A stretch of DNA of 64,000 nucleotides from Takakia lepidozioides. Taxonomy: Eukaryota; Plantae; Bryophyta. The stretch spans positions 18,662,001-18,726,000 of the forward strand of contig CM060732.1 of assembly GCA_030704615.1 (NCBI GenBank). The letters are read 5' to 3'. The position numbers and the translations under genes were made by a program. This document shows, piece after piece, positions 1 through 64,000 of this stretch (the stretch's first letter is position 1; each line of letters opens with the position of its first letter). Below the pieces are notes generated by a model. That model did no database searches, was not told where the DNA came from, and was given only the letters and a program-made list of their open reading frames with translations.

Positions 1-559
1 GGGTTACGAGGTGGTAGACCTTGGCATTCGATCTTCAGCTTCAGAGATGAAAGCACCATGCTGCAGGTAATTCCATAGCACCTTGATGGTTTCAGATTGT
101 GTACATGCATGAGCAAACACGATTGGGAAGATGACCAGTCGCAGGTTATAGTGGCTTTGGTGGCAAAGCGTAGAACAGGACTTGGGAATGCGAGCTTTCA
201 TTGTGTGAAGGATTGCAAGACCAAGCGAAAGGGCTGATTTGGCTTTCAGTGCACTTTGTGGAGTATGTTGAGATTGGGTTTCAATCTCGAGCTTCAGCAT
301 TGAGAGGGCTCTTGTCATGGCAAGAGCAAGGCTGGAACAGGAGCTAAGAGGTGCGACAAGGCCATGTAATGTGCACCTAGGGTTTCAGAGCTTGGAAGAA
401 GAGCCCTTGCACCACAAGAGGAGTCTCTTGTGGCTGGAAATGTAAGCCTTAGGAATTCAGGAGCTTGGCAAAGGCTGTGGAGTGCTTAGTCTTGCCTTAG
501 AGAGCATCAAGGAGCTAAGGAGCCAAGATAGGGGGCTGATACCTCTTGTGTGAAGAGGT

Positions 560-990
560 TGCATTTGTGGAGCATGTAATCAGCTCATTGAAGCTTCCAT
601 CTTCAAGCTTGGAGGGCAAGTAAGGAGGGAAGGGCTGACTTCCCTTATGTGAGGGCAATGCATGTGTGGAGCATGCTTTCAGCCTGTTGAAGGCTTGTAC
701 TTTCAGGTTTTTGGAGTGCAAGAAAGGAAGGAAGGGGCTGGTTTCCATGTAGGGCATGTGTGGAGCATGCTTCTAGCCCGCTGAAGCTTGTATTTTCAGG
801 TTGGTGGGTGCAAAGAAGGAAGCAAAGGGCTGATTCTCTTGTGGTGAGAGTGGGGCATGTGTGGAGCATGCCTTCAGTCCATTGGGCTTTTGTTTTCAAG
901 CTTTAGAGAGCTAGAATGGAAGGGCTAGGGCTGGTTCCCACTTGGGTGAAAGAAAAGCACTTGTAGGGCATATGTGAGGTGGGTTTCAAC
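560..990. repeat. Degenerate ~95-bp repeats (core GCATGTGTGGAGCATG) in the putative 5' leader
   Basis: Core motif recurs at ~562, ~660, ~754, ~855 and ~968. Confidence 0.55.
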
Positions 991-1369
991 CTCAAGCCTA
1001 GATAGAGCATGGCTCTTGAAGTGGCAGGTGTAGGGGTTGGAATAGGCTCTAAGACAGATGCTATGGCCAAGGAAAACGCTTGAATGAGTGCTCACAAGAG
1101 CTGGAAACCAACAAGGCTTGGTTGTTTGCCATTGAGTTTAGTGGCGTGTTTGGGGAGTCTAAGTGAGAAAGAAGGCTTGGTTTGTGGCAACCATCTTCCT
1201 CATGGCTTAGGCTACTATTGGTGGTGTGTGGAGCCGAAAGAGCAAGAATACCTTGCTGATTTCTTCACAGCCGCCATAGCTCGGTGCAAAGAAGCCTAGA
1301 GTCCAAGAGACACAAACCCTAGCTTGGCGTGGCTAAACCCCTTGGAGAAATGGCTAAACTGCCATGAGT

Positions 1370-1900
1370 GGCCATGGATGGGGCTGTGACGGGCTGTGGA
1401 TGCAGGCCGTGATCCTGTGACCTGTGTAGGCCTTTGTGATGGGCTGTGATGGGGCCTGTGACGGGCTGTGACGGGCTGTGATGGCTGTGAGGGATGTGGC
1501 GGGCTGTGACAGGCTGTGCCTGTGGGGCTGTGTGTGTTGTGACAGGCTGTGGCCTTGGGGTTGTGACCCCTGTGACCTGTGTGTGACAGGCTGTGAGGGC
1601 TGTGACGGCTGTGGCCTTTGGGGCTGTGACCCCTGTGACCTCTGTAGGGCTGTGATAGGCTGTGCCTGTGGCCTTTGGGGTTGTGATGGGCTGTGACAGG
1701 CTGTGGCTTGTGGGGCTGTGACCCTGTGACATGTGTAGGGCTGTGACAGGCTATGACGTGTGGCTTTTGGGGCTCTGACGGGATGTGACAGGCCCTGTGG
1801 TGGGCTATGACGGCTGTGACCAGTGATCTGTGTGGGCCTGTGCTGGTCTATGGTGGTTCGTGTTGACCTGTGGACGGCCTGTGCTGACTCGTGGAGGCAC
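1370..1900. repeat. Minisatellite of degenerate 10-11 bp units (GGGCTGTGAC / CCTGTGAC)
   Basis: Dozens of CTGTGA-containing units; the ORFs here are low-complexity translations of the repeat. Confidence 0.85.
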
Positions 1901-2549
1901 TGGTGGACTGCATAAGGACGTGGTCTCGAAGGCCGAATTTTGAAGCTCGTGGAGGGCGGTTTGAGGAGTATCTTCATGATATTCCCATGGTCATACAAGT
2001 GAGGGAAGAGATGAGAAAAAGAGTGTTGGGATGAGGGCATGTTGGGGTTAGGCATTGCTTTAGCTTCTTTTCCTTGTAGTTTTCCACCCTCTCATTAGGC
2101 GAAGACCTTTCCGTAGGTGGAGGCAAGAGTCAGTCCGGGTTTGGGCTGGGGTGTCCTTGCAGAAGCAACACCATGGAGTTGTTTTGGTGTGGGGGAGTTG
2201 TCGTTCTGATTTCTTGTGTTTGGATCCCCTCCATACCTGCATGCTTGACTGTGCACCATGTTAGTTTGTGTGGGCGCTTGTTTTATAGGTGATTGGTCGG
2301 ATTTGATCACCGGCCAGTCCTAGAGCATGTTGTCGATGGTGAGGCTGGGGTGATGACCAGTCAGACCATCATTGTTTCTCCTGTGGTGAGGTTGGAGGTG
2401 ATGACCAGCCAACCATAGGAGTGCTTGCGGTGGATGCAGGTGCAGGTGTAGGCTATGTTAGGAACCTAGTATTCCAAACCATAAGCCGCAACAAGTTCTC
2501 TACCCGGTTACCTTGTGGAGAGGGGGTTAGGGACATGTTCATGACCGGT

Positions 2550-3890
2550 TGAGTGACAGTTTGTCAACACGGAGGTGCCATTAGTTGCTGGGGGGAGTGC
2601 CGGTTCGAGCACTAGCGATACTAGTGGGTACACGAGACGAGGTGTACGGTTTAGGCCACCTTCACCCCCAGTGTCTTCTACGGAAGGTTCTGATTCGGAT
2701 TGTGAATCAGGAGGACTCACACCGGTGGTGTAAGTTGTTTCCTTGCCATTGTTGGGGGACACAATGGAGGAGATGTATGGAGTTACCAAGGGGCCATGAA
2801 GGACTCTGGGGCGGTGGGCACCATCGAGTTGGATGATTTTATCCAAGAGTTTGATAGTTGGTGTGATTTGCAGCAAATGCGCAATCCACAACTATTTACG
2901 CCTTTCATGGCATGGAAGGGGCTGTTTCAAGCCTTGAGGGGCCGCCTATGGATGATTACCATGAGTTCAGGTGGGGGCATGAGGTTGGGATCGAGGAGTG
3001 GAGGATGTACTGGTCACCCGACTATGTCTCCATCGCTAGGGGCACTAGAGCCACGAGGGCAGTGGCTACACCTGCCGCTGCACCGACAGCTTCAACAAGC
3101 AGCAGTGGGACTAGTGGGACTGGTGGTACCGTAGCTACGACGTCCACCCAAGCCACTACCGCACCAGCACCAGTACCCGTGCCTGCCTTCAACCCTGTTG
3201 TGGAGTTCTTCGAAGAGTTAAGAGGGAACTACCAAGGGGTGAGGACAGAGAAGTTGCAGAGCTTGCGAGAGTTCCAACGGAAGCCTACTGAGAGCTTGAG
3301 GGAGGCTTTCACTCGCATGAGGCGCTTGATAAATGTAACCCAAGGGGTTACGGAAGCTCAGGCAGTCCAATTCTGGTATGGGATGGCAGAGCGGATAGAG
3401 CTCAACATGGTGGAGGAACAAGTGGTCATGGTGGGATTTTCTAAGGAGACACCACGGGGTAGTGGTGCTCCTAGCCAACCACTACCTCAACGTGCTCAAG
3501 GCAACAAGCGGGCTCAAGTAAAGCTCAGGGAAGGACAGAGAGGACCTCAGATGCAGGGGTCTCTCCCTTCATTTGTAGGCCAACAACGGGCGGAGTGTGT
3601 GTGTTGGACATGTGGAGGACCCCATGTCAAGAAGGATTGCCCAGAGGGAGGCAAAGGGCCGGCACATGCACAGCCTGCACAATTGCAGTGTGGGCATTGT
3701 GGCACGCACGGGCATGGAGAGGCCTAGTGTTATGGTTTGCATCCTGAGTTGCGCCCAGGCCAGTTCCAAGGGAACAATGGTGGCCGAGGCGAGGTGGAGC
3801 AGCCCAGAGTGGACGAGGTGGCCAGGCACGAGGTGCAGGCCAAGGGCAAGCTCAACATGGCCAAGGACGCGGTGGTCAGGGTGTTGACCA
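2550..3890 (+). pseudogene. Retrotransposon Gag with two zinc knuckles (frameshifted, with stops)
   Basis: ELDDFIQEFDSWCD...; LREFQRKPTESLREAFTRMRRL (retrotrans_gag-like); CWTCGGPHVKKDC (~3602) and CGHCGTHGHGEA*C (~3689). The start is approximate. Confidence 0.8.
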
Positions 3891-4599
3891 AGGCATGGCC
3901 AACCGGCTTCAGCAGCTAGAGCAGAGGCTCGTTGCCATGGCTACAACTCAGGTGGTACCGGCTCCAAGGCCAGATGGTCCACCTCCTGCTCCTGAGGGAG
4001 GAGATATGGGAGGCATAGGATTCATGTGCGGAGCAGCACTACCACTAGTGCAGGTGGAGTCTGCTGCAGCCGTGACTCGAGGAGCAGCACGAGTTCCTGA
4101 GCCACGAGGTGCAGAGGTGGAGTTGGATCCACAGCATGGGGAGGCAAGCCGTCAGGCTAGGCTTCCTCAGTCATTCACATTGGCAGAGACAGTGTCGCCG
4201 CCATCCATGGCACCTAGTTCTCGCCCGACTGTTACCGAGGCGGAGGTTACTATGCCATTGGGGAGAGCTACACGGGCAACACCACTACCTAGTGTTGCCA
4301 AGGCTACGGCAGCTAGTGTGCTACTGGGAGCGGCCACATCTGTGTGTCAGGCTCCATTGTTCACGGCTACCATGATTGCGACGCCGGGGGTAAAACCAGT
4401 TGAGGTGTTCAGGCTGACAGCTACACTCTGTGAGAGTGGGGAGGTTACTTCATCTGCTGCGGAGATAGTGGGAGGTGTAGTGCCGGAGGGATCCTCGGAT
4501 TTGAGGGTAAAGACAGCCACGGCGGCACCATGGCAAGTTGCAGCTGCCAGGGTGATGGAGCTGTCAGCTAGGCCAGCCATTGAGCGCGCCATGGTGACA

Positions 4600-5050
4600 C
4601 CTGGAGTTGTCATGTTAGACAACCAGGATGACATTTTCTGTTTGAGTGGACCGGCAGGCAAGAGGTACCGGCCACTGCGGGTCTTGTTGGACTCGGGAGC
4701 TCAGCCATTGATGCTGGGTAGAGCTGCTATTGCAGGCTTGGGCCTCACAGAGGCGGATATGGAGCCTTGTCCTTTCCAGATACAGACGTCTCTGGGAGGA
4801 TCGGAGCAGGCTCGGGGCATGACACGGCATGAGTTGGCTATCAGACTACGGCCGGATCACCCTACAGATGGCTCAGTGATGCGAGCCAAGGCCATTGTGA
4901 CAGACGCGGTCTGTACGATGTCCTGGTTGGTGGGGCAGTGTTGCCCCATGGGCTTCACCCTGGATTTTTGGGAGGAGTCAGTTTCCTATAGGCCTGGATG
5001 GCAGTCAGGGGAGGGCCAGCGTGTGCAGCTCCCTGTGACGTTCATAGGAG
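4600..5050 (+). pseudogene. Retropepsin-type aspartic protease domain
   Basis: RVLLDSGAQPLMLG catalytic D-S-G motif at 4678-4719, within ORF 3895..5511. Confidence 0.8.
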
Positions 5051-5394
5051 GAGTTGCGGTTGCCCAGCAGGGCAAGATGCCGACACTAGCAGCATTCACA
5101 CCTGCAGTGACTTGGCCTGGAGAGTTGCTAGAGGGCAACGCTCATTCAGAGGGTGACACACCTCCAGGAGAGCAGGATGACATGTATGGTATGGCGGAGT
5201 TGTCTGCCATGGTTGCTCAGACTCCATTGTGGGGCACGAGCAAGGATTTGCAGCGGGTTGCTGATGGACAGGTGCAACAAGCCTGGGTGGAGGCTTTTGT
5301 ACCATCAGGAGAGGAGGAGAGTGTGGGGATTGCACCAGAACCACCTCAGTTGTCACCATTGGATATCACACCTATTGTGTGGCAGTATTTGGAT

Positions 5395-6350
5395 GAAGGC
5401 ATTTGTCTTCTGGACTTGTTTGGCGGGATCAGCACCGGATTGGCTGCTGTGTTACAGGCAGGTGTACGAGTTCAGCGTTACCTGTATGTAGAGAGGGATG
5501 AGACTGCGTGATACGTTTCACTTCGCCATGTTGCTCAGTTGGTGTAGCAGTACCCTGAGTTGTTGCCGGTGTCTACAGTTCGTGGATATCAGCAGGCCTT
5601 GCCAGTAGACATTTCGTTGCTGGGGGCGCAGGATTTGGAGCGGGTTGGCTCAATTGATCTAGTAGTGGCAGGTTGGCCCTGCCAAGGGCATTCATCAGTC
5701 GGGCATGACAATGGATTGCGAGACTCGAGGTCGGGTGTGTTTTGGGAGATGGTGCGGGTTTTGCGCCACTTGCAGCTTCATCAAGCTGTATCTCCAGCAT
5801 ACATCTTGGAGAATGTGTCACTGATGGGTGATCCTTGGGCCAGGGTGATGGCCAGTGTGCATCAAGTCCGGTCGTGGCTTAGGTCAACAGTGTTGCTGGA
5901 TGCAGCTGCAGTGGGGTCACGGGCTCATCGTCCACGGCTATGGTGGACTAACTTGATGTCACCCACACTGCTCAAGCGTGCATTTGATGGGGTGCAGCGG
6001 CCAGCACACCTCACATTGGATAGCATTTTGGACACAGGGAGGCAGTCTCAGCGTGTGAGACACGATGACCGTTCGCCTTTGGCAGTGGTCAACAGGGTGG
6101 GTCAACCACGAGCAGCATTACCTACACTGCTCAACTTCCCAGGATCGCATGTTTTCCGGGATAGTGGACCTGGCCTCTTGTGGGATGCTCTGTTGCAGTA
6201 GTTAGTGGAGCCTAATGCTAACGAGCGTGAGCGGGCAATGGGTTTTACCACTGGTACCACGGCGGTGTCGTCTCTTTCTGAGGCATCACGTCGTCAGGTG
6301 TTGGGGCAAGCAATGGATCTCAATTGCTTGACCTGGATTATCAGCTTGGC
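5395..6350 (+). pseudogene. DNMT3-like C5-cytosine DNA methyltransferase domain embedded in the retrotransposon polyprotein (3 in-frame stops)
   Basis: Motif I LDLFGG (5410), II YVE, IV DLVVAGWPCQG (catalytic Cys 5680-5682), VI YILENV (~5809), VIII AHRPRLWWTN, IX ERERAMGF, X RRQVLGQAM. ORFs 3895, 5560 and 6205 share one frame, broken by TGA 5509, TAG 5545 and TAG 6199. Confidence 0.92.
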
Positions 6351-6689
6351 TATGGCTGAGCAACGCAGAGTGCGGAGTACACTTCCTTCGATGGTATCTC
6401 TGCCTACCGAGACGGTACAGGCAGTGAGTGGGGGCGAGCATGTGAGGACCACGGGGTATAGGCATCCATGGCACACGTGGGAGGTGCTCGAGGTTCAGAG
6501 GGAGTTGGCAGCCAAGGTGGCGGTGATGGATGAGGTTGGGGATTTTTCTCGGGTGGAGGAAGTCCTCGAGGTTGAGATGATGGGGCAGGATGAGGCCTTG
6601 TCAATGATTGAGCAGGTAGGGAGTATTGCTCAAGAGGTTGCAACATAGCAACCATTGGACGGGTCCTCTTACCTCTAAGCCCACTGAAC

Positions 6690-7730
6690 TTAAGGTTGCA
6701 GTTACGGAGGACAATTGGAAGCCTGACATTGGACCCATTGTCACTGGAGGAGAGAGACAACATATACGGTGGTTCCTGAGGGCTTATAGGAATTGCTTTG
6801 CCTTCAGTTTGAAGGACTTGAGAGCACTGAAGGGTCAAGAAATCCGTATTGAGTTGGCCACTGACACGCCAATCTTTTGGAGACCCTATAGATACAGTGA
6901 CATGGAGAGGTCTTTGATTCAGATGAGGACTCAAGATCTTTGGGAGGCAGGTTTGGTGGAGCTCTTTGGTGGAGAGTATGCTTCAGCCACAGTGATGTCA
7001 GCCAAGAAGGATGTCTATGGCAATTGGACGGAGAGACGTATGTGCGATGATAACCGGCCTGTAAATCGTCAGACCAAGTCCGATAAGTATGCCATGCCCA
7101 CACCGGAGGAGATCTTTGATGCCATTGGGCATGCTAAGGTCTTTAGCACTTTGGATTTACAATCCGGATATCACCAGTTGTCAATCAAGGAGGCGGACAA
7201 GCAGAAGACGACATTCTGGGGGATCAATGAGCACGGCAATGATTGCCTATATCAGTGGCGGTTCTTACCATTTGGGCTTAAGAACGCTCCCGCAGAGTTT
7301 CAGAGAGTCATGGATAGGATTTTAGCAGGGGTGGACTTTGCTCGGTGCTACATAGATGACATCATCATCTTTAGTGCTACGGTGGAGGAGCATGAGAGAC
7401 ACCTTCAGGTGGTATTGGAGCGCTTGAGAGCGCACGGATTGAAGTTGCATCCGGGGAAGTGCAAGTTTTTCCACAACCAGATTGAGTATCTGGGTCACAT
7501 GATATATCCTGGAGGATTGGGGGTACAGCAGACTAAGGTAGAGGCCATTGCACAAACTCCACACCCCACGGATGTGAGCCGAGTTTGAGCTTTCATGGGG
7601 TTGACAAACTATTATAGACGGTTTGTCAAGGGATTTAGTGCCATTGCAAAGGCTCAAACCAAGCTGACCAAGGTGGACCAGGAGTGGCAGTGGGAAGATG
7701 AGCAGGAACAAGTTTTCAAGAGCTCAAGGC
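6690..7730 (+). pseudogene. Gypsy-type reverse transcriptase
   Basis: ORF 6626..7588: RRMCDDNRPVN, DKYAMP, FSTLDLQSGYHQ, LPFGLKNAPAEFQR, YIDD, KLHPGKCKF, YLGH. It continues past the TGA at 7586 (AFMGLTNYYRRFV). Confidence 0.95.
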
Positions 7731-7734
7731 GAGG

Positions 7735-8145
7735 TTGACTTCGGCGCCTATCCTGAGACGACCTATCAGGGGGCGTCCCTTTCAGCTGCATACGGATTGG
7801 AGCATGCTGGGGCTTGGAGCGGTGCTCACACAGGTGGATGATGAGGGAAGAGAGTTCGTAGTGGCTTATGCTAGCCGCTCGAACTACGCTGCAGAGGCTA
7901 AGTATAGCTCATATGAGGGAGAGTGCTTAGCTGCAGTGTGGGCCGTGGCACACTTCTGGTGCTATCTATACGGCAATCTCTTCACCCTTGTCACAGATCA
8001 CCAGCCACTCAAGTGGTTGATGGAGTCAGACAAGCTTATGGGGAAGCTTGCACGGTGGGCACTCATACTCTAGGAGTATGACTTTCAGGTTGTGCATCGA
8101 CCGGGTTTGGTCAATCGGGATGCAGATGGATTGAGTCGCAATCCA
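7735..8145 (+). pseudogene. Ty3/Gypsy RNase H
   Basis: PFQLHTDWS..GLGAVLTQ..VVAYASR..YSSYEGECLA..LVTDHQPL..LARWALIL*EYDFQVVHRPG..NRDADGLSR. Confidence 0.93.
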
Positions 8146-8301
8146 TGCATGAGCCAGCAAGATGACACTGAAGCTCGGTGGCATGGTGAGACAGACGAGG
8201 AGATGCTGCCATGATGGCATGCATCTGTCTTTTCGTGTATCTTCGGGAGGTCAAGTTGGACCTACAACAGGGATGACTGTAGACGGAGTGTCTGAGGACC
8301 G

Positions 8302-8406
8302 CTGGTGTGTGATCGATGCTCAAGAGGTTGGCATATGGGATGCTTGACACCACCTCTTGAGAGGGTTCCCGATGGAGATTGGTTATGTCCACACTGCTTG
8401 GGATAG
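8302..8406 (+). pseudogene. C-terminal part of a PHD zinc finger
   Basis: Manual translation from 8302: [34 protein letters not shown], matching CxxC..HxxC..PPL..VP.GDWxCPxC. The N-terminal CxxC is missing. Confidence 0.85.
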
Positions 8407-8666
8407 TGGCAGTGGACATGACTAGAGGCAGCTAACAAGACATGGGAGGCCAAGCTCATAGGAGTCAATATACGAGATCCTAGGCTCAAGTTCACAGGTT
8501 GCAAGACGGCGACTAACAATGGGGCAACTCTTGCACCCGGTCTCTTGATCTATCGAGTTTGAGTGTAGTAGGGACAGTGGTGGAGGACATAGTGAGGCTA
8601 TGGTCACTATCACATCTTGTGGCTACCTGGACTTAGAGGGACCTAAGCACCAGCTAGGGGGGCGAT

Positions 8667-9329
8667 TGTGTGGACTAGTGACTGCCATAGTGGGCAGCAT
8701 AGTGGCAGCCTAGTGTCTGACTAGTTGTAGCCTAGTGGTTGGACTAGTGGTTGGACTAGTGTGTGGCGTGCACATTTGTTGTGTGGTTTTGGACAGCGAT
8801 GTAGTTGTGTAGCGATATGTATGCGCACGATAGTTGTCAAGTTATTTTACCACTAGTGTGAAACTAGCTAGGAAATAGCTAGCTTTTACATATTGACATT
8901 TGGGATTGGCCCAAGTGTCAATCCAGGGGTCAAGGCAGATTTAGGCTCTGGAGTGGTTATCTTCACGGCAAGCGCGGGAGGCTCATCTTTCTCGAGTTGA
9001 GCCTCACCGCGCCTAGCTATGGTGCCGTAGTGTGGATTCCCCATGGCGTGGGGTGGACTTGGCTTGACTTGTATTTGAGTGATGAATTTATATATGCATG
9101 AGTTTATGCTTCAGCTTTGTGAGCTTGCATGAGCTTGTGCTTGTATTCTTCTTCTTTATCTATTGTGTGGACTAGTGACTGCTATAGTGGGCAGCATAGT
9201 GGCAGCCTAGTGACTGACTAGTTGTAGCCTAGTGGTTGGACTAGTGGCTGGACTAGTGTGTGGCGTACACATGTGTTGTGTGGTTTTGGACAGCGATGTA
9301 GTTGTGTAGCGATATGTATGCGCACGACA
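8667..9329 (+). repeat. 3' LTR-like block (TG...CA) bounded by 166-bp direct repeats (8667-8832 and 9164-9329)
   Basis: Starts TGTGTGGACTAG just after the PPT and ends CGCACGACA. The two 166-bp copies differ by only a few substitutions. TATA-like TTTATATAT at ~9087. Confidence 0.75.
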
Positions 9330-11050
9330 TGTGAGTGGAAGGTTTGGTTGTGAGGCCCGGGTGAACTTCCTTGTATGCCCCCTAGGTGATCGTGGAAAAT
9401 ATAGTGATGAGGTAGTGCTTGAGGTGGGTTTTGAAGAACTCCTGTATTTTTGCCTTTATCATAGGGTGTGGGTCACTGTATGGCGGGCATGTGACAATGA
9501 AGGCCTTGACATCCGCTGTGGTAATCCATAGTGATTCCAGGCATTCTATGTTTCCAGAGGAGATAAGAATGGACGGAGGCTCACCTTTCCTGAAGATCAA
9601 GGGAGTAACACAAGATGCCCTGGGGATATCATCCGAGTCCAACTGTGAACATCCCCCTAGGATCAGTTTGGGGTATGTGTTGAGTCTTGTGAGGCACAAT
9701 CTAGCCACGATTGGGTTGCTGGCTATGCCTAACTGCATGCTTTTGTAAATGCCCCTTGGATCCAATTCCGGTTTCAGGCCAGCCTTCTGGGATTTGGGTT
9801 GCCTTTCCCTCCCTTGCTCACTACATTTTCCTTTCCCTTTGTGTGCTGGTGGGAGCATCTTCCTAGCTTCGAGATACATGGGATCTGAGTGTTGTCCATG
9901 TATCCTTGGTTCCCTTGGCGTTGGACTGATCTGCAACAGGTCTGTGTTTTGGGCTATCTTTCCGTGTGCCTCCTTTTGCCCAGCTTGGGGGAGGGCGTCT
10001 TTTTTCCTCCATTGCTGATTGAGTGTAGTGGGCCTGACTTACCTCCTGATCCTGGGGATCTTTTCATTTTCCCCGAGGGACAGTCAGCTTTGATATGGCC
10101 TGTTTTTCCACAGTTGAAACACGCTGCCGAGGTCTTCTCCTCCAGCAGTCTGATTGTAAAGTAATTACCTTCCTCATCGATGGGGAGTCTTACATAGTCC
10201 GGGATTGTGTCTTCCTCCGGCATCATAACCATTTTTGCAAATCCATTATCATTTGGCCTTGATGCTATTGTGGCATGTTTCCATGCCGGGTATTTTCTAA
10301 TGCTGTCAGTGTTCATGAGTGGATCAAACACTCCCAGGCAACCCAGAAAGGATCCAAAGTGGTTGGCAATGTCAGGGATGTTGAGAAGATACTGGTCTGG
10401 AATATACGGAAGACTCTACTATTCTTGGACCCCACAACTTCCCGTTTTGTGTCCCCACTTTGCTGACCATGGAAAGATATTTATGTTAAACCCCAGCAAG
10501 TGTGGGTTGATCTGGAGGGCTTTTGCCGCTGCCTCTTGAGTCTCAAATTGCATGGAAAAGAAGCCTCTGCCTTTGGCGTGGCAGAAATGATGCAAGGGCT
10601 CACCCCCCCCTCCCAAGTGCTTGATTGCCCAGTCCCTCACAAATGATCTACCCACTTTCTTACCAGGGAAGTGGACGAGGATTCCGCCGTCTTCCATGCA
10701 GGATACCCTGCTTTTGAGGTCTGGCATGTCCACTAGTATAATCTGGTGGTCCCCACTGAGGCCTTCCTGCGTGGTAATGAGGTCTTCCCCCACCAGGTCG
10801 CCTTCCATCTGATTTTGAATATGAGTTGCCTCCATCTGTTGTCTTGCAGGTATGAACATCGGCTGAGGTTCCAGTGCAAGCTGAAGGGCTTGAGTTGGAG
10901 GTGGTGGTGGGCCCTGCATCGTGTGTGCAACTGTAGGCGGATGAGGATTCGTGGTATCTCTTGTAATCAACTGCCCCCTTCTCTCTCCTATCCCCGTTAT
11001 TTCTTGTCCTCAATGTGACAAAGATGTTTTTATCCCCGAAAAATAGCAAA
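9330..11050 (-). mobile_element. L1-clade LINE ORF1 remnant (DUF4283/RRM-like plus CCHC zinc knuckle), cut at the Gypsy LTR
   Basis: KGRGFFSMQFETQEAAAKALQINPHLLG..NIFPWS (10419..10970) and CFNCGKTGHIKADC (9954..10331); frameshifted. Confidence 0.75.
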
Positions 11051-11299
11051 GTGGGAATTCGTGGGACGGAGCCTCGAGAGGAGAGATATCAAGGGAAAGG
11101 TCTCCAGTTCAAATATGGTCGTAGGCTCTGTGGAAAAAAATTGCATTTGGACTTAGATGAGACCCTTGGGCGTTGAGAGGCTACCCTAGAGGTCGCACTT
11201 GGGCCTCGACATAGGAGATCGCACTTGGGCCAAGGGCAGAGGCTACCCTAGTTACAGTGTCCAAAAGCAGTAATGATAATATTATCAGCATACAAAGAA

Positions 11300-11495
11300 T
11301 TTCAACAAAAAAATCCACCGCAAATTGTTGGGTATAACCCACACAATCTGCAGCGATGAGAAAAAAAAACGTAGCTAGTGGAATGAGAGAGGGGAAAGGA
11401 ATCATAAATCACCATAACCTTACTGGATGCAGAGGACAAAAGGATTTTGATCCATGCTAGAAAGGGCGCGGCCATTCCAAGTTGCAAGGTTGTGG
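11300..11495 (-). mobile_element. Short L1-like RT fragment
   Basis: LGMAAPFLAWIKILLSSASSKVMV and PLATFFFLIAADCVG resemble plant L1 RT motifs. Confidence 0.5.
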
Positions 11496-11512
11496 GTCTT
11501 TTTCAGGTTGGG

Positions 11513-11706
11513 CGGGTATATGAATTACCCTGATATACCCGGGAATAAGGGTATACATCCGGGTACCTAAACTTGCCACACCAGGGTATATATATATCAA
11601 TATACCCTGATATACCCGCCGGGTATATGAATTACCCTGATATACCCTGATATATATATACCCTGGTGTGGCAAGTTTAGGTACCCGGATGTATACCCTC
11701 ATTCCC
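11513..11706. repeat. Fold-back inverted repeat (~59-bp arms 11540-11598 / 11648-11706) with internal GGGTATAT/ATATACCC motifs
   Basis: GGGAATAAGGGTATACATCCGGGTACCTAAACTTGCCACACCAGGGTATATA... is matched by its near-perfect reverse complement ~50 bp downstream. Confidence 0.85.
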
Positions 11707-12845
11707 CTTCAACCATGGCCACGATCGGATTTGCATGGCATTTGAGTACCGATATGCAACAGCCCTAGTTTGGTCATGTTCCCCCACAAGCTGCTCTAAT
11801 TCCTGTTCCTGGGTCGAAATAATTTGCACGGCTGAACATTCCCCAGTTTCCACTATGGGGTCCTTCCCTTTTTTTGCCCTCTCCGCCGCAAGTCTTTCTT
11901 CCTCAACCCTCGCCGGGTCCAGTTCAGATGTTTGCACTTTATTCCCATGCCCGATTGAGTCAACCCCGTCGATGACGCGGTCAATGTCCATTGGTGGCAT
12001 ATCCAAACGCGCCAATATGTCTTGTTCGTTGGTGATTGGCCTCGGGTCCTGAAGCACACCGTGTACACTGTCGAGAGTCCCCAACCCCATTCTTTCCAGC
12101 AACTTCGCTATTTGCCACCATTACAAATGAACAATGTCCCGCAGGTCCTTGATGTGCTGTTCCTGTGCGGCCAACTGTTCCTCCATCGGAGAGCGTACCT
12201 CGCCCCCCTCCACCTCAGACATTGAAGGCCCGGCTGCGGAGACCTGTTGCGGCGTATATTCTGGAGGTTGGTCCCCCTGCACCTCCCACACCACCACTGC
12301 GTCTGCATTTTCTCCTTCTTCCACCTCGTCGTTTCCATCCAACCGTATGATGTCCTGCCCCTGACGTATATACAAGTCTGGGATATCAGAGAACATGTAT
12401 AGTCTAGTACGTTGTCTCGTAGTGGCAGTTTGCCAATCCACTGGTCGCAATAAAATCAACTCTGTGCATGGCCGCAAATAAATATGGGACCTTGTTGTTG
12501 ACGAGCGGTTGACCCCACAATGTTGTACGTACGTCCTCTACCCTGTGGCGGAAATGCGGGTTGGCGCAAGAATGCAAACTAGCTTGATTTTGTTGGTTTG
12601 TGGCTCATGCCTATCTCTGGGCCACAAACGATTTATGTGACACCAGTCCACAAATTTCCTTCAGTCACCAAACGACCACCGTTGCCCCAACCTCCAAACT
12701 TCCCAACCTGGTTCCGCAAGAATGTTGGGATCACTGTATATGTCCTAACAAAGTTCGCGCCTGGCCCCTTTCGGTTTTTTTTGGGAGGTCCAAATTCATT
12801 ATCCTCATCCCTGGGATGACCTCCTCTGTTTTCCTCCTCCACCAT
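11707..12845 (-). pseudogene. Degenerate ORF of unknown function, probably transposon-associated (acidic/coiled-coil, KGKDPIVE motif)
   Basis: ORFs 12121..12477 and 11677..12102 share a frame, separated by one TAA. Upstream ORF 12633..12845 starts MVEEENRGGHPR. TATA-like TTATAAG at ~13210. Confidence 0.45.
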
Positions 12846-13269
12846 TTATGGCTCTGGCTTACCCATACTCGACAGGTGTTTGCTAAGAAAAATGCTCTCC
12901 CAACCCTCCTAAATCGTACCTAATCCTACTCCCTAATGAATCCTCCCCAAGTACTAGAGGCACGTGTCACTCCCTCCGCAGTTCTAAGTGATATGACGCA
13001 ATGTGCAATGAAAAAAACGTGGGTGCCAGAGGAGGGCTTCTTGGGAGGTACTCAGCATCGATTTTGTAGAAACCAACGGCCAAAAATACCCCCCACCCAA
13101 CCAATAGCACCCCTCTCCACTCGGACTCAACGACAAGGAATGCAACATCCCATCGCCCACCAAGTCCTGGTGTGGAGAGAAGTGAGGGAGAGAATGGCCT
13201 CGAAGGTCTTATAAGCCCCCCTCCACACTCGGGGCGCGCGCTGTCATCATGACTACGCACGCTAGTAAT

Positions 13270-13840
13270 AGCTGCGACCGCCAGCAGAAGGTGGTCGATC
13301 ATTTATTTATTTATTTATTTATTATGTGCGACCACCAGCAGGGGGGTGGTCGCAGAATTTTTCTTTTTTTAATAGGTGCGACCACCAGCAAGGGGGTGGT
13401 TGCAGATTTTTTTTTTTTTTTAATAGGTGCGACTACTAGCAGGGGGGTGGTCGCAACAATTTTGTTTAAAAAAAATAGGTGCGACCACCACCTGCTGGTG
13501 GTCGCACCATTTTCCTTTTCTTTAATAGATGCGACCACCAGCAGGGGGGTGGTCACATAATTTTCCTTTTTTCTAATAGCTGCGATCACCAGCAGTGGAG
13601 TGGTCGCACCATTTTTACCAGCAAGGGGGTGGTCGCATAATTTTCCCTTTTTAAATAGCTGTGACCACCAGCAGAGGGGTGGTCGGAACATTTTTTTTTT
13701 TGTTAAATAGGTGCGACCACCAGCAGGGGGGTGGTCGCAACATTTTTATTTTTTTATTTTAACAGTTGTGACGACCGCTACTGGTGGTCGCACAATTGTT
13801 TATTTAAAAATAGGTGTGACCACCAGGAGGTTGGTCCCCC
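13270..13840. repeat. Array of ~12 palindromic units TGCGACCACC-AGCAGGG-GGTGGTCGCA separated by T/A tracts (period ~51 bp)
   Basis: Units at ~13273, 13327, 13377, 13428, 13480 (inverted), 13531, 13581, 13618 (half), 13660, 13712, 13769 and 13815. Confidence 0.9.
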
Positions 13841-14184
13841 TGCACCTGTATGTTTGTTTGGAGAGGCAGATGAAAAGCACATGTAGCGACTCCCCACGGA
13901 CTTGTGAAGAGGAAGATGAATGTTGGGAGCTGCACCTGGCCTTTGTGGCTTTCGAAACCATAATAGGAAATCAACAATGTACAAGTAATGACGAAACACA
14001 AACACACACACACAACCACCAAACCCTTTCTTGGGTATACATATTCCACCATTTTTTTTTCCGTACACGTATGCATGTACCCAAACTGAAACATGGATAT
14101 CCATGGAAACATACTACACATCATGTAACAGAGTTTATAGCTATACCTAGTTCCGTCTGGCACGACGACGATGGCATGTTCTCA

Positions 14185-17120
14185 CGCCCAGTACAAAATC
14201 TTAGATAACTTGCCGTTAGCCCAGGAAATTCCAGTCTTTGCAAAAAAAACCAACCAGGCTATTGCAATGCTCCTTCTTGACTTTGAAAAGACATTCGATA
14301 GAGTGGAGTGGTCCTTCCTACTCGGGGCACTCCACAGGGTGGGAATTTCCCAGGAGTTCTGCTCAAGGGTTCAAACACTATTGATGGGGTCGTCCAGCAG
14401 GGCTCTCCTCAACGGGCATCTATCCAAGTCATTTCCACTGTCCGGTCGGTATGCCAGGGGTGCCCCCTGTCCCCCTTCCTCTTCATAATAGCAACAGACA
14501 CGCTGGGCCATATGATGGAGGCAAGTCACCACATCACAGTGGTCTTCATATTACAAATCACTTCACTAGACAACTGCAACAAATTAAAGAATCCATGTTC
14601 GTAGACGATGCGTTCCTAGCTTTACAGGCCACACACTCCAATCTAGATAATGCTAGCAGTTTACTGCAAGCATTTTGCCAGGCTTCTGGATTCAAGGTTA
14701 ACTGGGGCAACACGTGTGCCCTTCTGGTGGGAGAAACCTCGGCCTCAACTCTGGGAGTTGACCCAATTTGGGGACGAGATAAAGGTCTTAGATGAGGCTT
14801 AGTTGGCTGAAACCAGGGCAATCAACAACCTTGCTAGGTTATACGTATGGCATAGATCTATCGGATCAACAGATTTTTGAGGCAACGCAAGCCAAATTTA
14901 AAACCAAGCTGGCTCATTGGGGCAGCTACCATTTGTCTTTAACTGGTAGGGTGCTGGTAGCCAATCAGGTCCTATCAGCTGGCCAATGGTATTTCGCCTC
15001 AGCATGGAGGCCCAACGAGATGCAAGTGGGTGAAATGAAAAAGCTCCTGCGCAACTTTGTCTGGGGGCAAAGCACCCCCGGAGAAAAAAAGGCCACAGGT
15101 GTCGTGGAAGCAGATATGCCTGCCAAAGAAGAAAGGGGGACTGGGCATTATAGACCCACAAACTCAGTTTACTGCACTCCTAGCAAAATGGATCCCCAGA
15201 TTTATGGGACCAGAAAGAGGGGTCTGGAAACACCTGGTATGCGACAACATTGCCTTGGCCTCTCCGCTGAAGACGGTTATCTAGAACCCTTCTTATAGAT
15301 GGATGGTAAATGGCTTCAAACATAAACAAGTCGGATCCCCCCTGTGGACGGCAATCTGGCAGGCATGGGCCAAGCTCAGGCCCTATCTTACAAAATCAGA
15401 CCCGGAATCGTACGAAGAAACCCTCCGCCAATCCCTGTTTCTCAATACCAATATCCCACATACAAATCACAAAAATTAGGCTCGCAAATGGTCTGCCTGG
15501 GAGGTACATGGCATTCATAAGGTCAAACACATCTGGTCGAATGCCAGCTTCCGGTCAAAAGATCAAATTGCAGCCTCCGTAGGTGCAGCCAGAGCCACCA
15601 AGTCATACGATACCATTTTCCGATCAGTGTCAGCACTGTGGCTACCTAAACTTATTAAAGGCCCAGTAATGCCCAATGACACTTTCTGGACGCTGGGATT
15701 AATCAACAGCACTATTACCATTCTGTTTGTCACCGAAAAAACCGAATACCAATTCTCCGGATATCACTTTCACTGCGAAGTGAACTCCATGAGGCTTACC
15801 CTTCAAAACCGTCAACCCCTAGCCACCCCTCGTTTCACCCACACCCCCATAAGGGTTTGTTGGTGGTCATCCCCAACTAAGGAGATGAACCCTCTCTCAC
15901 CGCTCACCACTTCCCTGATAAGCTGGCTGGCCAGTCAAACATTTGTTTGGATTGGTGGGAGACCCCTATAGGATCTGGACATGGATCCCAAAGAGTGGCA
16001 GTGGAATTTCAGGCCATCCCCCAAGCCATTCTTTGAGTACACAACCAAAAAAGCATACTCGACAATGCTGAACCCCCAGCCCCTATTGGGTAAATGGAAC
16101 GAGAGATGGAGTCACCTGAACTTCCAGATTGAAAACTGGAACTCCATCTGGGGGACGATGTGGAAAACAAACAGACCAGCCAAGGTAGCAGCGTTTCTTT
16201 GGCAGATAACAAACAGGGCAATAAAAGTGGGGGAATGGTTGGGATTTGATGCTGCCCTCCTTTGCAAATGCTGTTCGGCTGCCCTAATGGAAACAGTAGA
16301 GCACTGCCTGCTCCACTGTCACGGACTAGCAGCAGTCTGGCCCCTCGTCACAAGCTTCTACAGAACCTGGGGGCACATAAACCTCACCCCGGCGGCCATT
16401 CTGCTGAATGATGACCCAGCAACAAAAACAAAAGCCAATCACTGCCCAGTTTACGATACTCTTAGAAGCGCTACGCTCTAGCACCTCTGGAAAATCAGAT
16501 GCGAAAAAACTTTCAATGCAAAACAACTAGAACTTCCTCACTCCTCGCAAAAATCTACATGGACATGCAAATTGAAGCCAGGAAAGTGTGGAAAAAACTA
16601 TGTGCAGATATCGAGAGAGCACGATCGGACCAACAAGCTACCCAGCTACACTCTACCTTCATTGCGACATGGGGGCGGAATGGGATTATCTGCAACAGCC
16701 CCAATCTGGATCGCTGCGACTGGAACAAACTGCCCCCAAGGGCTTGGAAAGACGGCACGGGTACCGTCCACAACAATCCGCTGAAGCAGGCCTAACCGTA
16801 GCTAGTTTTTGACTCTAGCAGCTATGGTTTTGAGGAACATACATTATCGAATCCGGTGGGATCACCACCACTTAGCAGCATTATGCAAAAAGGCCTAAGG
16901 CCTCAGGCTAGACAATTCGTTATTACTCATCATGAGTGGTTAGGCTCCGATTCACTGACTACGGTGTGTGTGCCTTATGGCGTAATCAGAGGGTTTAATT
17001 TTTTCCCTCCCAATAACCATCTATGTAAGGGCCTCGCCCACCAAAAATATTTCAGAATAAAGTTAACCAGGGCTCCAACCCTGTTAGCCCAACAAAAAAT
17101 AAAAATAAAAAATAAAAATT
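14185..17120 (+). mobile_element. 5'-truncated L1-clade LINE: degenerate ORF2 (RT plus zf-RVT), 3' UTR and A-rich tail
   Basis: LLLDFEKTFDRVEWSFL, QGCPLSPFLF, MFVDDA, SGFKVNW, LSLTGRVLVAN, SWKQICLPKKKGGLGI, CKCC...ETVEHCLLHC; (AAAAAT)n tail at 17094-17119; many frameshifts. Confidence 0.9.
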
Positions 17121-18225
17121 GTGGGTAGGATATAGTGGGTCACTAGGAGTCTCAAATTAATCCACCTTGGCTCCACAATTCCATAACTGCACGGATTGTA
17201 TAACTAGACATAGGATGGGAGCTGAAAGCACGTGTCCAAGCTTTACTGGTACGGTCACTGGAGACGCAAATGGCAAATCCCCACCTCTTCCAGTCCAGCT
17301 CTTCACGCCCCTCCGCCTCCCCTCCCGGGTCCACTCCCGCTAGAAACAAGGAAGCGGTATATATGCGGGAGCAGCAGGAGATTGGGAGGAGCGGGGATAA
17401 GCTTCAAGGATCCAATTCAATAAACCATTACATCGCGCCTTCCCCAAGGATGAAACATGAAACCCCTCACCATGACACACTAACTATCAATGTAACCAGA
17501 CACCAAGCTAACTGCCGCTTTCTGGCCACCCGCCAGAGTTTTGATGTTTTATTCCATATACAGGCCTGGGGCGAGGCAGCCAGCAGGACGGGTGGGGATT
17601 TGACTGCAGGCCCCGCCAGGGGAGTCCCCTGGGACGAGGACCGGCAACTGGTAGGCTCACACGTGCGCATTCAACTCCCATCCTTTGTCTAGTGTCTTCC
17701 TACTGTCACCAGATGCTTAAATACTCTACCATTAATATTCTTGGTATCCATCTTACTGGTAGCCAACACAGAAGCAAGAAGATTGACACTTCCCACACAG
17801 CGACCAGATGCAACTGAGCATGTCCCTTTCGAACATACTTCCAACAGACAAAGAGTACCAAATTGGACTAGGTCACATCATGAAAAATTCTCTGAATGTG
17901 ATATTGGCCTTGTGATGCTTACAATCCAAGGGTTTCTTGGTGCACATTATTCTACACTGATTGGAATAATTATCGTCAGGCACGTTATGTCCAGTATATA
18001 CAGACAACTGCAATCTGTCTTCTGTCTTACACATACAAGTCACCAAGAATCTCTATATACAACAACAAGAGAACAATTATCCAAGCCGGACAGCCTGTTC
18101 TGGTTTGATTGCCTTACAGGTCTTTAGGATCTAATCATGAATATTCCATACGCTTGATATAATCCCAACGTGAGTTCTGCTTAACACCAAGACTTTGGTG
18201 AATTTGACTCCTGCCGTCAAGACAT

Positions 18226-21200
18226 TTAGGCAGAAGCTGCATGCTCAGACTCCTTGAGCATGTCGACATCCTTCGAAATTTCCCAGCCATGGCGTCGACC
18301 ATACCGATATATCTCCAGCAGCTGCACACCACACAATGCTATTGACGAGATGTACGGATTACACTGCCTACGGAGTCTTGTTTCAATACAGATGAATGAT
18401 AGATGCACTCACTCCATTTCACATTATGTTTTCTCCCTGCCTTCGTATGTGACTTGTGACTCATCAGAGACAGACTACATGATTGCATGATTCAAGAATA
18501 GTATATTTTCAGGCCAGACACTCATCACAGTACTAGGTTTGAAGGTACCTTTTCATGAAACTCGCCTGCGGCGACCAACTGCTTGTATTTCTCATATAGT
18601 CTCAGTGCCTGCAGAAATTTGTTCCAAAATGCGAGGTAAGCAAGCAGTGACAGTTTTTTACAGCAAGGGTCTCCCCTTTGCCCAGTAGTTCATTTCATCC
18701 AGGGTGGTGCAAGCAACCCAAGAAACTGGCATAGATTGTACTCATAAGACGTTGTTTGCCGTAGCCTTGTGGCCATGAAACTGGCATAGAGATGGCATCT
18801 ATGAGCGAACCGCTGCACGACCTAAACCCGTAACATGGGAATGGCGAGTGGATTGAATGTCACAAGGGTGGTCTACTCGGGAGAGAGGGAAGGGATTTGC
18901 AAAAGCCATGTTGACTTAATCTGCATTTGTGGGAATCTGTCAAATAGCAATACTTGAGGAGAAAAGGTCCCAGAAGGTCAGAAACACATTCTACATAATG
19001 CACATCCTTATGTAGGATTAATGATAAAGGGACAAAAGAATATTGGCTGCGCCCTCCCTTTTTGAGGATGAGAGAGAGACCGTGCATGCATCCTCAATAC
19101 TGTCGTGTGTCTCATTTTGAATTTTCACCTGTAACATCCACCCATACATTTGAACCCCTTATCACTGGTACCCTCAGCTCAAATCCTCACTTGCAAATGC
19201 TCAAGTTGTGAAGAAGTGCCGTGAGTGCAAAGATGAGTCATGCCACAAACCCCATCCAACTGCTATAAATGCTAGCCACTACTAATAGGAAACAGACCAC
19301 ATTATTACAGTGTTTGCCATGTATGTGAGCTTGACAGATGTGAAACTGGTGAGACACCAGGAGAGCTCTCTCTGTAGTGAGACTCTCTGTTGCACGAATT
19401 GCCAGGGAGGAACTTACTGAGTGTGCTAGTCCTTAAGTATTTGACAGCGGTTTGAGTTTAGAAATCTCATCGGTCCCATATGTGCTTTGCACTTCCAGTG
19501 GATGTATCAATTTTCTTTTTCTCCCTCTTCATCCATTACAAAACTGTAAATATTCTTCTTCCTTAAAATCAAGCTTCTGTGTTGCAAAGCACAAGTTACC
19601 GACAAAATCACTCGAAACCAGATCACTAAAGAGAGCTTACATTTAGGAGATAAGAAGCCAAAAAGCGCAACGATAACATGCGTTGTCTCTTCAAATGGAA
19701 GAGTTCAACTGTGTCAATAATCTGTCAACACGCCACCAACAGAATATACTTCAAACACACAACTCGCTACATATGCAAGAATTGCACAGGCATTTCTTCT
19801 TATTCTTCATGCAAAGATTCACCCCAAAATCAGATCCAACGAGGTGCATAGTATTGAAATCGCCTCAATCACATCGAACAATAAAAAAAAAAAGTGAGGA
19901 AGAGAGGCAGAGTGTTAGGATAAGGAAGACCTGATCCTGTGGAACAACAATGTTGATCATGCAAAAGTCTTTTTTCAAACCATGTCCCACAAATCGGCAA
20001 CCTTTATCAACCTGCAAGGAGCTGAGTTAGGACTCGAGAGCTTGTAGCGATGAAAAAAATGGAAGAAAGAGTTTACAAACTTGAAGAGCCACCTACATCC
20101 ATGTGGTAAAAGGTATTGCTTATATGGAACACAGGAATATATGACCTCACTCCATGACCCTCCCATTGGTTACTGGAACTTCCAGGAGCCTGGCTGCCAT
20201 ATGAAATGGTTGCTTCTTGACTCTAGTAGCTGGCTGAAATCCTCTCCTTTCATGCACCCCCATCCCACGTTCTTATTTTAAATGCCACGCGACTTTGCAA
20301 GCCTCACAGGGAAAGACAGGCCTAGCAGTGTCCAGGTCCCAAACTGAAGATTGACACGTGAAATGAGCACCCTCTATACAGGCACTGTCAGTATCTGGTC
20401 ATATGCTGTCCTGCTTATGAGGTGAAGGGAGAGTAACGAAAAAGGCATGACGCACCAAGTATCGCAACTTGAGGTATGCCTTCTTGAGGGTTGTAATTGG
20501 ATGCTTTGATGTTGCGGGATCCTATATGGGCAACTCAAGAAATATCAGTTGGTACTATCAGATGTCAAATATCTTATGAAACCCCACCAGAAATCAGAAA
20601 GAAAAAAAACAAACCAGAGCAAAAGCTACTGCCGAAGGACTCTACAGCACAGTGTCCCACACATGATGTCAGAGAGCCCTCACCAGGTCCCCTGGTGAAA
20701 CACCTGAATATCGTGTCAGATAGTCATATACAGGCTCAACCTGTGCCCAACGACCAATTCACCAGTGTAGGTCACATCTCATATTTAGAAAAAAGCATGT
20801 TGACTTTAATCAAGCAAACCTTGGAGCTGTGTCTCAGTGTGGACATACATAAGCAACTGTAACACTGACAGTAGGCAGGGCTTGAATAACACATACTGCT
20901 TTGGATAAATAGCTGGATAAAGACTACCAGTGAGAGCCTGTGGGCCTCCTGCAGAGGGGTCCATGGCCACAAGGCTACAGCAAACAACGTCTCATGAATA
21001 CATTCATTCTCTCTCGGCGCTTCATCTTGATGTGGTTTTCTACGTTGTCCCATCTGGGACTTCAGTGCCCCTGTGAAAAAGGTCATAAAGCTTACACTGG
21101 CAGGGACAACAGATAGAGAAACACAAAAAGTGCAGACAAACAAGGTTAAACAGCTGATTTCGTAGGAAATCACTTTCTTCTCTCTGCTGCTGCTGTTATC

Positions 21201-24200
21201 CTGTTCTGTGCCTTGGATGCTATTATGGTTTTGTTTTTCTTTCTGAGGTTTCCGCTGATGTATACATTCCTTTCTCCTAAGCACCCATGAGGACTTTGGG
21301 CACCTTCAGACTTGGTTGTCACAGCTACGGATTGAGACAGAGCAATGGACTACACACCCCCTGAGGCTGACCTGTCTGTACCACCCAGGAAGTACAGAGA
21401 AACTATGAATTCTTTGACTCCTGTGCTAAATTCTATGAGTTCTGGGGCAGATTCTACCGTCTCTTCAGAGAACCCTCTCTTTGGGAGAGCCTTCAGCTAT
21501 CCGGACCAGAAGTGTTTGGGAGCTTACCTCCAAGGACTTACTAAGCTTCTTTCTTCCTTCTCTTTCTGAGCTTTCCGCGGACGTTATAAAGCACCATTTC
21601 ATTTCATTTCATTTCATTTCCTTCTCTCTCTCTCTCTCTCTTTCTATGGATGTACAGAATTTCAATCTCTCTTTACTTGTCTGTTACAAGAAACTTGACT
21701 AAACTATCACATACCCCATCACCAAAATCTCCCCGACTTCCTGTGGACATCTTAAAATTTAATTCTCCCTCTCTCCTCTCTCTCGGCTCAGCCTAAAGCC
21801 CTGGCCATGTTGGGTTTTAATTGCTGGGCAGCTCACACACAGCAGATTGATGCTTGTGTGAAGGGATTCCTAGAGGAAATCTGGGAAGCCTGAACCGATT
21901 GTTAATACCAAGGTAAGTCCCACTACTGGAGTGAGTCCCTCACAAAAGTAGTGTCTGTTCTCTCTTGTTCTGCCTGCCCTCCTATGTGCCATTGGTGAAT
22001 TCCATTGAAATTTGGACTTAAGGTGGCCATTTTGGTCCACATATAGGTATGGATTTGAAGTGACAAAATCATTTGTCATTTGACTTATATGGACTAATAT
22101 ATGTCAAAAAAATAGGCGTTTTTTGAAAAGTCCATAGTTCATCTTGTTTTTTGGATTTTGGGTGTCATTGTTTTTTTAGAAGTATGAAAACCTATAATCT
22201 TCAATGGCTAGGTGGCATATTGAAATTTGTTTGTAAACTCTAATTTTTAGTTTTTCATAATTTCTCTAAATAATAGACTAAAATATTTAATGAATTATAT
22301 CTTTAATATTTGGGATAGGACAATTTACTAAATATGTTCAGTATATCATTATCTATCACTAAAAAAATACTTTGGATAGTATCATCAATTTTTTATTTTT
22401 GGTCATGGACTTTCATGGAGCAGGATCTGCCGTTTTTGGTCCACTCAACCCTGCGGCGGCTCCCCAACTTTGCTGCATCTTCATGTACATCCTTAGCATC
22501 ACCAAATCAGGGGTAAGGGACTTACAGTGCGAATATAGTCATCAATGCAACAGACACCAGCATTCTCCCCTTCTCCACGCACCTTCACATTGTTCACATT
22601 CGTGTAAAGCCTATCATGCAAATTTATCTAATAGGCCCCAATTTATCCTGATACTTTCTTGACACCAATTCCTCCAATACAAAGAGAAACAAAGACAAAA
22701 GGGATTACTGTTTTTAGCAGAAGTCTTTCACACCCATTGAAAATTTCAGCAAAAAGGAGTTTGAAGAGAGTCAAGAGAATTTGAAGAGAAGTCACGCCTT
22801 ATGTGGTGTACATGTCACACTGCACACAGTCAGTATCCTATAGACTTATCCTTCCACACTACCACAAGGGGAAAAGAGATGTCAAGATGAGATCATCTAG
22901 ACTTCCCTCGAGCACTGCATCCAGATAAATTTGTAGATCCCATCGATGGACATACCACACTGACACGAGCTAAGCCCAGGCGCGCAGGTCGCTTCACAAA
23001 CTCCCCACCATCCTCCCGGGATCCCTGGTCACATGCAATGGTGAACATCAGGAAGCCTACGAGGAAACCTCCAAGTGCATCCAACTCGTAGGGATTGTGT
23101 TTTCTTGAATTAAAAGTTTGCGGCTAAAAGTTAGAAGAAATCACAGAGTCCAAGTACACGTTTTTGCTTGTGAAAGGGACATTGTGTCGCCAAAACTCAA
23201 CTACAAATGTGATCTTCTAAACATCCTCTATTAATAACGTGAGTTCTGAACAAATAGCCCCCTTGTCCTTGACTTACGTCCCCACCAAAATTATTTTAAC
23301 ATGTCTGTCTGGAGATGCCATCATAAACCCAATAAACAGCCAAACCTTATCAGTATTAGGAAACTCTCTTTACCTTCTCTGCCGCTGAAAGGGCCACAAA
23401 CTCCGCATCAATTCCAAGCAGCACTCCCTGCCAGACTCCAAGACAAAGCTGCAGTAAGATTTCATAAAGCACAGTCAGATAGACACTGCCAAATATTCAG
23501 TAGTTCCCTAGGGGACATCCCCATGTTGCAGACCGTACTGAAGGAGGAGACGGGGGGCAGAAAGGGAGCAGAAAATTAATATGTTCACTGGAAGTGCAGG
23601 GTGCCTATGGAATTGGCGACTGGGTGTAGGATGGGTAAGCCATACGGATTGAGGTGGTTCAGTGGTCATGTCGAAAGGCCAAAAGGTATAGGATGACTCA
23701 TCGCCTGAAGAGAGATTCCTGGACAGCCTGGGCTCTGAGATGAGGCGCAGGAACACCTCGTCGGAGATAGGTGGCGAGCCACCCCTTGCCTGCAGGGAAA
23801 CCACCAAATGTTCAGATCAACTGGATCGATATTCTTAATTCTTCTTGATGTGGCATAGGACAGAGTCTAGGACAACTACACTACTACACTAAGAGCAAAG
23901 GGGACTGAACTACTTCAGCCATATCACTTCACTGCTTGTTACTATAGCTTCTGGATTCATACCAAGATACAATGCTAATAGCAATTTTACAGCCACAGCC
24001 CAGCATGCAGTGCAACAAGTGCCTCAGTTACCAGTAAACTAACACGCGTGTCCCAGCTTTTAAAGAACCTGGGGGTAGAAAATAAGTACCCCCAATCCAG
24101 CAGGGGCTGAAACCACTGGGTGAAGGGATGGGGGGAGAGGTCTGTTGGAAGCTGGCGCAGTGGCTGACTTCTGTGAAGCCTCAGTAGCTTTCCCAGAGGT

Positions 24201-27200
24201 ACTGATATCTGTGGTGGGTTCCTCAATGCAGGTGTAATAGAGCAGGCAGGGCAACTTCTGTTTGCCATACAGCGCCACCTGCAACCATTTCAAGCACTTC
24301 ACAAATATCAGTGAAACTGTCAGTTGAATGACAGTTGTCTTTACAAACCCTCCTTCAAGTCAACCCAATCTTTTTCTGAAGTATGTACTTACATATGTTC
24401 TGAGATTTGGGATGAACCTCACCTCGTCGTCAAAACTTCCATCCAGGATAAACCATTCAAAATCTCAAGTTGGTCCACCAGCTCGGTTATTTATTGCTTA
24501 GCTTAAGAGTCTTCTAAAGAAGGAAACTCAATCATTAAGACAACACACTCAGCAATAACAAAATACAAAACCCTTCAACTCTGAAATAAGGGAAAAACCT
24601 GCATGTTTTGATATTCTAGCTGTCATTCCCCCAAGCTCACGCTACCATTCTAGCCGATAGTCATGATCTGAGGGAAATGAATCTGTACCATGCATATTCC
24701 ATTCATCATCGATAAACAGACCATAAGATATTAATTTCCCAGACGTACTAATTTTATCTACATAGATGACAAACATTGGTTCTGCAGGTTCATGACAGGA
24801 ATACAAAAAGACGTCACTGAGTGAGGAGAAAATTCACAAACGCCCATTCAATCCAGAAAAATCTGGGGGATCTTAAAATCCTGCACTGATCTCTGTACAA
24901 AAACATGACGAAGTAACTGAAACAGCTTTGGAATGCCGAACAAATGGTACAGCAATATACCTACACAGATTGACAAGGTTGGCATCCATGGTGAAGTTAG
25001 CAATGACTTGCAACAAAAGCATCAGAAACTAAAGTTCATGTACCACTTCAGACGTAGAAGTGGGAGCAATGCAAAAGTCGTTGAAAAGGACCCAGTCAGA
25101 AATGGTCGATGGGGACCCCCTCAAGGCTGCTGCTGCTGCTGTTGGCTCATGCTGCACAATACTCAATGGTGTAGATGGAGTTGAGCCTGAAATCATGACC
25201 ACCACAACATATCAATGCGTAGTTCACTTAACAAATGAAAAAATCAAAGAGTGGGTATAATATTCTCTTCCTTTGGACCGTATACAAAACTGAGCACGGC
25301 ACTATAGAGACACCTGAATAGAATGGCTGCAGAAGGTCTAGTGTGATCCACTTTAGAGTAATGAATGTACCCTCCCGAAACACAAAATCCCAACCGAAAA
25401 AGAAGGGCGAGATGGCTCCTTAGCAAATGCCTTACCAGCTTTGTGTGATATCTTAGCACCAATGTCATGCTCAAGCAGAATGTATCAACCTCATAACAGA
25501 GGAGATAGAATTAGTGAAAGAAAACATCTGTGGCTCTCATTCGCCCTCAAAGACGGAGCGCCAGTATGCCCATATGCATTACCTTGACAGGGAGCGGTAA
25601 ACGAGTGCACTTCTCTCTCTCAAAGGCACTTGATCTTTGAGCAGTACTTGTTTGTTATGCTCTATCATCCCAGATACTCTTTAAGCTTTCTTAGATTGTT
25701 CAAGTTATACTTTTCTTTCCTTCTTTCTGCCTGCGAAAGATAATCTCAGAACAGTTGTGTAATTTAACACAGGAAGGTGTATGAAACTCAATCAACATCA
25801 GAGCACTCAGGCACAGCTGTTCGCGGCCGGTTACAGGCAAACAATTATCAAATCTATGGGCTGCAATGACCTCATACTGGAAACTGTGAGGTTCAGTCAG
25901 CACTGCTAGTATATCTTCTAGCTGGTATCAGTTAAATTGAAAGAAAAAGTAGAAACAAACTTTACAATGTCCACTGAGGAAGAGAGACGTCTGTTTGGGG
26001 GTGTTTACCCCTATCCTTCCATACAGCGAGGACAAAAAAGCAAAACAAAGAGACAGAGCGACAGAAAAAGAAAGAAAGGAACTTAATAATGTCCATGGGA
26101 AAGACAAAAAAGAAACATAGAAACTGTTTAACGAGAGAGTGAGGCTTGCAAAGCGTTTTCTTGGCTTACCAAGGTTGTGGTACAGAGATTTGGTCTAAAG
26201 TTGCATCTGTGGTGTTCCCCACTCTCCACTCCCAAAGTGATATATTTCACAATAGAGGTATCCATACCAAGAGGGGACCCACCTGGGCCTGGCGATGACA
26301 ACAAGTACCCTCCATGCGCCTCTGTATATGTATGAGGTATCTGTAATACAACAACCGCAGCATGTCACAACCCATCATTCTTCATGACATCACCCCCTCT
26401 CCCACAACCTTTCTGTCTACCTTGTGGTTGTCTGAATGCTTCCATATCTTCGCACTCTGCCCTCACCTGGCAGTATCCTTTCTTCCATGTGCCCACCTGT
26501 ATCAACAGCATCTTGGCAAGCTGCAAAGATGCGAAAACAAAGATGCTAAATAAACCTAATTGAATTTCAAAAGGAGGGGAATGAAAAAAACAAAGAAAGC
26601 CAAAGAAGATTTATTACAAGTAGAAGCCCCAAGAGCCTATGGCAGTGAAAGACATTCCAAATGAGATAAAAAAATAAGTCTATTACAACCCCAGCAGCCT
26701 GAAGGAGGGCACAGAGAAAGAAAACTTACTCCAGGAGCCAAAGGGCCAAAAAAAAGTCCCAACGAGGGTTTCATTATGAAGTACCATTTCATTTAGGGTT
26801 TAGGGTACTTCATAGTGTACGCAGAAAGCTCACAGAGCTGATGGGACAAGAGGAAGCCAGAAACAAGAAAGAGAGAGGGCCACAACAGCCTAAAAGCAAC
26901 TATTGCTCAAGGGATTGTCTCAGAGTCAATGCTTCATGCAGGTAAGCTGCCAAGTATTTCTGATCCTCATAATGGAAGACCTTTGTGAGAGATTGGGTAT
27001 CACACAATAGGAATCTCGCTCGGATCTCATGGTAGAAAAGGCAGTGAAAGAAGAAATGATCTTCACTTTCATTTTCCCTGTTATTCCCAGCGCAAGTGGG
27101 GCATAGGAGGTCCTCACAACTACCAGTCTCTATCCGCAGACACATACACACTTCCTACACATACCCTTGGCATTGAGTTTTCCTCCAACTGTAATTGGGA

Positions 27201-30200
27201 AGCGCATATACACAAAGTTATTCAATCTGGCAAGTGCAAAGCGTTGGGTCTCACTAAATTTTCCACTGCAGAGTGATCAACTCTGAAGTAAAAACAACCA
27301 TGGAGTACCTTGGAGTACGCATCTGCAGTGTGGGTTGATAACTCCAACCGGGCTGTCTCTAGAATCCATTCAAGTGGGGGTGCTCAAGGAGTGCATGTCA
27401 GCATGCTCCAAAACAGCTAATGTGGCTGTTCGGTGAGTTTGGCATTCGTCCCTTAAGCCTCCCGACAAGATGAATCCAACGTCAGATGGTGGGGTCAGCT
27501 GTGGCGGGCAACCGCAAACTGTGCTATATTATGTTATGGGACTAAGAAAACATTCTTGCGAGGTGGAGGAGCAACGTATGACTCATATCAGATATCCAAA
27601 GTTAATTGACTCTGTCTCATGGAAGCAGAATCGCCCTGTCAAACAGGCTAAGTCCTGGAAGAAGACGGTAGAAGAGATTTTCAAGGATCTGAATCTTCAA
27701 GGATCTGAATCTAAGTCCGCAAGTCTTGACCCTGCTGGATAAATCTGACTTAGAGGCTGTAGTGTCCAAAGCCATGTCTGTTTGCCAGGAAATGAACTAA
27801 TGAAAATGAAGTTAAGCAGAAAAATTCCTTGAACTTGTTTCCAGTCTGTGACATGGTGAGGCCATCATGGATGACCTCAAGGGTTAATCCACTCTCGGCA
27901 CTAGACTGAAATTGAAACTCAGGGCGGAACGCCTACCTTTGAACAGCAAACAGATGAAAAGAGGAAAGGAGGATTGCAAATGCCCGTTGTGTGGGCAACC
28001 TGAAGACTTCCACTTTCTGATTCATTGACCTGGGTACTCTCACCAGAGAGACACCCTCTTCAAATCCCTCAACTGTACCTCTGTTTACCAACTTTGAAAA
28101 TCTTGAGGCTGAGCCAAAAGCCCAGGCCCTTTCGGGGTCTAGTTATTGGGCAAATCACACACAGCAGATTGATGTTTGTGTGAAGGTATTTCTCGAGGAT
28201 ATCTGGGAAACTCGGATCAATTGTCTGTTTCAAGGTATGTCATACTACCGGTGTCAGCCCCTCACAAAGGTAGTTTCTGTCCCTTTGGGTTCTGCTCAAA
28301 CTGGGCGCGGGATCAATGGCCACAAGGCTACAGCAAACAACGTATTGTGAGTACATTCTATCTGCAGACAGTGGGAGCCCACCCTCAACCTCCCCAATGC
28401 CCTCAAAAGCAAGGGAGATACAGCTGCAGACAGGTAATTGGGCCAAAAGATTCTATCATCACAGAGGACCAAGAATGTCGCCCGGAACAGCAGTTTTGGT
28501 GTTAGATTGGCTGGTTTCCATGTCCGCATGACATGCTCGCCTCATGCATCTCTTGCAGTCCTGTTTGGACGCAATTTCCACCCCTCCTTATTTTGTGGCA
28601 GTAGGGAAGCGAAAGAGAGTCCATTGTGCTCAAATATATTGTGGACATTATTAGTCCAATGGGGGCCTGGGGGTAAAGTCAAACCACAAGAGCAAACCAG
28701 AAAGAACACACCGAGAGACCTGAAATGTTGATGGAAGGTAGAAGGAATCATCCAGATAAGCTCCCCAGCACTTTTGGTCCTCAAAACAGAAGGCCTCTGC
28801 CAAAGACAGAAAATCTCTATAGAGACAGTTGTATATGCCTCAAATCTTCTCGGAGAGAGAAAAGGAGAACAACTTATCCCGATCAAAAGAATTTGATTTG
28901 TTCTTGGTTGTACGGCGTTGTTCTGCAGCACCATCTTGTATTTACGACATTCTTTCAATGACGGATTGCCTCAAGAAGGCAAGCCGCTCAGCATGGTGGA
29001 ACTCCCAGAAACTTGTGTTAGGGTTGAGGAATCTCTCTTTATAAAGACACCAATATTTTCCCCAGATCTTCGAGTACAGGAAGAAAATGATGCACTACTT
29101 CACCAGTGGAAAAACTTAGGCAGATCCTATCTTTGAGGTATGCTATTCCATCTTCCTGTCTCAATCCGTTGGTGAGAACTGTCTGAAGTTGTCCGAGCCC
29201 CTCAGGACATCAAGAAGAAAGAATAAAACTTTATAACAGGGGACGGAGTAAGAGAAAGAAAGACAAAGGAAAGAAAATAAGAGAAACAATCGTCATAATG
29301 AAGACCATGAGGGCCCAAGGGACGATGAGAGAGGGAGGTGGCATGACTAAATGTGTGCTCTTCACTGCTTTACATGGAATATGGAGGCTTGCATAAATTC
29401 TGACATGTGAGCGCATTCTGTTCATTTTGCTAATTTATCTGTTTGGATTTATAACTTGAGAGAAATCAAGTACATCTAGGGTGTGGGGGTTGTGTTCACC
29501 TTCACATGGGCCACAAGGTGGCCTTCATTCTCTTCCTGAAAGTGTTTGTCATTTTCGAACTCATCGTGTATATGTGCAATCATTGCAGTCAACTCGTAAA
29601 CTGCATGGCTTACGCTGCTGCTTTCCCCCTCTGTCGATGTGTATTGAATAACTTCCTGCCTGAAACTTGACCCATTTGCAGTCCTGTCCTGCGTGTAATA
29701 ATCAAATAGTGAGCATCACAAATGATTTCAAGTTGACCATCTGAGAAGGGGAGACGAAGAAAGAACATGCTGTTTTGCAAAAAGATACGATGGAAATGTG
29801 GGGCAGGACACTTGCATTTAGTCTTGAATATTAAACCAAAACCCAACTCCTCTTTCACCCCTTCCTGAAAAGAAAAGAAAAAGAAGAGAGGCAGACTTGT
29901 AATATGCTACCTCTGTCACTGTGACCCTGGAGGAGAGTGTATCAACTGCAATCTCAATGCGGAGTGGGAGCCATGAATTGGACCCAGCATGCATGGTAGG
30001 ACTCAGCAAACCAGACTTTGGCCCCCTGGACCTCCCCAACCCAGATTTGCCACCATCTGGAGCAGCTATGCGGTCCCCATCAGCATGCCAGAAGTATAAG
30101 TCTGCCTCTCGCCGAATGCAGCAATCTATGATCAAAATATTTGGTAAGCTGCAGGGCACTCGCACCTGCAACATTTTCTATGCATTAGACAGTTGAGATT

Positions 30201-33200
30201 TTGCCGCCGTACAGAAGATTGAAGACCAATGTATGTAAGCAAGCAGCTTTGAAATGTCCTAATCTGTACCACAATTCCACAATTCCCCTATTTATTCTAC
30301 AGAGGACATCTCGCCATCCACCAGGAGGAATTAGATTTACCTAGCCACTTATATGCCAGTTATCGATAACCTTCCCTGGCTGAGTTTCATGTTCTTTGCC
30401 CTCCACAGAATTCTCAAGCATGGCAGTCTAAAGGCTGTGTTATGTGGCTTCTCTCCCCAGGTTTGGTATGTCTGTCCACTGCCCTCCCCAGGTCAGCAAT
30501 TCCATATTTGCCAAGCTTGCGATCAAGGTCTCCGGTTTACTAAGGTTAACCCAGACTTCTTCCACCAACAACCAGAAAACTACAATTCAGTTATGAGATA
30601 TTCTCTAAGGTGGAGAGCCTCCTATAGAGGGGCTGCAAGGCATAACTGATCCTAATTATGGAAGACCTCTGGAATTGGCTGCCTCTATATAGGCAAAAGG
30701 AGTAGTCCCACATTTTGTAGTAGAGAGGACAGTGAAACAAGAAATGTTCTTCAGTCTCAATCTCCAGCCTGTCTTGTATAGCACACGCAGGACAAAGGCA
30801 TGCTTATGCTTGTCTCAGCTGCCAGTCTCTATCCTCAGGCTATGCAACCCTCCTCTGATTCGTCTCAACGCCCATAAAAGAGGCGAAATATGGCCTCAAG
30901 GTCTAGCACTGCGCAGGCACATCCAGCACTTAAATCTAATTAGAGGGTGACGAAGAGCATTGCAGTTACCTTGGAGACAGAGAGAGGCTGTATTGCCCTT
31001 CATCAGTCTGCCCATAACTGCATCTGCAAACTCAAGAGAGGAAAGGAGAAAAGAAACTTTCCAACATCCACAAGAGGCCCTGACGGCCCCTTGGACAAAG
31101 TAGAACACCAACAAACCACACCAATATACACCAAACGTCCCCCAACAACAGAGTGCTGCATGCAGGTGCTGGCAGACATTAGCACGGTTGGACTTGCCAA
31201 TCCACACGGCAGGGACAATGTACTCATAAGACGTTTGCCATAGCCTTGTGGCCATTGACCCCGCACTCAGTTTGAGCGGAACACAAAGGGACAGAAACTA
31301 CCTTTGTCAGGGGCAGACGCCAGTAGTATGACTTACCTTGGAACAGACAATTACATTCAAGTTTCCCAGATATCCTCTAGAAATCCCTTCACATAAGCAT
31401 CAATCTGTTGTGTGTGGTTTGCCCAATAACTAGGCCCCAAAAGGGCCTGAGCTTTTGGATCAGCCTCGAGAGTTTCAAAGTTGGTAAACAGAGGTTCAGG
31501 CACCATTCCCTTGATGGATTTGAAGAGGGCGTTTCTACACGGCAGGGAGAGACAGAAAGAGGAGGACGCACACCTGTTGGAGGGGCACGTAGGCACGGCA
31601 GTGAGGACACCATGCCCGCATATCTTCTTGCTTGCACAGACTTCTCTCCAATAGCTCCACAAATGATGGGCGTGCTGCTCCTGCTTTCCCTGACGGGTAC
31701 TGAGCAGCAACAATCATTGTTAATAGTCTTGAAGTACACCATGTAGGCTTTAGCCTGTGGAAAAACATGAAGGGATGAAGTAAGATACACTTGTTCCTTG
31801 GCACATGTGTTTACCACCTTTACGACAATCAGCAGAAGCACCTTAGTTATACAGAGGTTAAGAGTTGCTTTGAACTCCAACCATATGACGATGCAATGAA
31901 AAATATATGACTGAAAAATGATAGAAGGGAACAGAGGACAACCTGGAGGTCAACTTGAAATGAAAGGCGTTCCTGGACGACCTCGTCATGTGATGCACCT
32001 CGACACTGAACCTCAAACAAAAAACAAAAAGGTGCATAACACATTCATGAACTTGGGAACCTAAATGGATTCAAGGTCATACCCTTTCCCTTGTTTACAA
32101 GCTTTAAGACCTTTCGTTGTTGGTGCTGATACATTCTACAATGAAGACAGAAAAATGAAATGTACGTTAGAGACAGGGCAGACTTATGATGCAGGTGTCC
32201 TGGCAGCCACAATTATAGTCTGGGTTTGTTAATGACCGTTGTCTAACTGCCTACGCAACCTAAAAGGTTTGCTAAAAAAAGTGGCTCGTTGCAGTGGTCA
32301 GATTGTATGAGGAATTAGTACCAAGATTGTGTCACTAGAGACTCGTAGGGAGTTGCTGCACTTGAAAATGTGACATGGGCACAGTGGGCAGTGTTCTGTA
32401 AAATTTCAAAAGGAAGAGACCACCAAGACGGTAGGTAACCATACACCATAGCTCAACTCAGAATAGCTTATTCCTTGGAAATATACCTTGCTGCGAACAC
32501 GAAACATCATGCCAAACAGTTGGTCGCTGATGGAGGCTGCTGGGGACAACGAACCAGGTTCTGAGCCACTTGATCCACCCCCTTCTTTATGCAGCTGCAA
32601 ACGAAATATACACTTCCATAAATTACTGAACTCCTAACCAACTAAGCAGTTAAGAGTACCTCATAAAGCTGATCACTCTGCTTGATGCAGGTATAGAACA
32701 ATCACTTCTTGTAGGGATCTGCCAACTATAGGGTCAACCCAAATTAAAATTGACATGAGATGAATATACCCACATAGCAAGACAACTTAGCTGGCTTAAA
32801 ATTCTTCAACATAAGCTCACACTCAGTAAGCCATCAGGCTGTTTGACTTTGTCAATGTTTGTCGACACATAGTCAATCAGGTGTTAGGAAGTGCACACAT
32901 GGCTTCCACAATGAGTTGGCTATGAGAGAGACCTAAACTACAGTCGACTAGAAATCACTTCAAGACACTGCACAAGAGTTGACCCCATCCTTGTCGAGCA
33001 AGAATGGACTCTAGACATGTACAACCAATCTGCTTGGATCGCCTCGCCAACTTAGGTCTATTTGTCAGTTCTAACAACTTCTAGGAAAGAATAAAATAAG
33101 CTGCGATCCAGGTAACCAGCAGGGGACTTTCTGAATGTCTAAAGTCCAAGGCTAATAACAAAAACGCGTGGATTACCTGCTCAAGTAAAAAGCGGCTGAA

Positions 33201-36200
33201 ACTCTGAATGCGCTTGGCAAGGGACTTTTCCTTGCCATTCTCCCACTCCTCTGGACCCTCCACCAGTCCGAGTGCAGATGCCTCCCGAATCTGCCGTAGT
33301 GCTCGAAGCAGGTTGCTGGGCTGCAATAAAGACCCCTTGTTACATCACCAGTGAAATGAAAGTGTAGTACAGCCTCTCAAGAAGGGTACATGTCTCTCTC
33401 TAGTTCCTCACCCAGGAATATACACAAAGTTGTTATTATGCAAACCCTAGAGCTTTGGAAACAATTTGAGAAGCTTCACACAGACACATCCTGGGTAGTG
33501 GCATGAAAAGTATCCTAGATCACAGCAAAGTGGCATTCTGCATCCTGCAATCCAGAATAGAGATCCACAAACAAACATCTGCATGCTTTCAAACACAATG
33601 ACAGGATATACTGTCTACAGGTTCACGATGGACTTGGGTTCACTTGCACAAAGGATCACCTGACAAGTATCACCACGCGCAAGATCCAACATATGGAGAA
33701 CAAAACCAAGCTCACACGTGAGGCAAAACTCTCTTTCACATATGTGTGATGTGACTGTAGACTGCAGTTTGGGTATGAAGTACAGAACCTGCCCCTCACC
33801 CCCAACAGATACACAAGACCCACTTGCAATTAAGTACCTGGGTCAATTGACAGATGACTGCAAGACTTTACAGAATGAACCTAAGGGATACGAGCAAATC
33901 TGGAGATCATTTGAAAACGCAGGGTCAATGCCAAGGACAGAAAGTGGAAAGGCTTCACCAATTAGACAGTGCTTCACCAAAGGCCTTGACCCTTGACTGT
34001 CCTCTCTCTCTTCACACTCACAAACATGAAGGCCTGAAACTGTAAGGAGAGAGCCTAGTAGTTGATCAACTTCCTACCTGGAGAAGGGCATTGCAGTAAC
34101 TATTGACAATATCATTTTCCAGGCCTGCAAAACGCGTCTTATTATAATAGCTAAAATCAAACTCCTCAAACTTGAGCTTGGAGTGTGACTGTTTAATTTC
34201 CACCCGGCGATACGCCTTTGGCAGCCACTTCCCAGGTCCTATTTTGGAAGCAAAGCCTGATAGAATGGCCCGTCGATCTGCAGCGCTTGGTCCTTTGCTA
34301 TCTGTCTGTTAAGGAAACAAAAAATATTCACAGTTAAGGTACAATTTTACAGGTTCTTCCGCAATGTTTTGAGGAACCTGAAAAACAACCTACATGTACA
34401 ATCATCTGCAACTTTGACAATCAGCAGTTATGTTAGCCCCAGTCGAGTGAGTGAAAGGACTGAGATCGCAAAGGAACAAATAGTGTTCTTGAGTGTAGTA
34501 TAAAGAAAGCAAAAGGTAGAGAGTGAGATGTACATCATTCCTGTTGTGAGCATCATTTATGATGTGTGCAGTGAATTAGTTTGTCGTACCTTCCGCATTT
34601 GCCGTGTGTTGCGGAGGCCAGCCACAGCACGTGTTGCCTCCCCATAAGGAAGGCCCCTCCGCCAATGAGGGTTCTGCACATAACCCACAAAGTCCACTGC
34701 ACTCATCTGCTCCAGTAACACTCTCTCTACCATCCGTGGGGGCAGCCCAACCCGGATCGGCATCAAGGTATCAACTGCAGATAATTGCAAATTGTTCGAA
34801 GCAGGGAGGTACACATTACTAAAGGAATCACGCTCTGATATGTGAGTCTGAGCTGCCGGCAGAAGTACGTCAGGAAGCTGTCACAGAGAAACGTAATTTC
34901 CATCAAAATACAATCAAGTTAAAGGAAGACTAGAGGGCTGTGGACCCTTTGCTGGTGCAGGACTGAAATAATACTTTGCTTGAGGCAATAGTGCAGAATT
35001 AATTGCAGGGCCACAAGTAATACCTCTGAGGGTAGAGAGAAAAGATTAACATGGGCGCGTTCGTAAGTACCCCAAACATGGATGTATCCACCAGAATCTC
35101 CAAAAGCCAGGAGCTCACCTGAGCTTGACACATCTGAAGCAAGTAATGCATCTGTGTCACAATCCACCTGCAAAAATAGCCTGTAATCAGCTCTTTGTGT
35201 TAAAGCGTACTGGCCCACAAGCTCTCTGCAATTTTTGTGAGTGTCATGAAGCTCCTTTCTTTCTTGTGTCTTTCATGATTTTCTAAAGTTGCTCTTTGGT
35301 TTTGTCTCCTCTCTTGTTTTCTTCCATTTTGTCCCATAAGCTCTTTGAGCTTTCCGCGGACGGTATAAAGTACCATTTCATTTCATTTCATTTCTCTTTT
35401 CTTAAGAGTATGACTGGTAGTCTGACAGCTGTGGCCACGTTTGGGGTTACAGCAGCAGTGCTGGAATTAACAAAGTCAAGCATGATGTCTATACTAGCTC
35501 GTACATTCAAAACTGAATTCCCTGTAAATTGAATCGTCATTGGCCATTGACATAATATATTTCACTCCAACGTTCTGTCTTTCACGGGGACATGCCAATT
35601 CTTACTGTATGTACATAATGCAGATGTAGAGCACCACTAAGGTGTATAATTCAAATGGTGACCTTCTGTAGCATTAGTCGAGCCACAATGACACGAAGAA
35701 AATACAGGGGAACAGAACAAGAAATAAAATCAGCCAAGGTCTCTGTAGCAATTTCTCGAGTAAGCCCCAGGAACCATACCCCGAATGCAATTCTCATTAT
35801 TAGCTTTTCTTGGAGCAGAGACGGTATTAACTACTAACTGACTGCTGATCCAGAAGGACTCCATGAATGATGCCCAGCAATCAGATACCCGAGAATAAAG
35901 TGAGCAAATTCCAAACCTGGTAACTCTGAAAGTCAACACCACCTCCTTGCACATCAGTGAGAAGAATAGCACCACTGGCTGATGTGGCCAGAACAATGCT
36001 TGAAAACTTCGGTTGGAAACGCAGTGTAGTAGCTCCCGGAGCAAATGGGATATGTGTAAGTGGTCGGACTTGTTGCCTTATATCAAACACCTAAACCAGC
36101 CCGGTCACTCCTCTTACAACTTGAACTAACCTGTGCAGGTGGTTTGTCTTTTCTTGTCATGTAAAACATTGCCCTCTGGATAAGCCTCAGCAATAAATTC

Positions 36201-39010
36201 ACCTCAAGTTCTTTCACTGAGCAAACCCTTGTATTTTCTTTTCTTACATGCATCAAGTAGCACTGAATCGTGGTCTTTGAGAGTGAGAGAAACAACTGCA
36301 TGTATGAGTGAGCCTGACTCATGTCAAGTAACTTCTATGTTCATGAAATAAACAGTGTACAGCAGACATTGACCTGCAAATCTCACTCCTACCACTCATT
36401 TGTTGCATTTTGAAGTCAATATAGAAGTAAAACAGAAACCTCTCTCCAAGGCTTTTTTGCTTGAGGCCAAAGCAAATAAGATCTGTCATTTTCAAACAGA
36501 ATCGTCTCGGATCCTTTCAGCTGACTTAAACTCCTATAATAGGAGGAATACCTTTATAACAGAATCGCAGTAGATGTGGCCCATCCGCTTCGTGAGTCCA
36601 CAAGATACAAGCAGGTCCCCCTTCAAATCCAGTGATGAAATTTTTCCTGGAATGTGCCATCCAATCACCTATATTCTTGAATCTACACACATAATCTATC
36701 ATCAATTCACACATGTGCATTGCACCGCATGGATAGACAGTCCTTAGCACTCAGCCTCAATGTCTCTATTTATCTGAGCTTGCATGGTTTACGGGTTGCC
36801 TGGCAGTGCTTGTATTTTCACTTTCGATAACACTGGTACTACATTACTGGCAGTAGTTACCAGTGCTCACTACTACATATGTGAGACTTGTGTTTGGGAC
36901 CAGCTAGAGTGGAACTCACTATTGGCTGTTACAACTTTATGAGAGTATAGCAAGAACTAAACATAGCCCAAAGATGCATTTCCCACAGGATCTATAGTTG
37001 TTGTACTATTGGCAACGAATCACTGCTGCAAGTAAACCTCTACATCTCTCCCCATTCTGTCCCCGATCCATCAGGGGACACATAGTTTCATGTCACTGGC
37101 TTTTAATATACACTGCCCTTTACAGAGAGAATTTCAGACACACCAGGGTGAGCATCTATGGTGTGCTCTGTCTTCATGGTGCGGAGGTCCTTTAGTACAA
37201 TTTCGCCAGTCATGCCACCACAGGCTACCAGGCGCCCATTGCTTCGCATTACAGCTATTCCTTGTCCCGCTGCAAACTGCAAACCCAGGGTGTGATGAAA
37301 TAGCAGCCTTCTCGTGGGGTTTTGGCATTTAGTGTCAGCAAAAAGGGTTTTGGCATCATATCAGTCCTTCTAAAGTGAGGAAATGGCAAGAAAATGGGCA
37401 CATCCACATGTATATGGAAAAACAGATGAGCATTATAGACGCAAAGCGCACGCCAAATTGACAGGTTACTTAGCAGGACACAAAAATGGCTTGCTTTTCT
37501 GATCTTTCACAAATGGCTGCAGATAAGAGCCGGTTTGGACAAATATACTATCCACTATTCATATGAATGGGTAGAAGAAATAAACCGATGTGGAGATGCG
37601 AGATGTTGACAAATCAAAAACTGAGATCTTAGCACCCGCATGGCCAATCAACAGACGGCCAGCCCCAGGGCGCTCCCAGTCACAGCAAAGCATATCCGCA
37701 ACTCCATTGTCCCTGGCATATTTCATATCATGACATAAGAATCATTATGTCAGCCTTGGTAATTAAGTCTTCAAACAAAGTAAGCTACAACAAGATCGAT
37801 CATTTGCTTGAGATCACCATGCGGTTCACTACACTTAAGAGATACAACTTCATTGTGAATCTTTTGCCAAAGTCCAGCTTTGCCTGCCACTGAAAGAATG
37901 TACTCATAAGACTTTGTTTGCCGTAGTCTTGTGGCCATAGACCCCGTGCCCTGTTTGGGCAGTACTAAAGGGAACAGAAACTACCTTTGTACAGGCCACT
38001 AAGAGTCAGACAGATAGCCAACAGACAGAGAACATAGACTTGCAGCCAAACCTTGGTCTTTTCCAGCTCAATAGCTTGACCAACTCGCTAGTACCATTTC
38101 AAACCTACCTAAAAGTGAGAATGGGGAGACCGCCTCGTGTGTGCATTCGCACGCACTCAGAACTCACGGATAAAATGCCTTCTGCTGCTGCTACCAGACC
38201 TACCACAGCAGTTGGATGTGCCCCAAAGACACTGTACTTGTCCAGTGATGGGCACATGTATGAATGAAGTGAGCCCTGTCCCCATTGCAAAATACAGGAA
38301 AATGGATGTCAGTCTTTTCTGAGAGTGCGGCTTATATTCATTTCAGATTTTGAGAACTTAGATCTCTTTTGTAATTTTATCAGAACAATCTCAAGGGACT
38401 TGCCCAATGCTTTGATACGATTTGAACTAGTGTCCAGGTCATAACACAAGGCACACAATTGTGCTTGACATTCCTCCAAAATGGAACTGTTCTACCATGT
38501 ACATTTTCTCTCTCTCTTTCTCTACATATACACGGAAATAATGTTCTCGGGCGGGATATATTGCACTATAACAGCCACTGGTAAATATGGGCAAATTATC
38601 AGCATCCGAAGTTTGGTCGTATGAACACAAGAGAGGCAGCACAGACCAGCTTCTCTCATTAAAAGAGTTACCTCATAATGGGGCAGTGAAATAACAACTC
38701 GTCAACAATCTGTAAGAAATTGCGTACAGAAGGAAAAAACGCCAGAAAATTGTTTACAAGGTGAACAAAGGAGACAAGGTCAGACAGGAATTTCACTTTG
38801 CATGAAATGCAGCACTCTTTCACATGATTGTCGCAAATAAACTGCCATCATTGCAAAGGCACGACGATCAGGGTGTAGGGTTTAGTGACTTACAGTGGAA
38901 GACGCGGTCCACAAAAAATCCAGAAGGGGGTCGAAGATGGTGAAACACACCGCATCGTTGGCACGCTGCTGTGGCACGCATGCCAACTCCCGCAAATTCT
39001 CCCCCACCAT
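18226..39010 (-). CDS. PAN2: PAN2 poly(A)-specific ribonuclease subunit (WD40 - pseudo-UCH - DEDD exonuclease), multi-exon; span includes introns
   Basis: Exons read manually on the minus strand: MVGENLRELAC..FDPLLDFLWTAS (38894-39010); GSLHSYMCPSLDKYSVF..GGLP (~38110-38275); LDLKGDLLVSCG (~36550-36650); FDIRQ..LRFQPKFSS (~35920-36090); DVSSSGELLAFGDSGG (~35025-35170); DFVGYVQNP (~34590-34880); FDFSYYNKTRFAGLENDIVNSYCNALLQ (~34080-34300); ARVSVV (~22955); VYDYLTRYSGVSPGDL (~20685-20750); KKAYLKLRYL (~20460); FVGHGLKKDF (~19935-20010); IIDTVELF..LSLRFLA (~19640-19720); IQNETHDSIEDA (~19080-19128); last exon LLEIYRYGRR..AASA* ending at 18226. Some middle exons and the true start are not resolved. 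Confidence 0.9.
21290..21620 (+). mobile_element. Non-LTR (RTE-like) 3' end, family B, with (ATTTC)n tail
   Basis: YPDQKCLGAYLQG, then GAGCTTTCCGCGGACG..TAAAG.ACCATTTCATTTCATTTC. The same terminus occurs at ~35345-35392. Confidence 0.6.
26600..27400 (-). mobile_element. RTE-like LINE ORF2 C-terminal fragment in a PAN2 intron
   Basis: ORF 26900..27151: LRIETG...HFFFHCLFYHEIRARF...YEDQKYLAAYL. A related fragment lies at ~30620-30850. Confidence 0.6.
27850..28362 (+). mobile_element. Non-LTR 3' fragment, family A
   Basis: CPLCGQPEDFHFLIH (~27980), then the conserved 3' end ...TGGCCACAAGGCTACAGCAAACAACG..GAGTACATTCT. Confidence 0.7.
31213..31520 (-). mobile_element. Non-LTR 3' fragment, family A
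   Basis: Plus strand reads AATGTACTCATAAGACGTTTGCC..GCCTTGTGGCCATTGACCCCG; minus ORF ends [35 protein letters not shown]. Confidence 0.75.
35205..35395 (+). mobile_element. Non-LTR 3' end, family B, with (ATTTC)n tail
   Basis: GAGCTTTCCGCGGACGGTATAAAGTACCATTTCATTTCATTTCATTTC matches ~21569-21620. Confidence 0.6.
37893..37995 (-). mobile_element. Short family A 3' end
   Basis: AGAATGTACTCATAAGACTTTGTTTGCCGTAGTCTTGTGGCCATAGACCCCG..AAACTACCTTTGT. Confidence 0.7.
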
Positions 39011-39472
39011 CGTCACCTGTCCACAGAGCAGGCAAGCGCGACATACAAAACATGCGGGAGCTTACGAATTCCCACAAAAGTAATGTTCACTCACTATCGC
39101 AATCAAGCTCTCTCCCGCACTAAATCATCATCTACAACTCAAAGCTCGCCTATCTCTTATCTGCTCTCTGCCTGTGCACCAATTCCTTCGATCATTGTCC
39201 AGATTTCATGGTGCTACTTTTTAGGTCTGTCTGCCATTCATACGAAGAAGAAGAGCAGCAGCTCCGAGTACTTAGTGCCGACGCCATCCTTCCGAGCTTG
39301 TCATACCTGATTTTACTTTGGTAAGTTTTTGTTTGAAGGGCTACTACCAAATGATCGGCATGTCAAATCCCCACCCCCCCTCTCAAGAGTGACCCAGATT
39401 ACCGGGGTTACATGAAAGGGGGTGACATGCAATAGAGTCGCCTGGAAGGGAGTGTCACTCCAATCGGTGTAA

Positions 39473-39827
39473 GGGCCGCTTTACACTGGGGCCCAAGACC
39501 AAGTGAGAATGGAGCGTTCCCATTGGCGGAGGCCTGAAAATTGGGCCCAATGGCTTTACACTAATGGCTTTACACTACGGCCCGGGCCCAAGAAAATGGA
39601 AGTGGGTCATTTGCCTACATGGCACAAGTTTTGGCGCCAACTTCTTGGGCCAGCCCAAGAAAAAGGAACCCTCCTCGAGTGGAGACCCAACTCTGGGGTC
39701 TGTGGCCCAAGGAGTTTGGTATTAAAATAGAATTTTTTTATTGATCATGACCGTTGAAGCTGGCCCAAGACCAGCCTTTCTATGGGCCCAGGATTTCTTG
39801 GGCTTGGGCCGTAGTGTAAAGCGGCCC
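39473..39827. mobile_element. PIF/Harbinger (Tourist-like) MITE, 355 bp
   Basis: Perfect 15-bp TIRs GGGCCGCTTTACACT / AGTGTAAAGCGGCCC, flanked on both sides by TAA (39470-39472 and 39828-39830). Internal GGCCCAAG repeats. Confidence 0.85.
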
Positions 39828-40079
39828 TAACTCCCACTTTGTGTCATGAAATTTGACCCAAGTATAAAAAGTACTAGGTAGTTACTAGTTACAGTGGGAT
39901 GACATAGAACACGGTTGACACAAACCATGCTGACTGGGATGACACAAACTACGCTGACTGGGATGACACAAACTATAATTAATCTAGATGAAGATGACTA
40001 TAAATGCTAGAAACATAGGGAGTAGGCCAAAGGTCTCAGGTTGCGAAAACATGTGCAACCCACTGTATTGTCTACGTAA

Positions 40080-41520
40080 TTTTTGGATATACGAGGTTCA
40101 TCCTTTGAACCATTTTTGAATGACCTCATACTTGTTCGGTACCTGTTCGACGACATGTACAACGTACTGGCAAAGTTTCAAAACAATAAAAAATTGCTGA
40201 ATGAAGAAACCATTGGTTCACCCATTGCAATATTTTAAATCAAACTCATACTTGTCCGGTACCTTTAAGAGGCATGTACAATACAATGGCAAAGTTTGAA
40301 AGCAATCAGAAATCGGCACATCAAGTAACCATTGTGAACCATTTTTGATTGATCTCATACTTATCCGGTCCATGTAAGAGGGCATGTAGAACATATTGGC
40401 AAAGTTTCAAATCATTTAAAATTTATTTGATCAAGGAACCTTTGGTTCAACCTTTTCACCATTAACGATTAATCACGAATAAATGAAATAAATCATTTGC
40501 CTCCCCATCGACGCGCTCACCCCTCAAGCCATTCCAGAGCTTAATTGAATTTAAATTAATTTTAAGCCAATAAATAGGTTTGCACTGCCTTTCATTGGGG
40601 GTTTCTGGCACGTATCGATTTTGTTTTTGGCTCAATTTTGTTCTGCGGCTTCAAGCATCCCACTGCTACTCCCCCGCCAATATTTGGACCAATAAAAAAT
40701 GCCCAAAAAAAAAAGTGTTTTCTTCACTCACTATTGCAGAACTCTTTGAAAAATGCATGAAGTAAAACACAAATCAAGTTTGGAGTGCAAAACAGAGGAG
40801 AAACTGTGGTTTTGGGTCCAAATGAATTTTGATCGCTCCCAAATTTGGCATGCACGTTGCATATGGAGTCATTACACGCCCCATTCAAAAACAGAATGAA
40901 AAAAAAAACATGAGCACGCGAAACGCAGTCCAACAGGTCCCAAAGTAATAGCAGATCCAACGGAATACATTCAACGGGTGAATGGATGGTTGCCCATCCA
41001 AATCATTTTTGTTTGCTTCCAAACTTTGCCAGTATGTTCGAGACACCCTCTCACAGGTCTCGGACTAATATGAGATCAATCAAAATTCATTCGATGGATC
41101 AACGGATGGTTGGCCATCGAAATGATTTTGGTTCGCTTTGAGACTTGGCTAGTATGTTCAATGTACCATGTAAGAGGCCCCAGAATAATATGAGATCAAT
41201 CGAATTTCGTTCAATGGGCCAATGGATGGTTGCCCATCCAAATGATTTTTGTTCGCTTTGAGACTTGGCCAGTGTGTTCAATGTATTCTCTGATAGGTCC
41301 CAGTGTAATATGAGATCAATCGAAATTCGTTCGATAGGCCAATGAGGCGTTCAGTTGTCATCTGGTTTTTGTTCATTGCGAAAAAGAAATCCTGCAACAT
41401 TCAACAGAAACATGAGCGAAAACAAATGCCCATCCAAATGATTTTTGTTCATTTTGAGACTTGGCCAGTGTGGTCAATGTACCCTCTGATAGGTCCCAGT
41501 GTAATATAAGATCAATCGTT
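40080..41520. repeat. Two oppositely oriented arrays of ~120-bp repeats (40080-40460 and 40950-41520)
   Basis: Left units CTCATACTTGTCCGG..CATGTACAA..TGGCAAAGTTTCAAA; right units TTTGAGACTTGGCCAGT..AATGTAC..ATATGAGATCAAT are their approximate reverse complement. Confidence 0.65.
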
Positions 41521-41609
41521 AACGATTGATTATGAATCATTCAACAGGGGAACTGTTGGTTCACATCAATCCAAAATCATTTGGCAGGGGAATGATTGGT
41601 TCACCCATA

Positions 41610-41910
41610 GCCAATTTCAGGGGCTGGACTTGCAATTTGAGGGGCTGAAATTGCCATTTCAGGGGCTGGATAAGCAATTGCCATTTCACAGGCTACAACT
41701 GCAATTTGAGGGGCTGGAATTGCCATTTGAGGGGCTAGAATTGCAGTTTGAGGGGTTGGAATTAAATTCCAGGGGCTTGAATTGCAATTTGAGAGGTTGG
41801 AATTGACAATTTCAAGGGCTCAAATTACAATTTGAGGGGCGGCCGGAGTTGGCCATTTTAGGGACTGACATTACCAATTTTAAGGCCCTGAATTGCATTT
41901 TGAATTGTAA
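41610..41910. repeat. ~21-bp minisatellite (TTGCAATTTGAGGGGCTGGAA)
   Basis: About a dozen degenerate tandem units. Confidence 0.8.
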
Positions 41911-43712
41911 TTCAAGGGTTAGAATGGGCCATTAGGGTATATTTTTATGATATACCCTTATCCTTATATTTACCCTGCATCAAGACGCTCAATATACCCT
42001 ACTTTTCTGAAGGGTATATGTTAAAATGAAGGGTATATCTAATCAGGGTATATAAGTGCTTTTATGTGCCTTCATAGCCTTTATATGCTAGGTCTTTTCG
42101 CTTTTTGTTGTGTTGTTAGGGAGCCTTGAGCTATAAGAAAGCTCCAATCACAGCTAAAACAAATGCTACATGTATATCATTCCTAAAATGTCATATAACC
42201 CAAACAATACCTCTTCAGATCTCGCATATATATATATATATATATAAGAAAACATGACAGCCCACAATTTAGGGCCTCCAGGAGGGGAAAGATTAACCCC
42301 CTTTCATTTATGGGCCATGAGACCTACAAGACAGTCAACGCCTAGACATACCGTCATGAATAATCCCACACACGGGCAGGGCAACGGGTTGGAACCCCGA
42401 ATCACCATAGCGACACACATTGTGCACTTACCAGCTCATTGGCTACAAGCCCATGTGTTTTTTTTTTTTTTTTTGGAAAGGGGAGGTAGCCCTTGAGAAC
42501 TTTATTAAAAATTATTGAAGGGAAAAAATTAAACCCTTAGATGCCCGTAGGCCGCTTTTTTTTTAATCTCAAACCTCCGAGGAGTCCTCCTTCTTGCATT
42601 GGAAGTTAACACCAAAATACTATGCAATATCTTATCAATTTTCTCTTTTATCATAGATTGTATTTTTTGTGTTTTGTACATATTGAAGAACAAAAAAAAA
42701 TGAAAAAAAAACATCATATATTCCTTAAAACATTAAATTATATATTAATTGAAATAACTATCCATACCCGGAAACTATTCATACCCTCAGGGTATATTTT
42801 GGCATTATATAGAAATATGAAAAGTTAATTTACCGGGTAAATAATTTTTTGAGATTTCAATTTAACCATACCCGGAGGAGGGTAAATGATTTGACAAAAA
42901 TAATTTACTTATACCCTAAGGGTATATTGAAATCAATATACCCGCTCAACACTGGTCTTTGGAGAACGAAGACACGGAAATAAATTGGAGACACAAACGT
43001 AATGGCTCTAGGAAAGCAAAAGCAAAGGCACAGCTTACTTATGAGGGTCGTAAGAGGAAACGAGGCACTATGTAAGGATGTTTTCTGGCAGACTAGGTCC
43101 TGCTCTCCTTCTTCTTGCTAGACAGGTTCATCTCTGTAGAGTGGACAATTCAGCGCTATCCTTTCTCCTCACTTCTCCCTGTTTTTGACTATGTAAGGAA
43201 TTAATTCCTACTTAGTCTAGATTCATCTTCCTTGATTTCTGTAATGTTGGTTCTGAGTGGTACCTTTGTAATCTGCCTTATGGCTCTCTCTAAGGTTATT
43301 TTTTCCTTACCTCTTCTTCCATAAATTTGTCAGGGCTATAATCCCCCTGTTTCATAAATAAATAAATAAAATTAATTAATTAGATTCAACCAAATTTCAT
43401 TGAATTAAAACATCCTGGCGGGTGAGTGTGGTAGAACCCGTCAAAACGAAGGGCGGTGAGAGGGTTAGTCGTCGGCCGTACATCCCCCCGTCACCCTCGC
43501 GCGCTCTCTCTCTCTCTCTCTCTCTCCCCCCGCCTGCGGTGTACAAGATATGCTCTCCCTCGCTGCTCGCATCTTTTGATGTCGACCTAGGGCCATGTTG
43601 CTCTCCCTCTTCTGTTTCTGGGAAAGGTAGTGGTTCATCGACACTAATAAAGGCTGCAAGGTGGTCTTTGCTTCTCTTCTTCATCGTCTTGTTGTTTGTT
43701 GCAACCCTAGAA

Positions 43713-46700
43713 ATGGATACGCTTGACTCAGACATCGCTAAGGTGCAGGAGGAGCGGCGCAAGAAGGAGGCGGAAATAGTTACTTTGACGTCGTTGAGGT
43801 TTGACAAGGATTTGTATGGGGCAGACAATAGGTTTGAGGGATATGAGCTGTCGATCCCAGTGAATGAGGATGATGAGGATCAGAGGGATCCTACAGAGAG
43901 GGAGTTTGCAAGAAAGCTGGAATCGTACACTGCTCCGAAGTCTGTTCTGTCTGATTTACCGAGAGGGGAGATTAGCGATGACCAGCTGGGGTTTAAGAAG
44001 CCGCAGCGGATCATTGACAGGGAAGACGACTACCGCAAGAGGAGGCTCACGAGGATTATTTCACCTGACAGGAATGACGCCTTTGCCATGGGTGATAAGA
44101 CTCCCGATGCGTCGGTGCGGACGTATGCAGATGTCATGCGGGAGGAAACCCTGAAGCGTGACAAGGAGGAGACCTTAAGGCTGATTTCTAAGAAGAAGGA
44201 GGAAGAAGCTGAAAGGAAAGCAAAGGAGGAGTCTAGTGCCCCAACCAAAGCACAGGCAGCGGCTGCAGCTGCCGCTGCCGCACAGAGTGCAGGTTCCAAG
44301 AGAAGAAATAGGTGGGATTCCACTGAGCAAGAAGAGGCAAAGAAGTTGAAGAGTGGATCAGAGTGGGATGGACCTGATGCGACTCCAGGCCCTAGTAGGT
44401 GGGATGCTACTCCCACTCCAGGACGTGCTAATGTGGATGCCACTCCCACAGCTGCACGGCGGAATCGGTGGGATGAAACCCCCACCCCTGGGCGTGCATC
44501 GGATGCTGATGCAACCCCTGCCGGAGGGGCTACCCCAGGGGCCACTCCTGCAGGGATGACTTGGGACGCAACACCGAAGCTTGCTGGACTAGCAACTCCG
44601 ACACCAAAGAAGCAGAGGTCTCGATGGGATGAAACTCCCGCCACAATGGGAAGCGCAACTCCGTTGCCAGGGGCTACCCCTTCCTTCACCCCTGGTGTGA
44701 CTCCAATGGGTGGGATGGAGCTTGCCACTCCTACCCCTGGCCAGATTGCGTTACGGGGGCCCATGACGCCAGAGCAGTACAACATGCTGCGCTGGGAGAA
44801 AGACATTGAGGAGAGGAATCGCCCTCTTTCTGATGAAGAATTGGAGGCAATGTTCCCTATGGATGGCTATAAAACCCTGGATCCCCCTGCGTCTTACGTG
44901 CCAATTAGGACCCCCGCTCGAAAGCTTCTCGCAACTCCGACGCCCCTGGGTGGGACTCCACTGTACACCATACCAGAGGAGGATCGGTTACAACAGTACG
45001 ATGTTCCAAAAGAAGCAGCGGGAGGGCTGCCGTTCATGAAGCCTGAGGACTACCAATATTTTGGAGCTCTCTTGAGTGAGAAGGAAGAAGAGGAAATGAC
45101 CGCAGAAGAGAGTAAGGAACGGAAAATAATGAAGCTACTTCTCAAAGTTAAGAATGGCACTCCTCCACAGAGGAAAACCGCACTCCGGCAGCTGACAGAC
45201 AAAGCCCGAGAATTTGGTGCTGGACCACTCTTCAACCAAATTTTGCCATTGCTCATGTCTCCAACACTTGAAGACCAGGAGCGGCATCTTCTGGTGAAGG
45301 TAATTGACAGGGTTCTCTACAAGCTGGATGAGCTGGTGAGGCCATTCGTTCACAAGATTCTTGTGGTGATTGAGCCACTTTTGATTGATGAAGATTACTA
45401 TGCACGTGTGGAGGGCCGAGAGATCATATCTAATTTGAGTAAGGCTGCTGGATTGGCAACAATGATTGCTGCAATGAGGCCCGATATTGATAACATCGAT
45501 GAGTATGTGCGGAACACGACCGCAAGGGCTTTTAGTGTTGTGGCTTCGGCCTTGGGCATTCCTGCACTACTACCCTTTCTGAAAGCTGTCTGTCAGAGCA
45601 AGAAGTCATGGCAGGCACGGCATACAGGTATCAAGATTGTGCAGCAAATTGCCATTTTGATGGGGTGTGCCGTGCTCCCTCATTTGAAGTCCCTCGTGGA
45701 AATCATTGAGCATGGTCTGAATGATGAGAATCAGAAGGTTAGAACCATCACTGCTCTGTCCCTGGCAGCTCTTGCAGAGGCAGCAGCACCCTATGGTATC
45801 GAGAGCTTTGACTCTGTCTTGAAGCCTCTCTGGAAAGGAATCAGATCACACAGGGGCAAAGTGTTGGCAGCTTTTTTGAAGGCAATTGGGTTCATCATTC
45901 CCCTCATGGATGCAATGTATGCAAGCTATTACACCAAGGAAGTGATGGTTATCCTGATAAGAGAATTTCAATCCCCAGACGAGGAGATGAAGAAAATTGT
46001 CTTGAAGGTAGTCAAGCAGTGTGTGAGCACAGAGGGGGTGGAGGCCAACTACATCAGGTCAGAGATCCTGCCAGAATTCTTTCGCAATTTTTGGGTGCGG
46101 CGAATGGCTCTGGATCGCAGGAACTACCGGCAACTGGTTGACACCACGGTTGAGATTGCCAACAAAGTTGGGGTGGCTGACATAGTGGGACGAGTTGTAG
46201 AAGATTTGAAGGATGAAAGTGAACCCTACAGGCGCATGGTGATGGAGACGATTGAGAAAGTAGTTGCCAACTTGGGGGCTTCAGATATTGATGCTCGACT
46301 GGAGGAACTCCTCATTGATGGCATTCTATATGCATTTCAGGAGCAGACAAGTGATGATGCAAATGTGATGCTCAATGGGTTCGGTACAGTGGTGAATGCA
46401 CTAGGTCAGAGAGTGAAGCCATATCTCCCTCAGATCTGTGGAACTATCAAGTGGCGCTTGAACAATAAGAGTGCCAAGGTGCGACAGCAAGCTGCTGACC
46501 TTATCTCCCGCATTGCAGTTGTGATGAAGCAGTGCCATGAGGAGCAGCTGATGGGGCATTTGGGGGTTGTTCTGTATGAGTATTTGGGAGAGGAGTACCC
46601 TGAAGTCCTTGGCTCAATTCTCGGGGCACTGAAGGCGATTGTGAATGTTATTGGTATGACAAAGATGACACCTCCCATCAAGGACTTGCTACCTCGTCTG

Positions 46701-47555
46701 ACACCCATTCTGAAGAACAGACATGAGAAGGTGCAAGAGAACTGCATCGATCTGGTGGGTCGGATTGCCGACAGGGGAGCTGAGTTCGTTCCAGCACGTG
46801 AGTGGATGAGGATATGTTTTGAGCTTCTGGAGATGCTGAAGGCCCACAAGAAAGGCATTCGGCGGGCAACCGTCAACACGTTTGGTTATATTGCGAAAGC
46901 AATTGGGCCCCAGGATGTATTGGCCACTCTTTTGAACAACCTTAAGGTGCAGGAACGGCAGAATCGAGTGTGCACCACCGTAGCCATAGCGATTGTGGCT
47001 GAGACATGCTCTCCCTTCACAGTGCTTCCAGCCCTTATGAATGAGTACCGTGTGCCGGAACTCAATGTGCAAAATGGTGTTTTGAAGTCTCTTTCTTTCT
47101 TGTTTGAGTACATTGGAGAGATGGGGAAGGATTATATCTATGCAGTCACCCCACTTCTGGAAGATGCATTGATGGATCGTGATCTGGTTCACAGACAGAC
47201 TGCTGCCTCAGCTGTGAAGCATATGGCACTGGGTGTTGCAGGACTTGGGTGTGAAGATGCTCTGGTTCACTTACTGAATTTTGTATGGCCCAACATTTTT
47301 GAGACATCGCCACATGTTATCAATGCTGTCATGGAGGCAATAGAGGGCATGCGGGTGGCACTGGGCCCTGCAATTCTCTTGAGTTACTGCTTGCAGGGTC
47401 TATTCCACCCTGCAAGGAAAGTGCGCGAAGTCTACTGGAAGATCTACAACTCACTCTACATTGGCTCACAAGATGGCCTTGTAGCTGCATATCCCGTGTT
47501 AGAGGATGATGGGGCAAATTGCTACAGCCGACCAGAGCTTACTATGTTTATTTGA
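43713..47555 (+). CDS. SF3B1: Splicing factor 3B subunit 1 (SF3b155), 1280 aa, CDS without introns
   Basis: [18 protein letters not shown] start; [16 protein letters not shown] and TP repeats; [11 protein letters not shown]; [24 protein letters not shown]; HEAT repeats; C-terminal [19 protein letters not shown]. The ORF-track extension from 43422 (non-ATG start, CT microsatellite) is taken as 5' UTR. Confidence 0.97.
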
Positions 47556-50500
47556 TTTCCTTAGTTGAAAGATATGCTTGTAAAGTGAATCTGATCCATG
47601 AAGTCTAGAGCTACTACAGACAAGACTGGCAGTAAGGCAGTACATGAGTTTTATGTAGCTAGTCAAGCGCCGATGTTAACAATGCCAATTGAGCTCTTAC
47701 TTTCAGCGATAATGTAATGGAATCATTGTATTACTGTTGAACAACTGTGGTGCAGCCAGTCTCATGGATGAGTGTTGGTCTCTTGGTGGTGACGGGTGGG
47801 GGCCTGATTGCATACTGGGACCGTGAAATGAGGCGCCACCTTAAAGGTAGGCATCTGAGTGCATGGCTGTGGTACTGAAATGAGTCATTTTCTTAAACTC
47901 TCATTGAGTAGGATATGCTTGCTACATGTACCTTTGAAGACAATCCAGGAAAGGACAGAGATGGGGAAGGGATGAGAGGGAGGTATCCTTATGTCCCCTG
48001 CCACTGTTCCCTCTTTCTTCTCCGTCCAATCTGGCCTGGGGTCTATGGTGGCTAAGGAAGCATACAGTGACAGTTTGCATGCCAAGATTTCAGCATGCCC
48101 ATGTGTTGCAAGGAACCTGCACAGCCACTTTGTAGGTTCTCAGACTTGAACAGAGGCATTCCCTTCACTAGCCGTGTGTCCATATGCAGTAATTATCTCA
48201 TATGCACCAGCTGAGGCCTAGCATGGCCGAGGAGTTGGGAAGGCTGCAATTGGGTGTCCCTTTAAATTGGTGAACCAAGATGGAAAAATGGTGACTGACT
48301 GCGATTTTGTTGGCAACTGGAATCTTATCTCCTTCAGGTTCACCTACTGTCCAGATATCTGCCAGACGAGCTTACAGAAATGGGCAGAGGCCATTGACAA
48401 GATAGGTTGATCCTCTTTCATGTTACCTGCTCTAATGTAAACGAGGAGACTTTGTCTTCATTGTCCTTCTACTGATTACAGCTAGTGTCTATCTGAATGA
48501 AGAGAAACTTTCAGAAGGGAAGTCCAGGGAGACACTTGGGCAGTTGGTTCTGTTTGCTTATCAGTTGGCTTCCATCAGCTACCAGATGTGCATCGCTGGT
48601 CACTGGTAGAAGAGAGAAGTTTGGTAATAGTGGGACTTCGGTGGAATCCAGAGGAGGCAGGATTGCAGATTATGCCGGTCTTCATTTCCGTTGATCCTGA
48701 GTGACACTGGAACAGATTCAGGATTATTTGAAAGGTTATGCTGTTTCCTGAACCACTCAAACCCACCCACTCCCTCTCCCTCTTTTGTTTGTATTCTACG
48801 GTTTACTTGCGCCTCATCCCCCAGACATACTAACTTGATTTCTTTCTCTCTCTGTCTACTTCTCTTGTCTTCACAAGTGACTCCATCTTGCAGCAACTTT
48901 TGCTGGATTTCTAGTGCTTTTGCTTGTTATGCACTTTTGTTCAAGCAGTCTTGGGGCTTTTAGGGGAGTTATGAAGTTCTTCCTTTCTTTCCATTTCTCC
49001 CTGTATTTTTTCAAACTTACTGAAAAAGGGAAGAGCTCTGATCGCATTCTGTCCCCCCCCCCTCCCCCCATGTACATGGAGTCCTATCGTTCGTTCTCTC
49101 TCGAACACACTGACAGAATGGCTGGTGCAGTCAAGATGACTATTCTATAGATTGGTTGATCGTTTATAGAGGGGTGGACACTGTAGTCCTCTTCTGTAAT
49201 TAGTCCCAGTTATTGCTCTTTTCTATTTTCACTAAGCAGAAATCAGGTGTGTAACAGTTGTGGCCATACTGTGGGGAATAGATTTGAGCCCAGTGTTGAT
49301 GACTTAGTGGATCTGGTTGTCTTTACGTTAAGTTGAGGTGGTTATCAACAGAGTTTAATTTAGTGTCTTGGATTTAGGATTTGGATGTTTGCCAATTGGT
49401 GCCAAAAGAGGGCAAGAATTTAGGTTGTAGTTCTAACTTAATCTATCAGAGTCATGGGCTGTTGTCATAATCAGATTTGACATAGCGACTATGTTACTGA
49501 CCCTCTGTAGGTGGTTGGATATGTGCAGAGTCTCATTGAAGATTGGTGAGGCTGACGGGCAACATGCAACATGGATGATATATGGCAAGTGGCGCCCAAA
49601 GTACAGGGTGTACTACATGAAGCTGAGGATGACCTTGTTGATCACTCCATCATCATGTATGTAGACTGACCATGTTGTACTCCGTAGGTGTGTCTTGGTA
49701 ATGAGCTGTATTGATGACTTCAGGACAAGACCATGTGGTCCTTTTGAGACCATGGCTCTGAGGTTGCCATCCCAGAATTGAGGGGACAATGAAGCTTTAC
49801 ATGTAGTGTCCAAGGGACAGCCAACATCAATTTCACCTGTTAGGCCTTCAACTTGCAATTTGTGGCAACTGATCCCCTAAAATTAACTGATCGCGCCATG
49901 CACAATTCTGACTTGAGAGTTCCTCATCAGGTATTAGGCAAACCTTCAGGCCATGTGGGGATCACACCACAATTGAGAATAAGGGTGTAGAATTTTCACC
50001 TCAGCATCATGTGCACCACCAATGACATAGGCATCATGCATGGTACCTTCCATCAATTCTAGTCGCAAGTGACGTCAGAAGATGCTTGTAGTATGGTTTA
50101 TTTACTACACGTGGTGTGACTCCACCTAATCACATTAGGCAAATGCCAGGATCATGTGCACTGAAGCATTTGTGTTTGTTGCATTTTTCTGCGAATATTT
50201 GTGCAGCTATGGCTGGTAACCCAATTCTTTCCTGGTAACTACAGTGAATAGGAGAGTCTGCCATCTCAGGAGCCAAGTGGCAGTATCATGTATTCGGTTT
50301 TTGTATTGTCACCTGCAGGTGCTTGATGGACCCAGACATGGACTGCTTAAAGTTGGTTGGGAAGAACTACAATGCAGATTCACTTGCTGACGGCTTGAAG
50401 ACATAAAGACTATCAATGAATGGTACTGGTACTTAAGATTTACCTGAAAACCATGTCTCTTGGAAACCTTTCTCTAATTACTCAGTTAAATAGGGCACTG

Positions 50501-52974
50501 AGAGTGCCATCCGGGGATGGTGGGTTCAAATCCTGCTAAGTATTTGTGTGTTCTCCCCTACGCTTGGGCGGTGGCCCTTGAGCCTTGTGCTTGCCGCATC
50601 ATGGCGGGTTACTTCAAAGGAGGTTATATTTTCCTGTCAATTAAGGGGGGTCGATTTTGTGCGTAGTCGGTGGTGCTTGTTTCTTTTCTTTTTTATAGAC
50701 ATATTCAAGACCTGTTTGCGTATTAACCCTTAACTTCCTACGCGACCCCAATCGAGTCTCGACTTGTAAGAAAATGGGGATATCTTGCTGAGATGTTATT
50801 GAAATTAAACGATTCCTGAAGCAATAATTTGCTGACAACATAGTCCCCACCCACAAATTGAATTGAAAGTGTTTGGAGTAAGACCTTGCAGAATTTCGCA
50901 AAAATGCTTGGGTTAGGAATCATGTGGTAAGGAGAGGGGCCACGCAGGGTTGACCACCTGCGTGGCAACTTTATATTGCTGCATACACAGCCGTCCTAAA
51001 ACCCTGAGTTAGCCGCCGGTAGGCAAGAACTCGACTGCCTGCTATGACATGAAAGCCACCCGCTTTGGCCTTGCCACGCGGGCCCCCAAGATATTCAGGG
51101 TGGCATAGGGTACTACTTCTAGTGGTTTTTCTTCTTCACCTTCATCGTGTTGCTTGTTGGGCCCAATGTAGGTGCGATGGTTGATTTCTTCTCTTGTTGT
51201 CATGTATTGCAGGTTGCTGTGGGTGTGGGCTGTGTGAGTAGAGGACGATTAAGTTTTCACAATGGAATGTACCCTAAGAAGGGTCTGGCTGCAGCTGCTT
51301 GTGTCTGTAGGCAATGTTGTGTTACTGTTTTGACGTCCTGCCAGTAAAGAGCATCTCCACGGTGAGCACGGCCCGTCAAACGTTATATACCCTGGTTACA
51401 AGGGTGACAGTAGTTTTAGTTTTTAAGGGGAAGGTTTGGTTGGCACTCCATGGTTGGGACGGTAGCAGACCCGACATGTCCGCGAGGCAGGCCCCCCGCC
51501 CAATCACAATCCTGGCACGTATTGCCTTGAACACCCTTCAATGTGCAGCTAAGTGCCGAAGCCCACATCCAAAGCCCACATTCGCACTTCGGTTCCTGCT
51601 GTCTTATGTGCATGACTTTATTCCTACACTACATAGCTGCGATTAAACTTGCTTAGGATTGCTTGTTCTTTCTTTTCATCTTGGCATTGTAGAGAGCTAT
51701 GTCGATGCACGACTTTGGTGCTTCTTAGCATTTTTAGATGGGTTAGGCTCGATTCTGGCCAAAAAAAAAAGTTTGTAGCTCGTATTTGGGTAGTTTTAAC
51801 TTTTGTGATAGGGAAGGCCCCAGCCCGAGGGCGTTCCGCGATGTGAGGGTTGGCTGCCGAGGGCGTTAGCCCGAGGCTAGCAGCCCGAAAATCGCGGAAC
51901 GCCCGCAGGCTGGGGCCTTCCGTTTCGTGAAGCATCGTTCAGATTTTCCCTGCCAGGAGGCATCTTACAAAGTGTAAGATGCCTCCGACCAAGCTGGGAG
52001 GCTCTTATGTGATTCGTAAGATGCGTCTGAAGCTGGAGCCCATTCTTTGCGTGGGGAGGGGCGTCAAATAACAAAGGAAAAATCTGACGGTTTTTTTCTT
52101 AGAGTCTCAGGAATGTTGTTCCATACCTGATAACCCATGTCATCTGAGATTTTCAGTTTTTTTTTTGTATGTTCTCAAGTGGGCTCCTTTGTAGTGACAA
52201 ATTGGGGGGTCAAATTATTCCCTTTTCTTTGGGCAGGCCAAATGTCTCTTCCTAAAATTCTACACAACAAATCAGCATTTCAATTCGTAATTCCTCCATA
52301 TTAAGTCCTAAAAAACAATTGCGACCAATCAGGCAATGGAATTGTACTTTTTAGGTTCCTTGCCCACGCTTGACTTCACATGGCACACCTAGGATATTTT
52401 GAGCCATAGCCCAAAAGTGTACCAGGTTTCGGGGAGGGTAGGTAGCGCGTGAGCACGCTCATTTGAGCACAAGGGCATATTCCCCGAATTTCCACGAAAT
52501 TTCCGTGAAATTTACACAGCGAAACGGAGTTGGTGAAATTAACAATATTGCGAAATTCTAACACCTAAAGAACAAATAGCCCTTTTACTTGATGAACATG
52601 TTACCCTATAAGCGTGGTTTTTTCTCACGATACTAGGCCCTTTCATAACAGGCACGAGAGTGGGTGGTAAGGCCTAACCTTAAATTTACGATCATCGCCC
52701 ATGGATAATTTCGCACGGCGAAACTTTGTACCAACCAGCCTGAGAAGAAATCACACTGTAGCTGAAATGATGAATAGGTCATTTTTAAAGGCCTTACCCA
52801 TGTATTATTTTGCAGAACGAAACTCTCTCTCCTAACATCTAGTATAATTACATATTGGGATATACATTTGCAGTGCGAAACTCTGATCCCTGTAGAGAGG
52901 TTGGGTACCGTGCAGTTAGGATGCTCACAAACATGAAAAAATATGAAAAAAAATTCTTGAGATGCCCAAAGAAA

Positions 52975-54680
52975 ATCGCACATGTTTTTGAACAAATACA
53001 CTGTCAGACAAGAGTTTCGTGTTGATTTTTTTTTTGTTACGACGAAACAATTCAAATCCCTCAATTGATATCTCTCAATATTAGTTCAACAGCATGCAAG
53101 TTTTTGAACAAGAACAATGTCAGACATGAGTTTCTTGTTGAGAAGCTCTTTTGTTATATGAAAGCAGTTCAATTTCCTCGATGCACATCCCTTCATATTG
53201 TCTCAAAAGCATGCTGGTTTCTGAACAAATACATTGTTAGACAAGAATTTCGTGTTGAAATACTCAATAGTTTCGTGTTGAAAAACTCTTTTGTTATGGT
53301 CGAAACAATTCAAATCCCTCAATCTATATTCCTCCATATTGGTTCAAAAGCATACAAGTCTTTGAATAAAAACACTGTCAGAGAAGAGTTTCGTGTTGAG
53401 AAACTTTTTTCTTCTGCTGAAACAATTCAAATCTCTCAGTCCATGTCCTTCCATATTGGTTAAAAAACCTGCAGGTTTTTGAACAAAAATACTGTCAGAG
53501 AAGAGTTTCGTATTGAGAAACTCTTTTGTTATGGCAACGCAATTCAAATCCCTCAGTCCATGTCCCTCCATATTGGTTCCAAAACATGCAGGTTTTTTAA
53601 CAAAAACACTGTTAGAAAGAGTTTCTTGTTGAGAAATTCTTTTGTTATGGCGAAACAATTGAAATCTCTCAGTCCATGACCCCCCATTGATTAAAAACAC
53701 ATGCAGGTTTTTGAACAAAGACACTGTCAGAGAAGAGTTTCGTGTTGAGAAACTCTTTTATTATGGCAAAGCAATTCAAATCTCTCAGTCCATGTCCCTC
53801 CATATTGGTTCAAAACATGCAGGTTTTTGAAAACAAAAACACTGTCAGAGAAGAGTTTCGTGTTGAGAAACTCTTTTGTTATGGCGAAGCAATTCAAATC
53901 CCTCAGTCCATGTCCTTCCATATTGGTTCAAACGCATGTAGGTTTTTGAAAACAAAAACACTGTCAGAGTTTCGTGTTGAGAAACTCTTTTGTTATGGCG
54001 AAACAATTCACATCCCTCAGTTGATATCCCTCCATATTGGTTCAAAAGCATGTAGTCTTTTGTACATGCTTTTGAACTAAAACAATGTGAGACGAAAGTT
54101 TCGTGTTGAGAAACTCTTTTGTCAAGGGGAAAGAGTTCAAATCCCTTAGTTAGTATCCCTCCTTATTGTTGCAAATGAATGCAGGTTTTTGAACAAAAAC
54201 AATGTTAGAGAAGAGTATTGTGTTGATAAACGCTTTTGCTACGCCGAACTAGTAGTTTATATGCCTGAGTTCATATCCCTCCATATTGGTTCTAAAGCAT
54301 GCAAATTCTTAAACCATAACACTATTAGACAAGAGTTTTGTATTGATAAACTATTTTGCTACGTCGAACTAGCAGTTCATTTCCCTCCATATTGGTTCTA
54401 AAGCACCATAACACTGTCAGACAATAGTTTCGTGTTAAGAAACTCTTTTACTATGGCAAATGAGTTCAAATCCCTTAGTTCGTATCCTTCCATATTGTTT
54501 CAAAAGTATGCATGTTTTTGTTCACAACCACAGTCGGATAAGAGTTTCGTGTTGATAAACTCTTTTGTTACGGCGAAGCATTTCAAATCTTTTAGTTCAT
54601 ATCCCTCCATAATTTGTTCAAAAGCATGTAGTGCTTGGAAGAAATTCACTGACAGACAAGAGTTTCATGTTGAGAAACCT
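52975..54680. repeat. Tandem array of ~14 copies of a ~120-bp AT-rich unit
   Basis: Consensus GCAGGTTTTTGAACAAAAACACTGTCAGAGAAGAGTTTCGTGTTGAGAAACTCTTTTGTTATGGCGAAACAATTCAAATCCCTCAGTCCATGTCCCTCCATATTGGTTCAAAACAT; each unit has an internal palindrome AGAGTTTC-GTGTTGA-GAAACTCT. Confidence 0.9.
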
Positions 54681-57600
54681 TTAAATTGTCGATATTGATG
54701 TTATCAAAGCGAAACAATCTCAAACCTTCTCAGATTCTGTGCTAAATTCACGGCACAAGAAGGAATATCCTGGTTTTATTGATGATCTAAATGACAGATG
54801 TACATGTTAACTCCGTTCCTAAAGGAAATTTTAGTAAGCGAAAGTATCCTCATTTGTTATTCTGTCTATATTGTCATGTTAATCATTTCAATCAATATCG
54901 TTATATTTTCTGCTTACTGTGTGTTTGGTGTTATTTTGTTTTCGTTGCATGAAATTGTTGCGATATTTTTTTCTTTTAAGGTTCTCTTTCCTCAATGCGA
55001 AACCCACCGCTACTTAGGTTTGTGCCCATATCACCAAGTATTTCTCAATGCGAAACTCGCCGCCACCGTTATATGTTTAGGGTTTCTGGCTACACTACTG
55101 AAGGTTTCGCCTCACTGGATTGGTGCTGATGTACCGTATAAATGCACCAGTCCTCTATGTCCGCTTATGGTTTTATTCCATTATGAAAACATATAACTCC
55201 TATAACGTAGGTTAAAAAATCATAAAACTCCCATGACCGTGGGTTGTGCTCACGCGCGCGTGAGCATGCCCACGTTGCGCTCACGCAATACCAACCCCCC
55301 GGTTTCGGGAGCTCCTCTGGCTACCCGGCCCCTGCTTTCATGGGTGCCACTCCACCCTCAACCCTATCAAACCCCCGCCCTAGGTTCGGCCCACCCCTCA
55401 TATGAGGTGGTTTTGGACTTTCCCACCCCGGACATATGTAGGGCCTACCGTCACCGGGAATACATCCCGGATTTTTCAGATGAAAGTGTTATTCTCATAT
55501 TATTTTTAAACTACATAACGTATTCCAAACACATTTGATTTTCAAACTTTTGGAGCCCTTGAATTTGTCTAAGTGATCCCTTATGTATGTGTGTGCTTGA
55601 AGCCCCTTGAATTTGTTGTAAGTTATTGTTGTGCTTTCAAGCCTATGTGGAACACCCTAAAATTTTCCAAGTCATTTTGCTGTCAAGATATGCACCCCCG
55701 TCAAGTCTTCATTTTGTCTTTGTGATTTCATCTCACACATTTTGGCGCAAACATATCAATTCCTGCAAAGGTGCCAAGGGAAATATACAACAATTGAAGG
55801 GGTTCTTGAACTTGTTCATGATACATACATATCAACACTAATTTAGTGAGGTGCCGAACTTAGTGATACATGTCTTTTCTACAATCAGTCCTATACTTCC
55901 CCCTACCATAACCCAAGACTCGAGTGGGAATTGAACCCACTTGAACTACCCATGGCAGGTGGCCCACCCCCCCCATCCCCACCACTACCATCCCACAGCC
56001 CCCTCTCCCCCTCCCTTTAGCTATTGTTAGTGATCCTAAATTTTAGTGATTACTAGTCGTAGTAGAATGTCAAAAAGTCAGCCCCCTACAACGCATGCAT
56101 ACAACCCGACAGATCTGCAGCACATCACCCCACCAGTATCCTGTCATCCCCTACAACACATACTATCCATAAACAAAAACATGGGATAGGACTGTCACCA
56201 ATGTAAAGAGTTCTAAGTAGCCACCTAGTAGCCACTATCAAAATTGGCATCTATGAAACCTAGCGATATGTACCATGAACTCTTTGAAAACAGTTGCCAT
56301 GGCACATAAAGGGATTGCCACAATAGCTACAAAATGTGCGGCACCTCTGACTCAAAGGACTTACACCAGGTGGAGGCTGGAGAGACACCAAGAATTGTTG
56401 GCCTAAGCACCCTCTAATGAAAGCCCTGTCATTCTCCGTACCTAATCCTACAACCACCCATCAAAACATATGCTTACATTGTACAATCCGGGGGAGCCTT
56501 TGGAGGAGTAGCATTGATATGCAATGAATGCATGGTGTGATTGCACACCAAGAAAAAACTAGAAAAGCTACCTTGAAAAAATTCCAAAATGGTAGCAACC
56601 CAAGCACCCACTTACCCACAACAGCAATGAAAGACCAAAATACCAAGCCAAATGAATCTTTTATTGTTATTCTTGTAGTCAACATCATGGACAATTAATC
56701 CCTAAACGATGTCGCGACCCGAATCACGTCAATCTTATGCCACGATCCAACTTTTATGGATGTCAGTGGATGGAAGTGGTTCCTGAAGTTAAAGCAAGCG
56801 GGTTAGGGAGAAGCACATGTGGGAATTTACAGCTCCCTAAACTAATAAATGCTCTGCTCCCTAGAATTTTTCAAAATGCCAGGGGTCTCGAAATCCAGCA
56901 TTGACGTGCCCTCGTGGCAGCCCAAATGAGCAATCTTGATAATAACATAGATCTACGGTTCAAAATAATTTATAAAAATACCAATTTTTTTGGACAAGGC
57001 ACTATGTAATGTTAGTGTGCACCTACTTACCAGAGGAATTAGAAAACAAATATCACCTCATGGGTGTACTTGGGAAAGAAGCCAAACCATGAAAATTTAC
57101 CCCCCAGATTTCACAAACAAAACAGGCTATCTCAGTTTTTGGAATTTCAGTCTGCTTTTTGGGGGACAGAGTTCCTTAGGTGCCATATAATCAGATTATG
57201 GAGGGCATATGCCTCAGAAAACTCAACTCAACACTTGTATTTAGTGGTTAAACCATTTTTTCCATTCAATCTTAAAGTACATTTATTAATCATATTGGGG
57301 CAGAGTATTTTGTTATAATCTCCCAAATGCAATGGTCAAATTGCCTACATTTTTGATAGGATGTGAATGTAGTAGATATGCACAGAAGTATAAGGTTAAT
57401 CCCCATGGATGATTGGGGGTAAAAAATTACACCCATGAGGGTATGCACTAATTTTTAGTGGGCCCACCAAAATGGTGCTCGTCATGGTAGTGTGCAGCGT
57501 AACGAAGTCCTAGTTAATAATTTTTTTTAAATTTATAATTGTTAATAGTTAATAGTTAAATAATTAAAAGAATTTAATAAAGGCTTTAACAAAGGAGGTG

Positions 57601-58129
57601 CCCTCTTCAGGTGGCACAACATAACACCACCTTTGTGACCCACTCCCCTTACTTGAATATAACCAACCAAACCTAATCTTAACCTAATTTCAGTTTTTGG
57701 CACTTTGAATGAGCGACAATGCCCTTGGATCGTCCTCATAGATGATAAAAGATTCCGTAAATCGCACCCATAATAGCTGCTTTGAATTACTTCTAAAATT
57801 CGTAGCAAATCAAGCGATGATCTGTAATTGGCATGCTAGGGATCCTTGCAAAGCTGGGATGGAGGGCTACATTTTGTCTTCTAACGTCTTCTTCATCGGA
57901 GTAACGCAGAGGATGATATAGGAGAGTGCAAAAAACAGTCGCTAAGCTGGAGAAGAACTAGTCCCGGGAAGGGAACCGGCCACGTTCTAACGGAATCTCT
58001 GCACAGTCTCCAGAGTTTTGCCAGGTTTCGCCACTAGGGCTAAACCAACCCGGGGGTTTACTGAGCTCTCGTCATTCTGTCCTTGTGTCTTCTTCCTCTT
58101 CTCTGCGTGTCTGTCTCTGGGATCTGCGC

Positions 58130-58567
58130 ATGGCCTCGGGTGCGATGGACAAAGGCGTGGATGGAATTCGCAACGACAACCTCAATTTTCGTGAGCTCCT
58201 CAACCTTAATTTGAGTGTGAATCGAGGCAGAACTTTAGTTTAGGAAAATGGTTCTCCCAGTCTGTCTGTAATTTTAAGAGATGAATATGACGTACAAAGG
58301 TAAGTGTGGTAGCAGAGCGTTTCTGATCTTTCTCGTTGCCCTCTCCAACGCAATCTGTCCTAAAATCCCTCTCCCTTGTGACCATGTTTGAGAATAGGTT
58401 TTTAAGCAATCACCCTCCCGGGCGGCCCCCCATCTCTCTCACAGATCGGTATATATGTCTATCTTTGTTTCTGAGTTACTGTCTGATTCCACATGGGGTC
58501 CTCTCTCTCCCTTCAGCTATTGTCCATCTGAAGAATCACCTGAGCTATAATGTAGGTGAAAGTTCAG

Positions 58568-58625
<58 letters not shown>

Positions 58626-60939
58626 ATAGAGAGAGGTACTCATCATATTCTCTTGCCCTACCCTTGCCTCAGGCATGTGCGCTGCACAGAGAGCGGATGA
58701 ACCAGAACTATGACCAGAAAAGCCTGGTTTTTTGGACTTTTACTTCTGGAGGCAAATAGGTTGCTCGATGTCCTTAGAGGAGAACCAGCTGTCAAATCTA
58801 ATGCTCATCTTTGATTGGCAGATCTCAAGGGTGCAGTTGCACTCATAGAGAAGGGAGTGGTTACAAAGGAGATGCGCTTGATGGTGCGTGCAATGCGAAG
58901 CACATTGGCTGTGCGCTCAAGGCTTAAAGCAGCATCGGTGGCTGCGTTCCTGAAGCATGCCCTGCCTTCTGGTTCTGAAGCTCTGTCTCGGCTTCTCCCT
59001 CTCGTGCCTCACGCGATGAAGGTGAGGAGATCTACCCTGCAAAGAGAGGCGTGCGAGAGATGATGAAGAAGCAGGAAGCCCTTCAACATGGAAAGCAATC
59101 TGGGCCTCTGAATGCATGCTTGTATTTCCACCTGCGAATCGAGCCAAGTGAGTGAGAGTTGGAGAGAAAATTGTTGTAGCAGGGTTTTGAGAAGATGTAG
59201 GAACAGAGTAAGAGGGGCATGCAGAACATGTCTAATGGCTTGAGCTTGTTGCTGGGTGCTGTAGGAGGGTCACTTGATCTTGAACATGGACGTGGATACT
59301 GTACCGCCCACAGGACAGTCTCAGGCTTTGTATAAGCAGGCGCTCCTTCCAGAAGTGGAAATTTTCTGCTACTTGTTGGTTATCATTTTTTTAATCGATC
59401 AGAAGCAATTTGATGAGGTGTGGTTCTTACTCACTTTTGCCAACTACTGGTTGATTGAAGCCAGCTAAGTGCTTTGCAGAGAGAGAGAAGAGAAGAGCCG
59501 GGGGTCCAACCACAGAGGGCAGCCTCTCTTCTGACCATATAGGCCTGCTGCTTTAGGTTGGCCTAAGGAAAACCTAACCCTAACCAGTCGTCCCGTTCTG
59601 ATCTAGGCAAAAATTTCCCAACAAAAAACGGGATTAGGAGACCCCGCACCCAGTTTGGGTGGAACAAAAGGGAACAGGTACTACCTTTGCACGGAGCTCA
59701 CTCCAGTAGTGTGACTTACCTTGATAGAGACTGTTAGTTCGGGTTATCCAGATATCCTCTAGAAAGCCCTTAACAAAAGCATCAACTTGCAGTGTGTGAG
59801 CTGCCCAGCAATTAGACTCAACTGGGCCAGGGGCTCAGCCTAAGATTTTGAAAGATAGTGAACAGAGGTGCGGGTTCTTGATGGTCCCGAAGAGGGTCAC
59901 TCTCTGGTGAGAATATCCCGGACAATGTATCAGAAAATGGATATTGTCTTCGGGCTGCTCGCACCACGGGAAATTACAATCTCCTCTTCCTCTCTGCATC
60001 TGTTTATTGTTCAAAGGTAGGCTTCCTGCCCTGAATTTAAATTTCAGTCTCGTGCTGATGGTAGATCGGCCCTTGAGATCATCCCCAAGGGAGAGGGAGA
60101 GAGAGAGTGTGCGTGGGTGACTGTAATGTGAATGGGTTGTGTGCAGGCAAAGGCTGGTTCATCTCTTGCAATCAAGAGATTACAGCAGGTTAATCGCCGA
60201 ACGTTGGATGTTTTGGCGGCAAGGCTCTACTTTTACTACTCCTATAGCTACGAGCTTACTGATTCCCTTGCAGATATTCGTGGGTAAGATTCTCAAGCAA
60301 GGAGGCTGCTAAATGCTTTCCAATGTGATAGCTCGCTTTTCTTACACTCAATGTCTGTTATGACCCGCTCGCAAAACAAGGCCTGTATTGAGGGTATCTG
60401 ATTGGCTGGTGCAATATTAGCTTCATTCCTCTGTGTTTTGGAGATTTCTTTTGTGTAGCTGTCCTTCATGCTCTACTCGTTCTTTGCGTAGCATGCTAAA
60501 GCCAATGATACAGATTCAGGGTTTTTCGATTAGCCCAAACATTCATGATTTGGATCTCCCCCTTCTGTAGTTTTTAATCCAATGCCTATGCTGTGATGTC
60601 TGATTGTACTGTAATAGATCTCAGGCTGATACTCAAAAAGTGATGGGTATGATGATGTCACAGATGCCTCCCTGTACCTGGAACTGGCTCTCAAAGTTTT
60701 TATACAAAATTATACATTATTATTACACAGAATCACCAGATATTACAAGTTCAGAAAAATGTGTACCAGGAAGTGGCTGGGACTGCAGCACTAAAAGGGT
60801 TCTGGAGAGGGAGAGTGAAGGAGGTTATGGTTTATCCCCAAATTGAGGGTGATTGCAGTAGAAATCCTGGGCAGAGAGTTCTTCATTGAAATTTTGAGAC
60901 CTAGAATTCTTGGCTGAATGTCTGTGTGTGTGTGTGAGA

Positions 60940-60976
<37 letters not shown>

Positions 60977-63001
60977 GCCTTTCCTCGTGGTTTTCTAAAA
61001 GAAAAAGGAGAGATGGATTTCCTCCTTCTATCCTTAAAGAAAATTGGTGATGATTTAAGTGTTTTGTCACTCATCTCAGGACATTGCTAGCTTTGCATCG
61101 GACAGCAACACTGCGCCACGATGAACTGGGCCAGGTACTACAATTCTTGAAGTTGCGTGCATGCAATTTCTCTGTAACTCTGGAATTGTACTTTCAAATA
61201 GAGCTCATGTTTCTGGTGTTTCGGGAGTCTCTCCTGGTTCTATTCGGCAACAGACAGTTGCTTTTTGTGGTTGTCAGCTGCCTTCTGAGACTGAATTGGT
61301 GGTAATGGTGGAACAGGAGACTTTGCTGAACCTTCTACTTCGCAATTACTTGCATTACAATCTATATGACCAGGCCGAGAAACTGCGTTCTAAGACTCTG
61401 CGCTCTGAATCGCACTCCAACCAACAGGTAGCCAGCTTCATGGTTGCCCTTTTATTGGCTTGGTGTGTGTGTTGAGGGAGGGAGAGAATGCACTCATAAG
61501 ACGTTGTTTGCTGTAGCTTTGTGGCCATAGACCCCGTGCATAGTTTGGGCAGAACTGAGGAGGGAGAGAATGTACTCATAAGACTTTGTTTGCTGGAGCC
61601 TTGTGGCCATAGACCCCCGCGCCCAGTTTGGATGGGAACATAGGGAATAGACACTACCTTTGTGGGGGCTCACTCCAGTAGTGGGACTTACCTTGATATA
61701 AACAGTAACTCAGGCTTTGCAGATATCCTCTAGAAAGCCCTTCACACAAGCATCAATCTGCTGTGTGTGAGCAGCCTAAATCTCAGACCCCAACAGGACC
61801 AGGGCTTTAAGCTCAGCCTCGAGATTTTGAAAGTTGGTGAACAGAGGTACAGGAACCATGTTCTTGATGTTCCTGAAGAGGGTCACTCTCTTGGTGCGAT
61901 TACCCAGGACACTGTATCTGAAAATGATTTTTTTCTTCAGGTTGCCCGCCCATCGGGAGAGAATGTACTCATAAGACGTTGTTTGCCGTAGCCTTTGTGG
62001 CCCATTCACCCCGTGCCGAATTTGAGCGGAACACAAAGGAACATAAACTACCTTTGTCAGGGGCTGATGCCAGTAGTATGACTTACCTTAAAACAAATAA
62101 CTGATCTGCAATTTCCAGATATCCTCTAGAAATCCCTTTACACAAACATCAATCTGCTATGTGTGATTTGCCCAATAATAGACCCCAAAAGGGCCTGGGC
62201 TTTTGGATCAGCCTTGAGATTTTCAAAGCACATCAGGAGAGAGAGAGAATGTACTCATAAGATGTTGAGGAGAGATTGTACTCATAAGACGTTGTTTGCC
62301 GTAGCCTTGTGGCCATTGACCCCGCGCCCAGTTTGAGCGGGATGTTGAGGAGAGAGAGAGAGAGAGAGAGCACTGAGTTGTTGACTTATGCGGCTGTGCC
62401 ACTTTCATTGGTACAATGGGCGGATCTGTAACATTCAGCAGAGAGAGAGGGGGAGAGTGCTGAGTTGGGTGATGTGACATATGCAGCTGTGTCGCTATCA
62501 TTACTATGAGGGAAGGATCCGTACCATTCAACTGGAGTACACAGATGCTAAGGAGTGTTTGCTGCAAGCTACTCGCAAGGCCCCAATCAGCGCCCGTGGT
62601 TTTCGTATCCAATGTACCAAGTGGGCAGCCATTGTCCGACTTCTGTTAGGCGAGATCCCTGAGCGCACTACTTTCATGCAACCAGGCATGCGCAAGGCTC
62701 TTTGGCCCTACTTTGAGCTCACCAATGTATGCACCTCAAGACTTATGAGAGAGAGAGAGAATGTACTCGTAAGACGTAGTTTGCCGTAGCCTTGTGGCCA
62801 TGACCCCGCGCCCAGTTTGAGTGGAACAGAGAGAGACAGAGAGACTCAGGAGTTGATGTTGCTGGGGCCACTACTGGAAGGCCTTGTGGCGATTGACCCC
62901 GCGCCCAGTTTGAGCGGAACAGAGAGAGAGAGAGAATGTACTCATAAGACGTTGTTTGCCGTAGCCTTGTGGCCATTGACCCTGCGCCCAGTTTGAGCAG
63001 A

Positions 63002-63038
<37 letters not shown>

Positions 63039-63710
63039 CAGGAGTTGATGTTGCTGGGGCCTTACTGCAAGGCTCGTTCCAGTAGTTGAACCTACCTCTA
63101 AAGTGATGTTTTGTCTTGGCAGATGTCTTCATCCTCCATGTGTTTAGTCTCACACATATTTGCAGATTTGTTGGGACCTGGGTTTTAGTCTTGTGGTGAA
63201 TGGCTTTGGATGTTTATCCCTAAGGAGCGGGACAGTCTACGTGAAATTGAACTCTCGGGTGGGAAAAGGATGCCTTCTATTAGACACAGGGCTTTCGTAC
63301 CTTTGTTCCCCCCCCCACCTGATGCCCCTCTTTTCCCTCATCTACCATTAAGTTTCAAGCTGAGTCAAGGGTCTCCTCTATGGCAGGCTGTGCGGATCGG
63401 TGACCTGGAGCTCTTTCGGTCTGTTGCCGATAAGAATGCGAGCGTATTCTATGCTGACAAAACGCACAATTTGATTGTACGCTTACGGCACAATGTCATC
63501 AGAACAGGCCTTCGTAATATCAGCATATCCTATTCCCGCATCTCACTTGCCGATGTGGCAGCAAAATTGCACCTGGATTCAGCCACAGCCATTGATGATG
63601 CAGAGAGCATTGTTACGAAAGCAATTCGTGATGGGGGCATTGATGCAACTGTGGATCATGAGAAGGGCTGGATGCAATCCAAAGAGACTGGAGACATCTA
63701 TTCTACACAG
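58130..63710 (+). CDS. RPN3: 26S proteasome regulatory subunit RPN3/PSMD3 (PCI domain), multi-exon, 3' end beyond the window
   Basis: Exons approx. 58130-58190, 58822-59021, 59265-59417, 60148-60283, 61080-61134, 61318-61427, 62487-62726 and 63387-63710, with GT-AG borders. Motifs [104 protein letters not shown]. Confidence 0.95.
58570..58625. repeat. (AG)n microsatellite
   Basis: Long pure AG run; others at ~60935-60977, ~63005-63037 and (CT)n at ~43503-43525. Confidence 0.95.
59640..60090 (-). mobile_element. Non-LTR 3' fragment, family A, in an RPN3 intron
   Basis: Similar to the reverse complement of 27850-28300 (CCAGATATCCTCTAGAAAGCCC..., AAAGGTAGGC..AATTTCAGTCT). Confidence 0.7.
61478..62345 (-). 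mobile_element. Cluster of about 5 nested or tandem family A 3' ends in an RPN3 intron
   Basis: GAGAATGTACTCATAAGA terminus at ~61483, ~61565, ~61958, ~62245 and ~62272. Confidence 0.8.
62745..63010 (-). mobile_element. Family A 3' ends next to (AG)n in an RPN3 intron
   Basis: GAGAGAGAATGTACTC.TAAGACG at ~62752 and ~62926. Confidence 0.75.
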
Positions 63711-64000
63711 GTAAAAAAGAGAAGGGGTGACAGCATGAGAGGATGAAATAAATCATTATGCAGTAGCCTTGTGGCATAGATCTTGCATCAACATTTGAGG
63801 GAAAGTAGGTAGGGGGGAAAAGCAGGAGAGTCAAATGGGGTGACCACCATCATGCAAGGACTATATCATTACCATGACCAGCCTTCAGAAATGAAATTGT
63901 TCCTTGCCTTCTAAGCTTTTCCAGCATGCTTTGATGGTGTAGGAGTTGGACCCAATGAGTGTCAGTGTTTTCAGCATAGTGAGGAAATTGTGTGTGGTCC

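Follow-up and report, generated by a model that had tools for sequence, protein, structure and literature searches.

Why a retrotransposon should carry its own cytosine methyltransferase (MTase) has been an open question since 2018, and neither dinoflagellates nor Klebsormidium lend themselves easily to testing it. The window analyzed here, a stretch of 64,000 nucleotides from the moss Takakia lepidozioides, raises this question again, as it contains a decayed, integrase-deleted copy of a Gypsy-type element with a DNMT3-like domain ahead of its reverse transcriptase (RT). The family is high-copy and abundant in moss. Host sequencing runs (those named here are X1, X2, X5, and X12) gave contigs and read depth over the window. 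The copy comprises the following features:

2560–3785 (start approximate), + strand: decayed gag, with stops, frame breaks near 2931, 3598, and 3785, and a short deletion at 3384
4561–4998, + strand: aspartic protease, active-site LLDSGA at 4684–4701, second half scrambled between breaks
5395–6340, + strand: DNMT3-like C5 cytosine MTase domain (Pfam DNA_methylase, E 2e-11), motifs I–X in canonical order, premature stops at 5509, 5545, and 6199
6646–6654, + strand: stop of the first open reading frame (ORF1) in CAR-YYA context (TAG CAA CCA), stop itself at 6646–6648, candidate readthrough site
6704–7585, + strand: RT (RVT_1, E 3e-32), YIDD at 7349, off the ORF1 frame via a break near 6669
7702–8100, + strand: RNase H (RT_RNaseH, E 1e-32), frame break near 7712, stop near 8071
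8300–8301, unstranded: deletion joint, with about 1.39 kb including the integrase absent from the window copy
8302–8397, + strand: C-terminal part of a PHD finger (PHD, E 1.4e-9), which closes Pol in relatives
8656–8665, + strand: polypurine tract
8665–8832, + strand: repeat B, copy 1, 97% identical to 9162–9327
8833–9161, + strand: 2-nt spacer and repeat A, A beginning TGTCA at 8835
9162–9329, + strand: repeat B, copy 2, the element ending in GACA at 9329

No tRNA genes are predicted within the window.

ORF1 does not begin at 3895, the left edge given in an earlier note on this DNA: gag lies upstream. The Retrotrans_gag match in the window is under the cut-off (E 0.0014); the segment is 39–49% identical to the gag of related loci and contains two CCHC-like knuckles (~3602–3640 and 3689–3730) that were read off the sequence and are unmatched by Pfam. 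Gag is continuous with the protease and MTase in relatives P0124, P0185, and P0198, and broken in the window. The protease profile Asp_protease_2 reaches E 0.033 in the window and E 3e-6 in relative P0152. The protease and MTase motifs do share one plus-strand frame, as previously described, but that frame is not intact: three premature stops interrupt it, and it is kept only because one break, near 4913, is offset by another near 4943. Downstream, relatives show the order protease, RT, RNase H, and integrase, the latter with rve and H2C2 domains. The distance from RNase H to the PHD finger is 232 nt in the window, compared with 1537–1623 nt in 26 matches in loci, and contigs from the host runs have loose ends at 8300/8301.

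Within the MTase domain, LDLFGG (5410–5427), GWPCQ (5671–5685), ENV (5809–5817), AHRPRLWWTN (5923–5952), ERERAMGF (6223–6246), and RRQVLGQAM (6289–6315), all on the + strand, place motifs I, IV, VI, VIII, IX, and X in one frame. This bears out the earlier view of an intronless, unpermuted domain of DNMT3 type, as motifs, profile, and fold are all nearest DNMT3A. Among solved structures, the MTase profile matched DNMT3A best (E 9e-23), ahead of DRM2 (3e-9) and DNMT2/M.HhaI (1e-6); a structure model (pLDDT 78) had DNMT3A as its best Foldseek match (E 3e-18), with DNMT3 proteins in all top ranks. By these three measures the family encodes a DNMT3-type C5 MTase, a predicted enzyme. The catalytic Cys is retained in 127/137 aligned homologues, the motif VI Glu in 154/166, and the motif VIII Arg in 151/176 and 156/175. 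An Atlas search with the MTase returned generic C5-MTase clusters only, the first being streptophyte. No extra CpG loss was found as a trace of self-methylation in four elements, whose CpG observed/expected ratios are 0.49–0.78; two neighboring Gypsy pieces gave 0.36–0.39 and a host gene 0.49.

Marchantia, Calypogeia, Riccia, and Sphagnum share the same element, and relatives of it occur in Closterium and Haematococcus. The suggested extension is wider than a single land-plant lineage, as the family and its relatives span liverworts, mosses, and green algae. Viral contigs yielded one locus and prokaryote genomes two, the sole family member being L081; no match named Klebsormidium appeared in the MTase-family searches. 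With the window as reference, the MTase compared with 50 loci gave pN 0.22 at pS 0.72 and a median dN/dS of 0.10 (45 finite), a rough value given the nearly saturated dS to the window; the corresponding RT median was 0.09 (29/31 finite). Across 232 pairs with dS over 0.4, MTase dN/dS was 0.26. These ratios indicate purifying selection on the MTase between lineages, about as strong as that on RT. Among close copies (dS under 0.1), dN/dS was 0.91 for the MTase (42 pairs) and 0.72 for RT (17 pairs); such values are as expected of dead copies and lend no support by themselves.

The earlier note placed the MTase inside Pol, followed by a frameshift near 6640. In relatives, Gag–protease–MTase and RT–RNase H–integrase–PHD lie in one frame, separated by a stop; the MTase closes the Gag–protease ORF, and the junction in the window is the in-frame stop at 6646–6648. 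The frame change is a separate decay break near 6669, where contigs differing from the window make up 22% (X1), 21% (X2), and all (X5, X12) of the depth. Among 54 distinct junctions, the frame is kept in 36; each of these contains a stop, just one in 28 cases, and the last stop reads TAR CAA YYN in 36/36, in five lineages. Most of the 36 come from one subfamily, so only the five lineages count as independent. CAA CCC, the commonest context (31/36) and typical of the largest subfamily, departs from CAR YYA at the last base and is followed by ATG, while exact CAR YYA occurs in the window, L037, L081, and the group L058/L068/L073/L079. In L081, whose MTase is 49% identical, nothing but TAG CAA TCA separates two ORFs that are otherwise free of interruptions, and long Marchantia and Calypogeia-cluster proteins terminate 96–100 residues past motif X.

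CAR YYA is the readthrough signal of TMV (PMC2754532), and a Gag:Pol ratio of about 20:1 is described as the rule (PMC2194720), each as given in the accessible text. The junction stop is likely leaky, judging by its TMV-type context, and since it follows the MTase, the MTase is probably made at Gag level rather than within Pol. Algal-type relatives P0388, P0405, and P0159 have no stop at this position and are the only ones to encode DNMT, RT, and RNase H in the same open ORF, so bulk MTase synthesis is not required by all members. A conserved RNA stem 3′ of the stop is suggestive only: z is −4.0 in L081, −2.4 in L012, −1.0 in L001, −0.5 in the window, and +0.8 in L024, any two-sided change occurs at 6/27 predicted pairs, and L081 also has windows elsewhere at z −3 to −4.

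The termini are unusual. The element has an A–coding–B–NN–A–B layout of split repeats, complete in L051, L052, and L056, of which the window keeps B–A–B only; a 5′ copy of repeat A was not found in window positions 1–2760 (score 27, shuffle maximum 31). Just past the 3′ end of the element at 9329, read depth drops in the bin from 9366. There are no two complete flanking LTRs, as the 5′ end consists of A alone and the polypurine tract precedes B, not A; an AGGGGGG tract stands ahead of repeat B in the 8 loci shown and in L081. The earlier label of Gypsy LTR retrotransposon is apt for the domain set, but split repeats replace the ordinary LTR pair it implies. TG...CA ends, a polypurine tract, and a target-site duplication are present as in canonical Ty3/Gypsy elements, the duplication being 4 bp in 6/6 loci having both ends (5 independent sites). 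No TGG-led tRNA primer-binding site was seen after A1 in 4 loci, inspected by eye without comparison to tRNA sequences.

We lean towards the following explanation for this moss and liverwort family. Gag, protease, and the DNMT3-like domain would be translated as one ORF ending at the conserved in-frame stop, with occasional readthrough adding RT, RNase H, integrase, and the PHD finger. The predicted MTase would be made in Gag-like amounts, packaged with Gag, and released by the protease; if active, its probable target is the element's own cDNA, methylated before integration or as it takes place. New copies would then likely gain by arriving pre-marked like host heterochromatin. This scheme is built on the observed domain order, stop and context, catalytic-residue conservation, selection between lineages, split termini, and 4-bp duplications.

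Several alternatives were weighed against this explanation. An intronless, DNMT3-like MTase could reflect a one-off capture, by retrocopy or insertion of a host DNMT3 into the window copy only. We reject this as extremely improbable: liverwort proteins and many loci carry the domain at the corresponding place, the MTase tree is broadly congruent with the RT tree, and host MpDNMT3b (Mp5g09290) is not among the named matches of the MTase searches. In the host runs, the MTase region is contig-covered throughout, with no well-supported joint skipping it. The MTase is neither restricted to this copy nor absent from other members, nor is it a host retrocopy or bounded by insertion ends of its own, nor is dN/dS near 1 between lineages, any of which would have spoken against the earlier note. 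With the same anatomy and readthrough, abundant MTase, whether released or fused, might instead act mainly outside the particle: in the nucleus, it would methylate host DNA or copies already in place, and so damp the family's own activity or alter host silencing. A Gag-level dose would seem beyond the needs of one 9-kb cDNA, and host-benefit and copy-control ideas were raised by de Mendoza et al. (PMC5890265, accessible text), but its fusion to Gag speaks for the particle. Domain searches of the window and relatives agree with the earlier note that no PWWP, ADD, or chromo domain targets the MTase, and the PHD finger lies beyond the stop, together with the integrase. We regard action outside the particle as unlikely.

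The remaining alternatives concern how Pol is made and what the MTase does. RT through integrase could be expressed by reinitiation past the stop, an internal promoter, or splicing, with the MTase still made with Gag. An ATG lies two codons past the stop in 24/25 aligned loci, and promoter activity has been described at the Tca2 gag-pol junction (PMC2194720, accessible text). However, the window, L037, and L081 lack this ATG, and such expression gives no reason for strict conservation of frame and CAA-YY in five lineages. Pol needs a Gag part to enter the particle, and here it would be free of one; this route therefore appears rather improbable. We give a similarly low probability to the idea that the MTase domain persists because it binds DNA or RNA or has a structural role in the particle, or because its substrate is RNA rather than DNA. 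Gag-level amounts and the absence of CpG loss would fit such a role, as would the absence of methylation by the Klebsormidium domain in yeast (PMC5890265, accessible text), but SAM-binding and catalytic residues persist in about 85–95 of 100 homologues, dead copies included, and the nearest enzymes are DNA MTases, with DNMT2 far behind.

A broader extension of the preferred explanation is tentative and, in our view, doubtful as a whole. It envisages an ancient green-plant Gypsy lineage, from chlorophytes to mosses and liverworts, whose particles would be loaded with DNMT3 at capsid stoichiometry and whose insertions would be pre-methylated. The lineage would have neither ordinary LTRs nor a tRNA primer, its ends being rebuilt from an internal CA-NN-TG junction cut by the DDE integrase like a circle junction. 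The MTase would sit elsewhere in the chlorophyte-type branch, and the leaky stop of land plants would have raised its dose.

The same kind of element, annotated as ‘hypothetical protein’, is multicopy in Marchantia polymorpha; this genetic model has methylation mutants, and the purpose of the MTase thereby becomes testable. Element MTases also affect DNMT3 gene counts in bryophyte genomes, and the family contributes a likely case of recoding, along with unusual termini in an element with a DDE integrase.

Our search of the openly accessible literature found no paper on bryophyte copies, the leaky stop, or the termini. In their accessible text, PMC12344493 mentions ‘streptophytes and dinoflagellates’ only, citing the 2018 work, and PMC5784723 and PMC9985172 leave the element unmentioned. 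Comparisons with known systems likewise follow the accessible parts of the sources cited. Host plant DNMT3 proteins (PpDNMT3, MpDNMT3a/b) share the unpermuted catalytic domain but are host genes, whereas the element MTase is part of a polyprotein (PMC6453930, bioRxiv 2021.02.12.428880). The green-algal Gypsy element Gypsy-7a_cRei shares a PHD finger in the polyprotein, with no MTase listed in that text (PMC9940879); REM1 is also a PHD-bearing green-algal Gypsy (PMC6673714, PMC9940879). TMV-type readthrough and the in-frame stops of MuLV, SIRE1, and Tca2 offer a parallel in the in-frame UAG followed by CAA-YY(A) (PMC2754532, PMC2194720), but the present stop, whose readthrough is predicted from sequence, follows protease and MTase rather than gag. 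SymbioDIRS-Dnmt3 shares a DNMT3-like domain in a retroelement, A–coding–B–A–B repeats, and two coexisting domain orders, but uses a tyrosine recombinase where the bryophyte element has an rve integrase and 4-bp target duplications (PMC5890265); these duplications and the rve and H2C2 domains set it apart from DIRS/Ngaro elements, which have a tyrosine recombinase and make no target duplication. In yeast, DNMT3 domains from Symbiodinium retrotransposons methylate CG, and the KnitGypsy-Dnmt3 domain of Klebsormidium nitens gave no methylation, a result its authors call inconclusive (PMC5890265). KnitGypsy-Dnmt3 (de Mendoza et al. 2018, PMC5890265), compared by published description rather than sequence and alike in kind, shares the Gypsy domain set, purifying selection, and a DNMT3-like domain that is intronless, unpermuted, and part of the polyprotein; its split repeats are likewise DIRS-like (Fig. 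4c legend). It differs in encoding DNMT, RT, and RNase H in one ORF, where the bryophyte element has an in-frame stop between them, and was treated as an acquisition of the K. nitens lineage, whereas we find relatives in liverworts, mosses, Closterium, and Haematococcus. Judged by its coding layout, the element is of a known, KnitGypsy-Dnmt3-like kind, to which bryophyte hosts and an in-frame stop between MTase and RT are added.

The methyltransferase (MTase) and protease motifs that the earlier note had read from the window all lie in a single forward-strand frame and in canonical order. Pfam searches of the window recovered the C5 methylase (E 2e-11), reverse transcriptase (RT, 3e-32) and RNase H (1e-32); the gag and protease matches were weak. 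For the MTase comparisons, the window sequence carried X at stop positions. Against a 34-sequence MTase profile, DNMT3A (9e-23), DNMT3C and DNMT3B outranked DRM2 (3e-9) and DNMT2 or M.HhaI (1e-6), and profile comparison showed collinearity with DNMT3A. DNMT3A was also the best structural match (E 3e-18) of the predicted model (pLDDT 78; residues 242-280 unresolved). The element MTase resembles DNMT3 in sequence and predicted fold. Among aligned homologues, 127 of 137 retain the catalytic Cys, and 154 of 166 retain the Glu of motif VI.

The window copy itself is dead. Three stops lie inside its MTase, and contigs of host runs place frame breaks near 2931, 3598, 3785, 4913, 4943, 6669 and 7712. 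These contigs also show loose ends at 3384 and at 8300/8301; at the latter, ~1.39 kb including the integrase has been lost. A PHD remnant is present (E 1.4e-9). The element is high-copy in its host: 75,722 contig pieces of the host run X1, which record presence and not copy number, fall on 2000-9600 and cover MTase and RT alike, and contig depth drops beyond the 3′ end in host runs.

The MTase proved to be a family trait and not an accident of one copy, recurring across species and loci with shared RT and MTase groupings. Our set of 183 listed homologues (120 of 189 from one search, 63 of 63 from another) includes, among the matches listed, Marchantia polymorpha (at least 15 in one search; identity up to 71%), M. 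paleacea, Calypogeia fissa, Riccia sorocarpa, three Sphagnum species and the algae Closterium and Haematococcus; none listed is a named fern, lycophyte, hornwort, seed plant or Klebsormidium. Many of 80 metagenome loci show the order gag-protease-MTase-RT-RNase H-integrase-PHD. With a cut-off of E 1e-30, a profile search gave 515 clusters; among the best 150, 102 contain another retroelement domain. In 20 of these the MTase precedes RT or follows protease; in the other 82 it follows RNase H or precedes integrase, as in Haematococcus. These 82 representatives, with proteins P0178, P0398, P0165 and P0167, make up a large clade that has the MTase between RNase H and integrase and in which Haematococcus is the only named member among the matches listed. 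In unrooted 29-row trees, between which two rows are placed differently, the same 14 land-plant-type rows group together, with support of 100/99 for RT and 91/98 (not starred) for MTase; the eight rows of the second order also group in both trees. Loci L058, L068, L070 and L073 form a divergent subfamily (MTase 41-46% to the window) and occur as overlapping inverted fragment pairs. A cyanobacterial MAG includes the plant retrotransposon as the 9.3-kb contig L081 (CADCWO010000201.1), likely contamination; its circular assembly has ends that overlap by 127 nt. Protein P0027 also bears a bacterial MAG label.

Selection was assessed on 51 of 84 records, those with one long match. Between window and loci, dN/dS is ~0.10 for the MTase (pN 0.22 at pS 0.72), far from the value near 1 that the earlier note had named as counting against it, and similar for RT (0.09). 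Close pairs approach 1 (MTase 0.91, RT 0.72).

The frameshift proposed between MTase and RT turned out to be decay of this copy; relatives' in-frame junctions carry a stop. Of 54 distinct junctions, 36 are in frame, most from one subfamily with the context CAA CCC. All 36 contain a stop, just one in 28 of them, and their last stop is invariably TAR CAA YYN, a motif seen in 49 of 54 junctions when frame is disregarded. An exact CAR YYA occurs in four further lineages: the window (TAG CAA CCA), L037, the L058/L068/L073/L079 group and L081. In L081, two uninterrupted ORFs are separated by the junction stop alone. Long proteins of Marchantia and the Calypogeia cluster comprise Gag, protease and MTase and end 96-100 residues past motif X. 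UAG followed by CAR YYA is the TMV readthrough signal (PMC2754532). Judged from these sequences, ORF1 would be the abundant product and RT-integrase a rare extension. Counting against readthrough are an ATG after the stop in the main subfamily, mixed support for an RNA stem 3′ of the stop across the junctions examined, and Tca2, which shows that such junctions can contain promoters (PMC2194720). Algal-type relatives have one open ORF, in contrast to the 36 in-frame junctions.

In relatives, terminal repeat A lies at the 5′ end and B-NN-A-B follows the polypurine tract; no 5′ copy of A was found in the window. Elements begin with TGTCA and finish with GACA; their inner joint, GACA-NN-TGTCA, recurs in L081 and, with one change, at 8829-8839 in the window. 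All six loci with both ends in view (five independent sites) show a 4-bp target duplication. Among the 20 records that include a B end, eight have the long form, nine stop after the first B (target duplications shown for three), one is cut off and two lie elsewhere. The short form may stem from B-B recombination or from integrase cutting the inner joint. The surroundings hold other features:

Other features of the window
1380-1850: tandem array of short GCTGTGAC-type units
9385-11009, minus: broken ORFs with a CCHC knuckle adjoining the element's 3′ end, probably ORF1 of another element
11541-11706: MITE-like inverted repeat, 59-nt, 98% complementary
13263-13830: tandem array, unit ~51 nt
14141-16480, plus: decayed LINE-type RT with zf-RVT
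18729-63018, both orientations: dispersed repeat family D7, D9, D10, D13, D15, several copies adjoining GA microsatellites
41593-41831: tandem array, unit ~21 nt
43713-47555, plus: intact, intronless SF3B1 gene, 1280 aa
52972-54690: tandem array, unit ~117 nt
63189-63743, plus: PCI-domain exon, probably of a proteasome lid subunit

Among named matches, SF3B1 is nearest to Sphagnum (83% over residues 1-330); in a 21-row tree it belongs to the mosses (100/99) and lies outside the Ceratodon group, which puts the host among mosses.

RT and Pol generally need fusion to Gag for packaging, and REM1 is reported to be a PHD-bearing green-algal Gypsy element. Beside the observed anatomy, conservation and selection, we consider a particle/self-methylation scheme most likely, each of its functional steps being one that we infer. 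The particle would be built from Gag-protease-MTase plus a minority of readthrough Pol; protease would release the MTase, which could methylate new double-stranded cDNA, so that insertions would arrive already marked, and the PHD finger may guide integration. No extra CpG loss was seen in elements relative to neighbouring Gypsy pieces and a host gene. The KnitGypsy-Dnmt3 domain of Klebsormidium nitens was inactive in yeast, a result that its authors called inconclusive (PMC5890265).

Our literature search found no paper on bryophyte copies, the junction stop or the termini. Retrotransposon-borne DNMT3 of this kind has been known since 2018 (PMC5890265), and the repeat layout agrees with the Fig. 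4c legend for KnitGypsy-Dnmt3 in that paper. Because that element's DNMT, RT and RNase H lie in one ORF according to its authors (PMC5890265), whereas here a stop splits them, we regard ours as a variant akin to KnitGypsy-Dnmt3 and not as a member.
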